Positions 1-55,275 of a DNA stretch of 55,275 nt are shown in pieces; position 1 is the stretch's first letter, and every line of letters starts with the position of its first letter. Under the pieces are notes generated by a model, which worked only from the letters and a program-made list of their open reading frames with translations, was not told the origin of the DNA and made no database searches. The stretch lies in the NCBI GenBank assembly GCA_013373515.1, contig JABXHR010000089.1, positions 1 through 55,275 of the forward strand. Reading direction: 5' to 3'. The position numbers and the translations under genes are program-made. This DNA comes from Gammaproteobacteria bacterium (lineage in GTDB: Bacteria > Pseudomonadota > Gammaproteobacteria > JABXHR01).

Positions 1-187
1 TGGCGCGGGTGTAGCCGTCGGCCATCATGCCGCCAGAGCCTTCGTGTGCACAATCCCAGAACATGATGCCCGCTTTTGGGAAAATATCGGAGATGGGCAT
101 AAATGCCGATCCGATAATGCCAAACGCGTGTTCGATGCCATGCATCTGCAGGACTTTTACAAATGCTTCTTCAGTCGTCATTTTCAT
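1..187 (-). CDS. xsc: Sulfoacetaldehyde acetyltransferase (ThDP-dependent), N-terminal fragment; gene runs off the left edge
   Basis: Reverse translation from ATG at 187 gives MKMTTEEAFVKVLQMHGIEHAFGIIGSAFMPISDIFPKAGIMFWDCAHEGSGGMMADGYTRA. This matches the Xsc N-terminus as I remember it. It sits next to tauR and tpa. Confidence 0.85.
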   Translation of the reverse strand, partial: MKMTTEEAFVKVLQMHGIEHAFGIIGSAFMPISDIFPKAGIMFWDCAHEGSGGMMADGYTRA

Positions 188-249
188 GGGGATGTGCTCC
201 AAAGGCTAGGTTTGCGATGGCAGAACATTACCTTATTGTGTTGGTTTGG

Positions 250-282
250 CTAGGGCCAGATTTTTTTGAGGTTTATGGCCAG
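250..282 (-). promoter_or_regulatory. Putative TauR operator A upstream of xsc: direct 10-mers CTGGCCCTAG and CTGGCCATAA (minus-strand reading), 23 bp centre to centre
   Basis: Plus strand CTAGGGCCAGA-N12-TTTATGGCCAGTT is nearly identical to the element at 3575-3607. It lies 63 nt upstream of the xsc ATG. Confidence 0.6.
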
Positions 283-283
283 T

Positions 284-1747
284 TCAAGCCAGTTCGTCAA
301 TCGCCTTTCGGATAAGAGAGATCCCGTGGTCAATCTTTTCTGGTTTAATCGATGAATAGGCAAGACGGTAGTAGTTTTGCGCTTGTGATCCCGGGGCAAA
401 AAACGGCGCGCCAGCGTCGATTAAAACGCCCATTTCCGCGAGTTTTGCGGTGAGGATCTTGGTGTCGATGTGTGGGTGCGTTTTCATCCAAAAACTCGAC
501 CCGCCGAGCTCGGGAGAGCTGGCAAACTCTAGCCCATGAGCTTCAATTGCACGGCGCATAATTTCGTGCCGCTCGCGGTTGGCGCGCGCCATGCGTCTGA
601 GCTGGCGGTCGTAGAACCCAAGTGACTGAAAATAGGCCACCGTGCGTTGGGTGTGATTGGGCGGATTGCGCAGCACCACGCTACGAAGCGCGCGGGCTTG
701 AGCGATGATGGTGGGGCTGGCCACCATGTAGCCCATTCGCAGCCCGGGAAACAATGATTTGGAAAATGAGCCGACGTAAACCACATGGCCGTCGCTATCT
801 AAGGCCTTCAGTGCGGGCTTTGGCGCATTGCGCAATTGGTTTTCGATTTCGTAATCGTCCTCGACGATGATAAATCGATCGCGTTTGGCTTTTTCGATCA
901 GGGCTTTGCGCCGCGCCGCTGGCATTGAAATATTGGTGGGGCAGTGGTGGCTTGGGGTGGCGAACACCACACTGGTGTTGTCTGGAATGTGTTCAAGCGG
1001 AAGGCCTTGCTCATCGACATCCACTGCGGTGACTTTACATTGGTGGCTGGTGAGCATATTGCGCAAAGTGGGGTAACAGGGGTTTTCGATCACTGCGGTG
1101 TCGTCTGGCCCTAAAAATAATTGTGCGCAAAGCCAGAGCGCATTGAGTGCCCCCATGGTGATCAATATTTGATCTTCGCTGGCTTGTATGCCGCGCTGCG
1201 GCAGGTTGATTCGCATCAACTCTTGGAGCAGCAGTGGGTCGTCGCTTTCGTAGGTATCGAGTGTTAACACGTCAAAGTCACGTCGCCCAAGGGCTTCGAG
1301 CGAGCACTGGCGCCAGCGATGATGATCGATCATAGAGTGATCGGCTTGGCCGTAGATAAAACAGTAGGGGTACTTACGCCAATTGGCTGGACGATTGAGT
1401 TTGTTTTTCAGTGCCGAGTATTGCTGGGTGAAGCGGGGTTCGAATTGGGCGACCTGGGCGTCACCGTTGATCCCCAGCGCGATATTCGCAGGCTGGGCCG
1501 CCACATAGTAGCCGGAGCGATCTTTGGACACCAAATGACCGGCCGCAGCTAACTCTGCGTAGGCCAACGACACGGTAATGCGGCTGATGTCCAAAAAGTT
1601 GGCCAAGCTGCGAGTAGAGGGCATTTTGCTGTCCGCGGCAAGCTTGCCGGTGTGAATGCCTTCGACCACTTTGATCTGGATTTGTTTTTGTAAGCCTCGG
1701 TGCGAGTCGCGGTCGATGGAAAAAAACACCAGAGGGACATCATTCAT
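284..1747 (-). CDS. tauR: MocR-subfamily GntR transcriptional regulator (HTH plus PLP aminotransferase-like domain), probable taurine regulator TauR
   Basis: The N-terminal GntR HTH (PSTRSLANFLDISRITVSLAYAELAAAGHL) is followed by a fold-type I aminotransferase-like domain. It lies between tpa and xsc. I prefer the ATG at 1747 to the TTG at 1804 because it fits the usual MocR N-terminus. Confidence 0.8.
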   Translation of the reverse strand: MNDVPLVFFSIDRDSHRGLQKQIQIKVVEGIHTGKLAADSKMPSTRSLANFLDISRITVSLAYAELAAAGHLVSKDRSGYYVAAQPANIALGINGDAQVAQFEPRFTQQYSALKNKLNRPANWRKYPYCFIYGQADHSMIDHHRWRQCSLEALGRRDFDVLTLDTYESDDPLLLQELMRINLPQRGIQASEDQILITMGALNALWLCAQLFLGPDDTAVIENPCYPTLRNMLTSHQCKVTAVDVDEQGLPLEHIPDNTSVVFATPSHHCPTNISMPAARRKALIEKAKRDRFIIVEDDYEIENQLRNAPKPALKALDSDGHVVYVGSFSKSLFPGLRMGYMVASPTIIAQARALRSVVLRNPPNHTQRTVAYFQSLGFYDRQLRRMARANRERHEIMRRAIEAHGLEFASSPELGGSSFWMKTHPHIDTKILTAKLAEMGVLIDAGAPFFAPGSQAQNYYRLAYSSIKPEKIDHGISLIRKAIDELA

Positions 1748-1872
1748 GTAGCGATCCAGCTGCTTGGACAGCGCGCCATGGCGCGAATGACACAAGCATG
1801 ACAAGTGAGACCTCGAGACTCAAGTGGCGATGGTAAATTTCTCATCTTAGGATCGTGTTTTTCGCACATCGA

Positions 1873-1902
1873 GCAAAAAAAAGGAACTCGAATGAGTTCC
1901 TT
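1873..1902 (-). terminator. Rho-independent terminator after tpa
   Basis: Minus-strand reading: AAGGAACTC-ATTC-GAGTTCCTT (9-bp perfect stem) followed by T8, about 30 nt after the tpa stop. Confidence 0.8.
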
Positions 1903-1933
1903 AAGTTTTGCCTTTTTCGGCAATCTTCGTCAA

Positions 1934-3322
1934 TTAACCGAAGACTTCTGACAATCGTAGATCGATGCAGCTCACAATTTCGTCGATATCGTCTTTGGTC
2001 GAAATCAATGCCGGCGACAGGCAGAGCGTGTTGTTGAGGCCGGGTAGTGAGCGGTTGGTCGCGCCAATAAGCACACCGGCTTGGGCCGATTTACCCACCA
2101 CCTGCTGCACCATTTTCTCGTCAGCCGGTTCGCGGGAATCACGATCTTTAACTAGCTCAACACCAAGGAATAGGCCTTTGCCGCGCACTTCGCCGATGCA
2201 GGTGTGCTTATCCTGGAGCTCGCGCAGTTTGTCCATGGCGTAGTCGCCCATCTGGAGGGTGTTTTCCAACAGGTTTTCTTCGATAATGATGTTCATGTTT
2301 TCAATGGCAGCGGCAGGGCCGGAGGTACATCCACCGAAGGTCGAAATGTCGCGGAAATAGCTCATTGGGTCTTCGGCATTGGCCTTGAACATGTCGAACA
2401 CTTTCTCGGTGGTGACGGTGCAGGAAATCGCCGCATAACCGGAAGCAACCCCTTTGGCCATGGTGACGAAATCTGGCTCGATGCCGTAATGCTGATAGCC
2501 AAACCATGTGCCGGTGCGGCCAACGCCACACACCACTTCATCGATATGCAGCAGGATGTCGTACTTTTTGCAGATTTCCTGCACGCGAGGCCAGTAGCTG
2601 TCTGGCGGTACGATGACGCCGCCGCCCGCGGTAATGGGCTCTAGGCAAATCGCGCCAACGGTGTCAGCGCCTTCGCGCAGGATGACTTCTTCAATGGCAT
2701 TCGCTGCCGCAATGCCGTAGTCCTCGGCATCGGGGAATTGGTTGCGGTACTCAAGGCAATGTGGCACTTCGACAAAGCCCGGTGTATAGGGGCCGTATTG
2801 GGCGTTGCGCTCTTGTTGGCCACCGGCGGACAAACAGGCGATGGTCGTGCCGTGATAATCCCGCTCGCGATATAGAATCTTCGATTTTTTTCCGCCGTAT
2901 ACGCTGTGCGAGAGCTGGCGCACCATTTTGAAGACTTTTTCGTTGGCTTCGGAACCAGAGTTTGAGTAATACACGCGGCTCATGCCGGGCATTTTGTCGA
3001 GCAGCATTTTGGCGAAGTTTGCACCGGGCACAGAGCCCGCAGCGCCAGCGAAGTAGTTCATCTTGACCAGTTGCTCGCGAACTGCATCGGCGATGCGCTC
3101 ACGTCCGTAACCAACATTGACCGTCCATACGCCACCAGAGACCGCATCGAGGTGCTCTTTGCCATGGATATCCCACACGCGCATGCCTTTGCCTTCGACA
3201 ATAATGCGAGGGTCGGCGCCTGTGAAGAAAGGTGCGTGTTGGGTGAGGTGATGCCAAACGTGGGCACGATCGGCTTCGACCACATGGGCCAGTTCGGCAG
3301 CAGCTGCTAGATTTTGATTCAT
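1934..3322 (-). CDS. tpa: Class III (omega) aminotransferase, probable taurine:pyruvate aminotransferase
   Basis: Class III aminotransferase features are present (DEVVCGVGRTG, MAKGVASGY Lys motif). The context is xsc, tauR and tauABC. The ATG at 3322 follows GGAGAA; the longer ORF start at 3385 has no SD. Confidence 0.8.
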   Translation of the reverse strand: MNQNLAAAAELAHVVEADRAHVWHHLTQHAPFFTGADPRIIVEGKGMRVWDIHGKEHLDAVSGGVWTVNVGYGRERIADAVREQLVKMNYFAGAAGSVPGANFAKMLLDKMPGMSRVYYSNSGSEANEKVFKMVRQLSHSVYGGKKSKILYRERDYHGTTIACLSAGGQQERNAQYGPYTPGFVEVPHCLEYRNQFPDAEDYGIAAANAIEEVILREGADTVGAICLEPITAGGGVIVPPDSYWPRVQEICKKYDILLHIDEVVCGVGRTGTWFGYQHYGIEPDFVTMAKGVASGYAAISCTVTTEKVFDMFKANAEDPMSYFRDISTFGGCTSGPAAAIENMNIIIEENLLENTLQMGDYAMDKLRELQDKHTCIGEVRGKGLFLGVELVKDRDSREPADEKMVQQVVGKSAQAGVLIGATNRSLPGLNNTLCLSPALISTKDDIDEIVSCIDLRLSEVFG

Positions 3323-3574
3323 TAATGTTCTCCTACGGTGCGCGGCGGCGCGTTCTACAGACCGTATCGCATGCGAACGAGGCAAGCGGCGTGTCCAAAC
3401 TCATGTATATACATCCAAACGGCGATGGCGGTTTATCAATTTGCGTACTCACAGCACGTTGCATTTGCATTGGAAATCGCCGCGCTGCATGGCGGGCGAA
3501 TATGCTAAGCCGCTACAGCCGAACTGGTGCGCCGTTTGGGTGAGCTAAGAGTAATGGCAGAGTGAAAGCACGTT

Positions 3575-3607
3575 ATAGGGCCAGAACTTCTCAAGTTTTA
3601 TGTCCAG
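3575..3607 (-). promoter_or_regulatory. Putative TauR operator B in the tpa/tauA intergenic region: CTGGCCCTAT and CTGGACATAA, 23 bp apart
   Basis: Plus strand ATAGGGCCAGA-N12-TTTATGTCCAGTT has the same bipartite layout and spacing as 250-282. Confidence 0.6.
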
Positions 3608-3896
3608 TTTTCAGAAGTCGCGACAGGAGCAAATTGGCTATGTTAGCCTCCGATAAGTCGCGCATTTTGAGAACGGTTGCACATTGATGGAGAATCGCTG
3701 TAGCAACAAGCACTTGAAAGTGTGGCCAACGCTGCCGGTAGTCAAGTTCTTCGAGAATATCTCTAGTGAGGTAGTTTCTTTGGGGATGATATTAGGGTGA
3801 CGTTTGCAGGACAGCGATAGATGGAACACTGTCCTTAAGATGTTTCTAAGCCTTGTTTGGCTTTACAAATAAACCAATTGATAGGGGATGTTTTAG

Positions 3897-4895
3897 ATGA
3901 AATTAAAAAACAAACTGATCTCAGCCGCTGCGTTGATGACTGCCTTTGCAGGCATCAACAACGCCGCTGCAGATGAAATCACCGTTGGATATTTCTTAGA
4001 GTGGCCAATGCCGTTTGAATACGCCAAAGTCAAAGGCATGTACGACGACGCACTTGGCATGACCGTCAATTGGGTATCGTTCGATACTGGTACTGCAATG
4101 TCTGCGGCGATGGCGTCTGGCGATGTTCATATTTCAGTTTCACAGGGTGTTCCACCGTTCGTTGTGGCAGCTTCTGGCGGTCAAGATTTGCAGATTGTTG
4201 ACGTCGCGGTGAGCTACTCAGAAAACGACAACTGCGTGGTCGCCAGCCGCCATGAAATCGACAAAGACAGCGCCAAAGAACTCGAAGGCAAAAAGGTCGG
4301 CGTACCGCTGGGTACGGCTGCACACTATGGCTTCTTGTCGCAAATGAGCCACTTCGGCGTTGATATTTCGACTATGGAAGTCGTCGACATGGCACCACCT
4401 GATGGTGCAGCGGCCTTTGAGCAAGGCAATCTCGATATGGTGTGTGGCTGGGGCGGTTCGCTTCGTCGCATGAAGGAGCATGGCAATGTGCTGCTCACCG
4501 GTGCGGAAAAAGAAGAGCTCGGTATTCTCGTATTCGACGTGACCTCAGCGCCTGCTGATTGGGCGGCTCAAAACGCCGACACGATGGCGAAATTCTTGAA
4601 AGTCACCGCAGACGCCAACGCGATGTGGGCTGCGGGTGAAAACAAGGCAGAGATGCTATCTGTGATTGCCAAAGACGCCGGTATGGATGAGGCAGCCACC
4701 GAGGCAACCATGGCCACCTTTGTCTTCCCAACCATCGAACAGCAGCTGAGCAGCAAGTGGCTTGGCGGTGGCGCTCAGAGCTTTATGCTCGGTGTTGCCA
4801 AAGTCTTTGAAGACGCCGGCTCAATTGAGAGCGCACTCGACAGCTACGAAAGCCGCGTTGATGCAAGCTATCTCACTGCAGCGAGCAAAATGTAA
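3897..4895 (+). CDS. tauA: NitT/TauT-family periplasmic substrate-binding protein (taurine/sulfonate type)
   Basis: It has a signal peptide (AFAGINNAAA/DE) and looks like an SsuA/TauA-type binding protein. SD AGGGGA lies 9 nt upstream. It is the first gene of the ABC operon. Confidence 0.75.
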   Translation: MKLKNKLISAAALMTAFAGINNAAADEITVGYFLEWPMPFEYAKVKGMYDDALGMTVNWVSFDTGTAMSAAMASGDVHISVSQGVPPFVVAASGGQDLQIVDVAVSYSENDNCVVASRHEIDKDSAKELEGKKVGVPLGTAAHYGFLSQMSHFGVDISTMEVVDMAPPDGAAAFEQGNLDMVCGWGGSLRRMKEHGNVLLTGAEKEELGILVFDVTSAPADWAAQNADTMAKFLKVTADANAMWAAGENKAEMLSVIAKDAGMDEAATEATMATFVFPTIEQQLSSKWLGGGAQSFMLGVAKVFEDAGSIESALDSYESRVDASYLTAASKM

Positions 4896-4949
4896 ATCGC
4901 TAGGGGGCGGGTTCTCCGTCCCCTCGTTTCTCTGTGGAGTTCAAACAAT

Positions 4950-5753
4950 ATGTCTTTAGAAATCGACAACGTATCGATGCGTTTTGACCTGCCCGGTGGT
5001 GTGAGTGTTCAAGCGCTGAAAGACGTTTCGCTCAATCTCAAATCCGGTGAACTTCTCTCGGTTTTGGGGCCATCAGGATGTGGCAAAACAACCCTTCTGA
5101 ATATTTTGGCGGGGTTCCTCGCGCCAACCTCAGGTGAAATTCGACTCAATGGTCATCGGGTTACCGGCCCAGACGCCGAGCGCGGCATGGTGTTCCAGCA
5201 GGGCGCGCTGTTTGAATGGATGAATGTTCGTGAGAATGTGGGTTTTGGCCCACGGATGAAAGGGGCACCGGCCAAGGAAACCGCAGAGCTGGTCGATCAC
5301 CTGTTAGACACAGTGGGCCTCGGTGACTTTAAAGACAAGTCGACCTATGAGCTGTCCGGCGGGATGCAGCAACGTGTGGCATTGGCCCGTTGTTTGGCCA
5401 ATGATCCCGACGTCATTTTGATGGACGAGCCCTTGGGAGCGCTCGATGCGCTGACGCGCGAAAAAATGCAGGGCTTGGTGCTTAAGCTTTGGAAAGAGAC
5501 GGGCAAAACGGTCATTTTGATCACCCATTCGGTAGAAGAGGCCTTGCTGTTGGGCGAGCGCTTATTGGTGATGGCGCCGCGACCTGGCCGCATTCACAAA
5601 GAATATCAATTGCCTTTTGCGGAGCGCGGCGTCAACGCGGATCTGCGTCAGGTTAAAAAAGACAAAAATTTCTCTGAAACCCGCGATGAAATCTTGTCGA
5701 TGATTTGGGAAATGGAAGAAGAAATCATGGGAAGAGCGGAGCAATCGGCATGA
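4950..5753 (+). CDS. tauB: ABC transporter ATP-binding protein (taurine/sulfonate type)
   Basis: Walker A GPSGCGKTT, signature LSGGMQQR and Walker B ILMDEP are present. The stop overlaps the tauC start (ATGA). Confidence 0.85.
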   Translation: MSLEIDNVSMRFDLPGGVSVQALKDVSLNLKSGELLSVLGPSGCGKTTLLNILAGFLAPTSGEIRLNGHRVTGPDAERGMVFQQGALFEWMNVRENVGFGPRMKGAPAKETAELVDHLLDTVGLGDFKDKSTYELSGGMQQRVALARCLANDPDVILMDEPLGALDALTREKMQGLVLKLWKETGKTVILITHSVEEALLLGERLLVMAPRPGRIHKEYQLPFAERGVNADLRQVKKDKNFSETRDEILSMIWEMEEEIMGRAEQSA

Positions 5754-7024
5754 CGGGACTATCCATTCTACTCGGCTATATCTTGCTATTTGTGGTGTGC
5801 TTTGGCGTGGTGCGTGCCATCACCGCGCGGCGAAAAATCAACGACCACAATTCGCTGATGACGGTCACGTTCGGCTATGAAAGTGCCGTTGTGCCGAATC
5901 GAGCAGCATCGGTATTGTCGGTGTTGGTGATCTTTTTGATTTGGGGCATGTTTACCAATTCTTCTTTGGTGCCTATCTCGGTACCAGGCCCGTTTGTCGG
6001 CAATGCAGAATTCACCTATACCGCAAAAAATGCAGCCGGTGAAACCGACGACGCCAAGGTGGTTGTACTGGTGCACGAGCCTGATGCTGAAAACACCGAT
6101 GCGCCAGAGATTGAGCCCGGTGATGGTTTTGCGAAATCCGACGGCTACGCGATGCAAATTTGGCGCTCTAAGCTTCTGAAGGTGCAAACCAACGACGAAG
6201 GTGGCAAGGACGACAGTTACCAAGTGATCGCTGTCAACGGTCAGCCCATTGCACCTGATCAAGAGGTCGCTACAGACTTTGGGGCAGTGAGTATGACCTC
6301 CAAGGGCACGCTGAATGTGAAGCCCAAAGAGGGCTTGTTGATGCAGCCGCTCTATCTCCCCTCACCAGAAGCCGTGGTGGGTCGATTGGGCGATTTGATG
6401 GCCGAGGGCTATAAAAATATCGGCCTATTTGAGCATATTGGTTATTCGTTGTATCGCGTCATTTTGGGCATGATCTTGGGCTCTTTGGTCGGCATTCCGT
6501 TGGGTTATGCCATGGGCTTATCCGGTTGGGCTCGCGGTTGGTTTGATCCAATTGTCGAATTTATGCGCCCAGTACCACCATTGGCGTTGATTCCATTGGT
6601 CATTATCTGGTTCGGCATCGGCGAGACCGGCAAGATTGTGCTGCTGTTTTTGGCGGCGCTATGGATTATGGCGATTGCGGCCCGCGCGGGTGTGGCAGGC
6701 GTGAACATCAGTAAAATTCGGGCGGCGTATTCACTCGGAGCGTCGAAGGCCCAAATTATGCGTCACGTCATTGTGCCGAACTCTTTACCCGAAATTTTCA
6801 CTGGTGCACGGGTGGCCATGGGCGTTTGTTGGGGCACGGTGGTGGCCGCAGAACTGGTGGCTGCAAATGAAGGCGTCGGCATGATGATTATGGGTGCGTC
6901 TAAGTTTTCGCAGACCGATATCGTTATCGTGGGCATTATCTTGATCGGCATCATCGGCTTTGGTATCGACGTGCTGATGCGTGTTGCAGAAAACAAATTG
7001 GTGCCTTGGAAAGGCCGCGCCTAA
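5750..7024 (+). CDS. tauC: NitT/TauT-family ABC permease with an extra N-terminal TM segment and an inserted periplasmic domain of about 130 aa
   Basis: The C-terminal 210 aa align by eye with E. coli TauC (PVPPLALIPLVIIWFGIGETGKI, EAA loop). The ATGA overlap with tauB sets the start at 5750. Confidence 0.8.
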   Translation: MTGLSILLGYILLFVVCFGVVRAITARRKINDHNSLMTVTFGYESAVVPNRAASVLSVLVIFLIWGMFTNSSLVPISVPGPFVGNAEFTYTAKNAAGETDDAKVVVLVHEPDAENTDAPEIEPGDGFAKSDGYAMQIWRSKLLKVQTNDEGGKDDSYQVIAVNGQPIAPDQEVATDFGAVSMTSKGTLNVKPKEGLLMQPLYLPSPEAVVGRLGDLMAEGYKNIGLFEHIGYSLYRVILGMILGSLVGIPLGYAMGLSGWARGWFDPIVEFMRPVPPLALIPLVIIWFGIGETGKIVLLFLAALWIMAIAARAGVAGVNISKIRAAYSLGASKAQIMRHVIVPNSLPEIFTGARVAMGVCWGTVVAAELVAANEGVGMMIMGASKFSQTDIVIVGIILIGIIGFGIDVLMRVAENKLVPWKGRA

Positions 7025-7046
7025 ACCTTGTGAAGGAGTTTGGTTC

Positions 7047-8261
7047 ATGAAAGTGTTCCAAGGTCAATTTACTCAGCAAGAACCGATTAGCGACGCCGCG
7101 ATTGATGCGGCGGTCGCTGTGCTCAAAAGCGGTCGCATCCATCGTTACAACACGCTCGATGGCGAGTTGGGCGAAGTGGCGCAATTGGAGGCGGAATATG
7201 CCGCTTGGCAGGGGACACAATTCTGTCTGGCCGTCACTTCGGGCGGTCAAGCCATGCAAATCGCCATGCGTGCGCTTGGGGTGCAGTACGGTGATGTGGT
7301 GTTAACCAATGCCTTTACATTAGCGCCGGTCCCTGGTGCGATTGAGGCCGTCGGTGGCGTGGCACGCTATGTCGAAATTGATGAAAACTTGCGTTTAGAT
7401 CTCGGCGACCTTGCCAACAAGGCCAAAACCTCTGGTGCGAAGTTCTTGTTGCTGTCGCATATGCGCGGACATCTTTGCGATATGGATGCGCTGATGCAGA
7501 TCTGCGATCAGCACGGTATCGCTGTGATCGAAGATTGTGCCCACACCATGGGTGCTAAATGGAACGCGACGCGCTCGGGCAGTTTTGGCCGCGTGGGGTG
7601 CTTTTCAACCCAAACCTACAAGCATCTCAACTCTGGTGAAGGGGGATTTTTGTGCACCGACGATCCAGAGATCATTGCCAAAGCCACCATTTTAAGCGGT
7701 AGCTATATGCTGTATGGCCGTCATGGCGCAGGGCCAGACGCGTCAGCTTATGATGAGCTAAAGTACCTCACACCTAATTGCTCAGCCAGAATGGACGCCT
7801 TGCGTGCAGCCATTTTGCGCCCACAGCTTGCCAATATCGAGGACAGCATTCAGCGGTGGAACGAGCGCTACGACACGCTTGCGCAAGTGCTCTCCACGCA
7901 TAGTGCGGTGGCTTTGCCGGTGCGCCCTCAGCAAGAGTCAATGGTGGGTTCCTCACTGCAATTTCGAGTGCCGGCGTTTAGTGCGTCGCAATGTGAGGCC
8001 TTGCTGACACAGGCTGCCAAGCAGGGGGTGGAAATAAAGTGGTTTGGACGTGCTGAGCCGGTTGGGTTTACGTCTAATCACACCAGTTGGCGTTATATGC
8101 CAGCGCAAACCTTACCGACCACTGATCGTCTTTTGTCGACATTATTTGATTTGCGCTTGCCGCTGACCTTTAGTCTTGACGATTGCCAATTGATTGGCGA
8201 AGTCATTTTGGAGGCGTTGCACACTGTCGACGCCGCCCAGTTTGGCAGTATTTCCCTTTAA
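7047..8261 (+). CDS. DegT/DnrJ/EryC1/StrS-family PLP-dependent aminotransferase
   Basis: The family motif with the catalytic Lys is present (FSTQTYKHLNSGEGGF). SD GAAGGAG lies 8 nt before the ATG at 7047, which is 22 nt after the tauC stop. Confidence 0.8.
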   Translation: MKVFQGQFTQQEPISDAAIDAAVAVLKSGRIHRYNTLDGELGEVAQLEAEYAAWQGTQFCLAVTSGGQAMQIAMRALGVQYGDVVLTNAFTLAPVPGAIEAVGGVARYVEIDENLRLDLGDLANKAKTSGAKFLLLSHMRGHLCDMDALMQICDQHGIAVIEDCAHTMGAKWNATRSGSFGRVGCFSTQTYKHLNSGEGGFLCTDDPEIIAKATILSGSYMLYGRHGAGPDASAYDELKYLTPNCSARMDALRAAILRPQLANIEDSIQRWNERYDTLAQVLSTHSAVALPVRPQQESMVGSSLQFRVPAFSASQCEALLTQAAKQGVEIKWFGRAEPVGFTSNHTSWRYMPAQTLPTTDRLLSTLFDLRLPLTFSLDDCQLIGEVILEALHTVDAAQFGSISL

Positions 8262-10726
8262 TGTGCAAAGTGTCTGTCGGCGATCAAAGCTTTTTGGCCT
8301 GAGGCCTTGATGGCCTGCTGGCTATGATAGACAAAGTCATTAAATGCTTCGCCGGTCGGTAGGGGTGTAGACAGAAAGAATCCCTGCACACTATCGATTC
8401 CAGCGCCGGCTGCAAAAGCAAGCTCCTCTTCGGTCTCCACCCCTTCTATCACGGTGTTGATACCCAGAGAGTTGCATGTGGCGACCAAGCCACGTATGAC
8501 GGCTTGGGCAGACTTTGACGTCGGTGCCGATTGGGCAAGTTGGCGATCGATCTTGATGTAATCAAATGGGAATTGACTGAAAACCAACAGCGAATTGTGG
8601 CCCTTGCCGATGTCATCAAGCGCGAAGGAAAACCCGCGATCCTTGGCTTGGTGCATCAAATCAACGGCGTCTGACTCAGCGTCCATTAAATCTGACTCGG
8701 TGAGTTCAAATGTCAGCCGTTCCGGCGCTATGTCATGGGTGGCGCAAGCGGCGATGACTTGGTTCATGAACTCGGCAGATGCCAGCTGCGTTGCCGTTAA
8801 ATTGATAGAAAACTTTAGTGTCGGGTGCTGTGTCTGTAGTGTTGCCAAAATTGACAGCGACTGCATAACCAGCTGATCAAACTGCTCTCGTTGTTTGATT
8901 AAATGGATAAATTGATCGGGGTAAATTATGCCAATATCCGAGTGCGGCCAGCGCAGCAATAGCTCGCCTCCGATGACTTCACCGCTCTTTATTTCGAGTT
9001 GAGGCTGGCAGTAAAACTCGAGCTTGTGGTTGTTCAAATAGGTTTCAAATTCTGCCAGAAAAGTCTGCTCAATTCGCATTTTGTTGGCCAATTCTGAATT
9101 AAATTCAACGATGGTCTGGCGTTCGGAGCCTTTGGCGCTGTACATCGCAAGATCGGCCTGTTTGAGTTTGGATTCTAAAAAGGCCAGTGCGCTTCCTTCG
9201 CAGTAGCGTCCGCTGGCAATACCCATCGATAGTCCGACCGAAATCGTTTGACTATCTGTGATCACGGGATCTTGGAACGCGCGTTGAATTTGATTTGCGT
9301 AGACCTGCAATTGTATTGCGGTTTGATTGGGAGCCAACACCACAAATTCGTCGCCCGCGAGGTGAATGACGTAATGCGCGGGGGCAACGGCTGATTTGAT
9401 GCGCCGTGCCGACTCTTTCAAGACCTGATCTCCGGCGGCGTGGCTGTAGCGATCATTGATTTGTTTGAACCCATTGAGATCGATATAGCAGGCAGCGAAA
9501 GTCTGATTTGGCGCTACAAATTGCTCAATGTGCTTAAGCATCCAGCTGCGATTGAGTAAGCCCGTGACAGCACTGTGAAACGCAATGTGATAGGCTTCCT
9601 CTTCGGCTTGCCTGCGACGTTCAATTTCTTGCTCTAGCTGTTCGGTTCGTTGGGCGACGTTGTCCTCGAGCTGCTCTGTGCGCCTTAGCATCTCGGTCTC
9701 GCGCAATGTTGCAATTTCAATCAGGTGGGCCTGTCGACGGTTTTCAAATGCAAGGTGTACGTCGCGGGTAGCACAGCGAACGTAGACATCGGAATACTCA
9801 AATGCCCATTTCAGTGTCAATTCGGCATCGCCTTTTCTGGCATAGTGATGCGCGATCTCGTTCAATACAGAAATCCATTCCACTTCACTAGTAAACTGCT
9901 TGGCATGGTTTAGAGCTTTATCAAGCCAATACTCGGCGATCTGCATCTGTCCGCGGGTGCTGTAATTTGCGGCCAAATTTTCGAAAACCGCTTTCCAAAC
10001 GCCGAGCTGCTGAATGAAAGGGTGGCGTGATTCGAAGCCGAGATGAGCGTAGAACGCTTCCACAGTTTCTAAGTCCACGTCTTTGTCAAGAGACATTGTG
10101 TAGAGCAGATTTGCCGACGCCCGAAAGTAAAGTGGTGCAATGTCATTCGTTCGGCAATATAGCCAAGCTTCAATGTCATATTCTTGAACAGATGATGGCG
10201 CGTCTAAATTGAAGTCTGTACTTAAGAATCCATTTTTGATTAGCTTTGTGAATAGCGTATGCGCTACGCCTATCTTGTCACCACTGCGCTTAAACTTTGC
10301 TATCAGCGCTGCTCGTTCTGCATCTGAATGTCTACCGGCATTTTTGATTAAGTCTAACCAGGCCTCCGTTCGTTGGTTTGAGGGTGAGCTTTCGGCGATT
10401 AAATCAAGAGAACCCTGACCTGAAGACTCATTGTCACTTGCTCTTAGTGCATAGTGGTTTGTGAGGTATTCCAAATCACACAGACGCGTTAGTTCTTTGT
10501 CGCCTACTTGAATTGCAGTCTTTGTCGCTTCACCAAGGCAGATAATGGCTTTTGGCGAGCGAAAGATTTGATGGAGCTTTGCTTGACCTAGCAACCGCCA
10601 TGCGCGTTCAAAGTCTGCCGCCGGCTGGTAGGCTTCGAGGCTCTCATGAAAAGAGATGAGACGGCCTTCGCTCCAGTCCGAGCCTTCGACAAAGTCCGTG
10701 ACAAATTCGCGAATATTGAGATCCAT
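8258..10726 (-). CDS. Cytoplasmic c-di-GMP turnover protein: TPR-like N-terminal region, coiled coil, GGDEF (AGDEF) and EAL (ELL) domains
   Basis: GGDEF-domain motif HLAGDEFVVL. EAL-domain motifs GGELLLRW, FELTES, DDIGKGHNSL, KIDR, EGVETEEE and QGFF. Confidence 0.85.
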   Translation of the reverse strand: MDLNIREFVTDFVEGSDWSEGRLISFHESLEAYQPAADFERAWRLLGQAKLHQIFRSPKAIICLGEATKTAIQVGDKELTRLCDLEYLTNHYALRASDNESSGQGSLDLIAESSPSNQRTEAWLDLIKNAGRHSDAERAALIAKFKRSGDKIGVAHTLFTKLIKNGFLSTDFNLDAPSSVQEYDIEAWLYCRTNDIAPLYFRASANLLYTMSLDKDVDLETVEAFYAHLGFESRHPFIQQLGVWKAVFENLAANYSTRGQMQIAEYWLDKALNHAKQFTSEVEWISVLNEIAHHYARKGDAELTLKWAFEYSDVYVRCATRDVHLAFENRRQAHLIEIATLRETEMLRRTEQLEDNVAQRTEQLEQEIERRRQAEEEAYHIAFHSAVTGLLNRSWMLKHIEQFVAPNQTFAACYIDLNGFKQINDRYSHAAGDQVLKESARRIKSAVAPAHYVIHLAGDEFVVLAPNQTAIQLQVYANQIQRAFQDPVITDSQTISVGLSMGIASGRYCEGSALAFLESKLKQADLAMYSAKGSERQTIVEFNSELANKMRIEQTFLAEFETYLNNHKLEFYCQPQLEIKSGEVIGGELLLRWPHSDIGIIYPDQFIHLIKQREQFDQLVMQSLSILATLQTQHPTLKFSINLTATQLASAEFMNQVIAACATHDIAPERLTFELTESDLMDAESDAVDLMHQAKDRGFSFALDDIGKGHNSLLVFSQFPFDYIKIDRQLAQSAPTSKSAQAVIRGLVATCNSLGINTVIEGVETEEELAFAAGAGIDSVQGFFLSTPLPTGEAFNDFVYHSQQAIKASGQKALIADRHFAH

Positions 10727-10975
10727 TTCAACATGGTTATATCGTCGTGATGATCGAATAGTAACCCAAAAAGATTGCGCAAGCGTCTATAGCATCTCAT
10801 TGATTTGCCTCGGCGGAATCAGCACAAGCCTTGAGTCGATGGGCACAGGGGGTGTTTGGTGCATCGCTTATGTCAGAATTGATCAAATTTGTGCGTATGG
10901 CTTTTTAGTGTTTGTGCCAAATTTCAACAGTTTTAAAGACTAGCGCTAGGATACTGGACCTCTGGAGGGTGGTAT

Positions 10976-12079
10976 ATGCGGCAAATATTCATAGTCTTAA
11001 TCATTAGCTTCAACACCGTGGTAATGGCGGCTGATGTTGTCTCTGGCAGCGGTGGCCGAACCTTATCGGTCAGAGATATTGCTTCTTTTGCATCTCCTTG
11101 GGCAATTGAGATGCTAGATGCCGGTCGATTACTGGTCACTGAAAAAAGCGGCCAATTATGGACGGTGCGGGGGTCGGGTGAGAAAACGGCTATCGACGGG
11201 CTGCCAAAAATCTATGTTGGAGGTCAGGGCGGTCTCGGCGATGTGGTGCTACATCCAAACTTTGAGGCCAATCGTTGGGTGTATCTCTCATTTGTGGACT
11301 CTCCTGACGGCGGGCGCACTCGATATGCCCATGTGGTTCGGGCGCGCTTGATACTTGATGACAGGCCGAGGCTAGAGGGGCTCGAATCGATTTGGCGTCA
11401 AATGCCAGCAACGCAGGGCGAGGGGCATTTTTCTCATCGTATTGCCTTTGGCCCAGCGGGCTCAGCACAAGCGGGGATGTTATTTATCACCTCGGGAGAT
11501 CGTCAGCTGCAGTGGCCAGCCCAAGATATGGAAATGGCCCAGGGCAAGATTATTCGTTTACACGATGACGGGGCGGTGCCTGTGGACAATCCATTTCAAG
11601 ACCAAGGGACGCTTGCCAGAACGTTTTGGAGTGTAGGGCACCGCAATATGCTCGGTATGGCATTTGATTCGCGTGGCGTGCTTTGGGCCCACGAGATGGG
11701 GCCACGTCATGGCGATGAACTCAACCGAATCACGGCTGGGGCCAATTATGGCTGGCCCGAGGTGTCGGAGGGCAATCACTACAGCGGGGTGCCCATCCCA
11801 CCGCATAGCAGCCAGCCGCAGTTTGTCGCGCCGATTCAATTCTGGGTGCCGACCATTGCCCCATCGGGGATGACCATCGACGGCGACACCATGTTTATCG
11901 GTGGGTTGCGCAGTCAAGCTTTGATCAAGCTTCGGATCAATGGCGATGTCGCGCAAGAGCTGGAGCGTTTCGAGATGGGGCGTCGCATTCGCGATGTGCA
12001 GTTCGATGCCAAGGGCGGACTTTGGTTTATCGAGGATGGACGCTCGGCTCGGTTACGCTATGTCGAAGCGCCACGCTAA
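10976..12079 (+). CDS. Soluble PQQ-dependent aldose/sorbosone dehydrogenase (YliI-like beta-propeller)
   Basis: It has a signal peptide plus the motifs GGLGDVVLHPNF, HFSHRIAFGP, GHRNMLGMAFD and GPRHGDELN. SD GGAGGG is present. Confidence 0.75.
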   Translation: MRQIFIVLIISFNTVVMAADVVSGSGGRTLSVRDIASFASPWAIEMLDAGRLLVTEKSGQLWTVRGSGEKTAIDGLPKIYVGGQGGLGDVVLHPNFEANRWVYLSFVDSPDGGRTRYAHVVRARLILDDRPRLEGLESIWRQMPATQGEGHFSHRIAFGPAGSAQAGMLFITSGDRQLQWPAQDMEMAQGKIIRLHDDGAVPVDNPFQDQGTLARTFWSVGHRNMLGMAFDSRGVLWAHEMGPRHGDELNRITAGANYGWPEVSEGNHYSGVPIPPHSSQPQFVAPIQFWVPTIAPSGMTIDGDTMFIGGLRSQALIKLRINGDVAQELERFEMGRRIRDVQFDAKGGLWFIEDGRSARLRYVEAPR

Positions 12080-12091
12080 GGAGGGGTGTAG

Positions 12092-12637
12092 ATGGGCAAA
12101 GATCGAGCAATGACATTGTCTAAGTGGTTTTGTGCGCTGTTTGCCGTGGTTGTGTTGCTAAGTGGTCATGCCAGCGCAGAGGATGCCTATCAGGGCAAGG
12201 TGCTTTTTATGCGCCATTCCTTGGCACCAGGCTTTGGTGATCCCGATGATTTCAAAATCGGCGATTGCAGCACACAACGCAATCTCAATGACGAAGGCCG
12301 AGCGCAAGCCCGTGAGATTGGCGATCGGCTCAGCGCCATGGGCTATGAATTTGACCAAGTCTTATCGAGTCAGTGGTGTCGCTGTGTCGAAACCGCAGCG
12401 CTGTTAGGCATGGGTGAGGTGCGTGAGTTTGCAGGGCTCAATTCGTTTTTCCAACAACATGCTGACCGCGATCGTACGTTAGCGCTATTGCGCCAAGAAC
12501 TGGCACAACTCGGCGACAAGCGGACGTTGATGGTCACGCATCAAGTGGTGATTCGTGCGATCACAGGGCAGAGTGTCAGCTCTGGCGGGATGGTGTGGTT
12601 TGACCCCAAAACGGGCGATGTTAGCCTGGTTGAATAG
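12092..12637 (+). CDS. Histidine phosphatase (phosphoglycerate-mutase-like) family protein, exported
   Basis: It has a signal peptide and the RH catalytic motif (LFMRHSLAPG). Strong SD AAGGAGG lies 7 nt upstream. Confidence 0.7.
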   Translation: MGKDRAMTLSKWFCALFAVVVLLSGHASAEDAYQGKVLFMRHSLAPGFGDPDDFKIGDCSTQRNLNDEGRAQAREIGDRLSAMGYEFDQVLSSQWCRCVETAALLGMGEVREFAGLNSFFQQHADRDRTLALLRQELAQLGDKRTLMVTHQVVIRAITGQSVSSGGMVWFDPKTGDVSLVE

Positions 12638-12877
12638 TTGCCATTGTGATCGCGGACTGTGTAACGATGATCCGAGCGTTTGCCAGCAGGGTTGGGCAAG
12701 AATCTAAATATGCGCCATAAACTTCGTTAGTCTTCGTCCCGGTCGCAATGAGTTTTACCCCTTATCTGATTTTTGCAGATATTCCTGACAGCCCGGCACT
12801 AATGATGATTTTTCTTTGTTGTGCTTTGCTATCAATTACGTTTCTGATGGAACTACAGCGCTGCTGTCGCCCAAATT

Positions 12878-13177
12878 TCAAACCCTAGCTTGCTCAAACG
12901 CCGACCAAGCAGATTCAAAATCCTCAAAACTCATCGACTTGCCTTTTGCGCGGTCCAGAATGACGCGCTCCGAGGCCAGTAATTTATCAATGGCACGGTC
13001 TAGCTCTGCAACGTACTCAGCCGGAATCACCACCGCGCCGTGACGATCTGAGTGCACCAAGTCATCGGGCTGAATATTAAGACCAAATACACTGACAGGG
13101 TAGGCGATGTCTTTTATGTGGACAAAGGCGTGACTGGGGCCAACGGAGCCTGCAATGGAGCTTATAATATGGCGCAC
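12878..13177 (-). pseudogene. Truncated RraA-family (RraA/HMG-aldolase-like) remnant, C-terminal half only
   Basis: The 99-aa ORF matches only the C-terminal part of RraA-like proteins (DDLVHSDRHGAVVIPAEY). The missing N-terminal half would have to overlap the AraC gene that starts at 13221. Confidence 0.5.
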
Positions 13178-13220
13178 TACAATGACCTCTGCCTCAAATC
13201 ACCAAGGGTACGACTGAGCG

Positions 13221-14228
13221 ATGGCAACCATCTGTATGCACCACGTTCTGGCCTCAATGCGGCCCGCCGTGGCGGCTGGGATCAAACAATCTGATTTGTT
13301 GGCCGATGCAGGCATCAACCCAAGCCAGTTGAAATTGGCCAGCAATCGCATTCATACGGATCAGGTGGCGCGGTTGTTTGCAGCGGCGGCCAGCCGTTTG
13401 AATGATGATCTGATGGGGATGGGAGATCGGCCACTTCCGTCCGGGGCGTTTCAATTTGCCTTTGAGAGCGTGATGCGCTCATCGTTTGTTATCGAGGGGC
13501 TAGAGCGCGCCGCGGTGTTTTTTCGCCTTGCCGGTGCGCAGGTTGAGATGCAGAATAAATCGGAGGGCGCGATGACTTGGCTCGGGCTCCACCTTAATGA
13601 TCCGTCACGTGATGTCGATGGCTTTATGCGTGAGTGGCTGTTGGTGATTTGGCATCGATTTCTGTGCTGGCTCAATGCCCAGGCGTTGCCGCTACAGCAG
13701 GTGAAATTTGCCTTTGCTAAGCCCGCGCACCATGGTGAGCTGGATATCATGTTTCATTGTCCAATCGAATACGACTCGCCGCAGTCGGGGTTTTGGTTGC
13801 CCAGCGATTATTTGCAGCGCCCGATCCAGCGTGAGCAGCGCGAATTTGAGCGCTTTGCCGCGCGATTTCCAATGGATGTGATGACAATCCCCGGCGGCAA
13901 GTTAACGCTGGAAAGTCGTATCAGTCGTCTTCTGCGTGATCGCTTGCTGGCAGATGAGCTGCTCCCCGATTTGGCCGAGTTAGCAGACAATTTTGGTCAG
14001 ACCAAACAACAGCTTTATCGGGCGCTAAAGCTTGAAAATACAAGCTTGCAGACCTTGAAAAACGATGTTCGGCGCGAGTATGCCATACGACTGCTTAAAA
14101 ACAGCGATCAGTCGGTTGATGCGATTGCTGAGCGCTGTGGTTTTGATGAGGCGCGCTCGTTCACACGCGCCTTTAAGGATTGGACGGGGCTGACGCCAAG
14201 CGCTGTCCGGCGAGGAGAGCTCAAGTAG
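13221..14228 (+). CDS. AraC-family transcriptional regulator (OruR/ArgR-like with N-terminal arabinose-binding-like domain)
   Basis: The C-terminal dual HTH is present (DQSVDAIAERCGFDEARSFTRAFKDWTGLTPSAVR). The N-terminus is typical of this subfamily. Confidence 0.8.
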   Translation: MATICMHHVLASMRPAVAAGIKQSDLLADAGINPSQLKLASNRIHTDQVARLFAAAASRLNDDLMGMGDRPLPSGAFQFAFESVMRSSFVIEGLERAAVFFRLAGAQVEMQNKSEGAMTWLGLHLNDPSRDVDGFMREWLLVIWHRFLCWLNAQALPLQQVKFAFAKPAHHGELDIMFHCPIEYDSPQSGFWLPSDYLQRPIQREQREFERFAARFPMDVMTIPGGKLTLESRISRLLRDRLLADELLPDLAELADNFGQTKQQLYRALKLENTSLQTLKNDVRREYAIRLLKNSDQSVDAIAERCGFDEARSFTRAFKDWTGLTPSAVRRGELK

Positions 14229-14281
14229 GCGCGATTTAATCGCACCTCGAGTCCGCCGTTGATTCGGTACACTAGTCGCAC

Positions 14282-15241
14282 ATGCAAACCACGCTAATCT
14301 CCATGCAGTTTATTGCTTTTGATCCGATTGATGCACAGCTCCAATGGTCTGCGATGGCCGATGCCATTGTTGAGGGTCACCGCTTACCACGGGCGCAAGT
14401 GGCCGATTCTTTTGTGCGCCGCGGTGCCGATACGCTGCTGACGCGTTCGGCGTGGATAGAGGGCTTGGGATGCGCAGTCAAGGCGGCCACGGTGGTGCCC
14501 GGCAATGCAGCGCGCAATATGCCCACAATATTGGGCGGCATGCAGCTGTTTGACGACACCACCGGTGCGTTGTCAGCAGTGCTGGATTTCACGCTAGTGA
14601 CCAAATGGAAAACTGCCACGGACAGTTATGTGGCCGCGCGCTGGTTGGCCCCACCTACGGTGGAGGAAGTGCTCATCGTGGGCTCTGGCAATGTGGCGCG
14701 CTCGATGGTCAGTGCTTATCACGATTTATTTCCAAGTGCCCACATTCGAATTTACAGCCGCAACGTGGCCAATGCACAGGCGTTGGTGGAGGCCTCGCAG
14801 CCGATGTTTCCCGATTTGAACCTGTCAGTGGTGGATGATTTGGCCAATGCGGTGAATCGCGCAGATGTGATTTGCACGGCGACGATGTCGACACAGCCAG
14901 TGGTCAAAGGTGAGTGGTCGCGCGCAGGGCAGCACTATGATTTGATCGGCGCATTTCGCGGTGATATGCGCGAGGTGGACGATACGTTGGTCACTGGTGC
15001 GAAATGGTTTGCCGATTCTCGCGAGACCACGCTCGATCACATCGGCGAGCTAAATATCCCACTCGAAGCGGGGTTGATTGGTCGAGATCATTTGGTGGCG
15101 GATTATTACGATCTCGCGATCACGCCATATGTGCGGGGCAAAGACGAGATTACGGTTTGCAAAAATGGTGGCGGAGCGCATCTCGATCTGATGGTGGCCA
15201 CGGCCATCGTGGCCGCCGCGTCGGAGCGCCGCGATGCGTAA
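14282..15241 (+). CDS. Ornithine cyclodeaminase / mu-crystallin family protein
   Basis: The Rossmann motif IVGSGNVARS and the overall OCD/mu-crystallin layout are present. The start is uncertain (14282 or 14303). Confidence 0.75.
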   Translation: MQTTLISMQFIAFDPIDAQLQWSAMADAIVEGHRLPRAQVADSFVRRGADTLLTRSAWIEGLGCAVKAATVVPGNAARNMPTILGGMQLFDDTTGALSAVLDFTLVTKWKTATDSYVAARWLAPPTVEEVLIVGSGNVARSMVSAYHDLFPSAHIRIYSRNVANAQALVEASQPMFPDLNLSVVDDLANAVNRADVICTATMSTQPVVKGEWSRAGQHYDLIGAFRGDMREVDDTLVTGAKWFADSRETTLDHIGELNIPLEAGLIGRDHLVADYYDLAITPYVRGKDEITVCKNGGGAHLDLMVATAIVAAASERRDA

Positions 15242-15740
15242 CTACGGTTTGATGTTGTGTCTGTTGTGGTCTTTTTCGGCGCAGGCTGATTTGGAAGGCA
15301 ATGGTGATGTTTTGCAAATTGCACTGCCAGCGGCCGCTTATGCGATCACATTTATCGATGACAACCCAGAGGCGAGAGCCGATTTTTGGGCCAGTGGCGT
15401 CGCCAATTGGGGAAGTACTTTCGCAATCAAACGTCTGGTCAATAAAACGCGCCCCAACGGCGGTGAACACAGTTTCCCATCGGGTCATACCTCTGCAGCC
15501 TTTCATGGGGCAGCCATGATCCAAAAACAGCGTGGTTGGACTTACGGGCTGCCTGCGTACGTATTGGCGGCCTATACGGGCTATAGCCGCGTTGAGACTG
15601 ATCATCATGATTGGCAGGATGTGATTGCGGGTGCCGCCCTTGGGGTTGCCTCGGCGCATTTTGTGAATCGGGAGCGTGTCAGCTGGATTGGTCATCTCGA
15701 TGGTAATTCCATCGGCGTGACGGTATTTGGCGCATGGTAG
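15234..15740 (+). CDS. PAP2-family (type 2 phosphatidic acid / acid) phosphatase, exported
   Basis: It has a signal peptide and the three PAP2 motifs KRLVNKTRP, PSGH and SRVETDHHDWQD. It overlaps the preceding gene by 8 nt. Confidence 0.8.
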   Translation: MRNYGLMLCLLWSFSAQADLEGNGDVLQIALPAAAYAITFIDDNPEARADFWASGVANWGSTFAIKRLVNKTRPNGGEHSFPSGHTSAAFHGAAMIQKQRGWTYGLPAYVLAAYTGYSRVETDHHDWQDVIAGAALGVASAHFVNRERVSWIGHLDGNSIGVTVFGAW

Positions 15741-15752
15741 CGGCGTAAGCGC

Positions 15753-16529
15753 GTGCAGTGGTTATATGATCAAACCGTAATCCACAGCGTTGGCGATCTG
15801 GCGATTGTTTTGCTGGTGGTGCTGATGGTTGGGCTGTCCAAAGGGGGCTTGGGCGGGGCCTTTGCAATGCTGGCCGTGCCTGTGCTGGCCTTGATTATGT
15901 CGCCGGTGCAAGCCGCTGCATTGATGTTACCCATTTTGATCATGATGGATGCGATCAGTGTGCAGGTGTGGTGGCGACAGTGGGATTTGCAACACCTGAC
16001 ATTCCTTTTGCCATCCGCGCTGCTGGGTGTTGGCGCGGGTTGGGCACTGGTGGCGGTGGTGTCCGATGCGCTGGTTTTGTTTGTGCTGGGCCTAATGTCG
16101 TTGTTGTTTGTGCTCAAAACTTGGTTGCAAACGGCACCGCCTGAGCCTGCTAAGCCGAACGCCAAAAAAGCAGCCGTTTGGGGCACGTTGGCTGGATTTA
16201 CCAGTTTTGTGTCGCACAGTGGTGGGCCACCGTTTCAAATGTATATGCTGCCGCTGCGCATGCCGCCTCAGACTTACACGGCAACGAGCGTTTTGTTTTT
16301 CACGGTGGTCAACTTGGTGAAGGTGCCCCCGTACTTGGCGTTGAGCCAATTTTCCACCGAAACACTGGTTACGGGGATCATCATGGCACCCTTGGCCATT
16401 GTGTCGACGCGGCTGGGTGCTTGGGTGGTACGTCGTATGAATACCGAATTTTTCTATCGGTACATTTATTTGATGCTGTTCGTCATCGCGTTGAAGCTAA
16501 TTTACGATGGGTTGACAGCGTTGCTTTAG
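15753..16529 (+). CDS. TauE/SafE (TSUP, DUF81) family anion/sulfite exporter
   Basis: It is a roughly 8-TM protein with a repeated GGLGGA-type motif (LSKGGLGGAFAMLAVP), typical of TSUP. GTG start. Confidence 0.7.
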   Translation: MQWLYDQTVIHSVGDLAIVLLVVLMVGLSKGGLGGAFAMLAVPVLALIMSPVQAAALMLPILIMMDAISVQVWWRQWDLQHLTFLLPSALLGVGAGWALVAVVSDALVLFVLGLMSLLFVLKTWLQTAPPEPAKPNAKKAAVWGTLAGFTSFVSHSGGPPFQMYMLPLRMPPQTYTATSVLFFTVVNLVKVPPYLALSQFSTETLVTGIIMAPLAIVSTRLGAWVVRRMNTEFFYRYIYLMLFVIALKLIYDGLTALL

Positions 16530-16981
16530 GGCGCCGCCTGCAGGGTTGCTTTGAGCTCATTAACGATGGCGGAATCTGCCCAGTTTAGTGCCCCAGTATG
16601 TGCATACAGAACATCGCCTTGTCCATCGAGGATATAGGTGCTGGGAAAGCCCTTCATCTCGAAGGATTTGAACCACGCTTCAGGCGCTACGACCTGGTAG
16701 GGCGGAATATCTGGTGCGTGCTCATCCAGAAATGCATCAACAACTGACCACTCATCGTCGTCGACGGATACCACAATCACGGGGAGCTCCTCGCTGGCGA
16801 TAACCTTGTTGAGTTCCGGTAGCTCCTCAAGACACGGCGCACACCATGTGGCCCAGAAGTGAATTACTGCAGGCCGTCCGTTTAGCAGTTGGTTTAGTGG
16901 CAGCGATGTTTGGCCATTGTTTAGCGATAGCGCGAAGGCAGAAGAAGTGCACAGTAGTAAGGCTGCAATGAGTTTTCGCAT
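16526..16981 (-). CDS. TlpA/ResA-like periplasmic thiol:disulfide oxidoreductase
   Basis: It has a signal peptide and the thioredoxin motif WATWCAPC. It begins 18 nt downstream of the MCP gene. Confidence 0.8.
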   Translation of the reverse strand: MRKLIAALLLCTSSAFALSLNNGQTSLPLNQLLNGRPAVIHFWATWCAPCLEELPELNKVIASEELPVIVVSVDDDEWSVVDAFLDEHAPDIPPYQVVAPEAWFKSFEMKGFPSTYILDGQGDVLYAHTGALNWADSAIVNELKATLQAAP

Positions 16982-16999
16982 AAATTTAAAGGCGTGGGT

Positions 17000-18631
17000 T
17001 TAGGATACTTTATAGCCTTTGGTGACGCTTTGCATGCGCTGGGTGAGTTCAGTCATGTGCTTGGCGGTGCGCACGCAATGCGCGGTTAGTTCTCGGCCCG
17101 CGTTGGCAGCGCGTTCTACCGAGTCCAATCCATCGAATACGGTTTCTGCATATTTGGTTTGGCTGCCTGTGTGCTCTTCGATGTTGCGCACAGCGCCAAA
17201 GATTTGATTGAGCGCCGTCATAATGGTGGTCAGAGCTTGCGTCGCTTCCTTGGCCGAGCGAATACCGCTATCGGCTTGGTCGCGTGCGCTGTTGACCGAT
17301 GACACCAGCGCCATGCTTTGTTTGGTGATCTGTTCGATAACGGCCTCAACCTCTGCAGAGTAGGTTCGGGTGATGGTCGACAGTTGGCGTACCTCCTCTG
17401 CCACTACGGAGAATCCCGCGCCAGCGGGCCCTGCGCGTGACGCTTCAATGGAGGCATTCAATGCAACGAAGTTGGTTTTCTCGGCCACGCCGCGAATCGC
17501 ATCGATATTAGACGCGATCTGCTCGCTTTGGGTTTCGAGCTGGGTGAGCGGTTCCAAAATGCCCTCAATCAGGCGATGCACACTGTGAATCACGCTAAGC
17601 GCTTGCTCAATGGTTTGTGCGCTACTGCTCGCGTGTTCGTTGCTCTGGACAGTGGCCTGCGATGCTTGTGCAGCCGATGTTTGCACCGACGCTTGGGAAC
17701 TCAAGAGGTCTTGAATCCGACGACGCATGGTAGACATGGTCTGGTCTTGGTCTTCGGCGGTTTTGTCCAGCTGATCGCCTGCTTCGCCCAAAGTAGCGGC
17801 TTGCTCGCCAAGTAAGGCTTGTTCCGAGTAGATGGTGGAGACCAGCTGCTGCAATGACTCCGTCAGGTGGTTGACGGCATTGTTCAATTCGCCCAGTTCG
17901 TCATTTTGTTGCGGCAACCGCACCGTCAAATCACCCCCTTTGATACGTTCAATTCCTTCACGGGTGGCTTCCAGCGGCTTGAGAATCGAGCGCCTAAATG
18001 AGATGAAGCTCAGCATCGCCAACACTGCGGCGGCCAGCAGCGCCTCGACCGACACCAATATCATGCTGCTTTGTTGCAGATCGACGGCATTTTGTTTGAG
18101 TTCGTCAAAGGTCTGATTAGAGTGCGCAAGCTTTTCGGCGGTGAGGTCGTCGATTCGCTTGGACGACACCCATATCCAGACATCGCCGAGCTTGTCCCCT
18201 TCAATGGTCACGGGGCGACTGATTTTGCGAACGCTGCTTTCGTCGAATAGGGGCTTCGATAGTGTCGTCATCGGCTCGCCGTTGAGGTCGACGAAGCGAG
18301 CGTAAACGATGTCTGGATCGCGCATGACGAGTTTTTCAAGCGTCTCCAAATGCTCCATGTCTAGCATCAGTAAAAAGTCTGGCGATACCAGCGATAGGAA
18401 GCCTGCGATGTTGCTGGTTTTCTCCTCGATAAATGCGATGTGATCGAGGCGATTTTGCTCGAAAATGTGAGAGAGCTCTTCGCTGACTGCTTCGCCCTGG
18501 GAGCGATTTGCCTTGGCCCAATTGACGCCGAACACCGCAACCTGAATGCCCTGAGTGATCAAAAAACCAATGACCACTGGCACGATAAAACGCTTGGCTA
18601 GTGACTGGTTGGTCTGGATCGAATCGCTCAC
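17000..18631 (-). CDS. Methyl-accepting chemotaxis protein (2 TM, periplasmic domain about 170 aa, HAMP, MA domain)
   Basis: The HAMP region (LKPLEATREGIERIKGGDLTVRL) and the conserved signalling hairpin (NFVALNASIEASRAGPAGAGFSVVAEEVRQL) are present. Confidence 0.9.
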   Translation of the reverse strand: MSDSIQTNQSLAKRFIVPVVIGFLITQGIQVAVFGVNWAKANRSQGEAVSEELSHIFEQNRLDHIAFIEEKTSNIAGFLSLVSPDFLLMLDMEHLETLEKLVMRDPDIVYARFVDLNGEPMTTLSKPLFDESSVRKISRPVTIEGDKLGDVWIWVSSKRIDDLTAEKLAHSNQTFDELKQNAVDLQQSSMILVSVEALLAAAVLAMLSFISFRRSILKPLEATREGIERIKGGDLTVRLPQQNDELGELNNAVNHLTESLQQLVSTIYSEQALLGEQAATLGEAGDQLDKTAEDQDQTMSTMRRRIQDLLSSQASVQTSAAQASQATVQSNEHASSSAQTIEQALSVIHSVHRLIEGILEPLTQLETQSEQIASNIDAIRGVAEKTNFVALNASIEASRAGPAGAGFSVVAEEVRQLSTITRTYSAEVEAVIEQITKQSMALVSSVNSARDQADSGIRSAKEATQALTTIMTALNQIFGAVRNIEEHTGSQTKYAETVFDGLDSVERAANAGRELTAHCVRTAKHMTELTQRMQSVTKGYKVS

Positions 18632-18653
18632 GAGGTGTCTCCTTCAGTTCGCC

Positions 18654-19487
18654 TTATTCGGCGAATTTCTCCAGACCCATGGTGGAGAGTTTTGCATAAT
18701 CGGCAAACGTGCTGGCGCCGGGTTGCGCCATCGGGACATCTTTCAATAGCGCAGGCTTTGCAAGCAGGGCCTGTTGGATTTGTGAGGCGATGGGCGCGGA
18801 AACTCGCGGATGCACCGCGATCGGGTGTGGGTTGACCTTTTGCGTGGTGTAGAACACCTCCAAGTCCGCCTGTTGGCGCTCGGTCATTTGGCGCAGCGTA
18901 CGCATCACGCCGCCGCCGGCCTTAACCTGCCCTGCCAAAACGGCAAGATAAACGTTTGAGTGCGTTTTTACGTAGCGTGGTTTGATGGTTAGCTTGTGTT
19001 CGGTGGCCAGCTCGGTTCGCATCAATAACGATGCACCCAGCGCATTGGGCGCTGGAAAGGCCATTGGCTGGTTGTCGAGCTGTGACATTTCCGTGATGCC
19101 ACTGTCTTTGCGCACCACCAAAATGCCGGTGAGCTGCTTGGAGTGATCGTGGATGATTGGCAAATAGCCTTGTGTCTGATTGGCCACCACCATGTGGTAG
19201 GGGTTGGCGTAAATTATGTCGAATTCACCCGCCTGAAATTGTTTCTCAAAGCTTGGAATGTCTTTGCTGTACTTGATGACGGCTTTGCGTCCTGTCGCGG
19301 CCTCGATTTCTTTGGCAATCGGTGCCCAGCGTTCACGGATCTCTACGGAGCGAAACTGGGGCACGACACCAATGGTGATCGGCGCAGCGTTGGCCCAAAG
19401 GGTGTTCCAACACAGCATGGCAAACAGGGCGGTCAGTCCCTGTAGTAGCAGGGTTTTCGAGCGAGTACTCAAATTTCTTTCATTCAT
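18654..19487 (-). CDS. PhnD/Phosphonate-bd family periplasmic binding protein (no cognate ABC permease or ATPase nearby)
   Basis: It has a signal peptide, and the PITIGVVPQF...FDIIYANPY pattern is typical of PF12974-like proteins. It ends 22 nt upstream of the MCP start. Confidence 0.65.
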   Translation of the reverse strand: MNERNLSTRSKTLLLQGLTALFAMLCWNTLWANAAPITIGVVPQFRSVEIRERWAPIAKEIEAATGRKAVIKYSKDIPSFEKQFQAGEFDIIYANPYHMVVANQTQGYLPIIHDHSKQLTGILVVRKDSGITEMSQLDNQPMAFPAPNALGASLLMRTELATEHKLTIKPRYVKTHSNVYLAVLAGQVKAGGGVMRTLRQMTERQQADLEVFYTTQKVNPHPIAVHPRVSAPIASQIQQALLAKPALLKDVPMAQPGASTFADYAKLSTMGLEKFAE

Positions 19488-19662
19488 TGAACTGGTTCAC
19501 AAAAAGTCGCTTTCAAGAGTGGTTAACGGCGAGAGTTAGAAAAACTCAATCTATGTCATGAAAATGCAGTTCTTGCCTGCTTGTTTAGATCGCTTTTTCC
19601 ATTGCGCTTTTTTGCGAGGAGCATTCTGGTAGCATTGGCAGACCGTGATAGAGGGGTGACAT

Positions 19663-22431
19663 GTGAGCGAAAAATCTTTGGTCTTGGTCGATGGGTCGTC
19701 GTACTTATTTCGAGCATTTCATGCATTGCCTCCCTTAACCAATCCAGATGGCGAGCCGACTGGCGCCGTATATGGTGTTGTTGGCATGCTCAAGCGCTTG
19801 ATCGAACAGACTCACGCTAGCCATATGGCGGTGGTGTTTGATGCAAAGGGCAAAACATTTCGTGATGATATTTACCCTGAATATAAAGCCAATCGCCCGC
19901 CCATGCCGGATGAGCTGCGGCTGCAGATTGAGCCATTGCATGAGATCGTCAGGGCTTTGGGGTTGCCGTTATTGTGCGTGCCCGGCGTCGAGGCTGATGA
20001 TGTGCTCGGCACCTTGGCTGTGCAGGCTGCAGCGGATGGTCAGTCCGTTTTGATGTCTACCGGCGACAAAGACATGGCGCAATTGGTCAATGACAAAATT
20101 ACACTGGTCAACACCATGTCCAACACCACGATGACCCCTGAGGGCGTTGTCGAAAAATTCGGTGTGCGCGCAGATCAAATCATTGACTATCTTGCGTTGG
20201 TGGGTGACTCGGTCGATAACATTCCCGGCGTCAACAAGTGCGGCCCAAAAACCGCGGCAAAGTGGCTGGCGCAATACGATTCAATGCAGGGTGTCATCGA
20301 TCACGCAGACGAGATTAAAGGTAAAGTCGGCGAGTATTTGCGTGAGGCCATTGCCCATCTGCCGATGTCCTATCAATTGGCCACCATTAAAACCGACGTA
20401 GAACTCGAACAACCTTGGCACGCCTTAACCATCGGTGAGCCAGATCGTGAGGCATTGGAACGCCTCTATACGCGCATGAATTTCCGTACTTGGTTGCGTG
20501 AAATTAAGGGCGGCGACGCAGCGTTGCCGGAGCCCAATTCCAAACCGCGTACGGCGAGCAGTAAGCCTGCCGAGGCTGCAACGGTCGAATTGCCCACAAT
20601 CGAGACACCGAAGGCACCGGCGGATATTCGCTATGAAACCGTGCTCACCCAAGCTCAGTTGGATCAGTGGATCGAGAAATTGGCCGCGGCTGAGGTGTTT
20701 GCCTTTGACACAGAGACCACCGCAATCAATTACATGCAGGCGGATATTGTCGGGGTGTCTTTCGCTGTCAATGCAGGCGAAGCGGCGTATGTGCCGGTGG
20801 CGCATATTGCGGAAGGGTCTCCACAGCAGATCAGCCTTGATGAGTTAATGGCCAAACTAAAGCCGCTATTGGAAGATCCGGCCAAACTCAAAGTGGGCCA
20901 AAACCTGAAATATGATCAGAGTGTTTTGGCGCGCGCAGGGGTAAGCTTGCGCGGCATTGCCCACGATACGATGTTGCAGAGTTATATCTTCAATTCGGCG
21001 GCGGGTCGGCACGACATGGACTCTCTTGCCAGCCGATATTTGGACGTTAAAACCGTCAAGTTTGAAGAAATCGCGGGCAAAGGTGCCAAGCAAAAGCGCT
21101 TTGACGAGATAGAGATTGATGTGGCTGCACATTATGCGGCGGAAGATGCGGATATCACCCTGCGTCTTCACCAAGCGCTCTATCCGGCGCTCGCTGAGCA
21201 AGCCGGTCCGCTGAAAATTTACACCGAAGTCGAAATGCCATTAGCCCCAGTGTTGTCTGCTGTGGAGCGCAATGGTGTCTTGGTGAGCAAGGCCTTGCTC
21301 GATGCACAGAGCGTCGAATTGGCCGAGAAAATGGCGGCACTAGAGGCCGAGGCGCACGCGGCTGCAGGCAAACCGTTTAATTTGTCTTCACCCAAGCAAT
21401 TGGGCGAGCTTCTTTATGATGATCTCGGATTGCCGGTGATCGCCAAAACGCCCAAGGGCGCGCCGTCCACTTCAGAAGATGTACTGGAACGACTGGCCAA
21501 TGACCATCCTGTTCCGAGATTGGTGCTCGAGTACCGCAGTGTTTCCAAATTGCGCAGCACCTATACCGAAAAATTGCCGGAGATGATAGATCCCGACACT
21601 GGTCGGGTTCATACCTCCTACCATCAGGCGGTCGCGGCGACAGGTCGTTTGAGTAGCTCAGATCCTAACCTGCAAAACATCCCCATTCGCACGCCCGAGG
21701 GACGTCGGATTCGTCAAGCCTTTATCGCCCCCGAGGGCAAAGTTCTGCTGGCCGCGGATTATTCCCAAATTGAGCTTCGCATTATGGCGCACTTGTCTGC
21801 GGATGAAGGGCTGCTAAAAGCGTTTGCCGCTGGCGAAGACATTCACAAAATGACGGCCTCAGAGGTGTTCGATACGCCGCTGATGATGGTCGATGACAAC
21901 CAGCGTCGTTCTGCCAAAGCGATTAACTTTGGACTGATTTACGGTATGTCGGCCTTTGGGCTGGCCAAACAACTTGGCATTGCGCGCAGTGAGGCCCAGC
22001 GATATGTCGATCTGTATTTTGAACGTTATCCTGGGGTGCGGCGCTATATGGAAGACACTCGCGCCAAGGCTAAGACTAAAGGCTACGTCGAAACCGTGCT
22101 GGGCCGTCGGTTATATTTGCCAGACATTAATGCGCGCAATGCCGCGATGCGCCAATACGCCGAACGCACGGCGATCAATGCACCAATGCAGGGCACCGCA
22201 GCGGATATTATCAAGCTGGCGATGATCAATATTCATCCTTGGCTTGAAAGTAGTGATCTGGACGCCAAGATGATTATGCAAGTGCACGATGAATTGGTGT
22301 TTGAAGTGGCCGAGTCCGATTTGGAGGCGCTGAAGCAAGAGATTAAACCACGCATGGAGTCTGCGCTGTCACTGTCCGTGCCACTGGTGGTTGAAATGGG
22401 TGTTGGCAAAGATTGGGACGCTGCGCACTAG
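19663..22431 (+). CDS. polA: DNA polymerase I
   Basis: The 922-aa product has 5'-3' exonuclease, 3'-5' exonuclease (FDTETT) and polymerase motifs (DYSQIELR, QVHDELVFE). GTG start. Confidence 0.97.
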   Translation: MSEKSLVLVDGSSYLFRAFHALPPLTNPDGEPTGAVYGVVGMLKRLIEQTHASHMAVVFDAKGKTFRDDIYPEYKANRPPMPDELRLQIEPLHEIVRALGLPLLCVPGVEADDVLGTLAVQAAADGQSVLMSTGDKDMAQLVNDKITLVNTMSNTTMTPEGVVEKFGVRADQIIDYLALVGDSVDNIPGVNKCGPKTAAKWLAQYDSMQGVIDHADEIKGKVGEYLREAIAHLPMSYQLATIKTDVELEQPWHALTIGEPDREALERLYTRMNFRTWLREIKGGDAALPEPNSKPRTASSKPAEAATVELPTIETPKAPADIRYETVLTQAQLDQWIEKLAAAEVFAFDTETTAINYMQADIVGVSFAVNAGEAAYVPVAHIAEGSPQQISLDELMAKLKPLLEDPAKLKVGQNLKYDQSVLARAGVSLRGIAHDTMLQSYIFNSAAGRHDMDSLASRYLDVKTVKFEEIAGKGAKQKRFDEIEIDVAAHYAAEDADITLRLHQALYPALAEQAGPLKIYTEVEMPLAPVLSAVERNGVLVSKALLDAQSVELAEKMAALEAEAHAAAGKPFNLSSPKQLGELLYDDLGLPVIAKTPKGAPSTSEDVLERLANDHPVPRLVLEYRSVSKLRSTYTEKLPEMIDPDTGRVHTSYHQAVAATGRLSSSDPNLQNIPIRTPEGRRIRQAFIAPEGKVLLAADYSQIELRIMAHLSADEGLLKAFAAGEDIHKMTASEVFDTPLMMVDDNQRRSAKAINFGLIYGMSAFGLAKQLGIARSEAQRYVDLYFERYPGVRRYMEDTRAKAKTKGYVETVLGRRLYLPDINARNAAMRQYAERTAINAPMQGTAADIIKLAMINIHPWLESSDLDAKMIMQVHDELVFEVAESDLEALKQEIKPRMESALSLSVPLVVEMGVGKDWDAAH

Positions 22432-22458
22432 ATTACGGGCATACACGAGGGGGCAAAG

Positions 22459-23478
22459 GTGGAAACACAAGTGATTGACCAGATGGGGCGGGGCCTTCGA
22501 GATCTGCGTATTTCGGTGACAGATCGTTGTAATTTTCGCTGTACCTATTGCATGCCCAAAGAGGTCTTTGGTGCCGGATATCGCTATCTCAATCGCACTG
22601 AATTATTGAGCTTTGAAGAAATCGAGCGCTTAGTGCGGATTTTCGCGGGCTATGGTGTGCGCAAAATTCGTTTTACTGGCGGTGAGCCCTTGGTGCGGCG
22701 CGATTTGGAGCAGCTCATCCGCATGGTGTTGAGTGTGCCCGGTATCGAGGATGTCTCCCTGACGAGCAATGCCTCGTTGATTACTCAAGAGCGAGCGGCC
22801 AGCTTATATGAGGCGGGTATTCGTCGCATTAATGTCAGTCTTGATGCCATGGACGATCAGACCTTTATGGCCATCAACGATGTCGGTGCATCGGTGCAAA
22901 GCGTTCTCGACGGGATTGCGGCTGCGCAGTCAGCGGGAATCGCTGGGGTCAAAGTCAATGCGGTCATCAAGCAAGGTGTCAATGAGCACGCGATTTTGCC
23001 ATTGGTAGAGCAGTTTCGCGGCAGTGGCGTCATTTTGCGCTTTATCGAATTTATGGATGTCGGCAATCACAATGGTTGGGACAAATCGTCCGTGATCAGT
23101 AGCCGCGAGATTTTAAAGACCATCTCAGAGCAGCACCCACTGGAGCCCGTGGACGCCAACTATCATGGCGAGGTTGCCCAGCGTTGGCAGTATATTGATG
23201 GCGCAGGCGAAATCGGCGTAATTTCGTCCATTACTCAGCCATTTTGCGGTGGCTGTCATCGTGCGCGCTTATCGGCCATTGGGCAGTTGTTTACCTGTCT
23301 ATTTGCTTCAGAGGGCACTGATTTGCGCGCATGGCTTCGCGATGGCTCAACAGACGATCAGATTGATCAGCGCTTGCGCCAGCTGTGGCAGCGCCGCGAC
23401 GATCGATACTCTGAAATTCGCTTTACCGAGCCAATGGCCAACCGCCAGAAAGTCGAGATGTCTTATATCGGAGGTTAA
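22459..23478 (+). CDS. moaA: GTP 3',8-cyclase (molybdenum cofactor biosynthesis protein A)
   Basis: The radical-SAM motif CNFRCTYCMP and the C-terminal CGGCHRARLS cluster are present. The GTG start fits the MoaA N-terminus. Confidence 0.93.
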   Translation: METQVIDQMGRGLRDLRISVTDRCNFRCTYCMPKEVFGAGYRYLNRTELLSFEEIERLVRIFAGYGVRKIRFTGGEPLVRRDLEQLIRMVLSVPGIEDVSLTSNASLITQERAASLYEAGIRRINVSLDAMDDQTFMAINDVGASVQSVLDGIAAAQSAGIAGVKVNAVIKQGVNEHAILPLVEQFRGSGVILRFIEFMDVGNHNGWDKSSVISSREILKTISEQHPLEPVDANYHGEVAQRWQYIDGAGEIGVISSITQPFCGGCHRARLSAIGQLFTCLFASEGTDLRAWLRDGSTDDQIDQRLRQLWQRRDDRYSEIRFTEPMANRQKVEMSYIGG

Positions 23479-23537
23479 CCTGTGGGTCACACTGGGACGG
23501 TTAAAATGGCCGTTAACCTGAAACCTTAGGAAGCAAA

Positions 23538-24005
23538 ATGTCAGAACAACCTCAATGGTTCATTCCCATGCTTGCATTTGTCGCTGGATTTATTGTGGCG
23601 GCAATTATTTTTTTGGTGCGTAACAGTAGCGGCAAGACCGCGCAGCTCACGCAAGCGCTTCGTCAGTCGCAAGAAGAGCTTCAAGCGTATCGCGAGAAGG
23701 TGGATGCCCATTTTGCCACCACCGCAGAACTGTTTCGTGAAACCACCGAGCGTTATCGCGCACTGTATGATCATCTAAGTGACGGCGCAGAATCACTCAG
23801 CAGCATGCCTGTCAAGACGGTTCCATGGTCTGAAACCGCAAAAATCAGTGATCAGTCTGAGTCAGTGGGCCTTGCGCAAGCCGACGAAACGGCCGAGAAG
23901 GCCAAGGCCACAGATACCTCCGACGCTGCAGATGAAACTGTCGCGCAAAACGATGGCGCCGACAGCACCAAAGCTGATTCAGAGCGCGGCGAAAACAAAG
24001 CCTAA
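23538..24005 (+). CDS. yhcB: YhcB/ZapG (DUF1043) family inner-membrane protein
   Basis: An N-terminal TM is followed by a coiled coil, and HFATTAELFRETTERYRALYDHL parallels E. coli YhcB. SD AGGAAG is present. Confidence 0.7.
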   Translation: MSEQPQWFIPMLAFVAGFIVAAIIFLVRNSSGKTAQLTQALRQSQEELQAYREKVDAHFATTAELFRETTERYRALYDHLSDGAESLSSMPVKTVPWSETAKISDQSESVGLAQADETAEKAKATDTSDAADETVAQNDGADSTKADSERGENKA

Positions 24006-24129
24006 CCCCTGTCATTTGCTTGGCCGACCCTCGCTCGGCCAAGCGCTTAAGCTCATACTTTTGTCTAGAGCATGCAGTGCTCGCTGCGCTTTGGCGGCGA
24101 AGTGCGTTAGCATGTAGGCGTTTTGTTAA

Positions 24130-24432
24130 ATGCTCTCGATTATGACCCCTGAAATCACGCAGCTCGTCACCGCCTACAACGCCATGGAAACCACCAAGCA
24201 ACGCCATATGCTGGTGCTGGAGGCGATGGAAAACCGCAATAAAAAGTTTGGACTGCCCTCGAGCGATCAGGAGGAGGCTCTTTTGCAACGCTTGCTTAAT
24301 GATCACAACCAAGCGGTGGAAGGGTTCAAGCAGGCTTCAATGGCGGCAAGAGAGCAATCACCTGAGCAGATGGCGCAGGTGATTGGCGATCTAACGGCGC
24401 TCGATCAGCAGTTAGATCAGTATCGGAGCTAG
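24130..24432 (+). CDS. Hypothetical small helical protein
   Basis: Evidence is the ORF only. I recognise no motif, the SD is weak, and the start could be 24142. Confidence 0.4.
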   Translation: MLSIMTPEITQLVTAYNAMETTKQRHMLVLEAMENRNKKFGLPSSDQEEALLQRLLNDHNQAVEGFKQASMAAREQSPEQMAQVIGDLTALDQQLDQYRS

Positions 24433-24442
24433 CGGCTCGCGT

Positions 24443-25120
24443 TCACTCCGCTTTGCTAGCCTCGTCCTCTAGCGCACGCTTTAAGCCGGGATCTAAATTC
24501 AGCGCGCGCGCCAAGTCTTCAAGCCATTGCATTTCTGCGATGGTATCGACTTTGATCGCAAGTAAAGCCGCCAAATACAACTCACTGCGCTGGGCGTCGG
24601 TTTGGGCCATGCTAGCCAGAGCCGATGCCGAGCGTGGGTTGGCAATTTCCGCTTTGACAAAATGCAGCAAATCGCTGTCGAGCTCGCCGATGGTTTCGAG
24701 GAATTGGTCGATCCGCCGCTGCTCGTCTTCATCAATGCGACCATCAGCATGCGCTGCGGCGATCATTGCCGCCAGAACGGCCTCTGGGCTGAGTGAATCC
24801 TCACTGCTGTTTGGCGCCTGTGTAGGCTGTGCCGCTGGGGCATCCGCTTGGCCTGTATCGCCTTTTTGGTAATTTTGATAGCTGCGGTACGCCAGCGTCC
24901 CGAGTGCGGCCAGTGACCCCATTTTGAGTAAGCCGCGGCCCGCCCCGGTGCCCAGTAGTAGGGCGGCGAGGCCCGCGCCAGCTGCCGCACCTTTCATGGT
25001 GCCGCCGTCGAGTTTGTCCAAACCCGCTTTTTCGCTGACGCTATCGAGTTTGCCCTTGCCTTCAGAGGCGAGTTCTTTGCCGCTTCTGAGAATGAGGTCG
25101 AGTAGTCCTTTTGTATCCAT
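24443..25120 (-). CDS. DUF533 / TerB-like inner-membrane protein (YebE-like)
   Basis: It has a Gly/Ala-rich TM (GAAAGAGLAALLLGTGAG) and a C-terminal TerB-like region. The start ATG overlaps the nadE stop (TAATG). Confidence 0.65.
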   Translation of the reverse strand: MDTKGLLDLILRSGKELASEGKGKLDSVSEKAGLDKLDGGTMKGAAAGAGLAALLLGTGAGRGLLKMGSLAALGTLAYRSYQNYQKGDTGQADAPAAQPTQAPNSSEDSLSPEAVLAAMIAAAHADGRIDEDEQRRIDQFLETIGELDSDLLHFVKAEIANPRSASALASMAQTDAQRSELYLAALLAIKVDTIAEMQWLEDLARALNLDPGLKRALEDEASKAE

Positions 25121-25908
25121 TAATTCGCCTTTAATTCTGTCGGTATGATGCAGACCGGAATCGGCTCCATCTTGTGTTTATTTGCATTGTGGTGGCGAGT
25201 GTAAATATCAAGCACTTCACGTTGACGTTCGCTTAAGGTTGCGCGGTCAAGGTTCGCGTCTTCACTGGCGGTCATCGCCCACTCCAACTCATCGTAGCTC
25301 GCGCCGAGTTGGCCTTCATCGGTGCGGTCGTCTTCCCAAAGTCCATCAGTCGGCGCGGCATCTTGAATGCCTCGCATGACGCCTAAGTGTGCTGCGATGG
25401 CGTAGACCTCAGATTTCATAAGGTCTGCAATCGGGGAAACATCGACGCCACCATCGCCGTATTTGGTGTAAAAACCGACCCCGAAGTCTTCAACCTTGTT
25501 GCCCGTGCCGCCGACGAGGCAGCGATGATGGCCTGCAAAGGTGTACAGCGTCAGCATGCGCAAGCGCGAGCGGGCATTGGCCATGGTTAGCCCATCTTGG
25601 ATATCGGCGGGGAGTGCCGCTTCTAGTGCCTCAAAACTGCTGGTGAGATCTTGGGTGATCGGGGTGACATTGTCGTGCTGTTCCGCCAGCCATTGGCAAT
25701 GGGCCTGGCTGAGAGAATGTTGATCTGCTTTTTGGCGAATCGGCATGGACAAGACATAGGTGGGGAGGCCGGTTTTGGCGCAAAGTGTCGAGGTAACCGC
25801 CGAGTCGATACCGCCAGAAACCCCGACGACGAAGCCTTGCAAACCACTTTGCTGGCAGTAGTCGTTGAGCCATTGAACGATATAGGTCGCAACTTTCTCG
25901 GTGTTCAT
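25120..25908 (-). CDS. nadE: NH3-dependent NAD+ synthetase
   Basis: PP-loop SGGIDSAV is present. Length and overall pattern fit NadE. Confidence 0.88.
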   Translation of the reverse strand: MNTEKVATYIVQWLNDYCQQSGLQGFVVGVSGGIDSAVTSTLCAKTGLPTYVLSMPIRQKADQHSLSQAHCQWLAEQHDNVTPITQDLTSSFEALEAALPADIQDGLTMANARSRLRMLTLYTFAGHHRCLVGGTGNKVEDFGVGFYTKYGDGGVDVSPIADLMKSEVYAIAAHLGVMRGIQDAAPTDGLWEDDRTDEGQLGASYDELEWAMTASEDANLDRATLSERQREVLDIYTRHHNANKHKMEPIPVCIIPTELKAN

Positions 25909-25954
25909 TTTGTCTTGTACCTTTGGGGTTAAGATTGGAGATTAGTTTATTCGA

Positions 25955-26599
25955 TTGAGTGTCGCTTTGCTTAGGCGAGTCTTGTGGGCGGTCGCCCTAA
26001 TTCAACTGCTGATGATGCTGGCCATTCTTGCGCTGCGCTTTATGCCGCCACCGACCACGGCGTTTATGTTGCGAGCGGATCATGCGAGATATGCGTTTGT
26101 GCCAATCGAGCAGATTGCTGATTCATTGCAGCTTGCCATCATTGCTGCTGAGGATCAGCGGTTTTACCAGCACCATGGCATCGATTGGCATGCACTCAAG
26201 TCTGCAATGGATGGTGGCGCTGAACGTGGTGCCAGTACGCTTACGCAGCAGTTGTGTAAGAACCTTTTCCTCTGGGGTGGGCGCAGTTATCTGCGCAAGC
26301 TGATAGAGGCTGATTGTGCGATCAGCGCAGAATGGCTGTTACCAAAGCGCAGAATCTTAGAGTTATATATCAATGTCGCCCAATTCTCCGCTGTTGACTT
26401 CGGTGCAGAGGCTGCCGCTAGGTCAATCTTTGGTGTTTCTGCTTCTCGTCTTTCGCTGGAACAGAGTGCTACACTTGCTGCCGCACTGCCAGCGCCTGCG
26501 CAGTTTGATGCTGCCTCGCCGGGGCCACATTTGCAGCGCAGGACGCAATGGGTATTGCGGCAAATGCGACAACTTGGGCCGGATTGGCTGCAAAAATAA
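25955..26599 (+). CDS. mtgA: Monofunctional biosynthetic peptidoglycan transglycosylase
   Basis: GT51 motifs EDQRFYQHHGIDW, GASTLTQQLCKNLFL and RILELYINVAQF are present. TTG start with an N-terminal TM. Confidence 0.88.
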   Translation: MSVALLRRVLWAVALIQLLMMLAILALRFMPPPTTAFMLRADHARYAFVPIEQIADSLQLAIIAAEDQRFYQHHGIDWHALKSAMDGGAERGASTLTQQLCKNLFLWGGRSYLRKLIEADCAISAEWLLPKRRILELYINVAQFSAVDFGAEAAARSIFGVSASRLSLEQSATLAAALPAPAQFDAASPGPHLQRRTQWVLRQMRQLGPDWLQK

Positions 26600-26639
26600 G
26601 GGCCACACATGGTGGCCCCAAATAAGAAGGATGAACTTC

Positions 26640-27878
26640 TTAGCGCTTTGAAAACTCTGGGTAGGCTTCGAGGCCACATTCTGAGATGTCGACGCCGTCG
26701 TATTCGTCCTCTTCAGAAACGCGCAGTCCCATGGTTTTGTCAAGGATGAACCAAACAAGTGAGCTGGCCACGAACACAAAGCCGAAGATCGCCGCGATGC
26801 CGATCAGCTGCGCGCTGAGTGTGGCTTCGCTGTTGTTGAAGGTCACCGCAATCAGGCCCCAGATGCCGACCACGCCGTGGACAGAGATGGCACCGACTGG
26901 GTCGTCAACTTTGAATTTGTCGACCATCAAGATGCTGACGAATACCAAGGCGCCGCCGACTGCACCGATCAAAACTGACGCTTCTGCACTTGGGCTCAGT
27001 GGGTCGGCAGTGATGGCTACCAATCCAGCCAAGACGCCGTTGAGCACCATGGTCAAATCCGCTTTCTTGAAGTAGGCACGTGACATCAACAATGCAGCAA
27101 TCGCACCGCCGCAAGCGGCCATGTTGGTGTTGACGAAGACTTGTGCAACCGCATTGGCCTCGCCGACATCTGAGACTTTCAACTCTGAGCCGCCGTTAAA
27201 TCCGAACCAACCCATCCACAAGATAAAGGTGCCAAGGGTGGCCAGCGGCAAGTTACAACCGGGAATTGCGTTGGCTGAACCATTTTTGTTGTATTTGCCT
27301 TTACGCGCGCCGAGTTGAAGTACTGCCGCGAGTGCTGCTGCTGCACCACACATGTGCACCACGCCAGAGCCTGCGAAATCGCTAAAACCAAGCTCTTTCA
27401 GCGGGCCACCGCCCCAGTGCCAGTAGCCTTGTACTGGATAAATGACTGCAGTCATTGGAATGACAAAGGCCAAGAAGGTCCATAGCTTCATGCGCTCGGC
27501 CACCGCGCCCGAGACAATTGACATGGCTGTGGCCACAAACACAACCTGGAAGAAGAAGTCCGAGCGCATGCTGTAATACGGTGCATCCTCTGCGCCGCTC
27601 AGTGCTGCTTCGGCAGTGTTCTCGGCACCGATGCCGAAGCCGAAGTTTGGAATCCAGCCGGTGTTTTCACCGGGGTACATGATGCTGTAGCCCATCAATA
27701 GGAACATCACACAGGACAGCGCAAACAGCACCACGTTTTTGGTGAGTATTTCGGCTGTGTTTTTGGCTCGAACAAGTCCTGCTTCCAGCATGGCAAAGCC
27801 CGCTGCCATCCACATGACCAGTGCGCCAGAGACTAAAAAGTAAAAGGTATCTAATGCGTAGGATAAATCGCTAACCAT
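26640..27878 (-). CDS. amtB: Ammonium transporter
   Basis: Amt family motifs are present (FAGSGVVHMCGAAAALA; twin-His region). It lies downstream of glnK. Confidence 0.93.
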   Translation of the reverse strand: MVSDLSYALDTFYFLVSGALVMWMAAGFAMLEAGLVRAKNTAEILTKNVVLFALSCVMFLLMGYSIMYPGENTGWIPNFGFGIGAENTAEAALSGAEDAPYYSMRSDFFFQVVFVATAMSIVSGAVAERMKLWTFLAFVIPMTAVIYPVQGYWHWGGGPLKELGFSDFAGSGVVHMCGAAAALAAVLQLGARKGKYNKNGSANAIPGCNLPLATLGTFILWMGWFGFNGGSELKVSDVGEANAVAQVFVNTNMAACGGAIAALLMSRAYFKKADLTMVLNGVLAGLVAITADPLSPSAEASVLIGAVGGALVFVSILMVDKFKVDDPVGAISVHGVVGIWGLIAVTFNNSEATLSAQLIGIAAIFGFVFVASSLVWFILDKTMGLRVSEEDEYDGVDISECGLEAYPEFSKR

Positions 27879-27893
27879 GGTTTTTCTCCTGTC

Positions 27894-28232
27894 TTAAAGC
27901 GCGGTTTCGCCGGTCTCGCCGGTGCGGATACGAACGACGTGTTCAATGGGGCTGACAAAGATCTTGCCGTCGCCAATCGCATTGCTGCAGGCAGTGCTTT
28001 GGATCAGCTCGACGATCTCATCGCAGACGTTGTCATCGACGCCGATCTGCAGTTGAACCTTGGGCACGAAATGTATTTGGTATTCAGCGCCGCGATAGAG
28101 CTCGGCGTGACCCTTTTGGCGTCCGTAGCCTTTGACCTCGGTGACCGTCATGCCGACGACACCTTTCTCGGCCAGCGCTTCACGGACGCTGTCGAGCTTG
28201 TGGGGTTTAATGATGGCAGTTATCAGTTTCAT
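27894..28232 (-). CDS. glnK: Nitrogen regulatory protein P-II
   Basis: MKLITAIIKPHKLDSVREAL with T-loop YRGAEY. 112 aa, upstream of amtB. Confidence 0.95.
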   Translation of the reverse strand: MKLITAIIKPHKLDSVREALAEKGVVGMTVTEVKGYGRQKGHAELYRGAEYQIHFVPKVQLQIGVDDNVCDEIVELIQSTACSNAIGDGKIFVSPIEHVVRIRTGETGETAL

Positions 28233-28266
28233 ATCTGATCTCGTGTTGAAAGATTCGAGAACGATA

Positions 28267-28283
28267 TTTCACGTGCTGTGCCA
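28267..28283 (-). promoter_or_regulatory. Possible sigma-54 promoter of glnK-amtB
   Basis: The minus strand reads TGGCACAGCACGTGAA. The -24 element is perfect. The -12 element is imperfect (GTGA instead of TTGC). Confidence 0.3.
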
Positions 28284-28334
28284 AAAATAATAATCAATTA
28301 AAACAATGGTTTGCGTTGGTTGGTGGGTTGGTAG

Positions 28335-28351
28335 TGCACCGAAAAAGTGCA
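28335..28351. promoter_or_regulatory. Possible NtrC enhancer site
   Basis: TGCACCGAAAAAGTGCA resembles TGCACC-N5-GGTGCA. It lies about 100 nt upstream of the glnK start. Confidence 0.3.
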
Positions 28352-28366
28352 GTGGTGCGCCCCAAT

Positions 28367-28552
28367 TTAGCGCGCTTCACTTTTCGTGGCATTGCACCGA
28401 GTGCATTTGTAGACCGTGACCAATTTGCCCTGTTTGACATCAAATTGCTTGGCCTTGTCGACCTTCCATTTGTGAAAGCCACTGCGGCACAAGGTTGCGC
28501 CCTTGTGCTTCTGCGCTGGAGTTTTGCGTTCGAACTTTACAACGTCGCCCAT
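28367..28552 (-). CDS. Small basic protein with a C-x5-H...C-x2-C putative zinc-ribbon
   Basis: The 61-aa product is MGDVVKFERKTPAQKHKGATLCRSGFHKWKV...YKCTRCNATKSEAR. The internal ATG at 28552 is preferred to the longer ORF. Confidence 0.5.
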   Translation of the reverse strand: MGDVVKFERKTPAQKHKGATLCRSGFHKWKVDKAKQFDVKQGKLVTVYKCTRCNATKSEAR

Positions 28553-28614
28553 AAGCCTGAGTGTCATCTGAGGGGGATAGCCATTATAATGCGCGCTTCT
28601 CAAAGGAAATGGTT

Positions 28615-29613
28615 ATGAGTCGAGTCACATTAACCGGTATCACCACCACGGGTATTCCGCACCTAGGTAACTATGTTGGCGCGATCCGCCCAGCGATTGC
28701 GGCATCTAACGCCTCAAGCGATGCATGCTTTTTATTTTTGGCCGATTATCACGCCTTGATCAAAGCCAGCGACCCGAAGGTAATTCAAGCGTCACGCACA
28801 GAAATTGCGGCAACCTGGCTGGCCTGTGGTTTGGATCCCGAAAAAGTGGTGTTCTACCGCCAGAGCGATATTCCAGAAATTCCCCAACTGACGTGGCTAT
28901 TGACTTGTGTTTGCGCCAAGGGGTTGATGAATCGAGCGCATGCTTATAAAGCGGCTGTGCAAGACAACATCGATGCGGGCAATGACGAAGACAAGGCCAT
29001 CACGATGGGGTTGTTCAGCTATCCGATTTTGATGGCGGCGGACATATTGATGTTCCGTGGTACGCATGTGCCGGTTGGGCGCGATCAAATCCAGCATATC
29101 GAGATGGCAGCGGATTTGGCGCAGCGCTTTAATCATATTTACGGTGAGGGGTTGATGACGGTGCCCGAAGCGGTGGTGGATGACAATATGCCACTGTTGA
29201 CAGGGCTGGATGGGCGCAAGATGAGCAAGTCTTATGGCAATACCATTCCGCTGTTTGACACCGAGAAAAAGCTGCGCAAGGCGGTGAACAAAATCGTCAC
29301 CAATTCATTGGAGCCGGGCGAGCCCAAAGACCCCGATACTTCGACATTGTTTGAGATCTATTCGGCGTTTGCCAATGCCGAGGAAATCGCCAATATTCGT
29401 CAGGCCTATGCTGATGGGATTGCTTGGGGGGAGATGAAAGGCGTTTTGTTTGAGAAGATCAATGCTGAGCTTGCAGAGCCTCGTGAGCGGTATGCAGAAA
29501 TCATGGCCAATCCGTCTCAGATCGAGGATGCGCTGCAGCATGGTGCACAAAAGGCTCGAGCGGTGTCTAAGCCTTACATCGAGGAGCTTCGCAACGCAGT
29601 TGGCATTGCTTAG
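28615..29613 (+). CDS. trpS: Tryptophan--tRNA ligase
   Basis: The HIGH-type motif TGIPHLGNY and KMSKS are present. The ATG at 28615 follows AAAGGA. Confidence 0.93.
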
Positions 29614-29698
29614 ATGCTTCTAATATAGGGCTTAGACTTGGTTCACGAAACGTGAATTCTAGAGCTGAAAAAGCGCATCGGTAGCCGATAGGCAGGCC

Positions 29699-30490
29699 AT
29701 GCGCTTTTTTTTATGGGTTTCAATATCATTACTCGCAGCATGCGGCGGCGGGTCATCAGGATCGAGCGGCAAGTCCGTGTTGCTCGGCGATGATCTCTAT
29801 GCGGTCGAATCGGTATTTGCACTGCCAGAGTTGCAACAGTTGTATTGGCCGGTATGGATGGCAAAAATTGCATCTTTTGCGCCCGACAGCCACATGGCGG
29901 GGTCTCGCGATCGTTGCCAGTCTGGGTCTGCCGCTTATAAGGCGATTTACGCGGGTCAGGAGCTCAGGCTCTACAACTGCTTATATCAAGGCGTCTCATA
30001 CAGCGGAGCAGTCAAGCTTACTGTGGGTGCGTTTGATGCGGGTGTAGCGATAAAGACAGATGACTTATTGATGTCAACGCTCAATGGCCAAGTCAAAGTG
30101 ATGGGGCAAATTGTGGTGACCGCATATGAGGGCGCTCGATACTCGGTGAATTCCTCTTCGGCGATTGTCGATGTTGAAGGAACAGTCTTTAGGCACAGTG
30201 ATTTCAAGGTCCACTGGGTTGACACTGAGTTAATGCAGTTTGCCTACGATGGTCGCTTGCAAGCCTCAGATGGACGTTACCGTCAGTACCTAACGAATCG
30301 CTGGATGCGCTTTGACGGTTCGACCTTGCTCTCCGGTGATATCCGCTGGGTGGATCACGTTGGCGACGATGGCGCATTGCGTGTCGATGAAGGGACGCTG
30401 ATCAAATCGACCTCCGGAATCGAATCGCCGACGAGGCAGTATTTCTCGGCAGCTGAGCTTGGAGTGCCATTTTGGGAAGTCAATTTTTAA
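29699..30490 (+). CDS. Orphan lipoprotein, unknown function
   Basis: Lipobox LLAAC followed by GGGSSGSSG. I recognise no family. Confidence 0.65.
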   Translation: MRFFLWVSISLLAACGGGSSGSSGKSVLLGDDLYAVESVFALPELQQLYWPVWMAKIASFAPDSHMAGSRDRCQSGSAAYKAIYAGQELRLYNCLYQGVSYSGAVKLTVGAFDAGVAIKTDDLLMSTLNGQVKVMGQIVVTAYEGARYSVNSSSAIVDVEGTVFRHSDFKVHWVDTELMQFAYDGRLQASDGRYRQYLTNRWMRFDGSTLLSGDIRWVDHVGDDGALRVDEGTLIKSTSGIESPTRQYFSAAELGVPFWEVNF

Positions 30491-31070
30491 AGTAATCGTC
30501 CAGTGTATCCCACACGTCTTGCAGGCCGTCTTTGCTCAGTGCTGAAAAGGTTTGCACCGTTGCCTCGATACCATGCTTTTCGAGCGTCTTGGCGGTGGAC
30601 ATTAGGGTTTTGTTGGCTTGACTACGGCTGAGCTTGTCGGCCTTGGTCAGTACGAAGTGCAGATTTACTGACTCTGGCAAAATTTCGATCATCGACCAAT
30701 CATGTGGAGTCAGCGGATGGCGTATGTCCATCAGAATGAATACTGCTTTGAGTGATTGGCGCTCCAGCAAGTACTGCGTTAGCGTCTTTTGCCAAGCCTT
30801 TGCCATCGCCTCAGGTACTTTGGCATATCCATAGCCTGGTAGGTCGATCAAATAGCGCTCAGTGTCTAATTCAAAGCAGTTTATCTCACGTGTCCGTCCG
30901 GGTGTTTTACTGGTGCGCGCCAGTTTGCGCTGTTGTGTGATGGTGTTTAGCGCTGTCGATTTTCCGGCGTTGGAGCGACCGGCAAAAGCCACTTCAGTGC
31001 TGCAATCAGGCAATTGCGACAACGCCGTCGCGCCAAGGATGAACTTTGCCTGATGGTAAAGATTTGACAT
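30480..31070 (-). CDS. engB: Ribosome biogenesis GTP-binding protein YihA/EngB
   Basis: G1 GRSNAGKST, G3 DLPGYG and G4 TKADK are present. Confidence 0.92.
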   Translation of the reverse strand: MSNLYHQAKFILGATALSQLPDCSTEVAFAGRSNAGKSTALNTITQQRKLARTSKTPGRTREINCFELDTERYLIDLPGYGYAKVPEAMAKAWQKTLTQYLLERQSLKAVFILMDIRHPLTPHDWSMIEILPESVNLHFVLTKADKLSRSQANKTLMSTAKTLEKHGIEATVQTFSALSKDGLQDVWDTLDDYFKN

Positions 31071-31212
31071 TGCTAAACTCTAGTTGAAATCACGTGTTAA
31101 AATACCACGTTGTTCGTTGAGTCTGTATTTGAATTGGGTGGCAATCCACATACAGATTGGGTCGAGCCAATCATTGCAAATAGATTTTTATGATTTATCG
31201 GAGCAAATAGTT

Positions 31213-31818
31213 GTGAAGCTTGGAAATATCTTGTTCGTCGCAGCGATGCTAGTCGCGCCATTTACCGTCAGTGCGGGTGGTGATGTAGAGGCTGGTAAAG
31301 TTAAAGCCGCAGTGTGTGCGGGCTGTCACGGTGCCGATGGCAATTCGCCTTCGTCGGGCTTCCCTTCATTGGCCGGGCAGCATGCAGACTACATTGCAAA
31401 ACAGCTCGCCGACTATAAATCTGGCGCGCGCGCTAACGGCATAATGCAGGGCCAAGCGGCCGGTTTGTCTGAAGAAGACATGGCTGATTTAGGCGCCTAT
31501 TTTGCCTCACAAACTGCCAAGCAGGGTGTAGCGGCTGAAGACAACATTCAAAAGGGCGAAGATATTTTCCGCGGCGGCATTGCGGGCACGAATATTCCGG
31601 CCTGTATCGGTTGTCACGGCGCAAACGGCGCAGGCATGATCGGTGCGGGATACCCAGCGCTCGCGGGTCAGTACAAAGAGTATACCGTTGCTCAGCTTCA
31701 GGCGTTCCGCTCAGGTGCTCGTGCTAACGACAATGCCGCCATGATGCGCACCATTGCAGAGCGTATGACAGATGCCGAAATGGAAGCTGTCGCTAACTAC
31801 ATCCAAGGCCTGTACTAG
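31213..31818 (+). CDS. cc4: Dihaem cytochrome c4
   Basis: Two CxxCH motifs (CAGCHG, CIGCHG) and a signal peptide are present. The GTG at 31213 follows GGAG. The longer ORF from 31084 was rejected. Confidence 0.85.
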   Translation: MKLGNILFVAAMLVAPFTVSAGGDVEAGKVKAAVCAGCHGADGNSPSSGFPSLAGQHADYIAKQLADYKSGARANGIMQGQAAGLSEEDMADLGAYFASQTAKQGVAAEDNIQKGEDIFRGGIAGTNIPACIGCHGANGAGMIGAGYPALAGQYKEYTVAQLQAFRSGARANDNAAMMRTIAERMTDAEMEAVANYIQGLY

Positions 31819-31861
31819 CCTTGATTTCTCCCCAGAAGTCATCACGTTGATACAGAGAACT

Positions 31862-31889
31862 AAGGCGAGCCAATGCTCGCCTTTTGTTT
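31862..31889 (+). terminator. Rho-independent terminator after cytochrome c4
   Basis: AAGGCGAGC-CAAT-GCTCGCCTT followed by TTGTTT. Confidence 0.75.
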
Positions 31890-31909
31890 AACTTTGGGAG
31901 CGTAAACTT

Positions 31910-33847
31910 ATGCAAAAGGTTCTGAGAAAATCCTTCCTCGTCCTCAGCTCCATGAGCTTTGCGATTTCACTGCTGATTGTCATCAGTGTTGCCTCTGCTA
32001 TTGGCACCATCCTGCAGCAAAACCAGACTTTCGTGGCGTATGCCGATAAATTTGGCGGCTTCTGGACAGATTTTTTCGTGTTTATGGGCCTGACCAATCT
32101 TTATGCAACAGGTTGGTTTTTGGTGGTGATGGCGATGTTGTTGATCTCAACTTCTACCTGTTTAACACGCCAAACGCCAGGAATGCTCAAAGAAATCCGC
32201 AGTTGGCGATTTAACGTCCAAAAAGCATCTTTCCCGCGCTACCGTCAGCATGTGACATTTGATGCGCCCAAAGATCTAGACGGCTCTGTTGCCCTGAGCC
32301 AGCGCGTGCTCAAAACCGCAGGTTACGAAACCAAAGCGGAACAACAACCTGATGCGATGTTGGTTTCGGCCAAAAAAGGTCGCTGGAATCGCATGGGCTA
32401 TATCGGCACTCACTTGGGTATTGTGGTGATCTGTATTGGGGGGTTGATGGACTCCTCGGTGCATGTGTCGATGGCAGAGCGCTTTGGTTTTGTGACGGCG
32501 GAAACTCGAAATTTGCGCTTGAGCGAAATTGAACAGGAGAGTTGGTTGCCGAACTGGAATCCGAGTTTCCGCGCGACATTAAACTTGCCCGAGGGTGTCA
32601 CGTCGAATGCGGCGTTTTTGCCCTCTGGCGAAGGCTATTTGGTGCAACCATTGCCTTTTAAAATTGAGCTGATTGACTTCAGAACGCAGCACTATCCTTC
32701 TGGGCCACCAAAGTCTTTTGATAGTGAGCTTCGAATTATCGATGAATCTGCGAGCCCGAGTGAATTCGCCACTGTGATCTCGGTGAATCATCCGCTCACG
32801 TATCGCGGTATCACGGTGTATCAAAGTAGCTTTGAAGACGGCGGCTCAAACCTAAAGATTGATGCGCTTCCCATCTATGGTGGCGAGAAGATTTCATTTG
32901 AAGGCGAGGTAAAAACCGAGCGTGAATGGGTCGAGGGTAGCACCATCGAGTTTGATGATTTTCGCCTGTTTAACATCAATCCGCTTCAGGTCGATGAAGA
33001 GACGATAGAAGAGCGCAATTTTGGGCCGAATTTTACTTATAAGATTCGCCAAAAGGACGGTAGTGCACGCGAATACGTCACTTACATGCAGCCGGTTCCG
33101 ATGCAAGGAATCCCGGTCATTCTCGGCGGTATGCGTCAGACGCAGCGGGAAGAGTTTAGCTATGTGCAAATTCCGGCAGATCGCTTGGGATCACCGTTAG
33201 GGTTTATGACGCTCTACAATCATCTCGCCGATCGCACATTGAGGGATCAAGTGCTGGTCGACGCGGCAAACGCAATGCGGCCAAATGATAGCGATGAAGA
33301 TCAGGCTCGATTGGTGGCCTCACTCGATAGCCTTGTCGAGCAAGTCCTTGAAGGTGGTTTGGCGCGTGTCGCCGAAAACATTGAGCGCTCTGTGCCTGAG
33401 GCACAAAGAGAGACCATGTTCCAAACCTTATCGGATTTAGCGTTTACAGTATTTGCACAGGCTTACGCCAATTCAGGTGTGATGGATGAACTGCCCGCCG
33501 GCATTGATGAGTCAATGTGGCTTGAACGTGCCTTATTTGCGGCCAGCGGCATGCAGCTTTATGGTGCAACGCACTTTTTCCAGCTCACAGGCTTTGATCA
33601 AGTTCAGGCTTCCGGATTGCAAATTGTGCGGGCGCCGGGCACAGGTCTTGTGTATTTAGGCTGCGCACTGCTGACACTTGGGGTGTTTGCGATGTTTTAC
33701 AGTCATCAACGTCGAATTTGGGTAAGGTTTGAGCCTCAAGAAAATGGGGTTTCAATCATGGCGGCGGGCAGTGATGTGAGGCGTGCAGCAGACTTTGAAA
33801 CTGAATTTCAAACGGTCACAAACGTGATCCGTAAACAATTGATGTAG
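31910..33847 (+). CDS. resB: System II cytochrome c biogenesis protein ResB/Ccs1
   Basis: The 645-aa product has N-terminal TMs and a large periplasmic domain. It lies upstream of ccsA. Confidence 0.85.
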   Translation: MQKVLRKSFLVLSSMSFAISLLIVISVASAIGTILQQNQTFVAYADKFGGFWTDFFVFMGLTNLYATGWFLVVMAMLLISTSTCLTRQTPGMLKEIRSWRFNVQKASFPRYRQHVTFDAPKDLDGSVALSQRVLKTAGYETKAEQQPDAMLVSAKKGRWNRMGYIGTHLGIVVICIGGLMDSSVHVSMAERFGFVTAETRNLRLSEIEQESWLPNWNPSFRATLNLPEGVTSNAAFLPSGEGYLVQPLPFKIELIDFRTQHYPSGPPKSFDSELRIIDESASPSEFATVISVNHPLTYRGITVYQSSFEDGGSNLKIDALPIYGGEKISFEGEVKTEREWVEGSTIEFDDFRLFNINPLQVDEETIEERNFGPNFTYKIRQKDGSAREYVTYMQPVPMQGIPVILGGMRQTQREEFSYVQIPADRLGSPLGFMTLYNHLADRTLRDQVLVDAANAMRPNDSDEDQARLVASLDSLVEQVLEGGLARVAENIERSVPEAQRETMFQTLSDLAFTVFAQAYANSGVMDELPAGIDESMWLERALFAASGMQLYGATHFFQLTGFDQVQASGLQIVRAPGTGLVYLGCALLTLGVFAMFYSHQRRIWVRFEPQENGVSIMAAGSDVRRAADFETEFQTVTNVIRKQLM

Positions 33848-33855
33848 GGCAGCAT

Positions 33856-35001
33856 ATGTCTATCACAGAACAAGATTTGTTAAATAAGCTCGAAGGCGAC
33901 TCCAAGTTCAATTTTAAGTTGGTGGGTTGGCTGGCCTTAGTCGCGATTGCGGTTGGCTTGGTGTTTTGGCAATACGGCGCGAAATTCGACGTCTATGAGA
34001 CCGCTATCCTTGTAGGAACCGGTGTGGGTGTCGCGTGGATCGGTGCTGTTTGGCCCGCGATGGGTCGCTATATTGTCGCGGTTGCATTGATTAGCTTGGC
34101 TGCCATCAATATCTACGACGGAAGCCTCGCCAATGGCGAGACCAAGTTCTTCTTGAAATACCTAATCTCCAGCCAGTCTGCAGTGATGTGGATGTCCGCG
34201 CTGTTTGTGATGTCGATTGTGGCTTACGGTGTAGGCTATGTATCGTCTTTCACGCAGAAAGTTGGCAGTGCACTGGTTTGGGCTGGCGCTGGCGCCGGTT
34301 TAGTTGGCTTGATGGTGCGCTGGCACGAGTCCTACCTTATCCATCCTGATGTCGGTTACATTCCTGTTTCAAATCTTTACGAGGTCTTCATCCTCTTTGC
34401 GGTGATTACCAGTATTCTTTATCTGTTCTATGAAAGGCGCTACCAGAATCGAAATCTAGGCTTTTTTGTAATGCTGGTCGTTGGCGCTGCAATCGGCTTT
34501 TTGCTGTGGTACCACTTTAGCCGTGGTGCTTCAGAAATCCGCCCATTGGTGCCTGCCTTGCAAAGTTATTGGATGAAGATTCACGTTCCAGCAAATTTTG
34601 TCGGGTATGGTGCGTTTGCGCTCGCTGCAATGGTCGGCGTGGCTTATTTGATTTTTGACGGCTCCAAGCGTGCAATCGCGCAAAAGTTCGATATGCAGAT
34701 GCTAGACGATTTGATGTACCGCTCAATTGCATTGGGGTTTGCATTCTTTACTTTGGCCACCATACTGGGTGCGCTGTGGGCCGCTGAAGCATGGGGTGGA
34801 TATTGGTCGTGGGACCCCAAGGAAACATGGGCTTTGATTGTCTGGTTAAATTATGCCGCATGGCTTCATTTGCGCCTGACAAAGGGCTGGCGTGGTAGTG
34901 TGATGGCTTGGTGGTCAATCATCGGTCTGTTCGTCACCCTGTTTGCATTTTTGGGTGTGAATATGTTTTTGTCCGGGCTGCATTCATACGGCAGCTTATA
35001 A
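33856..35001 (+). CDS. ccsA: System II cytochrome c biogenesis haem-handling protein CcsA/ResC
   Basis: WWD motif WGGYWSWDPKETWA in a polytopic protein. Confidence 0.9.
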   Translation: MSITEQDLLNKLEGDSKFNFKLVGWLALVAIAVGLVFWQYGAKFDVYETAILVGTGVGVAWIGAVWPAMGRYIVAVALISLAAINIYDGSLANGETKFFLKYLISSQSAVMWMSALFVMSIVAYGVGYVSSFTQKVGSALVWAGAGAGLVGLMVRWHESYLIHPDVGYIPVSNLYEVFILFAVITSILYLFYERRYQNRNLGFFVMLVVGAAIGFLLWYHFSRGASEIRPLVPALQSYWMKIHVPANFVGYGAFALAAMVGVAYLIFDGSKRAIAQKFDMQMLDDLMYRSIALGFAFFTLATILGALWAAEAWGGYWSWDPKETWALIVWLNYAAWLHLRLTKGWRGSVMAWWSIIGLFVTLFAFLGVNMFLSGLHSYGSL

Positions 35002-35020
35002 CAAATTAGATAAAGGAAAA

Positions 35021-35632
35021 ATGATGTTAAAACGAGCACTAGCAACAATCTCTGCGACGCTAATGATGGCCACAGTCGCTTGTGCGGCAGACGACTATCA
35101 ACTCACTGGCAAACCCTCGACTCAGCGTGATGATGGTAAAATTGAGGTGGTTGAGTTCTTTTGGTACGGGTGTCCTCATTGCTTCTCGTTTGAACCATAT
35201 CTTGCGGAATGGGAAGAGAGCTTGGCAGAGGACGTTGTTATACGCCGTGAGGCACCTGATCTCAACTCTAGCTGGAAACCCCATTCACAGGCCTTCTATG
35301 CCGCCGAACTTATGGGTGTATCGCATCTAATGCATAAGCCTCTGTTCGACGCCATCCATAAAGAGAAGCAGCCGCTACGTACATTAGAGTCGATTGGAAG
35401 CTTCGTTGAAACATTGGGCATCGATAAGGAAAAATTTCTATCAACCGCTAAGTCCTTCGCGGTAGAAGGGCGTATTTCGCAAGCTCGTAAGCTGGCAATC
35501 CAATACGGATTGACCGGCGTTCCAGCGGTGGTAGTGAACGGAAAATACCGTACTTCTGCCTCGTTTGCGGGTGGTAATGAAAAATGGACAGCTGTCATTG
35601 ATCGCTTAGTGGAACAAGAGCGCAACAACTAA
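35021..35632 (+). CDS. dsbA: Periplasmic thiol:disulfide interchange protein DsbA
   Basis: Signal peptide and active site FFWYGCPHCF are present. Confidence 0.92.
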   Translation: MMLKRALATISATLMMATVACAADDYQLTGKPSTQRDDGKIEVVEFFWYGCPHCFSFEPYLAEWEESLAEDVVIRREAPDLNSSWKPHSQAFYAAELMGVSHLMHKPLFDAIHKEKQPLRTLESIGSFVETLGIDKEKFLSTAKSFAVEGRISQARKLAIQYGLTGVPAVVVNGKYRTSASFAGGNEKWTAVIDRLVEQERNN

Positions 35633-35654
35633 GCATTCAGCGGCAATTAAATCG

Positions 35655-35685
35655 AACCCTGGCAGTGTGCCGGGGTTTTTTTGTT
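35655..35685 (+). terminator. Rho-independent terminator after dsbA
   Basis: AACCCTGGCA-GTG-TGCCGGGGTT followed by a T7 run. Confidence 0.8.
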
Positions 35686-35700
35686 TCAGCCGATCTAGAT

Positions 35701-35716
35701 TGGCACGGACCAAGCT
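35701..35716 (+). promoter_or_regulatory. Possible sigma-54 (-24/-12) promoter upstream of the dksA-like gene
   Basis: TGGCACGGACCAAGCT compared with consensus TGGCACG-N4-TTGCW: GG and GC are correctly spaced, and TT is replaced by AA. It lies 41 nt before the ATG. Confidence 0.3.
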
Positions 35717-35756
35717 AGAGTGGCTATCCACACTCAATGGCAAAGAGTAGAGCAAT

Positions 35757-36146
35757 ATGATTGAACAAGCGTATGAGCAATTAAGTCAGTACGAGTATAT
35801 GGACGATGAGCAGCTGGACTATTTCCGTCAGCGATTGATTGAAATGCGAGAGACCTTGCAAGCACGCATGACCTCTGCAGTCGATCGCCGTGAAAGACTG
35901 GCTGACGAAGCGGATCAAGCGACGCAAGATGAAAGTTACTGGATGTCCGTCCACCTAAAAGAGCGCGATGGCAAAATGCTGATGGACGTTGAAAAGGCCA
36001 TTCGCAAGCTCAATACCGGCGATTATGGGTATTGTGACGAGACTGGCGAAGAGATTGGTTTGAAGCGATTGATTGCCAACCCTGCTGCAGCATTGTCGGC
36101 AGAAGCAATGGAGCGCCGAGAAAGAATTCAGAAGATTCACGCTTAA
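35757..36146 (+). CDS. DksA/TraR-family RNA polymerase-binding protein lacking the Cys4 zinc finger
   Basis: The coiled-coil tip motif DxxDxA is present (DEADQA). The zinc-finger positions read C..T...S..A. Confidence 0.75.
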   Translation: MIEQAYEQLSQYEYMDDEQLDYFRQRLIEMRETLQARMTSAVDRRERLADEADQATQDESYWMSVHLKERDGKMLMDVEKAIRKLNTGDYGYCDETGEEIGLKRLIANPAAALSAEAMERRERIQKIHA

Positions 36147-36187
36147 AAACAAACGCTTAGGCGGACGTTCTAAAAAATTCAAAAATA

Positions 36188-36225
36188 TACTGTTCTTTTT
36201 GACAGTACTGTACTAAATTACAGTA
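36188..36225 (+). promoter_or_regulatory. Two overlapping LexA (SOS) boxes
   Basis: Box 1 is 36188-36207, TACTGTTCTTTTTGACAGTA. Box 2 is 36206-36225, TACTGTACTAAATTACAGTA. Both match TACTGT-N8-ACAGTA exactly and share 2 nt. They end 5 nt before the SD AAGGAG. Confidence 0.8.
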
Positions 36226-36242
36226 AAGCGAAGGAGAACAGT

Positions 36243-36749
36243 ATGTACCGCCACTTGCACCAATTTAGCCTTATTATCGTCGCCGCCTCATTGCCGGAAC
36301 TTATGGTCGGTTTGCAAGGTAGCGTGATCTCGGGATCGATTGCAGATTTTGCATTTGCGACCAGTGCCGCAGCAGCCATGCTTGGTTTGGTGTTCAAATG
36401 CAAAAACGTTAAAATCGTACTGCCTGCGCTGGTCGTTGGCCTGCTCCATGTGGTGCAGCCTCTACTCGAAGTTTTGATGATCGCTGCGATGCTGCAAGTC
36501 CTTGCCATCGCCATGCGCATCGCCAAGCCGCAATCGACATTTGGGCTGGTTCACAATTCAGTTGCGACGCTTGTCACATACTTTATTTTCAAACAAATCC
36601 TCACGATCGGGTTTGGATATCTTCACCTTAGTGTATGGGCGTTCACAGCGCTGTATTTGTTCACAATTTTAGGAGCTATTGCCTTGGTTTTGAACGTCTC
36701 CCACACCACACCACCTACAGCGGTGTGGCGCCCAGCACGCTCTTTTTAA
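36243..36749 (+). CDS. Orphan polytopic (about 5 TM) membrane protein, putative SOS-regulon member
   Basis: SD AAGGAG lies 6 nt upstream of the ATG. The protein is strongly hydrophobic and segmented, with no recognisable family motif. Confidence 0.65.
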   Translation: MYRHLHQFSLIIVAASLPELMVGLQGSVISGSIADFAFATSAAAAMLGLVFKCKNVKIVLPALVVGLLHVVQPLLEVLMIAAMLQVLAIAMRIAKPQSTFGLVHNSVATLVTYFIFKQILTIGFGYLHLSVWAFTALYLFTILGAIALVLNVSHTTPPTAVWRPARSF

Positions 36750-38101
36750 ATCAAAAAGAGCGTTGCCAACCCTAAGAAGCTCAAGAATCCAACCACATCG
36801 GTGACCGTTGTTAAGATCACTGCGCCAGAGAGCGCAGGGTCACTGCCGAATTTCTTCAACAACAACGGAATGCTCACACCCGCTAGGCTTGCAATCGACA
36901 GGTTTAGCGCAATTGCCGCAGCTATGACGAGTCCAAGCGCTAGGTCGCTAAACCAAACCATCGCCAGCAGCCCAATTGCACACGCCCATAGAAGGCCGTT
37001 AAAGAGCCCGACTGAGACTTCCTTGCGCAATAGGGCGAAAACATTGGAGCCATGTAATTGGCCAGTGGAAATCCCTCGAATGGTCAAAGTTAGCGTTTGA
37101 CTGCCCGAAATGCCGCCCATCGAGGCGACGATTGGCATCAGCACGGCAAGTGCCACGAGCTGCTCAATAGTGCCGCTGAAAACGTCGATCACCCATGCTG
37201 CGAGGATGGCGGTTAAAAGGTTGATACCCAGCCAAACCGCACGACGTTTGGCACTAGATACAGCGGGCGCAAAGAGATCTTCTTCGCCATCCATGCCGAC
37301 CCGGGCGAAAAGTGCCTCGTCAGCTTGTTCGCGAATGATGTCAACCACGTCATCAATTGTAATTCGACCGAGCAATGAGCCTTGTTCATCCAGCACCGGT
37401 ACTGAAATTAAATCATGGCGCTCAAACAAGCGAGCGACATCGTCCTCATGCCATCTGGCACCGACGGTGTCAAAATCGCGAAGAATGATTTCGTCGACTA
37501 AGGTATCGATTGGTTTTAATAGCAATTGTTCCAGTTTAAGAACGCCAATGAACTCTCCGTCAGCATCAATGACCATTAAGCAATCGGTGTGATCCGGTAG
37601 TTCGCCTTTTCGGCGCAGAAAACGTTGAACGACCTCTAGGGTGACGCCGGCCTTGACCACGATGGCGTCGTAACGCATCAATCGCCCTGCGTCGTCATCG
37701 TCAAATTGCATATTTGATTCGAATTGAACCCTGACGGCGTCATCCAAGCTATCGATAATCGATTGCGAGGTCTCGTCAGACAGCGGCTCAAGGAGCTCGA
37801 TAAGGTCGTCTGCGTCAAGGTCTTGCGCAGCCTGGGCAAGTTCCTCAGGGTCCATGTCAGCGACCAACGATGAGCGAACTTCTTCCGAAAGCTCTACAAG
37901 GACTTCGCCATCATATTCTTTTGGGATGCGCTCCCATATGGGCGTGCGAATTTCGCGAGGCAATCCCTCGATCAGGGATGCAAGGTCGGCGGGGTGTGAG
38001 GTGCGCAGTAATTCATCTAAGCGTTCAAATTGCCCAGTTTTGTAGAACTCAATAACGTCATCTTGACGAATTTCGTAGGAAATAGTGGTCTCAGTGCTCA
38101 C
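36746..38101 (-). CDS. mgtE: Magnesium transporter MgtE
   Basis: It has the MgtE N-domain, a CBS pair and C-terminal TMs with the GN..Q / D..G pattern. 451 aa. Confidence 0.92.
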   Translation of the reverse strand: MSTETTISYEIRQDDVIEFYKTGQFERLDELLRTSHPADLASLIEGLPREIRTPIWERIPKEYDGEVLVELSEEVRSSLVADMDPEELAQAAQDLDADDLIELLEPLSDETSQSIIDSLDDAVRVQFESNMQFDDDDAGRLMRYDAIVVKAGVTLEVVQRFLRRKGELPDHTDCLMVIDADGEFIGVLKLEQLLLKPIDTLVDEIILRDFDTVGARWHEDDVARLFERHDLISVPVLDEQGSLLGRITIDDVVDIIREQADEALFARVGMDGEEDLFAPAVSSAKRRAVWLGINLLTAILAAWVIDVFSGTIEQLVALAVLMPIVASMGGISGSQTLTLTIRGISTGQLHGSNVFALLRKEVSVGLFNGLLWACAIGLLAMVWFSDLALGLVIAAAIALNLSIASLAGVSIPLLLKKFGSDPALSGAVILTTVTDVVGFLSFLGLATLFLI

Positions 38102-38235
38102 GGCGCGCCCTAACCAAAGTTAATCCGTCATTGTATAAGAAAGCGGGTCGAATTGTTTGTGGACGCTACGTTGAGGTACAGAGTTTGGGCGATGAGCCGC
38201 CGCAGAGTGCGGTCGGCTGGTTGTCTAGGTTGATG

Positions 38236-39225
38236 TTATGCGGCTGAAGATTCGTTGGCTTCTTCTACGCTGCCGCCGTTAGCCTCGATTTCAGCCACTT
38301 CCATGGCGTGAGAAATCCATTTGTCGGCCAATTCAACCACCTTGCCAATTTGTGGCTTCGCAAGCTGCTCGTTGGCACCCACTTTTTCGCCTTTCTTTCG
38401 GTTGTCATCCGAGATCAGTGAGCTGAACAAAATTACAGGAATGTCCTTGGTGCGCGGGTCGGATTTGATGTTGCGTGTCAAGGCGAGTCCGTCCATCAAT
38501 GGCATTTCGATGTCGGTGACCACAACATCTGGTTTTAAGCCCTGTTTGAGGTCGTTTTGAATCATCTCCCAGCATTCCGCACCATTGGAGAATGCCGTGA
38601 GGTTGGTGTAGCCGCTGGTGCGAAGTGTGAGGGCAATTGATTTACGGATAGACGCGGAATCGTCTGCAATAAATACACGATGACGTGGACGGTCAACTTG
38701 GAACTCGGTCACGCCGACTTTCTCAGCAGACGACATGGTTTTGAATAACTTGGCGTAAATTGATTCAAAGTCGAGCATGGGGATCAAGCGATCATTGAGT
38801 TTCAAAATGCCAGTAACCTGTGCAGAGGAGGAGCCCTCGGTGGCGCCTTGTACTTCAGGCATCGGTTGAATCTGGTTCCAGCTGGCTCGGAAAATTTGCT
38901 CAACCCCTTCAACCAAAAAGGCCGATCTTGCTTCACTGAATTCAGTCACAATCACGCAGTGCTTACGTCGATCAGTGATCTTCATTTCTATTTCGAAGAA
39001 GTTGTGCAGGCTGATTAAGGGAAGCGTCGAACCGCGTAGGCTGATCATGCCAAGCATCGCAGGGGGTTGATCCGGGCAGCTCGTCACCTCGGTGGGCGTA
39101 ATAATCTCGCGAACCTTTGCCACGTTGACGCCATATGACTCTTCGCCCAACTTAAACAGAAGGACCTCAAATTCATTGGTGCCTGATTCGAGAAGAATGC
39201 CACTATCGTTCGGTGCTTTTGCCAT
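38236..39225 (-). CDS. cheV: Chemotaxis coupling protein CheV (CheW domain plus receiver)
   Basis: An N-terminal CheW-like domain is followed by a REC domain with VVTDIEMPLMDG. Confidence 0.9.
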   Translation of the reverse strand: MAKAPNDSGILLESGTNEFEVLLFKLGEESYGVNVAKVREIITPTEVTSCPDQPPAMLGMISLRGSTLPLISLHNFFEIEMKITDRRKHCVIVTEFSEARSAFLVEGVEQIFRASWNQIQPMPEVQGATEGSSSAQVTGILKLNDRLIPMLDFESIYAKLFKTMSSAEKVGVTEFQVDRPRHRVFIADDSASIRKSIALTLRTSGYTNLTAFSNGAECWEMIQNDLKQGLKPDVVVTDIEMPLMDGLALTRNIKSDPRTKDIPVILFSSLISDDNRKKGEKVGANEQLAKPQIGKVVELADKWISHAMEVAEIEANGGSVEEANESSAA

Positions 39226-39339
39226 AGCCTTGCCATTAGTTTTGGTGTTGATGTCCTGTTATTAGCGGCGGGCAAAATCCCAACTTAAGCCGCTCTGATC
39301 TGTTGTGAATACTGTGTCAATCAAATTGATGATCTCAGG

Positions 39340-40380
39340 CTACTGAAGTACGAAGGTAGCGGTCATTCGAGTATCACCTCGGAAAAAGGTAAGTGCTTTT
39401 TGTTGATTAGGACGCAATGTCCGCAAGATAGCAAGTGCTTGGCTTGGGTTGCTGACGCTGCGCTGGTCGATGCTGGTGATCAAATCTCCGGGTTCAAGCC
39501 CGGCGAGGTCAGCGGCTGAACCAATTCGTATATTCTCGATCAGTGCTCCATTTTGATTCGGCAAATCCAGCATTTGGCGCAATCGTGGTGTAGCTTCGCG
39601 AAGCGTAACTCCGAGCTTGCCCCGCTTGACTTGTCCGTGGCGCTTTAGGTCATCGACGACTTGCAAAACAAGGTTGATTGGTACGGCAAATCCAATTCCG
39701 ACATTGCCGCCAGAGGGGCCTATGATTGCGGTGTTGATGCCGATAAGCTGGCCTTGCAGGTTTACCAAAGCGCCACCTGAGTTTCCCGGGTTGATGGCGG
39801 CATCGGTTTGAATGAAGCCAGCAATATTTTCCAAGCTGGTCTCGTTGCGATTTAGAGCGCTGATGATGCCGCTGGTAACTGTTTGACCAATGCCGAATGG
39901 ATTGCCAATGGCGACCACGAAGTCGCCGACCTCGGCGTCGTCGGAATCGCCTGCCCGCAGCGCATGCGTCAGCGGTCGGTTGACGCGAAGTAGCGCAATG
40001 TCAGTTTCACGATCACTACCGACGATGGATGCATTGAGTGTCTCCCCATCTTGGAAGTTGACAGAGATTTCTTGCGAGTTTTGCACTACATGATGATTGG
40101 TGACGATCAATCCGTTGTCCGCATCGATTACCACACCGCTGCCAAGGCTTTGGGTTGGTCGGTAAACACGGCGGCCGCCAAAGAATTGTCCGAAAAACGG
40201 GTCCCGGCTAAGGGGTGTAATGGCGGTCTCGACGCCACGAGTTGATATGTTGACAACGGCAGGGGTTACAGACTTGAGCATTGGCGCAAGGCTTTGTTGT
40301 GCCATGATCTCAGCTGGGATATTTCCGGCCAGTGCGAGGGGGGCAAATAGCCCCCAAAACATAAACGCTCGGAAAAGCAC
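39340..40380 (-). CDS. degS: HtrA-family serine endoprotease with one PDZ domain (DegS/AlgW-like)
   Basis: The catalytic triad is present (TNHHVV, DIALL, GNSGGAL) with a single PDZ. The GTG start follows AGGAGA. Confidence 0.8.
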   Translation of the reverse strand: MLFRAFMFWGLFAPLALAGNIPAEIMAQQSLAPMLKSVTPAVVNISTRGVETAITPLSRDPFFGQFFGGRRVYRPTQSLGSGVVIDADNGLIVTNHHVVQNSQEISVNFQDGETLNASIVGSDRETDIALLRVNRPLTHALRAGDSDDAEVGDFVVAIGNPFGIGQTVTSGIISALNRNETSLENIAGFIQTDAAINPGNSGGALVNLQGQLIGINTAIIGPSGGNVGIGFAVPINLVLQVVDDLKRHGQVKRGKLGVTLREATPRLRQMLDLPNQNGALIENIRIGSAADLAGLEPGDLITSIDQRSVSNPSQALAILRTLRPNQQKALTFFRGDTRMTATFVLQ

Positions 40381-40388
40381 GTATTCTC

Positions 40389-41810
40389 CTAATCAGATAA
40401 TTCGACGGTGATAAATCGGCGATTACCCTCTCTGACCAGAAGAACAGCGATGGGCTTTTCCGTAGGTGCATCAGAAACTGCATCTTCTAAATCTTTCGCG
40501 GAGTTGAGTTTTACGCGATTAAATCGAAGTAATACATCGCCAACTTTAATATCTGCATAGAAAGCAGGTGAATTTTCAGCAACTTCTGAAACCAGTAGTC
40601 CTGACTCTAAATCGAGCTCAATCTTTTGTTCGTCATTGAGTTCAGAAACGTTAACGCCAAATGAATTAAATTCGGGTTTCTGGTTTAGATTGTTCGCAAG
40701 AAGATTTTGATACTTATCTTCAGTCAATTCTCCAAGTTCAATTTGGATTTCGCGAGTGTCGCCATCGCGTAATATTTCGAGTGTCACGTTCTTGCCAACG
40801 GGCGTGGCACCGACAATCCTTGGTAGATCATTTGATGACGCGACTTCTTTGCCGTCAAACTTCAAGATGATGTCGCCAACCTCTAGTTCAGATTCATCCG
40901 AAGGTCCGCCGACTACGATGTCGGCGACTAGGGCGCCACGCTGACGATCCATGTCGAACGACTCTGCTAGTTTCTCTGATACAGGCTGAATGGTGACGCC
41001 GAGCCAGCCCCGACTGACATAGCCTTGGCGTTTCAATTGCTCGACGACTTGGCTGACTACATTTGAGGGGATTGCAAATGATAACCCCATAAAGCCGCCT
41101 GAGCGGGTGTAAATCTGTGAGTTAACCCCGACAACATGCCCAGATAGATCAAATAGAGGGCCTCCTGAGTTTCCGGGATTTACGGCGACGTCGGTCTGGA
41201 TAAACGGTACATAGCTATCGCCGGGCATTTCGCGAGCCAGTGCAGACACAATCCCTTTTGTAGCACTGTAATCGAAAACACCAAATGGTGAACCAATTGC
41301 GAGAACCCACTGTCCCACTTTTAGGTTATCGGAGTCCCCGAGTTTTACGTAATCAAGATCAGTTTTATTGATTTTCACTAATGCAACATCTGTCCTGGTA
41401 TCCAAGCCAATCAATGCGCCTTCGACTTCTGTGTCGTCAGGAAATTGAACGGTTATTTTGTCACCACCTTCAACGACGTGAGCATTCGTCACAATAAATC
41501 CGTCATCACTGATTACAAACCCAGATCCGACCCCTTCTCCGCCAAATGGTGGGCTACCTGGCGCATTTTCAAAGAATTTTCTTAATGAATCAGGCATGGA
41601 ATCTGGAACAACCATTTGATTTGATGGTTTTCCTTCGGTTTCGATGGTAATCTTGACCACGGCTGAGCCGACGGATTCGACCAATGCGCTGAAATCAGGG
41701 AATTGCTCGTCTGCGTGAGAGAGCGTGCTGGCCAAACTGAGGAATGTCCCAAAAGCAATAATCATGAATAGCTTGGCGGGATTTACTAGGCGGTGGTTCA
41801 TATTGAGCAT
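40389..41810 (-). CDS. degQ: HtrA-family periplasmic serine endoprotease with two PDZ domains (DegQ/DegP/MucD-like)
   Basis: It has a signal peptide, the catalytic triad (TNAHVV, DVALVK, GNSGGPL) and two PDZ domains. Confidence 0.88.
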   Translation of the reverse strand: MLNMNHRLVNPAKLFMIIAFGTFLSLASTLSHADEQFPDFSALVESVGSAVVKITIETEGKPSNQMVVPDSMPDSLRKFFENAPGSPPFGGEGVGSGFVISDDGFIVTNAHVVEGGDKITVQFPDDTEVEGALIGLDTRTDVALVKINKTDLDYVKLGDSDNLKVGQWVLAIGSPFGVFDYSATKGIVSALAREMPGDSYVPFIQTDVAVNPGNSGGPLFDLSGHVVGVNSQIYTRSGGFMGLSFAIPSNVVSQVVEQLKRQGYVSRGWLGVTIQPVSEKLAESFDMDRQRGALVADIVVGGPSDESELEVGDIILKFDGKEVASSNDLPRIVGATPVGKNVTLEILRDGDTREIQIELGELTEDKYQNLLANNLNQKPEFNSFGVNVSELNDEQKIELDLESGLLVSEVAENSPAFYADIKVGDVLLRFNRVKLNSAKDLEDAVSDAPTEKPIAVLLVREGNRRFITVELSD

Positions 41811-41938
41811 CGTTTACCTCAACAAAATAATTGCATAAATAGCTGATATTGATTGCAACAGTCTACGCCCTTCCAAGGGGTAAAGGCAGGTAAAACAATG
41901 TGTTCCGGAGAGTAAAAGTTCAAGGGAGTTGACGATAA

Positions 41939-42640
41939 ATGGACGTACTGTTGATAGAGGACGATGTTGATGCGGCGAAAGCCCTCCGGCAGAGCCTCAA
42001 TCGCGTCGGTAATGGCGGCGAATTCAAATTAGATATAGCGTACAACGGAGAAGACGGCCTTCGTAAGGGTAAGAAGAATGCCTATGACGTCATTATAGTG
42101 GACCGGATGTTGCCGGAATTGGATGGCTTGGAGGTCATTGCACGCTTGCGTCAAGCAGGTGTCATGACACCTACTTTGGTACTCAGCGCACTCGAATCAT
42201 TGGAAGATCGTGTCGCCGGGTTAAAAGCAGGTGCAGACGACTATGTCCCCAAGCCTTATGAGCTTATCGAATTGGTAGCGAGGATGCGGGCACTTAGGCG
42301 CCGTGCGACCCCTTCGGAGCAGTCGATGATCTTACGTTGTGGAGATTTGGTCATCGATTTGCTTCGCCAGTCAGTTGCACGAGGCGATATGCACATCGAC
42401 TTGCAGCCGAAAGAGTTTCGATTGCTCGAATACCTCATGCGCCATTCAGGCCAGATCGTAACGCGCGGCATGCTGTTAGAGCATGTGTGGGGCTATGAGT
42501 TTGATCCGCACACCAACGTGATTGACGTGCAAATTTCGCGATTAAGGGCGAAAATTGACAAAGATTTCGAATATCCCTTGCTGCAAACCGTCAGAGGTCA
42601 GGGATATCGATTGACTGCTGGGCCTAGCTACATTCGTTAG
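41939..42640 (+). CDS. OmpR-family response regulator
   Basis: REC domain (VIIVDRMLPELDG) plus a winged-helix output domain (VRGQGYRL). Confidence 0.9.
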   Translation: MDVLLIEDDVDAAKALRQSLNRVGNGGEFKLDIAYNGEDGLRKGKKNAYDVIIVDRMLPELDGLEVIARLRQAGVMTPTLVLSALESLEDRVAGLKAGADDYVPKPYELIELVARMRALRRRATPSEQSMILRCGDLVIDLLRQSVARGDMHIDLQPKEFRLLEYLMRHSGQIVTRGMLLEHVWGYEFDPHTNVIDVQISRLRAKIDKDFEYPLLQTVRGQGYRLTAGPSYIR

Positions 42641-42642
42641 TT

Positions 42643-43614
42643 ATGCTTGGCAAAAAGTTCAGCCCCAGCTCTGGGGCTGTCTCTTGGCGATGGTTTAAAT
42701 GGCAGCTCTACGCGGTCCTGATGATTGCCCCATTACTGTTGGTGTCTGCCTACATATATGCGCACTGGCTGACCGACACGCTCCCTTCTGATACGGCATT
42801 TCAAGTTAAGGTTCACTGGCTCGGGCTGGGTGCTGCCCTCGGGCTCGTTGGATGGTATTTTGCAATGCGTCGTCTCAACGCAAAGCTGAAGCAGGTTGCC
42901 GTTAGCGTAGATCTTCATCAGCGCGTACTGAGCCGTATCAGCACGCAGAAATTTGACAGCTTCGGCGCGAAAGTGGCCCACGATCTGAAGCGTCCATTGG
43001 CTAGTTTGGTGGATCAAACCACCTTGGCACTGTTGGAAGAAAACCCCTCTCGTCGCTCGACTCAGCTCGAGCAAATCAAGCGCGATACCGTTGCGCTAGG
43101 CAAGACGTTCGACGCTATCTTGGATATTCATCGATACCAAGCCAAGCAAGTGAGGCCGGAGCTAAAACCGGTCGAGTTGTTGCCACTGTGTATCGAATTG
43201 AAGTCAGTCTATGACGATGTCTTGCAAGCTAACAAGATGCTACTTGGGATTGATGTTAAGCAGACCTTGACGGTGTTGGGCAACGCCAGTCTTTTAGTGC
43301 GGGCGTTGAGTAACTTAATCGAAAATTGCATTCATCACTGCCCGGCCGGGACTTGCGTTGAACTCGTGGTGTTTGAATCGAAAAATCGTGCGGTGATCGG
43401 CGTTCGTGATGACGGCAACGGTATCGATGAAGGCAGTATTGATTTGATTTTTGAGCAGTTTGTCAGCCTAGAGTCTTGCCGACAAACCGAAGGCAATGGT
43501 TTGGGTTTGAGTATGGTCAAAGCGGTGGTTGAGCTGATGAATGGCGACATAAAAGTCGAGAACCGTGTGCCGCGTGGTGTGCAGTTTTTGATGTCATTCC
43601 CGATCTTGCGCTAG
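42643..43614 (+). CDS. Sensor histidine kinase with a minimal extracytoplasmic loop
   Basis: Two TMs are separated by about 15 residues. H-box AHDLKRPLASL, N-box NLIENCIHH and G-boxes DDGNGI and GNGLGLS are present. Confidence 0.85.
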   Translation: MLGKKFSPSSGAVSWRWFKWQLYAVLMIAPLLLVSAYIYAHWLTDTLPSDTAFQVKVHWLGLGAALGLVGWYFAMRRLNAKLKQVAVSVDLHQRVLSRISTQKFDSFGAKVAHDLKRPLASLVDQTTLALLEENPSRRSTQLEQIKRDTVALGKTFDAILDIHRYQAKQVRPELKPVELLPLCIELKSVYDDVLQANKMLLGIDVKQTLTVLGNASLLVRALSNLIENCIHHCPAGTCVELVVFESKNRAVIGVRDDGNGIDEGSIDLIFEQFVSLESCRQTEGNGLGLSMVKAVVELMNGDIKVENRVPRGVQFLMSFPILR

Positions 43615-44943
43615 CCAGCGTTCTATTGAGGGCGCACTGAGCTTTAGGCAACAAATGCGTCCCGAGTTCGCAGTAGGATTGGTAAAGCTAATATAAACAT
43701 TGTCTGAATTATCTTTGGCCATTGCCGGGTAGCCGTAGCTCTCGCTGGGATGCGACAGTAAGCGTTTGAGTGGTTGCCAATGCCCACCGGAGTACCAACC
43801 CAAGGCGAGACAGCGCCGGTCGGTTTCGGAATCGTTGTAAACGCATAGCGCTGTATCGCGCCAGGCTATGGCATCTGCAGCAGTCGCAGGACTGGGGAGC
43901 GAGGTCGCCATGACTGGGCTCCAGGTTTGTCCGGCGTCTGAAGACTCTGCGCTGAGGATGCGCTTGGGTGGAAAGCCATTGTTACGCATCAAGCAAACGA
44001 GTTTGTTTTCCACGTCAACCAAGGTCGGTTGGATAGCGAGCATCGCTGTAAGCGGAGGCTGTGCTTTCCAACTGCCATCGTCACAGCGTTCAAAAATTTG
44101 CGAGTATCCCAAGTGATCAGAGTAAAGCGGCAACAGAACTTTGCCTTGGCAAACCAGGGGTGAATAGCGTGTTTGCCAGCCGTCCTGCAAAGTGATTGGG
44201 TGGCTGTGTTTGGGGTAGAGCCAGTAGGGTGCCGCGTCGTGCTTGCCACTACAAACATCGGCTTGGTGTTGGGCAAAGTGTTTGGCAAACCAACCAATGG
44301 CCAGTGATAGTGGGCGTCTCATCAAGCTCCGATCCAGATTGAGTCGGATCTCTTGTTCATGGCGTCGTCTGCCGATCACCCATGGTGTCGAAAAAGACGC
44401 CGGCCAGAGCAGACGAAAATTTTGCCAAAAGCGCTGCTTAAATTGCTCAGGGTAATCAGGATCAAAAACCAAGTTTAAGTCTGTAGCAGATTGCCACTGC
44501 CACTGATCATCGGCCCAAATAGCGTCAATTTGCGCTGCGACGGCGGAGGCCCAAGTTTTGTTGGCTATTCGATGGAAGAAAACGGTGAGTTTGTCATTAT
44601 CTATCCAAAGCACAGGGTTAATGTCGGCTTGCCCGGGGGTGTTGTGAATCACAACTGGCTTGTCCCAGTGCTCACCATCATCTGATTGGCTAAAACACAA
44701 ATGCACATCCGGACGGTTGCGCTCACCAGTGCCCTTAAACCATACGCAGCCCAAGCGCCCGTTGGGCAGATAGGCAATAGACGAGCCGTGCAGATGCAAG
44801 TCCTCCGCTTGATCGACCACTGTCGCAGTTACGGTTGCAAACCGCTCGACAGGAGGCTTTGGTCGTATGTGCAGCGCCACCCACAGCACAATGGCAATCA
44901 ACACAAATAATGGCGTGGCAACAATGGCGAATAGCCAGATCAT
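43594..44943 (-). CDS. Membrane-anchored BNR/Asp-box (sialidase-fold) protein
   Basis: It has an N-terminal TM, one canonical Asp-box (SSDAGQTW) and one degenerate Asp-box (SQSDDGEHW). Confidence 0.55.
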   Translation of the reverse strand: MIWLFAIVATPLFVLIAIVLWVALHIRPKPPVERFATVTATVVDQAEDLHLHGSSIAYLPNGRLGCVWFKGTGERNRPDVHLCFSQSDDGEHWDKPVVIHNTPGQADINPVLWIDNDKLTVFFHRIANKTWASAVAAQIDAIWADDQWQWQSATDLNLVFDPDYPEQFKQRFWQNFRLLWPASFSTPWVIGRRRHEQEIRLNLDRSLMRRPLSLAIGWFAKHFAQHQADVCSGKHDAAPYWLYPKHSHPITLQDGWQTRYSPLVCQGKVLLPLYSDHLGYSQIFERCDDGSWKAQPPLTAMLAIQPTLVDVENKLVCLMRNNGFPPKRILSAESSDAGQTWSPVMATSLPSPATAADAIAWRDTALCVYNDSETDRRCLALGWYSGGHWQPLKRLLSHPSESYGYPAMAKDNSDNVYISFTNPTANSGRICCLKLSAPSIERWLAQDRE

Positions 44944-45021
44944 GGCAAAACCGAGGCATAATGATGCCCTTAGTGTAGCGATCCGCTTTTGGGTCGTGTT
45001 TACAATTAGATGGAGAAATCG

Positions 45022-45591
45022 ATGTCCAAACCCGTCACTGCCCTTAGCCTAGAGCCTATCACCCCGCTGCCGGAGGGTACTCAAGCCTACTTTGACAAGT
45101 GTAAGGAAAAGTTGGGCATGATTCCCAATGTGTTGCTGGCTCATGCGTTTGATATCGATAAACTCAATGCATTCACGGCCATGTATAACGACCTGATGCT
45201 CGCGGACTCGGGCCTTAGCAAACTGGAGCGCGAAATGATTGCAGTGGTCGTCTCTTCGATCAACAAATGCTTCTATTGTTTGACCGCGCATGGTGCGGCG
45301 GTGCGAGCGCTATCGGGCAATCCAATTTTGGGCGAGCAATTGGTGATGAACTATCACATTGCAGATGTCAGCCAAAAGCAAAAAGCAATGCTCGAATTTG
45401 CCGCCAAAATTACCCGCGCGAGTGCCACCATTGCTGAGGCAGATCGGCAAGCGCTGCGTGAGCATGGTTTTACTGATCGTGATATTTGGGATATCTCTGC
45501 CGTGGCGGCGTTTTTTAATATGTCTAATCGTCTAGCCAGTGCGGTCGATATGCGCCCAAATGATGCATATCACGCTCAGTTCAGAACTTAG
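45022..45591 (+). CDS. AhpD/CMD-family peroxidase-related enzyme
   Basis: The CxxCxxxH motif CFYCLTAH is present. The ATG at 45022 follows GGAGAA; an alternative ATG lies at 45010. Confidence 0.75.
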   Translation: MSKPVTALSLEPITPLPEGTQAYFDKCKEKLGMIPNVLLAHAFDIDKLNAFTAMYNDLMLADSGLSKLEREMIAVVVSSINKCFYCLTAHGAAVRALSGNPILGEQLVMNYHIADVSQKQKAMLEFAAKITRASATIAEADRQALREHGFTDRDIWDISAVAAFFNMSNRLASAVDMRPNDAYHAQFRT

Positions 45592-46801
45592 CAATCAAAA
45601 CGCTCAGTCCATAGCCTACTGAGTAAGCCGTCAAAATCACCGGAAAAAATCGCAAGTAGGCCCAAAATCCAAGTGCGGGTATGCGGCTCATCGCCACAAC
45701 GCCCGCGGCCGAGCCAATTGCGAGCAAAGAGCCACCTGCTCCAACGGCGTAAACCAGTGAAATCCAGTCGACGGTGGGTAGGCTGATGTCTGCGTGCAGC
45801 AGCGCAGCGGTTAGCGGTACGTTGTCGATCAGTGCAGATGCAACCCCCAACAGATAATTGGCTGAAGAGGCGGGCATGATGTCGTAAAGCATCACCGCAT
45901 AATTGAGCGTGCCCAACTGTTTGAGCATGCCCACCATCAACAGCACGCCAAGAAAGAAAAACAGCGCATCAAATTCGATCAGGCGAATATTGCGCATCAT
46001 GTCCTCTTCGTGATGCATCCATTCAATTAGCATCAACAAAAGCGCCAAGCCGACGAAGAAGCTCAATAAAGGCGGGACGCCATAGGCGATATTGAGTCCA
46101 AGTACCGCAACAATGCAGCACATAAATAGTGTAAGTGCGAGGTAGTCGCTGCGTCTGAGTTGGTAACTTTGCGGTGCAATGCGAATGCTGTGCTTGAGCG
46201 GTGCCGCAATTAGGGTGACCAGCACGATGACCGAGATGTAGGCGGGTAAAATTAAGCGCAACAGATGACTGATATCAACTTTTCCCGCCATAAAGACCAT
46301 CAACGTCGTGACATCGCCGGTGATCAGGGCGACGCCACCGGTATTGACCGAGAAAACCACAACCACGGCGCAGCGCAGCAAGACTTTTTGCTCTAACGAC
46401 AATGGGATCAGCAGTCCCAAGCACACTAATGTCGACGTGACATTGTCGGCAATCGATGAAAACACGAACGCGAAATGGGCCAGCACAAATAACAATGTGC
46501 GTAGCTTTAATTCGGAGGGCAGCATTCGGCTGACCAGCGCAGCAATCACTTGGCGCTGATTTAGATAGGCCACAAACGTCATGGTGGCGACCAAAAACAA
46601 CCAAAGGCTGGCAATTTCAAGCAGCGCCTCGTCGAATGCGACCGTGATTTCTGCGTGAGATTTAGATTGATCAATAAAGTAGAGTAGCCAAACCAAGCTG
46701 CCGAAAAAGATGGTGGTTTTGGCTTTATTGATATGGGTAATTTCTTCGAGCAGGTTGCTCAAGAAACCCAAGCCAATCAGGCTGAGGATAAGGGTTTGCA
46801 C
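45581..46801 (-). CDS. nhaD: NhaD/ArsB-superfamily ion transporter (NhaD-type Na+/H+ antiporter-like)
   Basis: It is polytopic with an NhaD-like N-terminus (ITHINKAKTTIFFGSLVWLLYF). GTG start without an obvious SD. Confidence 0.65.
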   Translation of the reverse strand: MQTLILSLIGLGFLSNLLEEITHINKAKTTIFFGSLVWLLYFIDQSKSHAEITVAFDEALLEIASLWLFLVATMTFVAYLNQRQVIAALVSRMLPSELKLRTLLFVLAHFAFVFSSIADNVTSTLVCLGLLIPLSLEQKVLLRCAVVVVFSVNTGGVALITGDVTTLMVFMAGKVDISHLLRLILPAYISVIVLVTLIAAPLKHSIRIAPQSYQLRRSDYLALTLFMCCIVAVLGLNIAYGVPPLLSFFVGLALLLMLIEWMHHEEDMMRNIRLIEFDALFFFLGVLLMVGMLKQLGTLNYAVMLYDIMPASSANYLLGVASALIDNVPLTAALLHADISLPTVDWISLVYAVGAGGSLLAIGSAAGVVAMSRIPALGFWAYLRFFPVILTAYSVGYGLSVLIAKF

Positions 46802-46892
46802 AGGGGGTGTCTCGCATGCACCTCGGCCGAGGTGCGATGCGAAAGTGTATGCCGATTTAAGTCCAAATCAAGCGAAATTTTAAGGTTTCGGT

Positions 46893-47747
46893 TTAGTCAA
46901 ATGCAATGGTTTGGCACTGAGCTGGCATCCAGTCGAATGTCTTCGGTGGCTTGGGCTTTGGCGGGGGTGCATTGGGGTCTTTGGGTTTGAGCATATCCAC
47001 GAGGAAATCTCTGGCATAAGCGCAGCCCGTGCCATTGGGGACATCATCTTGCGGCTTGCAATTGGGCGAGTCGGGCGGGCACTTGAGGCGGATGTGGAAA
47101 TGATAATTGTGACCCCACCAAGGGCGAATTTTGGCGAGCCAATCGCCTTGCTCACGCTCTGATTGGCACATGCGAATTTTCACCGCAGGCGTGACAAAAA
47201 TTCGTTGCACCCGCGGGTCCATGGCGGCGGCTTTGATGACGTTGTGATGGCCGCGCGTCCAAAGCTCGTTCACCTTGCTTAGATCCTTGCTGACCACAGA
47301 AATAGACGATAGCGCTTCGCGTTCTTGGCGGCTGAGATTAAGCCTCGCCGGGGGGAGCATCCAAATGTCTGCATCGAGTCCAACCTGATGGCTGGCGTGA
47401 CCGGTTAGCATCGGGCCACCGCGCGGCTGCGACATATCGCCGACATATAATCCCGCCCAGCCCTGTTGTTGGGCAACGGTCGACAAGCCTTTGATGAAAC
47501 TGACCAAATTGGGATGCCCGTGATTGCGATTGCGCGATAGGCGCATCGCCTGCCAACTAGGGCCAGTTTCCGGCAGCGTCTCGCCACCCGACAAGCAGCC
47601 TCTGGAATAAAACCCCACCGCTTCGCTTGCGGCACGGTTTGGCGCTGCAATATGTCCAAAAATCTCTTTGGCCAAAGGGGATTCCGCCTGTGCGGGGCTG
47701 ATCAGTGCGGCCAACATCAGCGCGCAGTATGCAAATCTAGACATCAT
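46893..47747 (-). CDS. mepA: Penicillin-insensitive murein DD-endopeptidase
   Basis: The signal peptide is followed by FYSRGCLSGG...WQAMRLSRNRNHGHP and HQVGLDADIW, which are MepA hallmarks. The internal ATG at 47747 is preferred. Confidence 0.85.
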   Translation of the reverse strand: MMSRFAYCALMLAALISPAQAESPLAKEIFGHIAAPNRAASEAVGFYSRGCLSGGETLPETGPSWQAMRLSRNRNHGHPNLVSFIKGLSTVAQQQGWAGLYVGDMSQPRGGPMLTGHASHQVGLDADIWMLPPARLNLSRQEREALSSISVVSKDLSKVNELWTRGHHNVIKAAAMDPRVQRIFVTPAVKIRMCQSEREQGDWLAKIRPWWGHNYHFHIRLKCPPDSPNCKPQDDVPNGTGCAYARDFLVDMLKPKDPNAPPPKPKPPKTFDWMPAQCQTIAFD

Positions 47748-47847
47748 GTTGCAAAGCCTAGCAGAGGCCAGCTGAATCGCGACCGAGTGTGAAGTTGTAA
47801 AAGAATGATTTGGTTCTAGTGATTGATTGCTTGGATAGGCTAGGCTT

Positions 47848-48159
47848 ATGTCATTGTTTAACTTGGGGCGCGTGGTGCTGGCTAGGCTTGTACGCATTTT
47901 GATGGTTGTTGGTCTACTTGTGACGCAAACGGCGGGCGCTGTGGCGTCGGTTGATATTGCACCGTCAGAGCACGCCTGTCACCAAGAGCAAAGTCGATGT
48001 CACTCAGATGTGCGTTGTTGCCAACATGCAGCGCTAAACGCCATATATTTGCCAATTGTACTAGGCATCCAATCACCGAAGGTTGAATGGCACTTCGCGT
48101 TGCCATGGCCTGAGTTCACCCAAAGCGTGCCCACGCCGCCACCAAAATCCATGCGCTGA
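47848..48159 (+). CDS. Small exported Cys/His-rich protein (possibly DUF2946-like), putative metal binding
   Basis: An N-terminal hydrophobic segment is followed by EHACHQEQSRCHSDVRCCQH. It lies immediately upstream of the DUF411 gene. Confidence 0.45.
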   Translation: MSLFNLGRVVLARLVRILMVVGLLVTQTAGAVASVDIAPSEHACHQEQSRCHSDVRCCQHAALNAIYLPIVLGIQSPKVEWHFALPWPEFTQSVPTPPPKSMR

Positions 48160-48199
48160 TGATCTAAGTCTCCCCACAAATCAATTAGAGTCAGTTGTT

Positions 48200-48703
48200 A
48201 TGAAAAAATTTTCGTTTATTCCCCTCGCCGTGGCCTTGAGCCTTGCGGCCTGTTCTAGTGAGCCTTCGGCCACCAAGTCTGTGGCCAGTACTGTCGCAGA
48301 AGATGCGCTACAGATGATTGTTTACAAAAGCCCCACCTGCGGTTGTTGCGGCGCATGGGTTGAGCATGTCGAAGACAGTGGTGTCAAAGTGGAGGTGTCT
48401 CACCCAGATGATTTGAATGCGGTGAAGGCCAAATATAAGGTTCCGCAAGATCACGGCAGCTGCCACACCGCCGTTACCGCTGAGGGTGATGTGTTCGAGG
48501 GCCATGTGCCTTATAAGTTTATTGCCCAATTCATGGCCGATCGGCCGGAAGGGGCTTTTGGGCTTGCTGTTCCAGCGATGCCGATAGGCACCCCGGGCAT
48601 GGAAATGGGCGAGAAGTTTTCGCCTTATGAAGTGAGGCTGCTGATGAAAGATGGCAGTACCAAAACTTACGCCAAGGTAAGTTCTGCTGCCGAGCAGTTT
48701 TAA
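48200..48703 (+). CDS. copG: DUF411 (CopG-type) periplasmic metal-binding lipoprotein
   Basis: Lipobox LSLAAC, the CxCC motif (PTCGCCGAW) and the PIGTPGMEMG motif are present. Confidence 0.8.
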   Translation: MKKFSFIPLAVALSLAACSSEPSATKSVASTVAEDALQMIVYKSPTCGCCGAWVEHVEDSGVKVEVSHPDDLNAVKAKYKVPQDHGSCHTAVTAEGDVFEGHVPYKFIAQFMADRPEGAFGLAVPAMPIGTPGMEMGEKFSPYEVRLLMKDGSTKTYAKVSSAAEQF

Positions 48704-48712
48704 CCACCGCTA

Positions 48713-48744
48713 GGGGCTGCTTCTCATCTGCAGCCCCGATTTAC
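48713..48744 (+). terminator. Probable terminator after copG
   Basis: GGGGCTGC-(9 nt)-GCAGCCCC followed by GATTTAC, a weak T tract. Confidence 0.5.
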
Positions 48745-48874
48745 AAGCCGATTTCCTTCCCTTTATCCATCGGTTTTTTAGTTGTCATCTGAGTGCAAAC
48801 TAGTGTTACATTGGTATGGATACTTGCACGGACAACAGTTCTTTGCCGGTACACAATTGAAGGAGAAGGAATCA

Positions 48875-49825
48875 ATGAATCAAAAAAAACGCCTTACAAC
48901 ACTTGCCGTCGTCGCGTTGGCAGGCTCACTCTCGGGTGCGGCCATTGCTGCCGATTCTGAGGCTTGTCAAACCGTTCGTTTCTCGGATGTGGGTTGGACC
49001 GACATTACCGCCACCACCGCCGTGGCCAGTGTGCTGTTGGATGCAATGGGTTACTCGCCCGAAGCCAACGTTCTCTCAGTCCCTGTGACCTACACCAGCT
49101 TGAAAAACAAAGACATTGACGTGTTCCTTGGAAACTGGATGCCGACCATGGAGGCCGATATCGCGCCTTATCGCGATGATGGCTCGGTTGAAACGTTGGT
49201 GATGAACCTTGCAGGTGCAAAATACACCTTGGCCACCAATGCGCACGGCGCAGCGCTTGGCATCAAGAGCTTTGCAGATATCGCCAAGCACAAAGATGCG
49301 CTGGACGGCAAAATCTATGGCATTGAGCCTGGCAATGACGGCAACCGCCTGATTCAAGACATGATTGACGGTGGTCATTTTGATTTGAATGGCTTCGAGG
49401 TCGTTGAGTCTTCTGAGCAAGGCATGCTCGCGCAGGTCGCTCGCGCCGAACGCCGAGATGAGCCCGTTGTGTTTTTGGGCTGGGAGCCGCATCCGATGAA
49501 TGCGAATTTTGAGCTGACTTACCTCGAAGGCGGCGATGACTTCTTCGGCCCCAATCTAGGTGGCGCCGAGGTCTATACCAATATTCGCGCAGGCTACGCG
49601 GATGAATGTCCCAATGTGGGTAAGTTCCTCAGCAACTTAACCTTTAGCTTGGCCATGGAAAACCAAATCATGGGCAAGATCCTCGACGACGGCGAAGAGC
49701 CAAACGATGCTGCCTCGGCGTGGATCAAGGCAAATCCTGACTCGCTCAATGCTTGGTTGGATGGCGTGAAAACCACCAGCGACGGCTCTGCACTGGATGC
49801 TGTGAAGTCCGCTCTGGGTCTGTAA
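48875..49825 (+). CDS. choX: Choline/glycine-betaine ABC transporter substrate-binding protein (OpuAC/ChoX type)
   Basis: It has a signal peptide and VRFSDVGWTDITATTA. SD AAGGAGAAGGA is present. The gene order is X-W-V, as in choXWV/cbcXWV. Confidence 0.8.
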   Translation: MNQKKRLTTLAVVALAGSLSGAAIAADSEACQTVRFSDVGWTDITATTAVASVLLDAMGYSPEANVLSVPVTYTSLKNKDIDVFLGNWMPTMEADIAPYRDDGSVETLVMNLAGAKYTLATNAHGAALGIKSFADIAKHKDALDGKIYGIEPGNDGNRLIQDMIDGGHFDLNGFEVVESSEQGMLAQVARAERRDEPVVFLGWEPHPMNANFELTYLEGGDDFFGPNLGGAEVYTNIRAGYADECPNVGKFLSNLTFSLAMENQIMGKILDDGEEPNDAASAWIKANPDSLNAWLDGVKTTSDGSALDAVKSALGL

Positions 49826-49831
49826 TTCTCC

Positions 49832-50677
49832 ATGGAATGGTTAACGGCAAACAAGCTGCCACTGGGCAAGTGGATAAAGGATCGGGTCGAGTGGTTGCTC
49901 GACCACGCGACCCATATCTTCGATGCATTTTCCGAAGCGGTTGAGTGGCTGATCGAGAGCACCATCGACGGCATGTTGTGGTTACACCCATTGGTGCTGG
50001 TCGCAATATTTGCGGCCATCGCGTTTGGACTGCATCGCAGCTGGAAGTTGGTGCTATTGGTGGTGGCAAGTTTGCTTTTGGTGATCAATCTTGGGTATTG
50101 GGAAGACACTATCCAGACTTTAGGGTTGGTGTTGTTCGCGACCTTGGTGTGTGTGCTGCTGGGCATTCCGCTTGGGATCTTGGCGGCGCACCGGCCTTGG
50201 TTGCAACAAGTGCTACGCCCATTGTTGGACTTGATGCAAACCATCCCGACCTTCGTCTACCTGATTCCCACCATGATTATGTTCGGCCTAGGTGTGGTGC
50301 CAGGGCTGATTTCCACCGTAATTTTCGCGCTACCGGCACCAGTACGCCTGACAATTTTGGGTGTGGCCAGTGTGCCAAAACCATTGATTGAAGCTGGCCA
50401 GTCTTTCGGGGCGACACGTTGGCAATTGCTTTGGAAAGTTGAACTGCCCCATGCCTTGCCCACGATTATGGCGGGCGTGACGCAGTGCATCATGTTGTCG
50501 CTGTCGATGGTGGTGATCGCCGCCATGGTCGGTGCGCCGGGACTTGGGATTCCGGTGCTGCGTGCGCTGAACACCGTCAATATTGCCAAGGGCTTTGAAG
50601 CGGGACTCGCGATCGTGATTGTGGCGATTTTGTTGGATCGTGTTTGCAAGCAACCTGCGACAGGTGAGCGTTCATGA
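49832..50677 (+). CDS. choW: Choline/glycine-betaine ABC transporter permease
   Basis: It is a ProW/OpuAB-like polytopic permease with the EAA region (IEAGQSFGATRWQLLWKVELP). Confidence 0.85.
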   Translation: MEWLTANKLPLGKWIKDRVEWLLDHATHIFDAFSEAVEWLIESTIDGMLWLHPLVLVAIFAAIAFGLHRSWKLVLLVVASLLLVINLGYWEDTIQTLGLVLFATLVCVLLGIPLGILAAHRPWLQQVLRPLLDLMQTIPTFVYLIPTMIMFGLGVVPGLISTVIFALPAPVRLTILGVASVPKPLIEAGQSFGATRWQLLWKVELPHALPTIMAGVTQCIMLSLSMVVIAAMVGAPGLGIPVLRALNTVNIAKGFEAGLAIVIVAILLDRVCKQPATGERS

Positions 50678-51825
50678 TTGCGGTGGAATTTGACAAGGTC
50701 GACATCGTATTTGGTGATCAGCCGCGCAAAGCTTTCGCAGCGCTCGATCAACAACAAGACCGCGAAACCATTCTCGCCGAAACGGGCCAGGTGCTCGGGG
50801 TGGCAGATGCGTCGCTTAGCGTCAATTCAGGTGAGATTTGTGTGCTCATGGGCTTGTCCGGGTCTGGCAAGTCGACTTTGCTTCGTGCCGTCAATGGACT
50901 AAATCCCGTTAGCCGCGGCCAAGTCAAGGTCGCCCACGAGGGTGGATTTGTCGATATGGCCAACTGCGACGGGCGCACGTTGCGCAATTTGCGCCGCAAG
51001 CGCATTGCCATGGTGTTTCAGCAGTTTGCGCTGCTGCCGTGGCGGACAGTGCGTGAGAACGTTGGCTTTGGGCTTGAATTACAAGGGATGTCGAAGGCTG
51101 AGCTCAACCGCGTGGTCGACGACAAGTTGGCGTTGGTGGGGTTGACGCAGTGGGCTGACAAGTACACCCACGAGCTTTCTGGCGGCATGCAGCAGCGTGT
51201 GGGATTGGCGCGAGCCTTTGCCACCGACGCCGATATCTTATTAATGGATGAGCCGTTTTCTGCGCTTGATCCGCTGATTCGAGACAAGCTGCAGGATGAA
51301 CTACTAGAGCTGCAGCGCGAGCTCAAAAAGACCATCATCTTTGTTAGCCATGATCTCGATGAAGCCATGAAGCTCGGCAACCGCATTGCGATTATGGAAG
51401 GCGGACGTGTGGTGCAATATGCTCCGCCAGAGGAGATCGTACTTCAGCCGGCCAACGACTACGTTTCTGAGTTTGTGGCACACCTCAATCCCATGAATGT
51501 GTTGCGTGCGGGATCTTTGATGAGACCGCTTGTCGTCGGCGACAACCTACTCGAACAGGGCATGGTGGCATCACTTCAATCTGCAGAAAACGCGAAGATG
51601 CTCAATAGAGAAGGGCAAGCGGTGGACATTACAATGCACGGCCTCGACAACACTTACTCAGCGGGTTCGATTGTTGGTGCATCAATCGATGTGACGCTTC
51701 GAGATGCGCTGTCGATACGTCAACAAACCTCGGCGCCCATTTTGCTGCATGATCACAATGGCTACTGGGTGGGCGCACTTACCGAGAAAGAGATCTTTTC
51801 CGGCTTGTTACGAAACGCAGGTTGA
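50674..51825 (+). CDS. choV: Choline/glycine-betaine ABC transporter ATP-binding protein with C-terminal CBS pair
   Basis: Walker A GLSGSGKST, LSGGMQQR and LLMDEP are present, with a CBS-like tail. The start overlaps the choW stop (ATGA). Confidence 0.88.
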   Translation: MIAVEFDKVDIVFGDQPRKAFAALDQQQDRETILAETGQVLGVADASLSVNSGEICVLMGLSGSGKSTLLRAVNGLNPVSRGQVKVAHEGGFVDMANCDGRTLRNLRRKRIAMVFQQFALLPWRTVRENVGFGLELQGMSKAELNRVVDDKLALVGLTQWADKYTHELSGGMQQRVGLARAFATDADILLMDEPFSALDPLIRDKLQDELLELQRELKKTIIFVSHDLDEAMKLGNRIAIMEGGRVVQYAPPEEIVLQPANDYVSEFVAHLNPMNVLRAGSLMRPLVVGDNLLEQGMVASLQSAENAKMLNREGQAVDITMHGLDNTYSAGSIVGASIDVTLRDALSIRQQTSAPILLHDHNGYWVGALTEKEIFSGLLRNAG

Positions 51826-51908
51826 TCCTAAATAAAAATTTGTAAATTTGGCTAGCAAACCGATCGCATTCGGCGCACTCTCAGAGCTTCGAACAAAAGG
51901 AGTGTGTT

Positions 51909-52727
51909 ATGTGTTATCTAGACGGATGTGGTTCGCAGTCGAACCTCCCACCGATTCAACTGGACGACAACTCTCGTCGTCAATTCCTCAAAGGCGCGAT
52001 CGCTCTGCCATTGGCCACCGTATTGGCATATCCAGAGCTAGCCAAAGCTGCCTCTGATCGTGTCGCCATGCAAAGTTTGAAGCTTGATGACGGTACAGAG
52101 GTGCAGGCTGCAGTCGCTGCGCCAGCATCCGGTACAGGCCCTGCGGTCATCCTAATTCACGAATGGTGGGGCTTAAATGATCAAATCAAATCGGTTGCCG
52201 CTGAAATGGCCAATTTGGGTTATTTGGCCATCGCTGTCGATTTATATGGTGGCAAAGTGGCCTCCGATGCAGCCGGGGCGCGTGAATTGATCGGTGCACT
52301 CAACCCGCAAGCTGCCGCTGAAACCTTGGGCAAGTGGATTGAATTTGGCCGTGCAGAGGGTAATGGCAAAGTCGCCACCATGGGCTGGTGTTTCGGGGGC
52401 GGCTGGTCGCTCAATGCGTCGGTTAAAACGCCTGTTGATGCCACAGTGATTTACTACGGCAACGTCAAAGTGCCTGCGGAAGAATTGGCTGCATTGAACG
52501 GCCCAGTGCTTGGCCACTTTGGCACCGAAGATCAAAACATCAATCAAGACATGGTTGCGGGCTTCGAAGCAGAGATGGAAAAAGCCGGCAAAACGGATCA
52601 CCTAACCGTGCATTGGTACGAGGCCAATCACGCCTTTGCTAACCCGACAGGCTCTCGCTACGACGCCGAAGACGCCGCGCTGGCTTGGGAGCGTACTATG
52701 GCATTTTTAGCGCCGCTGAAAGGCTAA
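51909..52727 (+). CDS. Dienelactone hydrolase family protein with twin-arginine signal
   Basis: The Tat motif SRRQFLKG and the DLH motifs IHEWWGLND and GWCFGG are present. SD AAAGGAG. Confidence 0.8.
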   Translation: MCYLDGCGSQSNLPPIQLDDNSRRQFLKGAIALPLATVLAYPELAKAASDRVAMQSLKLDDGTEVQAAVAAPASGTGPAVILIHEWWGLNDQIKSVAAEMANLGYLAIAVDLYGGKVASDAAGARELIGALNPQAAAETLGKWIEFGRAEGNGKVATMGWCFGGGWSLNASVKTPVDATVIYYGNVKVPAEELAALNGPVLGHFGTEDQNINQDMVAGFEAEMEKAGKTDHLTVHWYEANHAFANPTGSRYDAEDAALAWERTMAFLAPLKG

Positions 52728-52965
52728 CTGCACAACACCTGCAATCGATTCCCACGCTGACTCACCGGCGTGGGAAGTCGATCTCCGTATCGACGAATAG
52801 CTCAAGTATTTCGATCAACTTTAATGCCGCGTTGACGCTGAGCAATACACTGACCAAGGCTTTTGCTGTGACTTTTTAGGGTCGACTCTCGGCGTTTGCG
52901 ACTGTGACGACTCACCGCGAGAATTTGATCTTCATTTCTAAGCAGGCTAAATCCGAGCGTCAAGC

Positions 52966-53406
52966 TCAAGCGCCGCAGTATTGATAGTAAATATCGAATT
53001 CGTCTTCATGCGTCTTGATAAAGCCGTGACGCTGATAGAAGTCGTTTGACGGGCTGCCTCTCAGTGCACCTAATGTGATCCTCGTTTTCGCTTTATCTGC
53101 TGTCGTTTTTAGCTCTGCAATCACCCTGCTGCCAGCACCCATGCCTTGGTATTTGGGCAAAACATAGAGATCGTCGAGATGTGCCCCTCGCGTGTCAGGT
53201 GTGAGCATATAAAAGCCAATGACCTCGCCACTGGCGATCAATTTATAGGTGTTTGTTGGATCAAAACGGTCTAAGAATCGCTGTCTGACTCGCTGCTCGT
53301 CATAGCGGCCAAGGGCCTCGAGGCTGTCTTTCATCGCCAAAGCGCGTATCTCAGCCAGTGCTGCGCCGTCACTTTGGCAAGCTTCATTAATCTCAAGCTG
53401 CTTCAT
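52966..53406 (-). CDS. GNAT-family N-acetyltransferase
   Basis: The acetyl-CoA motif QGMGAGSRV is present. The start overlaps the ilvY stop (ATGA). Confidence 0.75.
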   Translation of the reverse strand: MKQLEINEACQSDGAALAEIRALAMKDSLEALGRYDEQRVRQRFLDRFDPTNTYKLIASGEVIGFYMLTPDTRGAHLDDLYVLPKYQGMGAGSRVIAELKTTADKAKTRITLGALRGSPSNDFYQRHGFIKTHEDEFDIYYQYCGA

Positions 53407-54269
53407 CCATCCACACTCTGCCAAAAGGCGCTGATTAAACTGTTTTGCAATCGATTTTCCCGAGTCACCAGCCCTACATCGTAGGGTTCTAGCGCGTCGC
53501 AGAGCGATTCTAATACGGTGGTTTGTCCAATCATGGGGCTGTGGTTGAGTACCAAGTCGGGTACCACCCCGATGCCAAGCCCTAAGCCCACCATGCTGAC
53601 GATGGCTTCGTTGCCGGACACTTGCGCGTAGTAGCGCGGTTTAATGTTTTGTCGTGCAAACCATTTATCCAAGCGTATGCGCGAGAGGCCGCTTTCCGCC
53701 ACGATCATCGGTGTTTGCTCCCAATCCTCTACGCTGCTTGGAAGCTCAATGATGCTCTGCTTGGGTGCGATAAATAGCAAAGGCGAAATTTTGAGCGATT
53801 TGAACGCCAAGCCTTTGGGGAGGGTGTCGGGCTTGGCGGCGATGGTGATGTCGTCCTCCCCGCTTTGTACACGTTCGATTGCGTGTTCAGCATTGCCCGT
53901 ATGTAAGTTGATGTCGACACGGGGATGCGACTGGCGGAAGCGGCTGAGAATTTTGTCCAGTATGCTGTAGCTCGCCGTCACCGAGCAGTAAACATTGATT
54001 TCACCAAGCAGCGCTTGACCGTGTAGCTTTGCTTGAAGATCCCGCCAGTTTTGCAGCGTCTCATGTGAAAACTGCTGGAAATGCTTGCCGGCTGAGGTCA
54101 ACGTGACGCTTCGATTGTTGCGCTCAAATAAGTCTGTTCCTGCCGCTTGCTCAAGCTGGGCAATGGTACGCGACAATGCCGAGATCGATACATTGGCTTT
54201 GCTGGCGGCGCGGCCAAAATGCAGGGTTTGGGCGAGGGCAGTAAATTGTTCTAGCTGACGCAGATTCAT
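53403..54269 (-). CDS. ilvY: LysR-family transcriptional activator IlvY
   Basis: It aligns by eye with E. coli IlvY over much of its length ([41 protein letters not shown] versus FCSVTAAYSHLPPILDRFRAEHPSVEIKLTTGDAADAMEKV). It is divergent from ilvC. Confidence 0.85.
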
Positions 54270-54278
54270 ATGTTGCAA

Positions 54279-54303
54279 AAATCGGGATATATGTTCCCGA
54301 TTT
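54279..54303. promoter_or_regulatory. Perfect inverted repeat in the ilvY-ilvC intergenic region, candidate IlvY operator
   Basis: AAATCGGGA-TATATGT-TCCCGATTT, a 9-bp perfect inverted repeat. It contains a LysR-type T-N11-A core. Confidence 0.55.
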
Positions 54304-54376
54304 TATCAATTTACGAAACGAAGGTCTAAAGATAAACTCGTCAGGTTTTTATGTGTCCAAGGATCTCCCCGTGGGA

Positions 54377-55275
54377 ATGAACTATTTCAACACTTTGCCA
54401 TTGCGTGAGCAGTTGGCTCAGTTGGCAAAATGCCGCTTTATGCACCTCAACGAATTTGAAGACGGCGTCGAAGCCCTCAAAGGCAAGAAGATGGTCGTGA
54501 TCGGCTGTGGTGCGCAAGGTCTAAACCAAGGTCTCAACTTGCGCGACAGTGGTCTTGATGTGTCTTATGCACTTCGCCAGTCTGCCATCGACGAAAAGCG
54601 TCAGTCTTGGAAAAACGCCACTGAAAACGGTTTTACCGTGGGTACCTACCAAGAGCTTATCCCAACAGCAGACGTTGTACTAAACCTCACGCCAGATAAG
54701 CAGCACACTGCGGTTGTTAACGATGTTATGCCGTTGATGAAAAAAGGCGCATGTTTGTCTTACTCACATGGCTTCAACATCGTCGAAGAGGGCATGAAAA
54801 TTCGTGAAGACATCACGGTCATCATGGTTGCACCCAAGTGCCCAGGCTCAGAAGTGCGCGCAGAATATGTGCGTGGTTTCGGTGTACCAACGCTCATCGC
54901 CGTTCACGAAGACAACGATCCAAACGGTGAAGGCATGGCATTGGCCAAAGCTTATGCAGTGGGCACTGGCGGTCATAAAGCAGGTGTATTGCAATCTTCA
55001 TTCGTGGCAGAAGTAAAATCTGACTTGATGGGCGAGCAAACCATTCTTTGCGGCATGCTGCAAACTGGTTCATTGCTGTGTTTCGATAAAATGGTTGAAG
55101 AAGGCGTCGACGCGGGCTATGCGGCTAAATTGATTCAGTACGGCTGGGAAACCATCACCGAAGCGCTCAAGTACGGCGGCGTCACCAACATGATGGACCG
55201 TTTGTCTAACCCTGCCAAAATCAAAGCATTCGAGCTGGCAGAGGAACTTAAAACCATCATGCGTCCGCTGTACAA
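54377..55275 (+). CDS. ilvC: Ketol-acid reductoisomerase (class II), 5' part; runs off the right edge
   Basis: [22 protein letters not shown]...[25 protein letters not shown] is near-identical in pattern to E. coli IlvC. The frame stays open to the end of the window. Confidence 0.95.

What the first reader, a model, noticed from the sequence alone, without database searches (positions are those of the whole stretch)
36188..36749. Two perfect, overlapping LexA boxes guarding an orphan 168-aa polytopic membrane protein
Seen directly: box 1 is TACTGTTCTTTTTGACAGTA (36188-36207) and box 2 is TACTGTACTAAATTACAGTA (36206-36225). Each matches the gammaproteobacterial LexA motif TACTGT-N8-ACAGTA at all 12 specified positions. 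The boxes share 2 nt and end 5 nt before a strong SD (AAGGAG, 36231-36236) and the ATG at 36243. A 12-position match is expected about 0.003 times by chance in 55 kb (55275 / 4^12), so two abutting copies are not chance. A perfect TTGACA hexamer sits inside box 1. Established knowledge: dual overlapping SOS boxes are the architecture of very tightly repressed, potentially harmful SOS genes such as colicin/lysis operons. Tandem boxes also control lexA, recN and ydjM. The product has about 5 hydrophobic segments and no motif I recognise. It lacks the His/Asp motifs of YdjM (DUF457) and is far larger than TisB- or DinQ-type peptides. Inference: it is an uncharacterised DNA-damage-induced membrane effector, for example a division inhibitor, a membrane-depolarising or persistence factor, or an envelope-remodelling protein. 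This is the best candidate in the window for an undescribed module.
Basis: partly seen in the sequence, partly recalled or inferred. Interest (0 to 1): 0.72.

Follow-up and report, generated by a model that had tools for sequence, protein, structure and literature searches.

The report
SOS-controlled orphan membrane protein gene
Two perfect, abutting LexA (DNA-damage repressor) binding sites sit just upstream of a real, conserved gene for a six-helix inner-membrane protein with no detectable relatives; the control region copies that of E. coli ydjM, so this is a well-supported but fairly ordinary new SOS-regulon member of unknown function.

Summary
Two perfect TACTGT-N8-ACAGTA boxes (36188-36207, 36206-36225) end 17 nt before the ATG of a 168-aa hydrophobic ORF, and they are the only CTGT-N8-ACAG sites in 55 kb. 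The ORF is a real gene (dN/dS 0.066 against a 97%-identical MAG copy). It has no Pfam, NCBIfam, PHROG, PADLOC or PDB match and no homologue among 1.84 billion representative proteins. Synteny recovered one diverged orthologue (32% identity; neighbours about 65%), and it keeps both boxes at the same 18-nt offset. The same offset is found at E. coli and Salmonella ydjM and in front of lexA genes in metagenomes, and it is the preferred tandem spacing on viral contigs (26 loci, against 0, 0, 6 and 7 for offsets of 19-22). The protein is not a YdjM homologue. The TTGACA hexamer is not conserved. New here: in both orthologues, sequence upstream of the boxes pairs with the SD/AUG region, so transcripts entering from upstream are predicted to be translationally closed. 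Verdict: a LexA-repressed, tightly gated, lineage-restricted inner-membrane protein. Its function is unknown; a growth- or division-arresting effector is my favoured guess. It is a solid new member of a known kind and of moderate interest.

The parts
36188..36207 (.). LexA box 1 (TACTGTTCTTTTTGACAGTA), 12/12 match to TACTGT-N8-ACAGTA
   Evidence: The orthologous box in L002 (1598-1617, TACTGTTCAAAATATCAGTA) has one arm mismatch.
36206..36225 (.). LexA box 2 (TACTGTACTAAATTACAGTA), 12/12 match. It starts 18 nt after box 1 and ends 17 nt before the ATG.
   Evidence: The orthologous box in L002 (1616-1635, TACTGTACTAAAGTACAGGT) keeps a perfect CTGT-N8-ACAG core and 7 of 8 spacer bases. The same 18-nt offset occurs at E. 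coli ydjM, at Salmonella ydjM (PMC8072944) and at metagenomic lexA genes.
36231..36236 (+). Shine-Dalgarno AAGGAG, 6 nt before the ATG
36243..36749 (+). Gene for the 168-aa orphan polytopic inner-membrane protein (predicted 6 TM, N-in/C-in). Residues conserved with the orthologue include SLPEL(16-20), D35, G66-L67-x-H69, E76, IAAMLQ(80-85), K117 and ALYLF(136-140).
   Evidence: dN/dS 0.066. No homologue or family. GC and GC3 match the neighbouring genes.
36185..36200 (+). 5' arm of the leader helix (AUAUACUGUUCUUUUU: flank, left arm and T-rich spacer of box 1), an anti-SD/anti-AUG sequence
   Evidence: (16 bp; p about 5e-5 to 7.5e-4 with the LexA arms held fixed).
36231..36246 (+). 3' arm of the leader helix (AAGGAGAACAGUAUGU: SD plus start codon). 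It is paired only in transcripts that begin at or upstream of about 36186.
   Evidence: The unpaired probability of the SD and AUG is below 0.1 for a transcript starting at 36147. The pairing is largely lost for a start at 36198.
36160..36164 (+). 5' arm of the outer helix (GGCGG), pairing with CCGCC at 36248-36252 in codons 2-4. It is at the position aligned with the 11-bp L002 helix 1570-1580:1658-1668.
   Evidence: L002 stem p = 0.0012; RNAalifold keeps this helix in both sequences, with 2 compensatory pairs.
36248..36252 (+). 3' arm of the outer helix (CCGCC)
36737..36763 (.). Perfect 11-bp hairpin (ACGCTCTTTTT/AAAAAGAGCGT) spanning the stop codons of the convergent, 4-nt-overlapping gene ends of orf168 and mgtE. 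It is a probable bidirectional transcript end, although no U-tail follows the stem.
   Evidence: dG -22 kcal/mol on either strand; z -3.4 and -2.5.
35757..36146 (+). Upstream DksA-like gene (context). No terminator was detected between it and the boxes, so it is a possible source of read-through transcripts.
   Evidence: The gene order dsbA - dksA-like - orf168 is conserved in L002.

Best explanation
This is a chromosomal SOS-regulon gene of an uncultured gammaproteobacterium. In undamaged cells, two LexA dimers occupy two abutting consensus operators (18-nt centre-to-centre) that cover the 38 bp ending 17 nt before the start codon, and they keep the promoter shut. After DNA damage, RecA-stimulated LexA self-cleavage frees both sites. 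The gene is then transcribed from a start inside or just after the operator and translated from a strong SD. The 168-aa product inserts into the inner membrane as a compact six-helix bundle (N-in/C-in, almost no soluble loops) carrying a few conserved intramembrane or periplasm-facing polar residues (E19, D35, H69, E76, K117). A second layer of control is predicted: any transcript that enters from upstream, such as read-through from the DksA-like gene, folds so that the SD and AUG are buried. Only operator-initiated (LexA-controlled) mRNA would then be translatable. Basis for each step: the boxes, their conservation, the coding constraint and the orphan status are shown by tool results. LexA binding, damage induction, topology and leader function are inferred. 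The action of the protein is inference only. Given the double high-affinity operator, the closed leader, the fast divergence and the purely membrane-embedded architecture, I favour a dose-sensitive membrane effector that slows growth or division, or alters envelope energetics, during SOS. I put the regulatory part at about 0.85 and this functional reading at about 0.4. The single confidence value given (0.55) is for the statement as a whole.
For: There are two 12/12 boxes and no other CTGT-N8-ACAG site in 55 kb. Both boxes, their 18-nt offset and their position next to the ATG are retained in the syntenic locus L002, where the protein is only 32% identical although DsbA and the DksA-like protein are about 65% identical. 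The identical design is found at E. coli ydjM, at Salmonella ydjM, which is damage-induced 2.1-fold with boxes at 14 and 32 nt (PMC8072944), and in front of bona fide lexA genes in metagenomes. The 18-nt offset is the preferred tandem geometry: 26 viral-contig loci, against 0, 0, 6 and 7 for offsets of 19-22. The gene is real: 20 synonymous against 4 non-synonymous codon changes and dN/dS 0.066, with composition equal to its neighbours. The hydropathy and positive-inside pattern indicates a membrane protein, and the AF2 model is all-helical. The leader helices sequestering SD/AUG occur in both orthologues through different sequence: z -5.8 and -5.0, stem p of 5e-5 to 1e-3, and two compensatory pairs. 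Overlapping SOS boxes give very tight, no-basal-level control in colicin operons (PMC2994835).
Against: There is no experimental evidence for LexA binding or damage induction. No convincing sigma-70 promoter was found by the consensus scan, and the start site is unknown, so the reading of the leader structure depends on an assumption. Only two independent orthologues exist, so the conservation and covariation evidence is thin. The same double-box design precedes lexA and ydjM, which are not toxic, so the operator alone does not argue for a harmful product. Known SOS membrane division inhibitors and type I toxins are small, single-pass proteins, unlike this 6-TM protein. The structure model is poor (pTM 0.34) and gives no functional clue.
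Confidence: 0.55

Rival explanations
1. The LexA regulation is the same, but the product is a benign or protective envelope protein (a small transporter or channel, a metal- or proton-handling protein, or a membrane-repair factor). That would make it a non-homologous functional counterpart of YdjM. On this reading the leader structure only insulates it from dksA-like read-through, or is incidental.
For: The operator design is identical to that of ydjM, a non-toxic LexA-regulated polytopic inner-membrane protein of similar size (PMC6590174). The conserved intramembrane acidic, His and Lys residues are what one expects of a transporter or ion-binding site. Strong purifying selection and a stable core-genome location suit a housekeeping-type stress function.
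Against: There is no similarity to any transporter, channel or hydrolase family. Divergence is very fast relative to the neighbours (32% against 65%), which is atypical for transporters. Two consensus operators plus a buried SD/AUG look like more control than a harmless protein needs.
Confidence: 0.3
2. The palindromes are not LexA sites. They either bind another dimeric regulator or act purely as RNA hairpins (attenuator, terminator or leader structure) for the dksA-like/orf168 transcript.
For: Each box can form a 5-7 bp hairpin, and both boxes lie inside a highly structured leader. No LexA gene from this organism was seen.
Against: Both boxes match the 12 informative positions of the beta/gammaproteobacterial LexA consensus exactly. 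The MAG relative is a gammaproteobacterium. The same double box precedes true lexA genes and E. coli ydjM. In L002 box 1 carries an arm change that weakens its hairpin but keeps a recognisable half-site. No U-tract follows the hairpins.
Confidence: 0.06
3. The main target of the operator is not the protein but transcription itself. SOS-induced convergent transcription through orf168 runs into mgtE, whose 3' end overlaps by 4 nt, and lowers Mg2+ transporter expression. Alternatively, bound LexA acts chiefly as a roadblock ending the dksA-like transcript.
For: The two genes are convergent and overlap, sharing one hairpin that lacks a U-tail. No terminator lies between dksA-like and the boxes.
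Against: The ORF is under strong purifying selection at the protein level, and protein motifs are conserved at 32% identity, so the protein itself is selected. The downstream neighbour in L002 is unknown because the contig ends. The 11-bp GC/AU hairpin is likely to stop much of the transcription.
Confidence: 0.04
4. The ORF is spurious, or is a remnant of a mobile element, prophage or bacteriocin lysis module.
For: It has no homologues. Double SOS boxes are typical of colicin operons (PMC2994835) and are common on phage contigs.
Against: dN/dS is 0.066. There is a conserved syntenic orthologue. Composition equals the neighbours. The flanks are core genes (resB, ccsA, dsbA, dksA-like, mgtE, cheV, degP) with no integrase or phage genes. 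There is no PHROG hit and no relative on viral contigs.
Confidence: 0.02

Closest known systems
E. coli / Salmonella ydjM (LexA-regulated inner-membrane protein, Pfam PF04307 YdjM/DUF457)
   Same: Two LexA boxes sit exactly 18 nt apart, the proximal one ending 14 nt (ydjM) or 17 nt (here) before the ATG. The product is a polytopic inner-membrane protein of 196 or 168 aa. The function is unknown in both cases. Both genes are chromosomal and monocistronic in appearance.
   Different: There is no detectable homology: BLASTP E = 8.7, hhalign probability 0.2%, and PF04307 hits YdjM at 2e-35 but not this protein even at E <= 1. In ydjM the distal box is degenerate (CTGT-N8-CCTA), whereas here both boxes are perfect.
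SOS-induced membrane-anchored division inhibitors (Caulobacter SidA, B. subtilis YneA, S. aureus SosA, actinobacterial ChiZ/DivS)
   Same: They are LexA-controlled, membrane-located, lineage-restricted and fast-evolving, with no cross-family sequence similarity (PMC6851548, PMC13396833 and PMC4211646, listed). This is the main known class of orphan membrane SOS effector.
   Different: Those proteins are small and single-pass, often with a periplasmic or extracellular domain. This protein has 168 aa, about 6 TM helices and essentially no soluble part. No evidence of interaction with the divisome can be obtained here.
SOS-induced type I membrane toxins (tisB/istR-1, dinQ/agrB, hokE, symE)
   Same: They have a LexA box at the promoter, a hydrophobic inner-membrane product, and a primary transcript whose ribosome-binding site is buried in leader structure (the last point is from my own knowledge of tisB and dinQ). 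PMC11575346 and PMC9742991 list TisB as an SOS membrane toxin.
   Different: Those toxins are 18-70 aa peptides paired with an antisense or sRNA antitoxin. Here the product is a 168-aa polytopic protein, no antitoxin RNA was identified, and the closed leader forms only if transcription starts upstream of the operator, which is unknown.
Colicin operon operators (two overlapping SOS boxes)
   Same: Two overlapping LexA boxes bind two dimers and give very tight repression with no basal expression (PMC2994835).
   Different: Colicin operators are plasmid-borne and precede toxin, immunity and lysis genes. This locus is in conserved chromosomal core synteny and has no bacteriocin genes. From memory and not verified here, the colicin box offset is shorter (about 15 nt) than the 18 nt found here.
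lexA autoregulatory operators
   Same: Metagenomic lexA genes (L013, L062) carry the identical TACTGT-N8-ACAGTACTGT-N8-ACAG double box 5-8 nt before their ATG.
   Different: E. coli lexA uses a 21-nt offset. The regulated gene here is a membrane protein, not the repressor.

Membership tests
LexA (SOS) regulon, beta/gammaproteobacterial type | CTGT-N8-ACAG palindrome (consensus TACTGT-N8-ACAGTA) in the promoter region | tested here: met
   Two 12/12 matches at 36188-36225, and they are the only such sites in the window.
LexA (SOS) regulon, beta/gammaproteobacterial type | Box positioned to control the adjacent gene (within or next to the promoter, close to the start codon) | tested here: met
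   Box 2 ends 17 nt before the ATG. The upstream gene ends at 36146 on the same strand, so orf168 is the only gene downstream of the boxes.
LexA (SOS) regulon, beta/gammaproteobacterial type | Box conserved in front of orthologues (phylogenetic footprint) | tested here: met
   L002 keeps both boxes with the same offset and position although the protein is only 32% identical. This rests on a single independent orthologue.
LexA (SOS) regulon, beta/gammaproteobacterial type | LexA binding and RecA/LexA-dependent induction by DNA damage | not testable with these tools
   This needs EMSA or footprinting and expression assays.
LexA (SOS) regulon, beta/gammaproteobacterial type | The host encodes a LexA that recognises this motif | not tested
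The relative L001 is labelled Gammaproteobacteria.
YdjM family (Pfam PF04307 / DUF457) | Match to the family HMM | tested here: not met
   No Pfam hit at E <= 1 for the window protein or at E <= 10 for PF04307 in the L002 protein. E. coli YdjM scores 2e-35.
YdjM family (Pfam PF04307 / DUF457) | Pairwise or profile similarity to E. coli YdjM | tested here: not met
   BLASTP E = 8.7. hhalign probability is 0.2%.
YdjM family (Pfam PF04307 / DUF457) | Double LexA operator at an 18-nt offset abutting the start codon (a regulatory trait, not a criterion of homology) | tested here: met
   CTGT at L127 4162 and 4180, against 36190 and 36208 in the window. Salmonella boxes are at 14 and 32 nt.
SOS membrane division inhibitors (SidA/YneA/SosA type) | Small single-pass membrane protein | tested here: not met
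   The protein has 168 aa with 5-6 hydrophobic helices.
SOS membrane division inhibitors (SidA/YneA/SosA type) | LexA-controlled, lineage-restricted and rapidly diverging | tested here: met
   (32% identity against 65-66% for the neighbours).
SOS membrane division inhibitors (SidA/YneA/SosA type) | Blocks division through FtsW/FtsI/FtsN; overexpression causes filamentation | not testable with these tools
   This needs genetics and microscopy.
Type I SOS toxins (TisB/DinQ/HokE/SymE) | Very small hydrophobic peptide (below about 70 aa) | tested here: not met
   The protein has 168 aa.
Type I SOS toxins (TisB/DinQ/HokE/SymE) | Leader structure that occludes the ribosome-binding site of the primary transcript | tested here: inconclusive
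   SD/AUG-sequestering helices are predicted in both orthologues, but only for transcripts that start upstream of the operator, and the start site is unknown.
Type I SOS toxins (TisB/DinQ/HokE/SymE) | Cognate antisense or sRNA antitoxin | tested here: inconclusive
   The only candidate is a chance-level promoter-like site antisense to the ORF, at 36694-36666. It was not followed further.
Colicin / bacteriocin lysis operons | Bacteriocin, immunity or lysis genes in a plasmid or mobile context | tested here: not met
   The neighbours are core chromosomal genes with conserved synteny, and there are no PHROG or viral relatives.

The most novel reading that the evidence does not exclude
The locus encodes a previously unrecognised class of SOS effector: a polytopic (6-TM) inner-membrane growth-arrest or persistence protein that is kept silent by a double consensus LexA operator and also by a leader that buries the SD and AUG in every transcript not initiated at the LexA-controlled promoter. 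It would be a protein-sized analogue of the TisB/DinQ logic, without an RNA antitoxin. Its apparent orphan status would reflect divergence so rapid that functional counterparts in other lineages cannot be seen by sequence search.
Probability: 0.2. Interest if true: 0.65.

Novelty: new member of a known kind. Interest (0 to 1): 0.45.

Why it matters
If confirmed, this adds a new and entirely uncharacterised protein family to the small set of membrane-embedded SOS effectors. That part of the DNA-damage response is poorly understood: even E. coli YdjM has no known function. The gene recreates the ydjM operator geometry in front of a non-homologous polytopic membrane protein. This suggests that 'abutting double LexA box plus small polytopic membrane protein' may be a recurrent functional module, not an E. 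coli peculiarity. The predicted transcript-origin-dependent translational gate is a simple, testable insulation mechanism. The motif is the one E. coli LexA recognises, so the whole cassette can be tested directly in E. coli even though the source organism is uncultured.

Tried and rejected
1. Homology searches found nothing beyond the protein itself. I ran Pfam, NCBIfam, PHROGs and PADLOC, PDB sequence profiles, word-indexed searches of 5.8 billion proteins with the single sequence and with the two-member profile, exhaustive phmmer over 1.84 billion representatives, and profile-guided scans of metagenome and viral contigs.
2. Structure prediction gave little. The single-sequence AF2 model is weak (pLDDT 69.6, pTM 0.34), and Foldseek against the PDB gave no hit with E <= 0.001, only generic helical matches. 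I treated that result as uninformative.
3. YdjM homology is rejected.
4. The TTGACA hexamer as the -35 element is rejected: it is not conserved in L002 and has no -10 partner.
5. I checked for an internal three-fold repeat of helical hairpins and found no signal (z <= 1.6).
6. I looked for further syntenic orthologues through more distant DksA-like hits (P0004, P0005, P0006). Their contexts are not syntenic.
7. None of the 120 metagenome loci carrying the same double box encodes a homologue.
8. A third LexA box in 18-nt register at 36224-36243 is rejected. It has a perfect right arm but a degenerate left arm (TAAAGC), and it is absent from L002.
9. I could not retrieve the Gillor et al. paper on bacteriocin SOS boxes.
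Full report
OBSERVATION. TACTGTTCTTTTTGACAGTA lies at 36188-36207 and TACTGTACTAAATTACAGTA at 36206-36225. The two boxes share the 2 nt at 36206-36207. AAGGAG follows at 36231-36236 and the ATG at 36243. Both boxes are 0-mismatch hits to TACTGT-N8-ACAGTA, and no other site appears even with 2 mismatches allowed. They are also the only CTGT-N8-ACAG cores in the 55,275-bp window. A single perfect 12-position match is expected about 0.003 times per window, so two abutting copies are not chance. The ORF at 36243-36749 (168 aa) begins at the first start codon in its frame.

THE GENE IS REAL AND LIES IN A CORE CHROMOSOMAL REGION. Its neighbours are resB, ccsA, dsbA and a DksA-like gene on the + strand, and mgtE, cheV and two degP-like protease genes on the - strand. 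Elsewhere the window carries polA, trpS, amtB, MCP genes and similar, with no phage or plasmid genes. GC and GC3 of the ORF match those of its neighbours. A Gammaproteobacteria MAG contig (L001) carries residues 38-168 at 97% amino-acid identity and 94% nucleotide identity. It shows 20 synonymous against 4 non-synonymous codon differences. By the Nei-Gojobori method dS is 0.237 and dN is 0.016, giving dN/dS of 0.066. That is strong purifying selection.

THE PROTEIN IS AN ORPHAN BY SEQUENCE. There is no Pfam or NCBIfam hit at E <= 1 and no PHROG or PADLOC hit. The word-indexed search of 5.8 billion proteins found only the protein itself. Exhaustive phmmer against 1.84 billion 50%-identity representatives also found only the protein itself.

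SYNTENY FOUND THE ONE DIVERGED RELATIVE. The closest orthologue of the adjacent DksA-like protein (P0003, 65% identity) lies on a 2.1-kb ENA contig, L002. Its gene order is ccsA - dsbA - dksA-like - X. X is at least 158 aa, is cut off by the contig end, and aligns with the window protein end to end at 32% identity (BLASTP 8e-10). The conserved blocks are SLPEL, GLxH, E76, IAAMLQ and ALYLF. DsbA in the same pair of contigs is 66% identical. The membrane protein therefore diverges about twice as fast as its neighbours, yet within a species-level comparison it is tightly constrained.

A two-sequence profile found nothing more in the 5.8-billion-protein collection, in metagenome contigs, in viral contigs or in PDB sequences. 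More distant DksA-like hits are not syntenic. At present the family consists of three sequences from two lineages.

THE BOXES ARE CONSERVED. In L002 the intergenic region has diverged, but it retains TACTGTTCAAAATATCAGTA (1598-1617, one arm mismatch) and TACTGTACTAAAGTACAGGT (1616-1635, perfect CTGT-N8-ACAG core). The 18-nt offset is identical, and the boxes end 21 nt before the ATG. The TTGACA inside box 1 is not conserved (ATATCA in L002). No promoter using it passes the consensus scan, so I regard it as coincidental. No convincing sigma-70 promoter could be assigned. The candidates are TATACT at 36186-36191 and TAAATT at 36214-36219; the latter is TAAAGT in L002.

THE DOUBLE-OPERATOR GEOMETRY IS A KNOWN, PREFERRED ONE. 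Its two boxes start at CTGT 4162 and CTGT 4180 of L127, so they are 18 nt apart, and the proximal box ends 14 nt before the ATG. The Salmonella SOS study lists ydjM with two boxes at 14 and 32 nt from the start and 2.1-fold induction (PMC8072944). E. coli lexA uses a 21-nt offset.

The genes downstream of these double boxes include genuine lexA (L013 and L062; Pfam LexA_DNA_bind plus Peptidase_S24). They also include several families of small proteins with no recognisable family, and phage genes. None is homologous to the window protein.

On viral contigs I searched with two copies of the 18-mer core ACTGT-N8-ACAGT, keeping 20 specified bases in each pattern. This gave 26 loci at an 18-nt offset, 0 at 19, 0 at 20, 6 at 21 and 7 at 22. 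The abutting 18-nt arrangement is therefore the favoured way to place two LexA dimers side by side. The window carries a textbook example in which both sites match the consensus.

Overlapping boxes in colicin operons bind two dimers and abolish basal expression (PMC2994835). But the same geometry also serves lexA and ydjM, so it does not by itself indicate a dangerous product.

THE PROTEIN. Hydropathy and charge distribution fit six transmembrane helices arranged as three tight hairpins. All the basic clusters would then lie on one side: R3/H4/H6, K52-K57, R92/K95 and R163/R166. This gives an N-in/C-in topology by the positive-inside rule, with almost nothing exposed outside the bilayer. In L002 the segment between the second and third basic clusters is 42 residues long, which supports two helices there. 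The polar residues conserved between the two orthologues are E19, D35, H69, E76, Q85 and K117.

The single-sequence AlphaFold model is all-helical but unreliable (pLDDT 69.6, pTM 0.34). Foldseek against the PDB returns nothing with E <= 0.001. YdjM homology is rejected: BLASTP E is 8.7 and hhalign probability is 0.2%, and PF04307 detects YdjM at 2e-35 but not this protein. There is no internal repeat signal.

A NEW FEATURE: A GATED LEADER. When folded as RNA, 36185-36200 pairs over 16 bp with 36231-36246. The first segment, AUAUACUGUUCUUUUU, comprises the flank, left arm and T-rich spacer of box 1. The second, AAGGAGAACAGUAUGU, comprises the SD and the start codon. For the 66-nt segment dG is -24.8 kcal/mol and z is -6.7. 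The helix persists in a 231-nt context. An outer helix, GGCGG 36160-36164 with CCGCC 36248-36252, extends it (z -5.8).

I held the LexA arms fixed and shuffled the remaining sequence. A stem at least as long as the observed one then arises with a frequency of about 5e-5, or 7.5e-4 if the SD/AUG side is also kept intact. Transcripts starting at or upstream of 36186 have the SD and AUG paired, with unpaired probability below 0.1. Transcripts starting at 36198 or later lose this helix.

L002 lacks this sequence but shows the same logic. GGUGUGCGUUA (1570-1580) pairs with UGACGCGCACC (1658-1668), an 11-bp stem with shuffle p = 0.0012. CUCU (1587-1590) pairs with the AGAG of the SD region (1646-1649). 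Overall z is -5.0. The 5' arm of the outer helix sits at aligned columns in the two loci, and RNAalifold keeps it with two compensatory pairs. Two sequences cannot prove a structure, and the transcription start is unknown, so this remains a prediction.

I see two readings. Read-through from the DksA-like gene may be translationally silenced, so that only LexA-controlled transcripts initiated within the operator are expressed; no terminator is detected between the two genes. Alternatively, the primary SOS transcript may itself be inert, as in tisB. Either reading implies unusually tight control.

MECHANISM AND RIVALS. Best-supported explanation: this is a LexA-repressed, DNA-damage-inducible gene for a lineage-restricted six-helix inner-membrane protein. 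I give the regulatory part about 0.85.

What the protein does is inference. The double consensus operator, the buried SD/AUG, the rapid divergence and the fully membrane-embedded architecture resemble the control logic of SOS membrane toxins and division inhibitors. I therefore favour a dose-sensitive effector that arrests growth or division, or changes membrane energetics (about 0.4). The main rival is a benign or protective YdjM-like envelope function (about 0.3). Minor rivals are a non-LexA or purely RNA role for the palindromes (0.06), a chiefly transcriptional role against convergent mgtE or dksA-like read-through (0.04), and a spurious or mobile-element ORF (0.02, effectively refuted).

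COMPARISON AND NOVELTY. In its working the locus resembles ydjM (operator geometry, product class). More loosely, it resembles SidA/YneA/SosA-type inhibitors and TisB-type toxins. It is a member of none of these families: the size, topology and homology criteria were tested and not met. As a type of system, namely an SOS-regulon gene with tandem boxes encoding a membrane protein of unknown function, it is a new member of a known kind.

A specialist would find it a clean, credible lead, not a surprise. Lineage-specific SOS genes are common, and the source organism is uncultured. In its favour, the cassette is directly testable in E. coli, and the leader gate is a neat hypothesis. I score interest at 0.45.

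Noticed in passing
window 36737-36763: A perfect 11-bp hairpin (ACGCTCTTTTT / AAAAAGAGCGT, loop AAATC) spans the stop codons of the convergent genes orf168 and mgtE, whose ORFs overlap by 4 nt. dG is about -22 kcal/mol on both strands, but no U-tail follows the stem on either strand. It is largely conserved in L001.
   Followed up: partly
window 35757-36146: The upstream DksA-like protein (129 aa; matches DksA_N and zf-dskA_traR) contains a single cysteine, so it cannot form the C4 zinc finger. It therefore resembles zinc-independent DksA2-type paralogues. Its closest relative is only 65% identical, and the next ones are at 39-45%.
   Followed up: partly
window 36224-36243: A third 20-mer in the same 18-nt register (TAAAGCGAAGGAGAACAGTA) has a perfect right arm, ACAGTA, overlapping the start codon, but a degenerate left arm. 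It is not a LexA box and is absent from L002. The right arm does contribute to the leader helix.
   Followed up: yes
L126:3171-3260, also L033, L035, L050, L093: A family of 54-62-aa proteins (MTREVRHNYP...LLLVFWIAMVPVSMWVGSAAGF) with a C-terminal hydrophobic helix lies directly behind double LexA boxes at an 18-nt offset (triple in L126). These are candidate TisB/DinQ-like SOS membrane peptides. They have no Pfam match.
   Followed up: partly
L037, L042, L100, L109 and L059, L068, L070, L089, L098: Two more recurrent families with no Pfam match sit behind the same double box. One is a 93-102-aa protein (MNQLIRILNDGDRETLEWLR...). The other is a 48-60-aa basic protein (MK[IV]RHI.SLDIWLLSKGN.VLYRGK.NPW).
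   Followed up: partly
L013:~1137 (- strand), L062:~6503 (- strand): True lexA genes (LexA_DNA_bind plus Peptidase_S24 domains) are autoregulated by the identical TACTGT-N8-ACAGTACTGT-N8-ACAG double box, placed only 5-8 nt before the ATG. E. coli lexA uses a 21-nt offset instead.
   Followed up: yes
viral contig loci L134-L171: Tandem LexA-core pairs on IMG/VR contigs occur at discrete offsets: 26 loci at 18 nt, none at 19 or 20, 6 at 21 and 7 at 22. Some contigs (L137, L144) carry two such pairs 60 nt apart.
   Followed up: partly
L046:881, L026:25, L016/L076/L101: On phage-like metagenome contigs the double box lies upstream of a terminase large-subunit-like gene (Terminase_6C), a GP88-family gene and a 240-aa protein with no Pfam match. 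LexA may therefore directly gate late or packaging genes in some phages.
   Followed up: no
window 36694-36666 (- strand): A promoter-like site (TTCAAA-17-TAAAAT) lies antisense within the 3' part of orf168. Its -10 element is kept in L001. The number of such sites is at chance level for the region (2 found against 1.5 expected), so its significance as a possible antisense RNA promoter is unknown.
   Followed up: no
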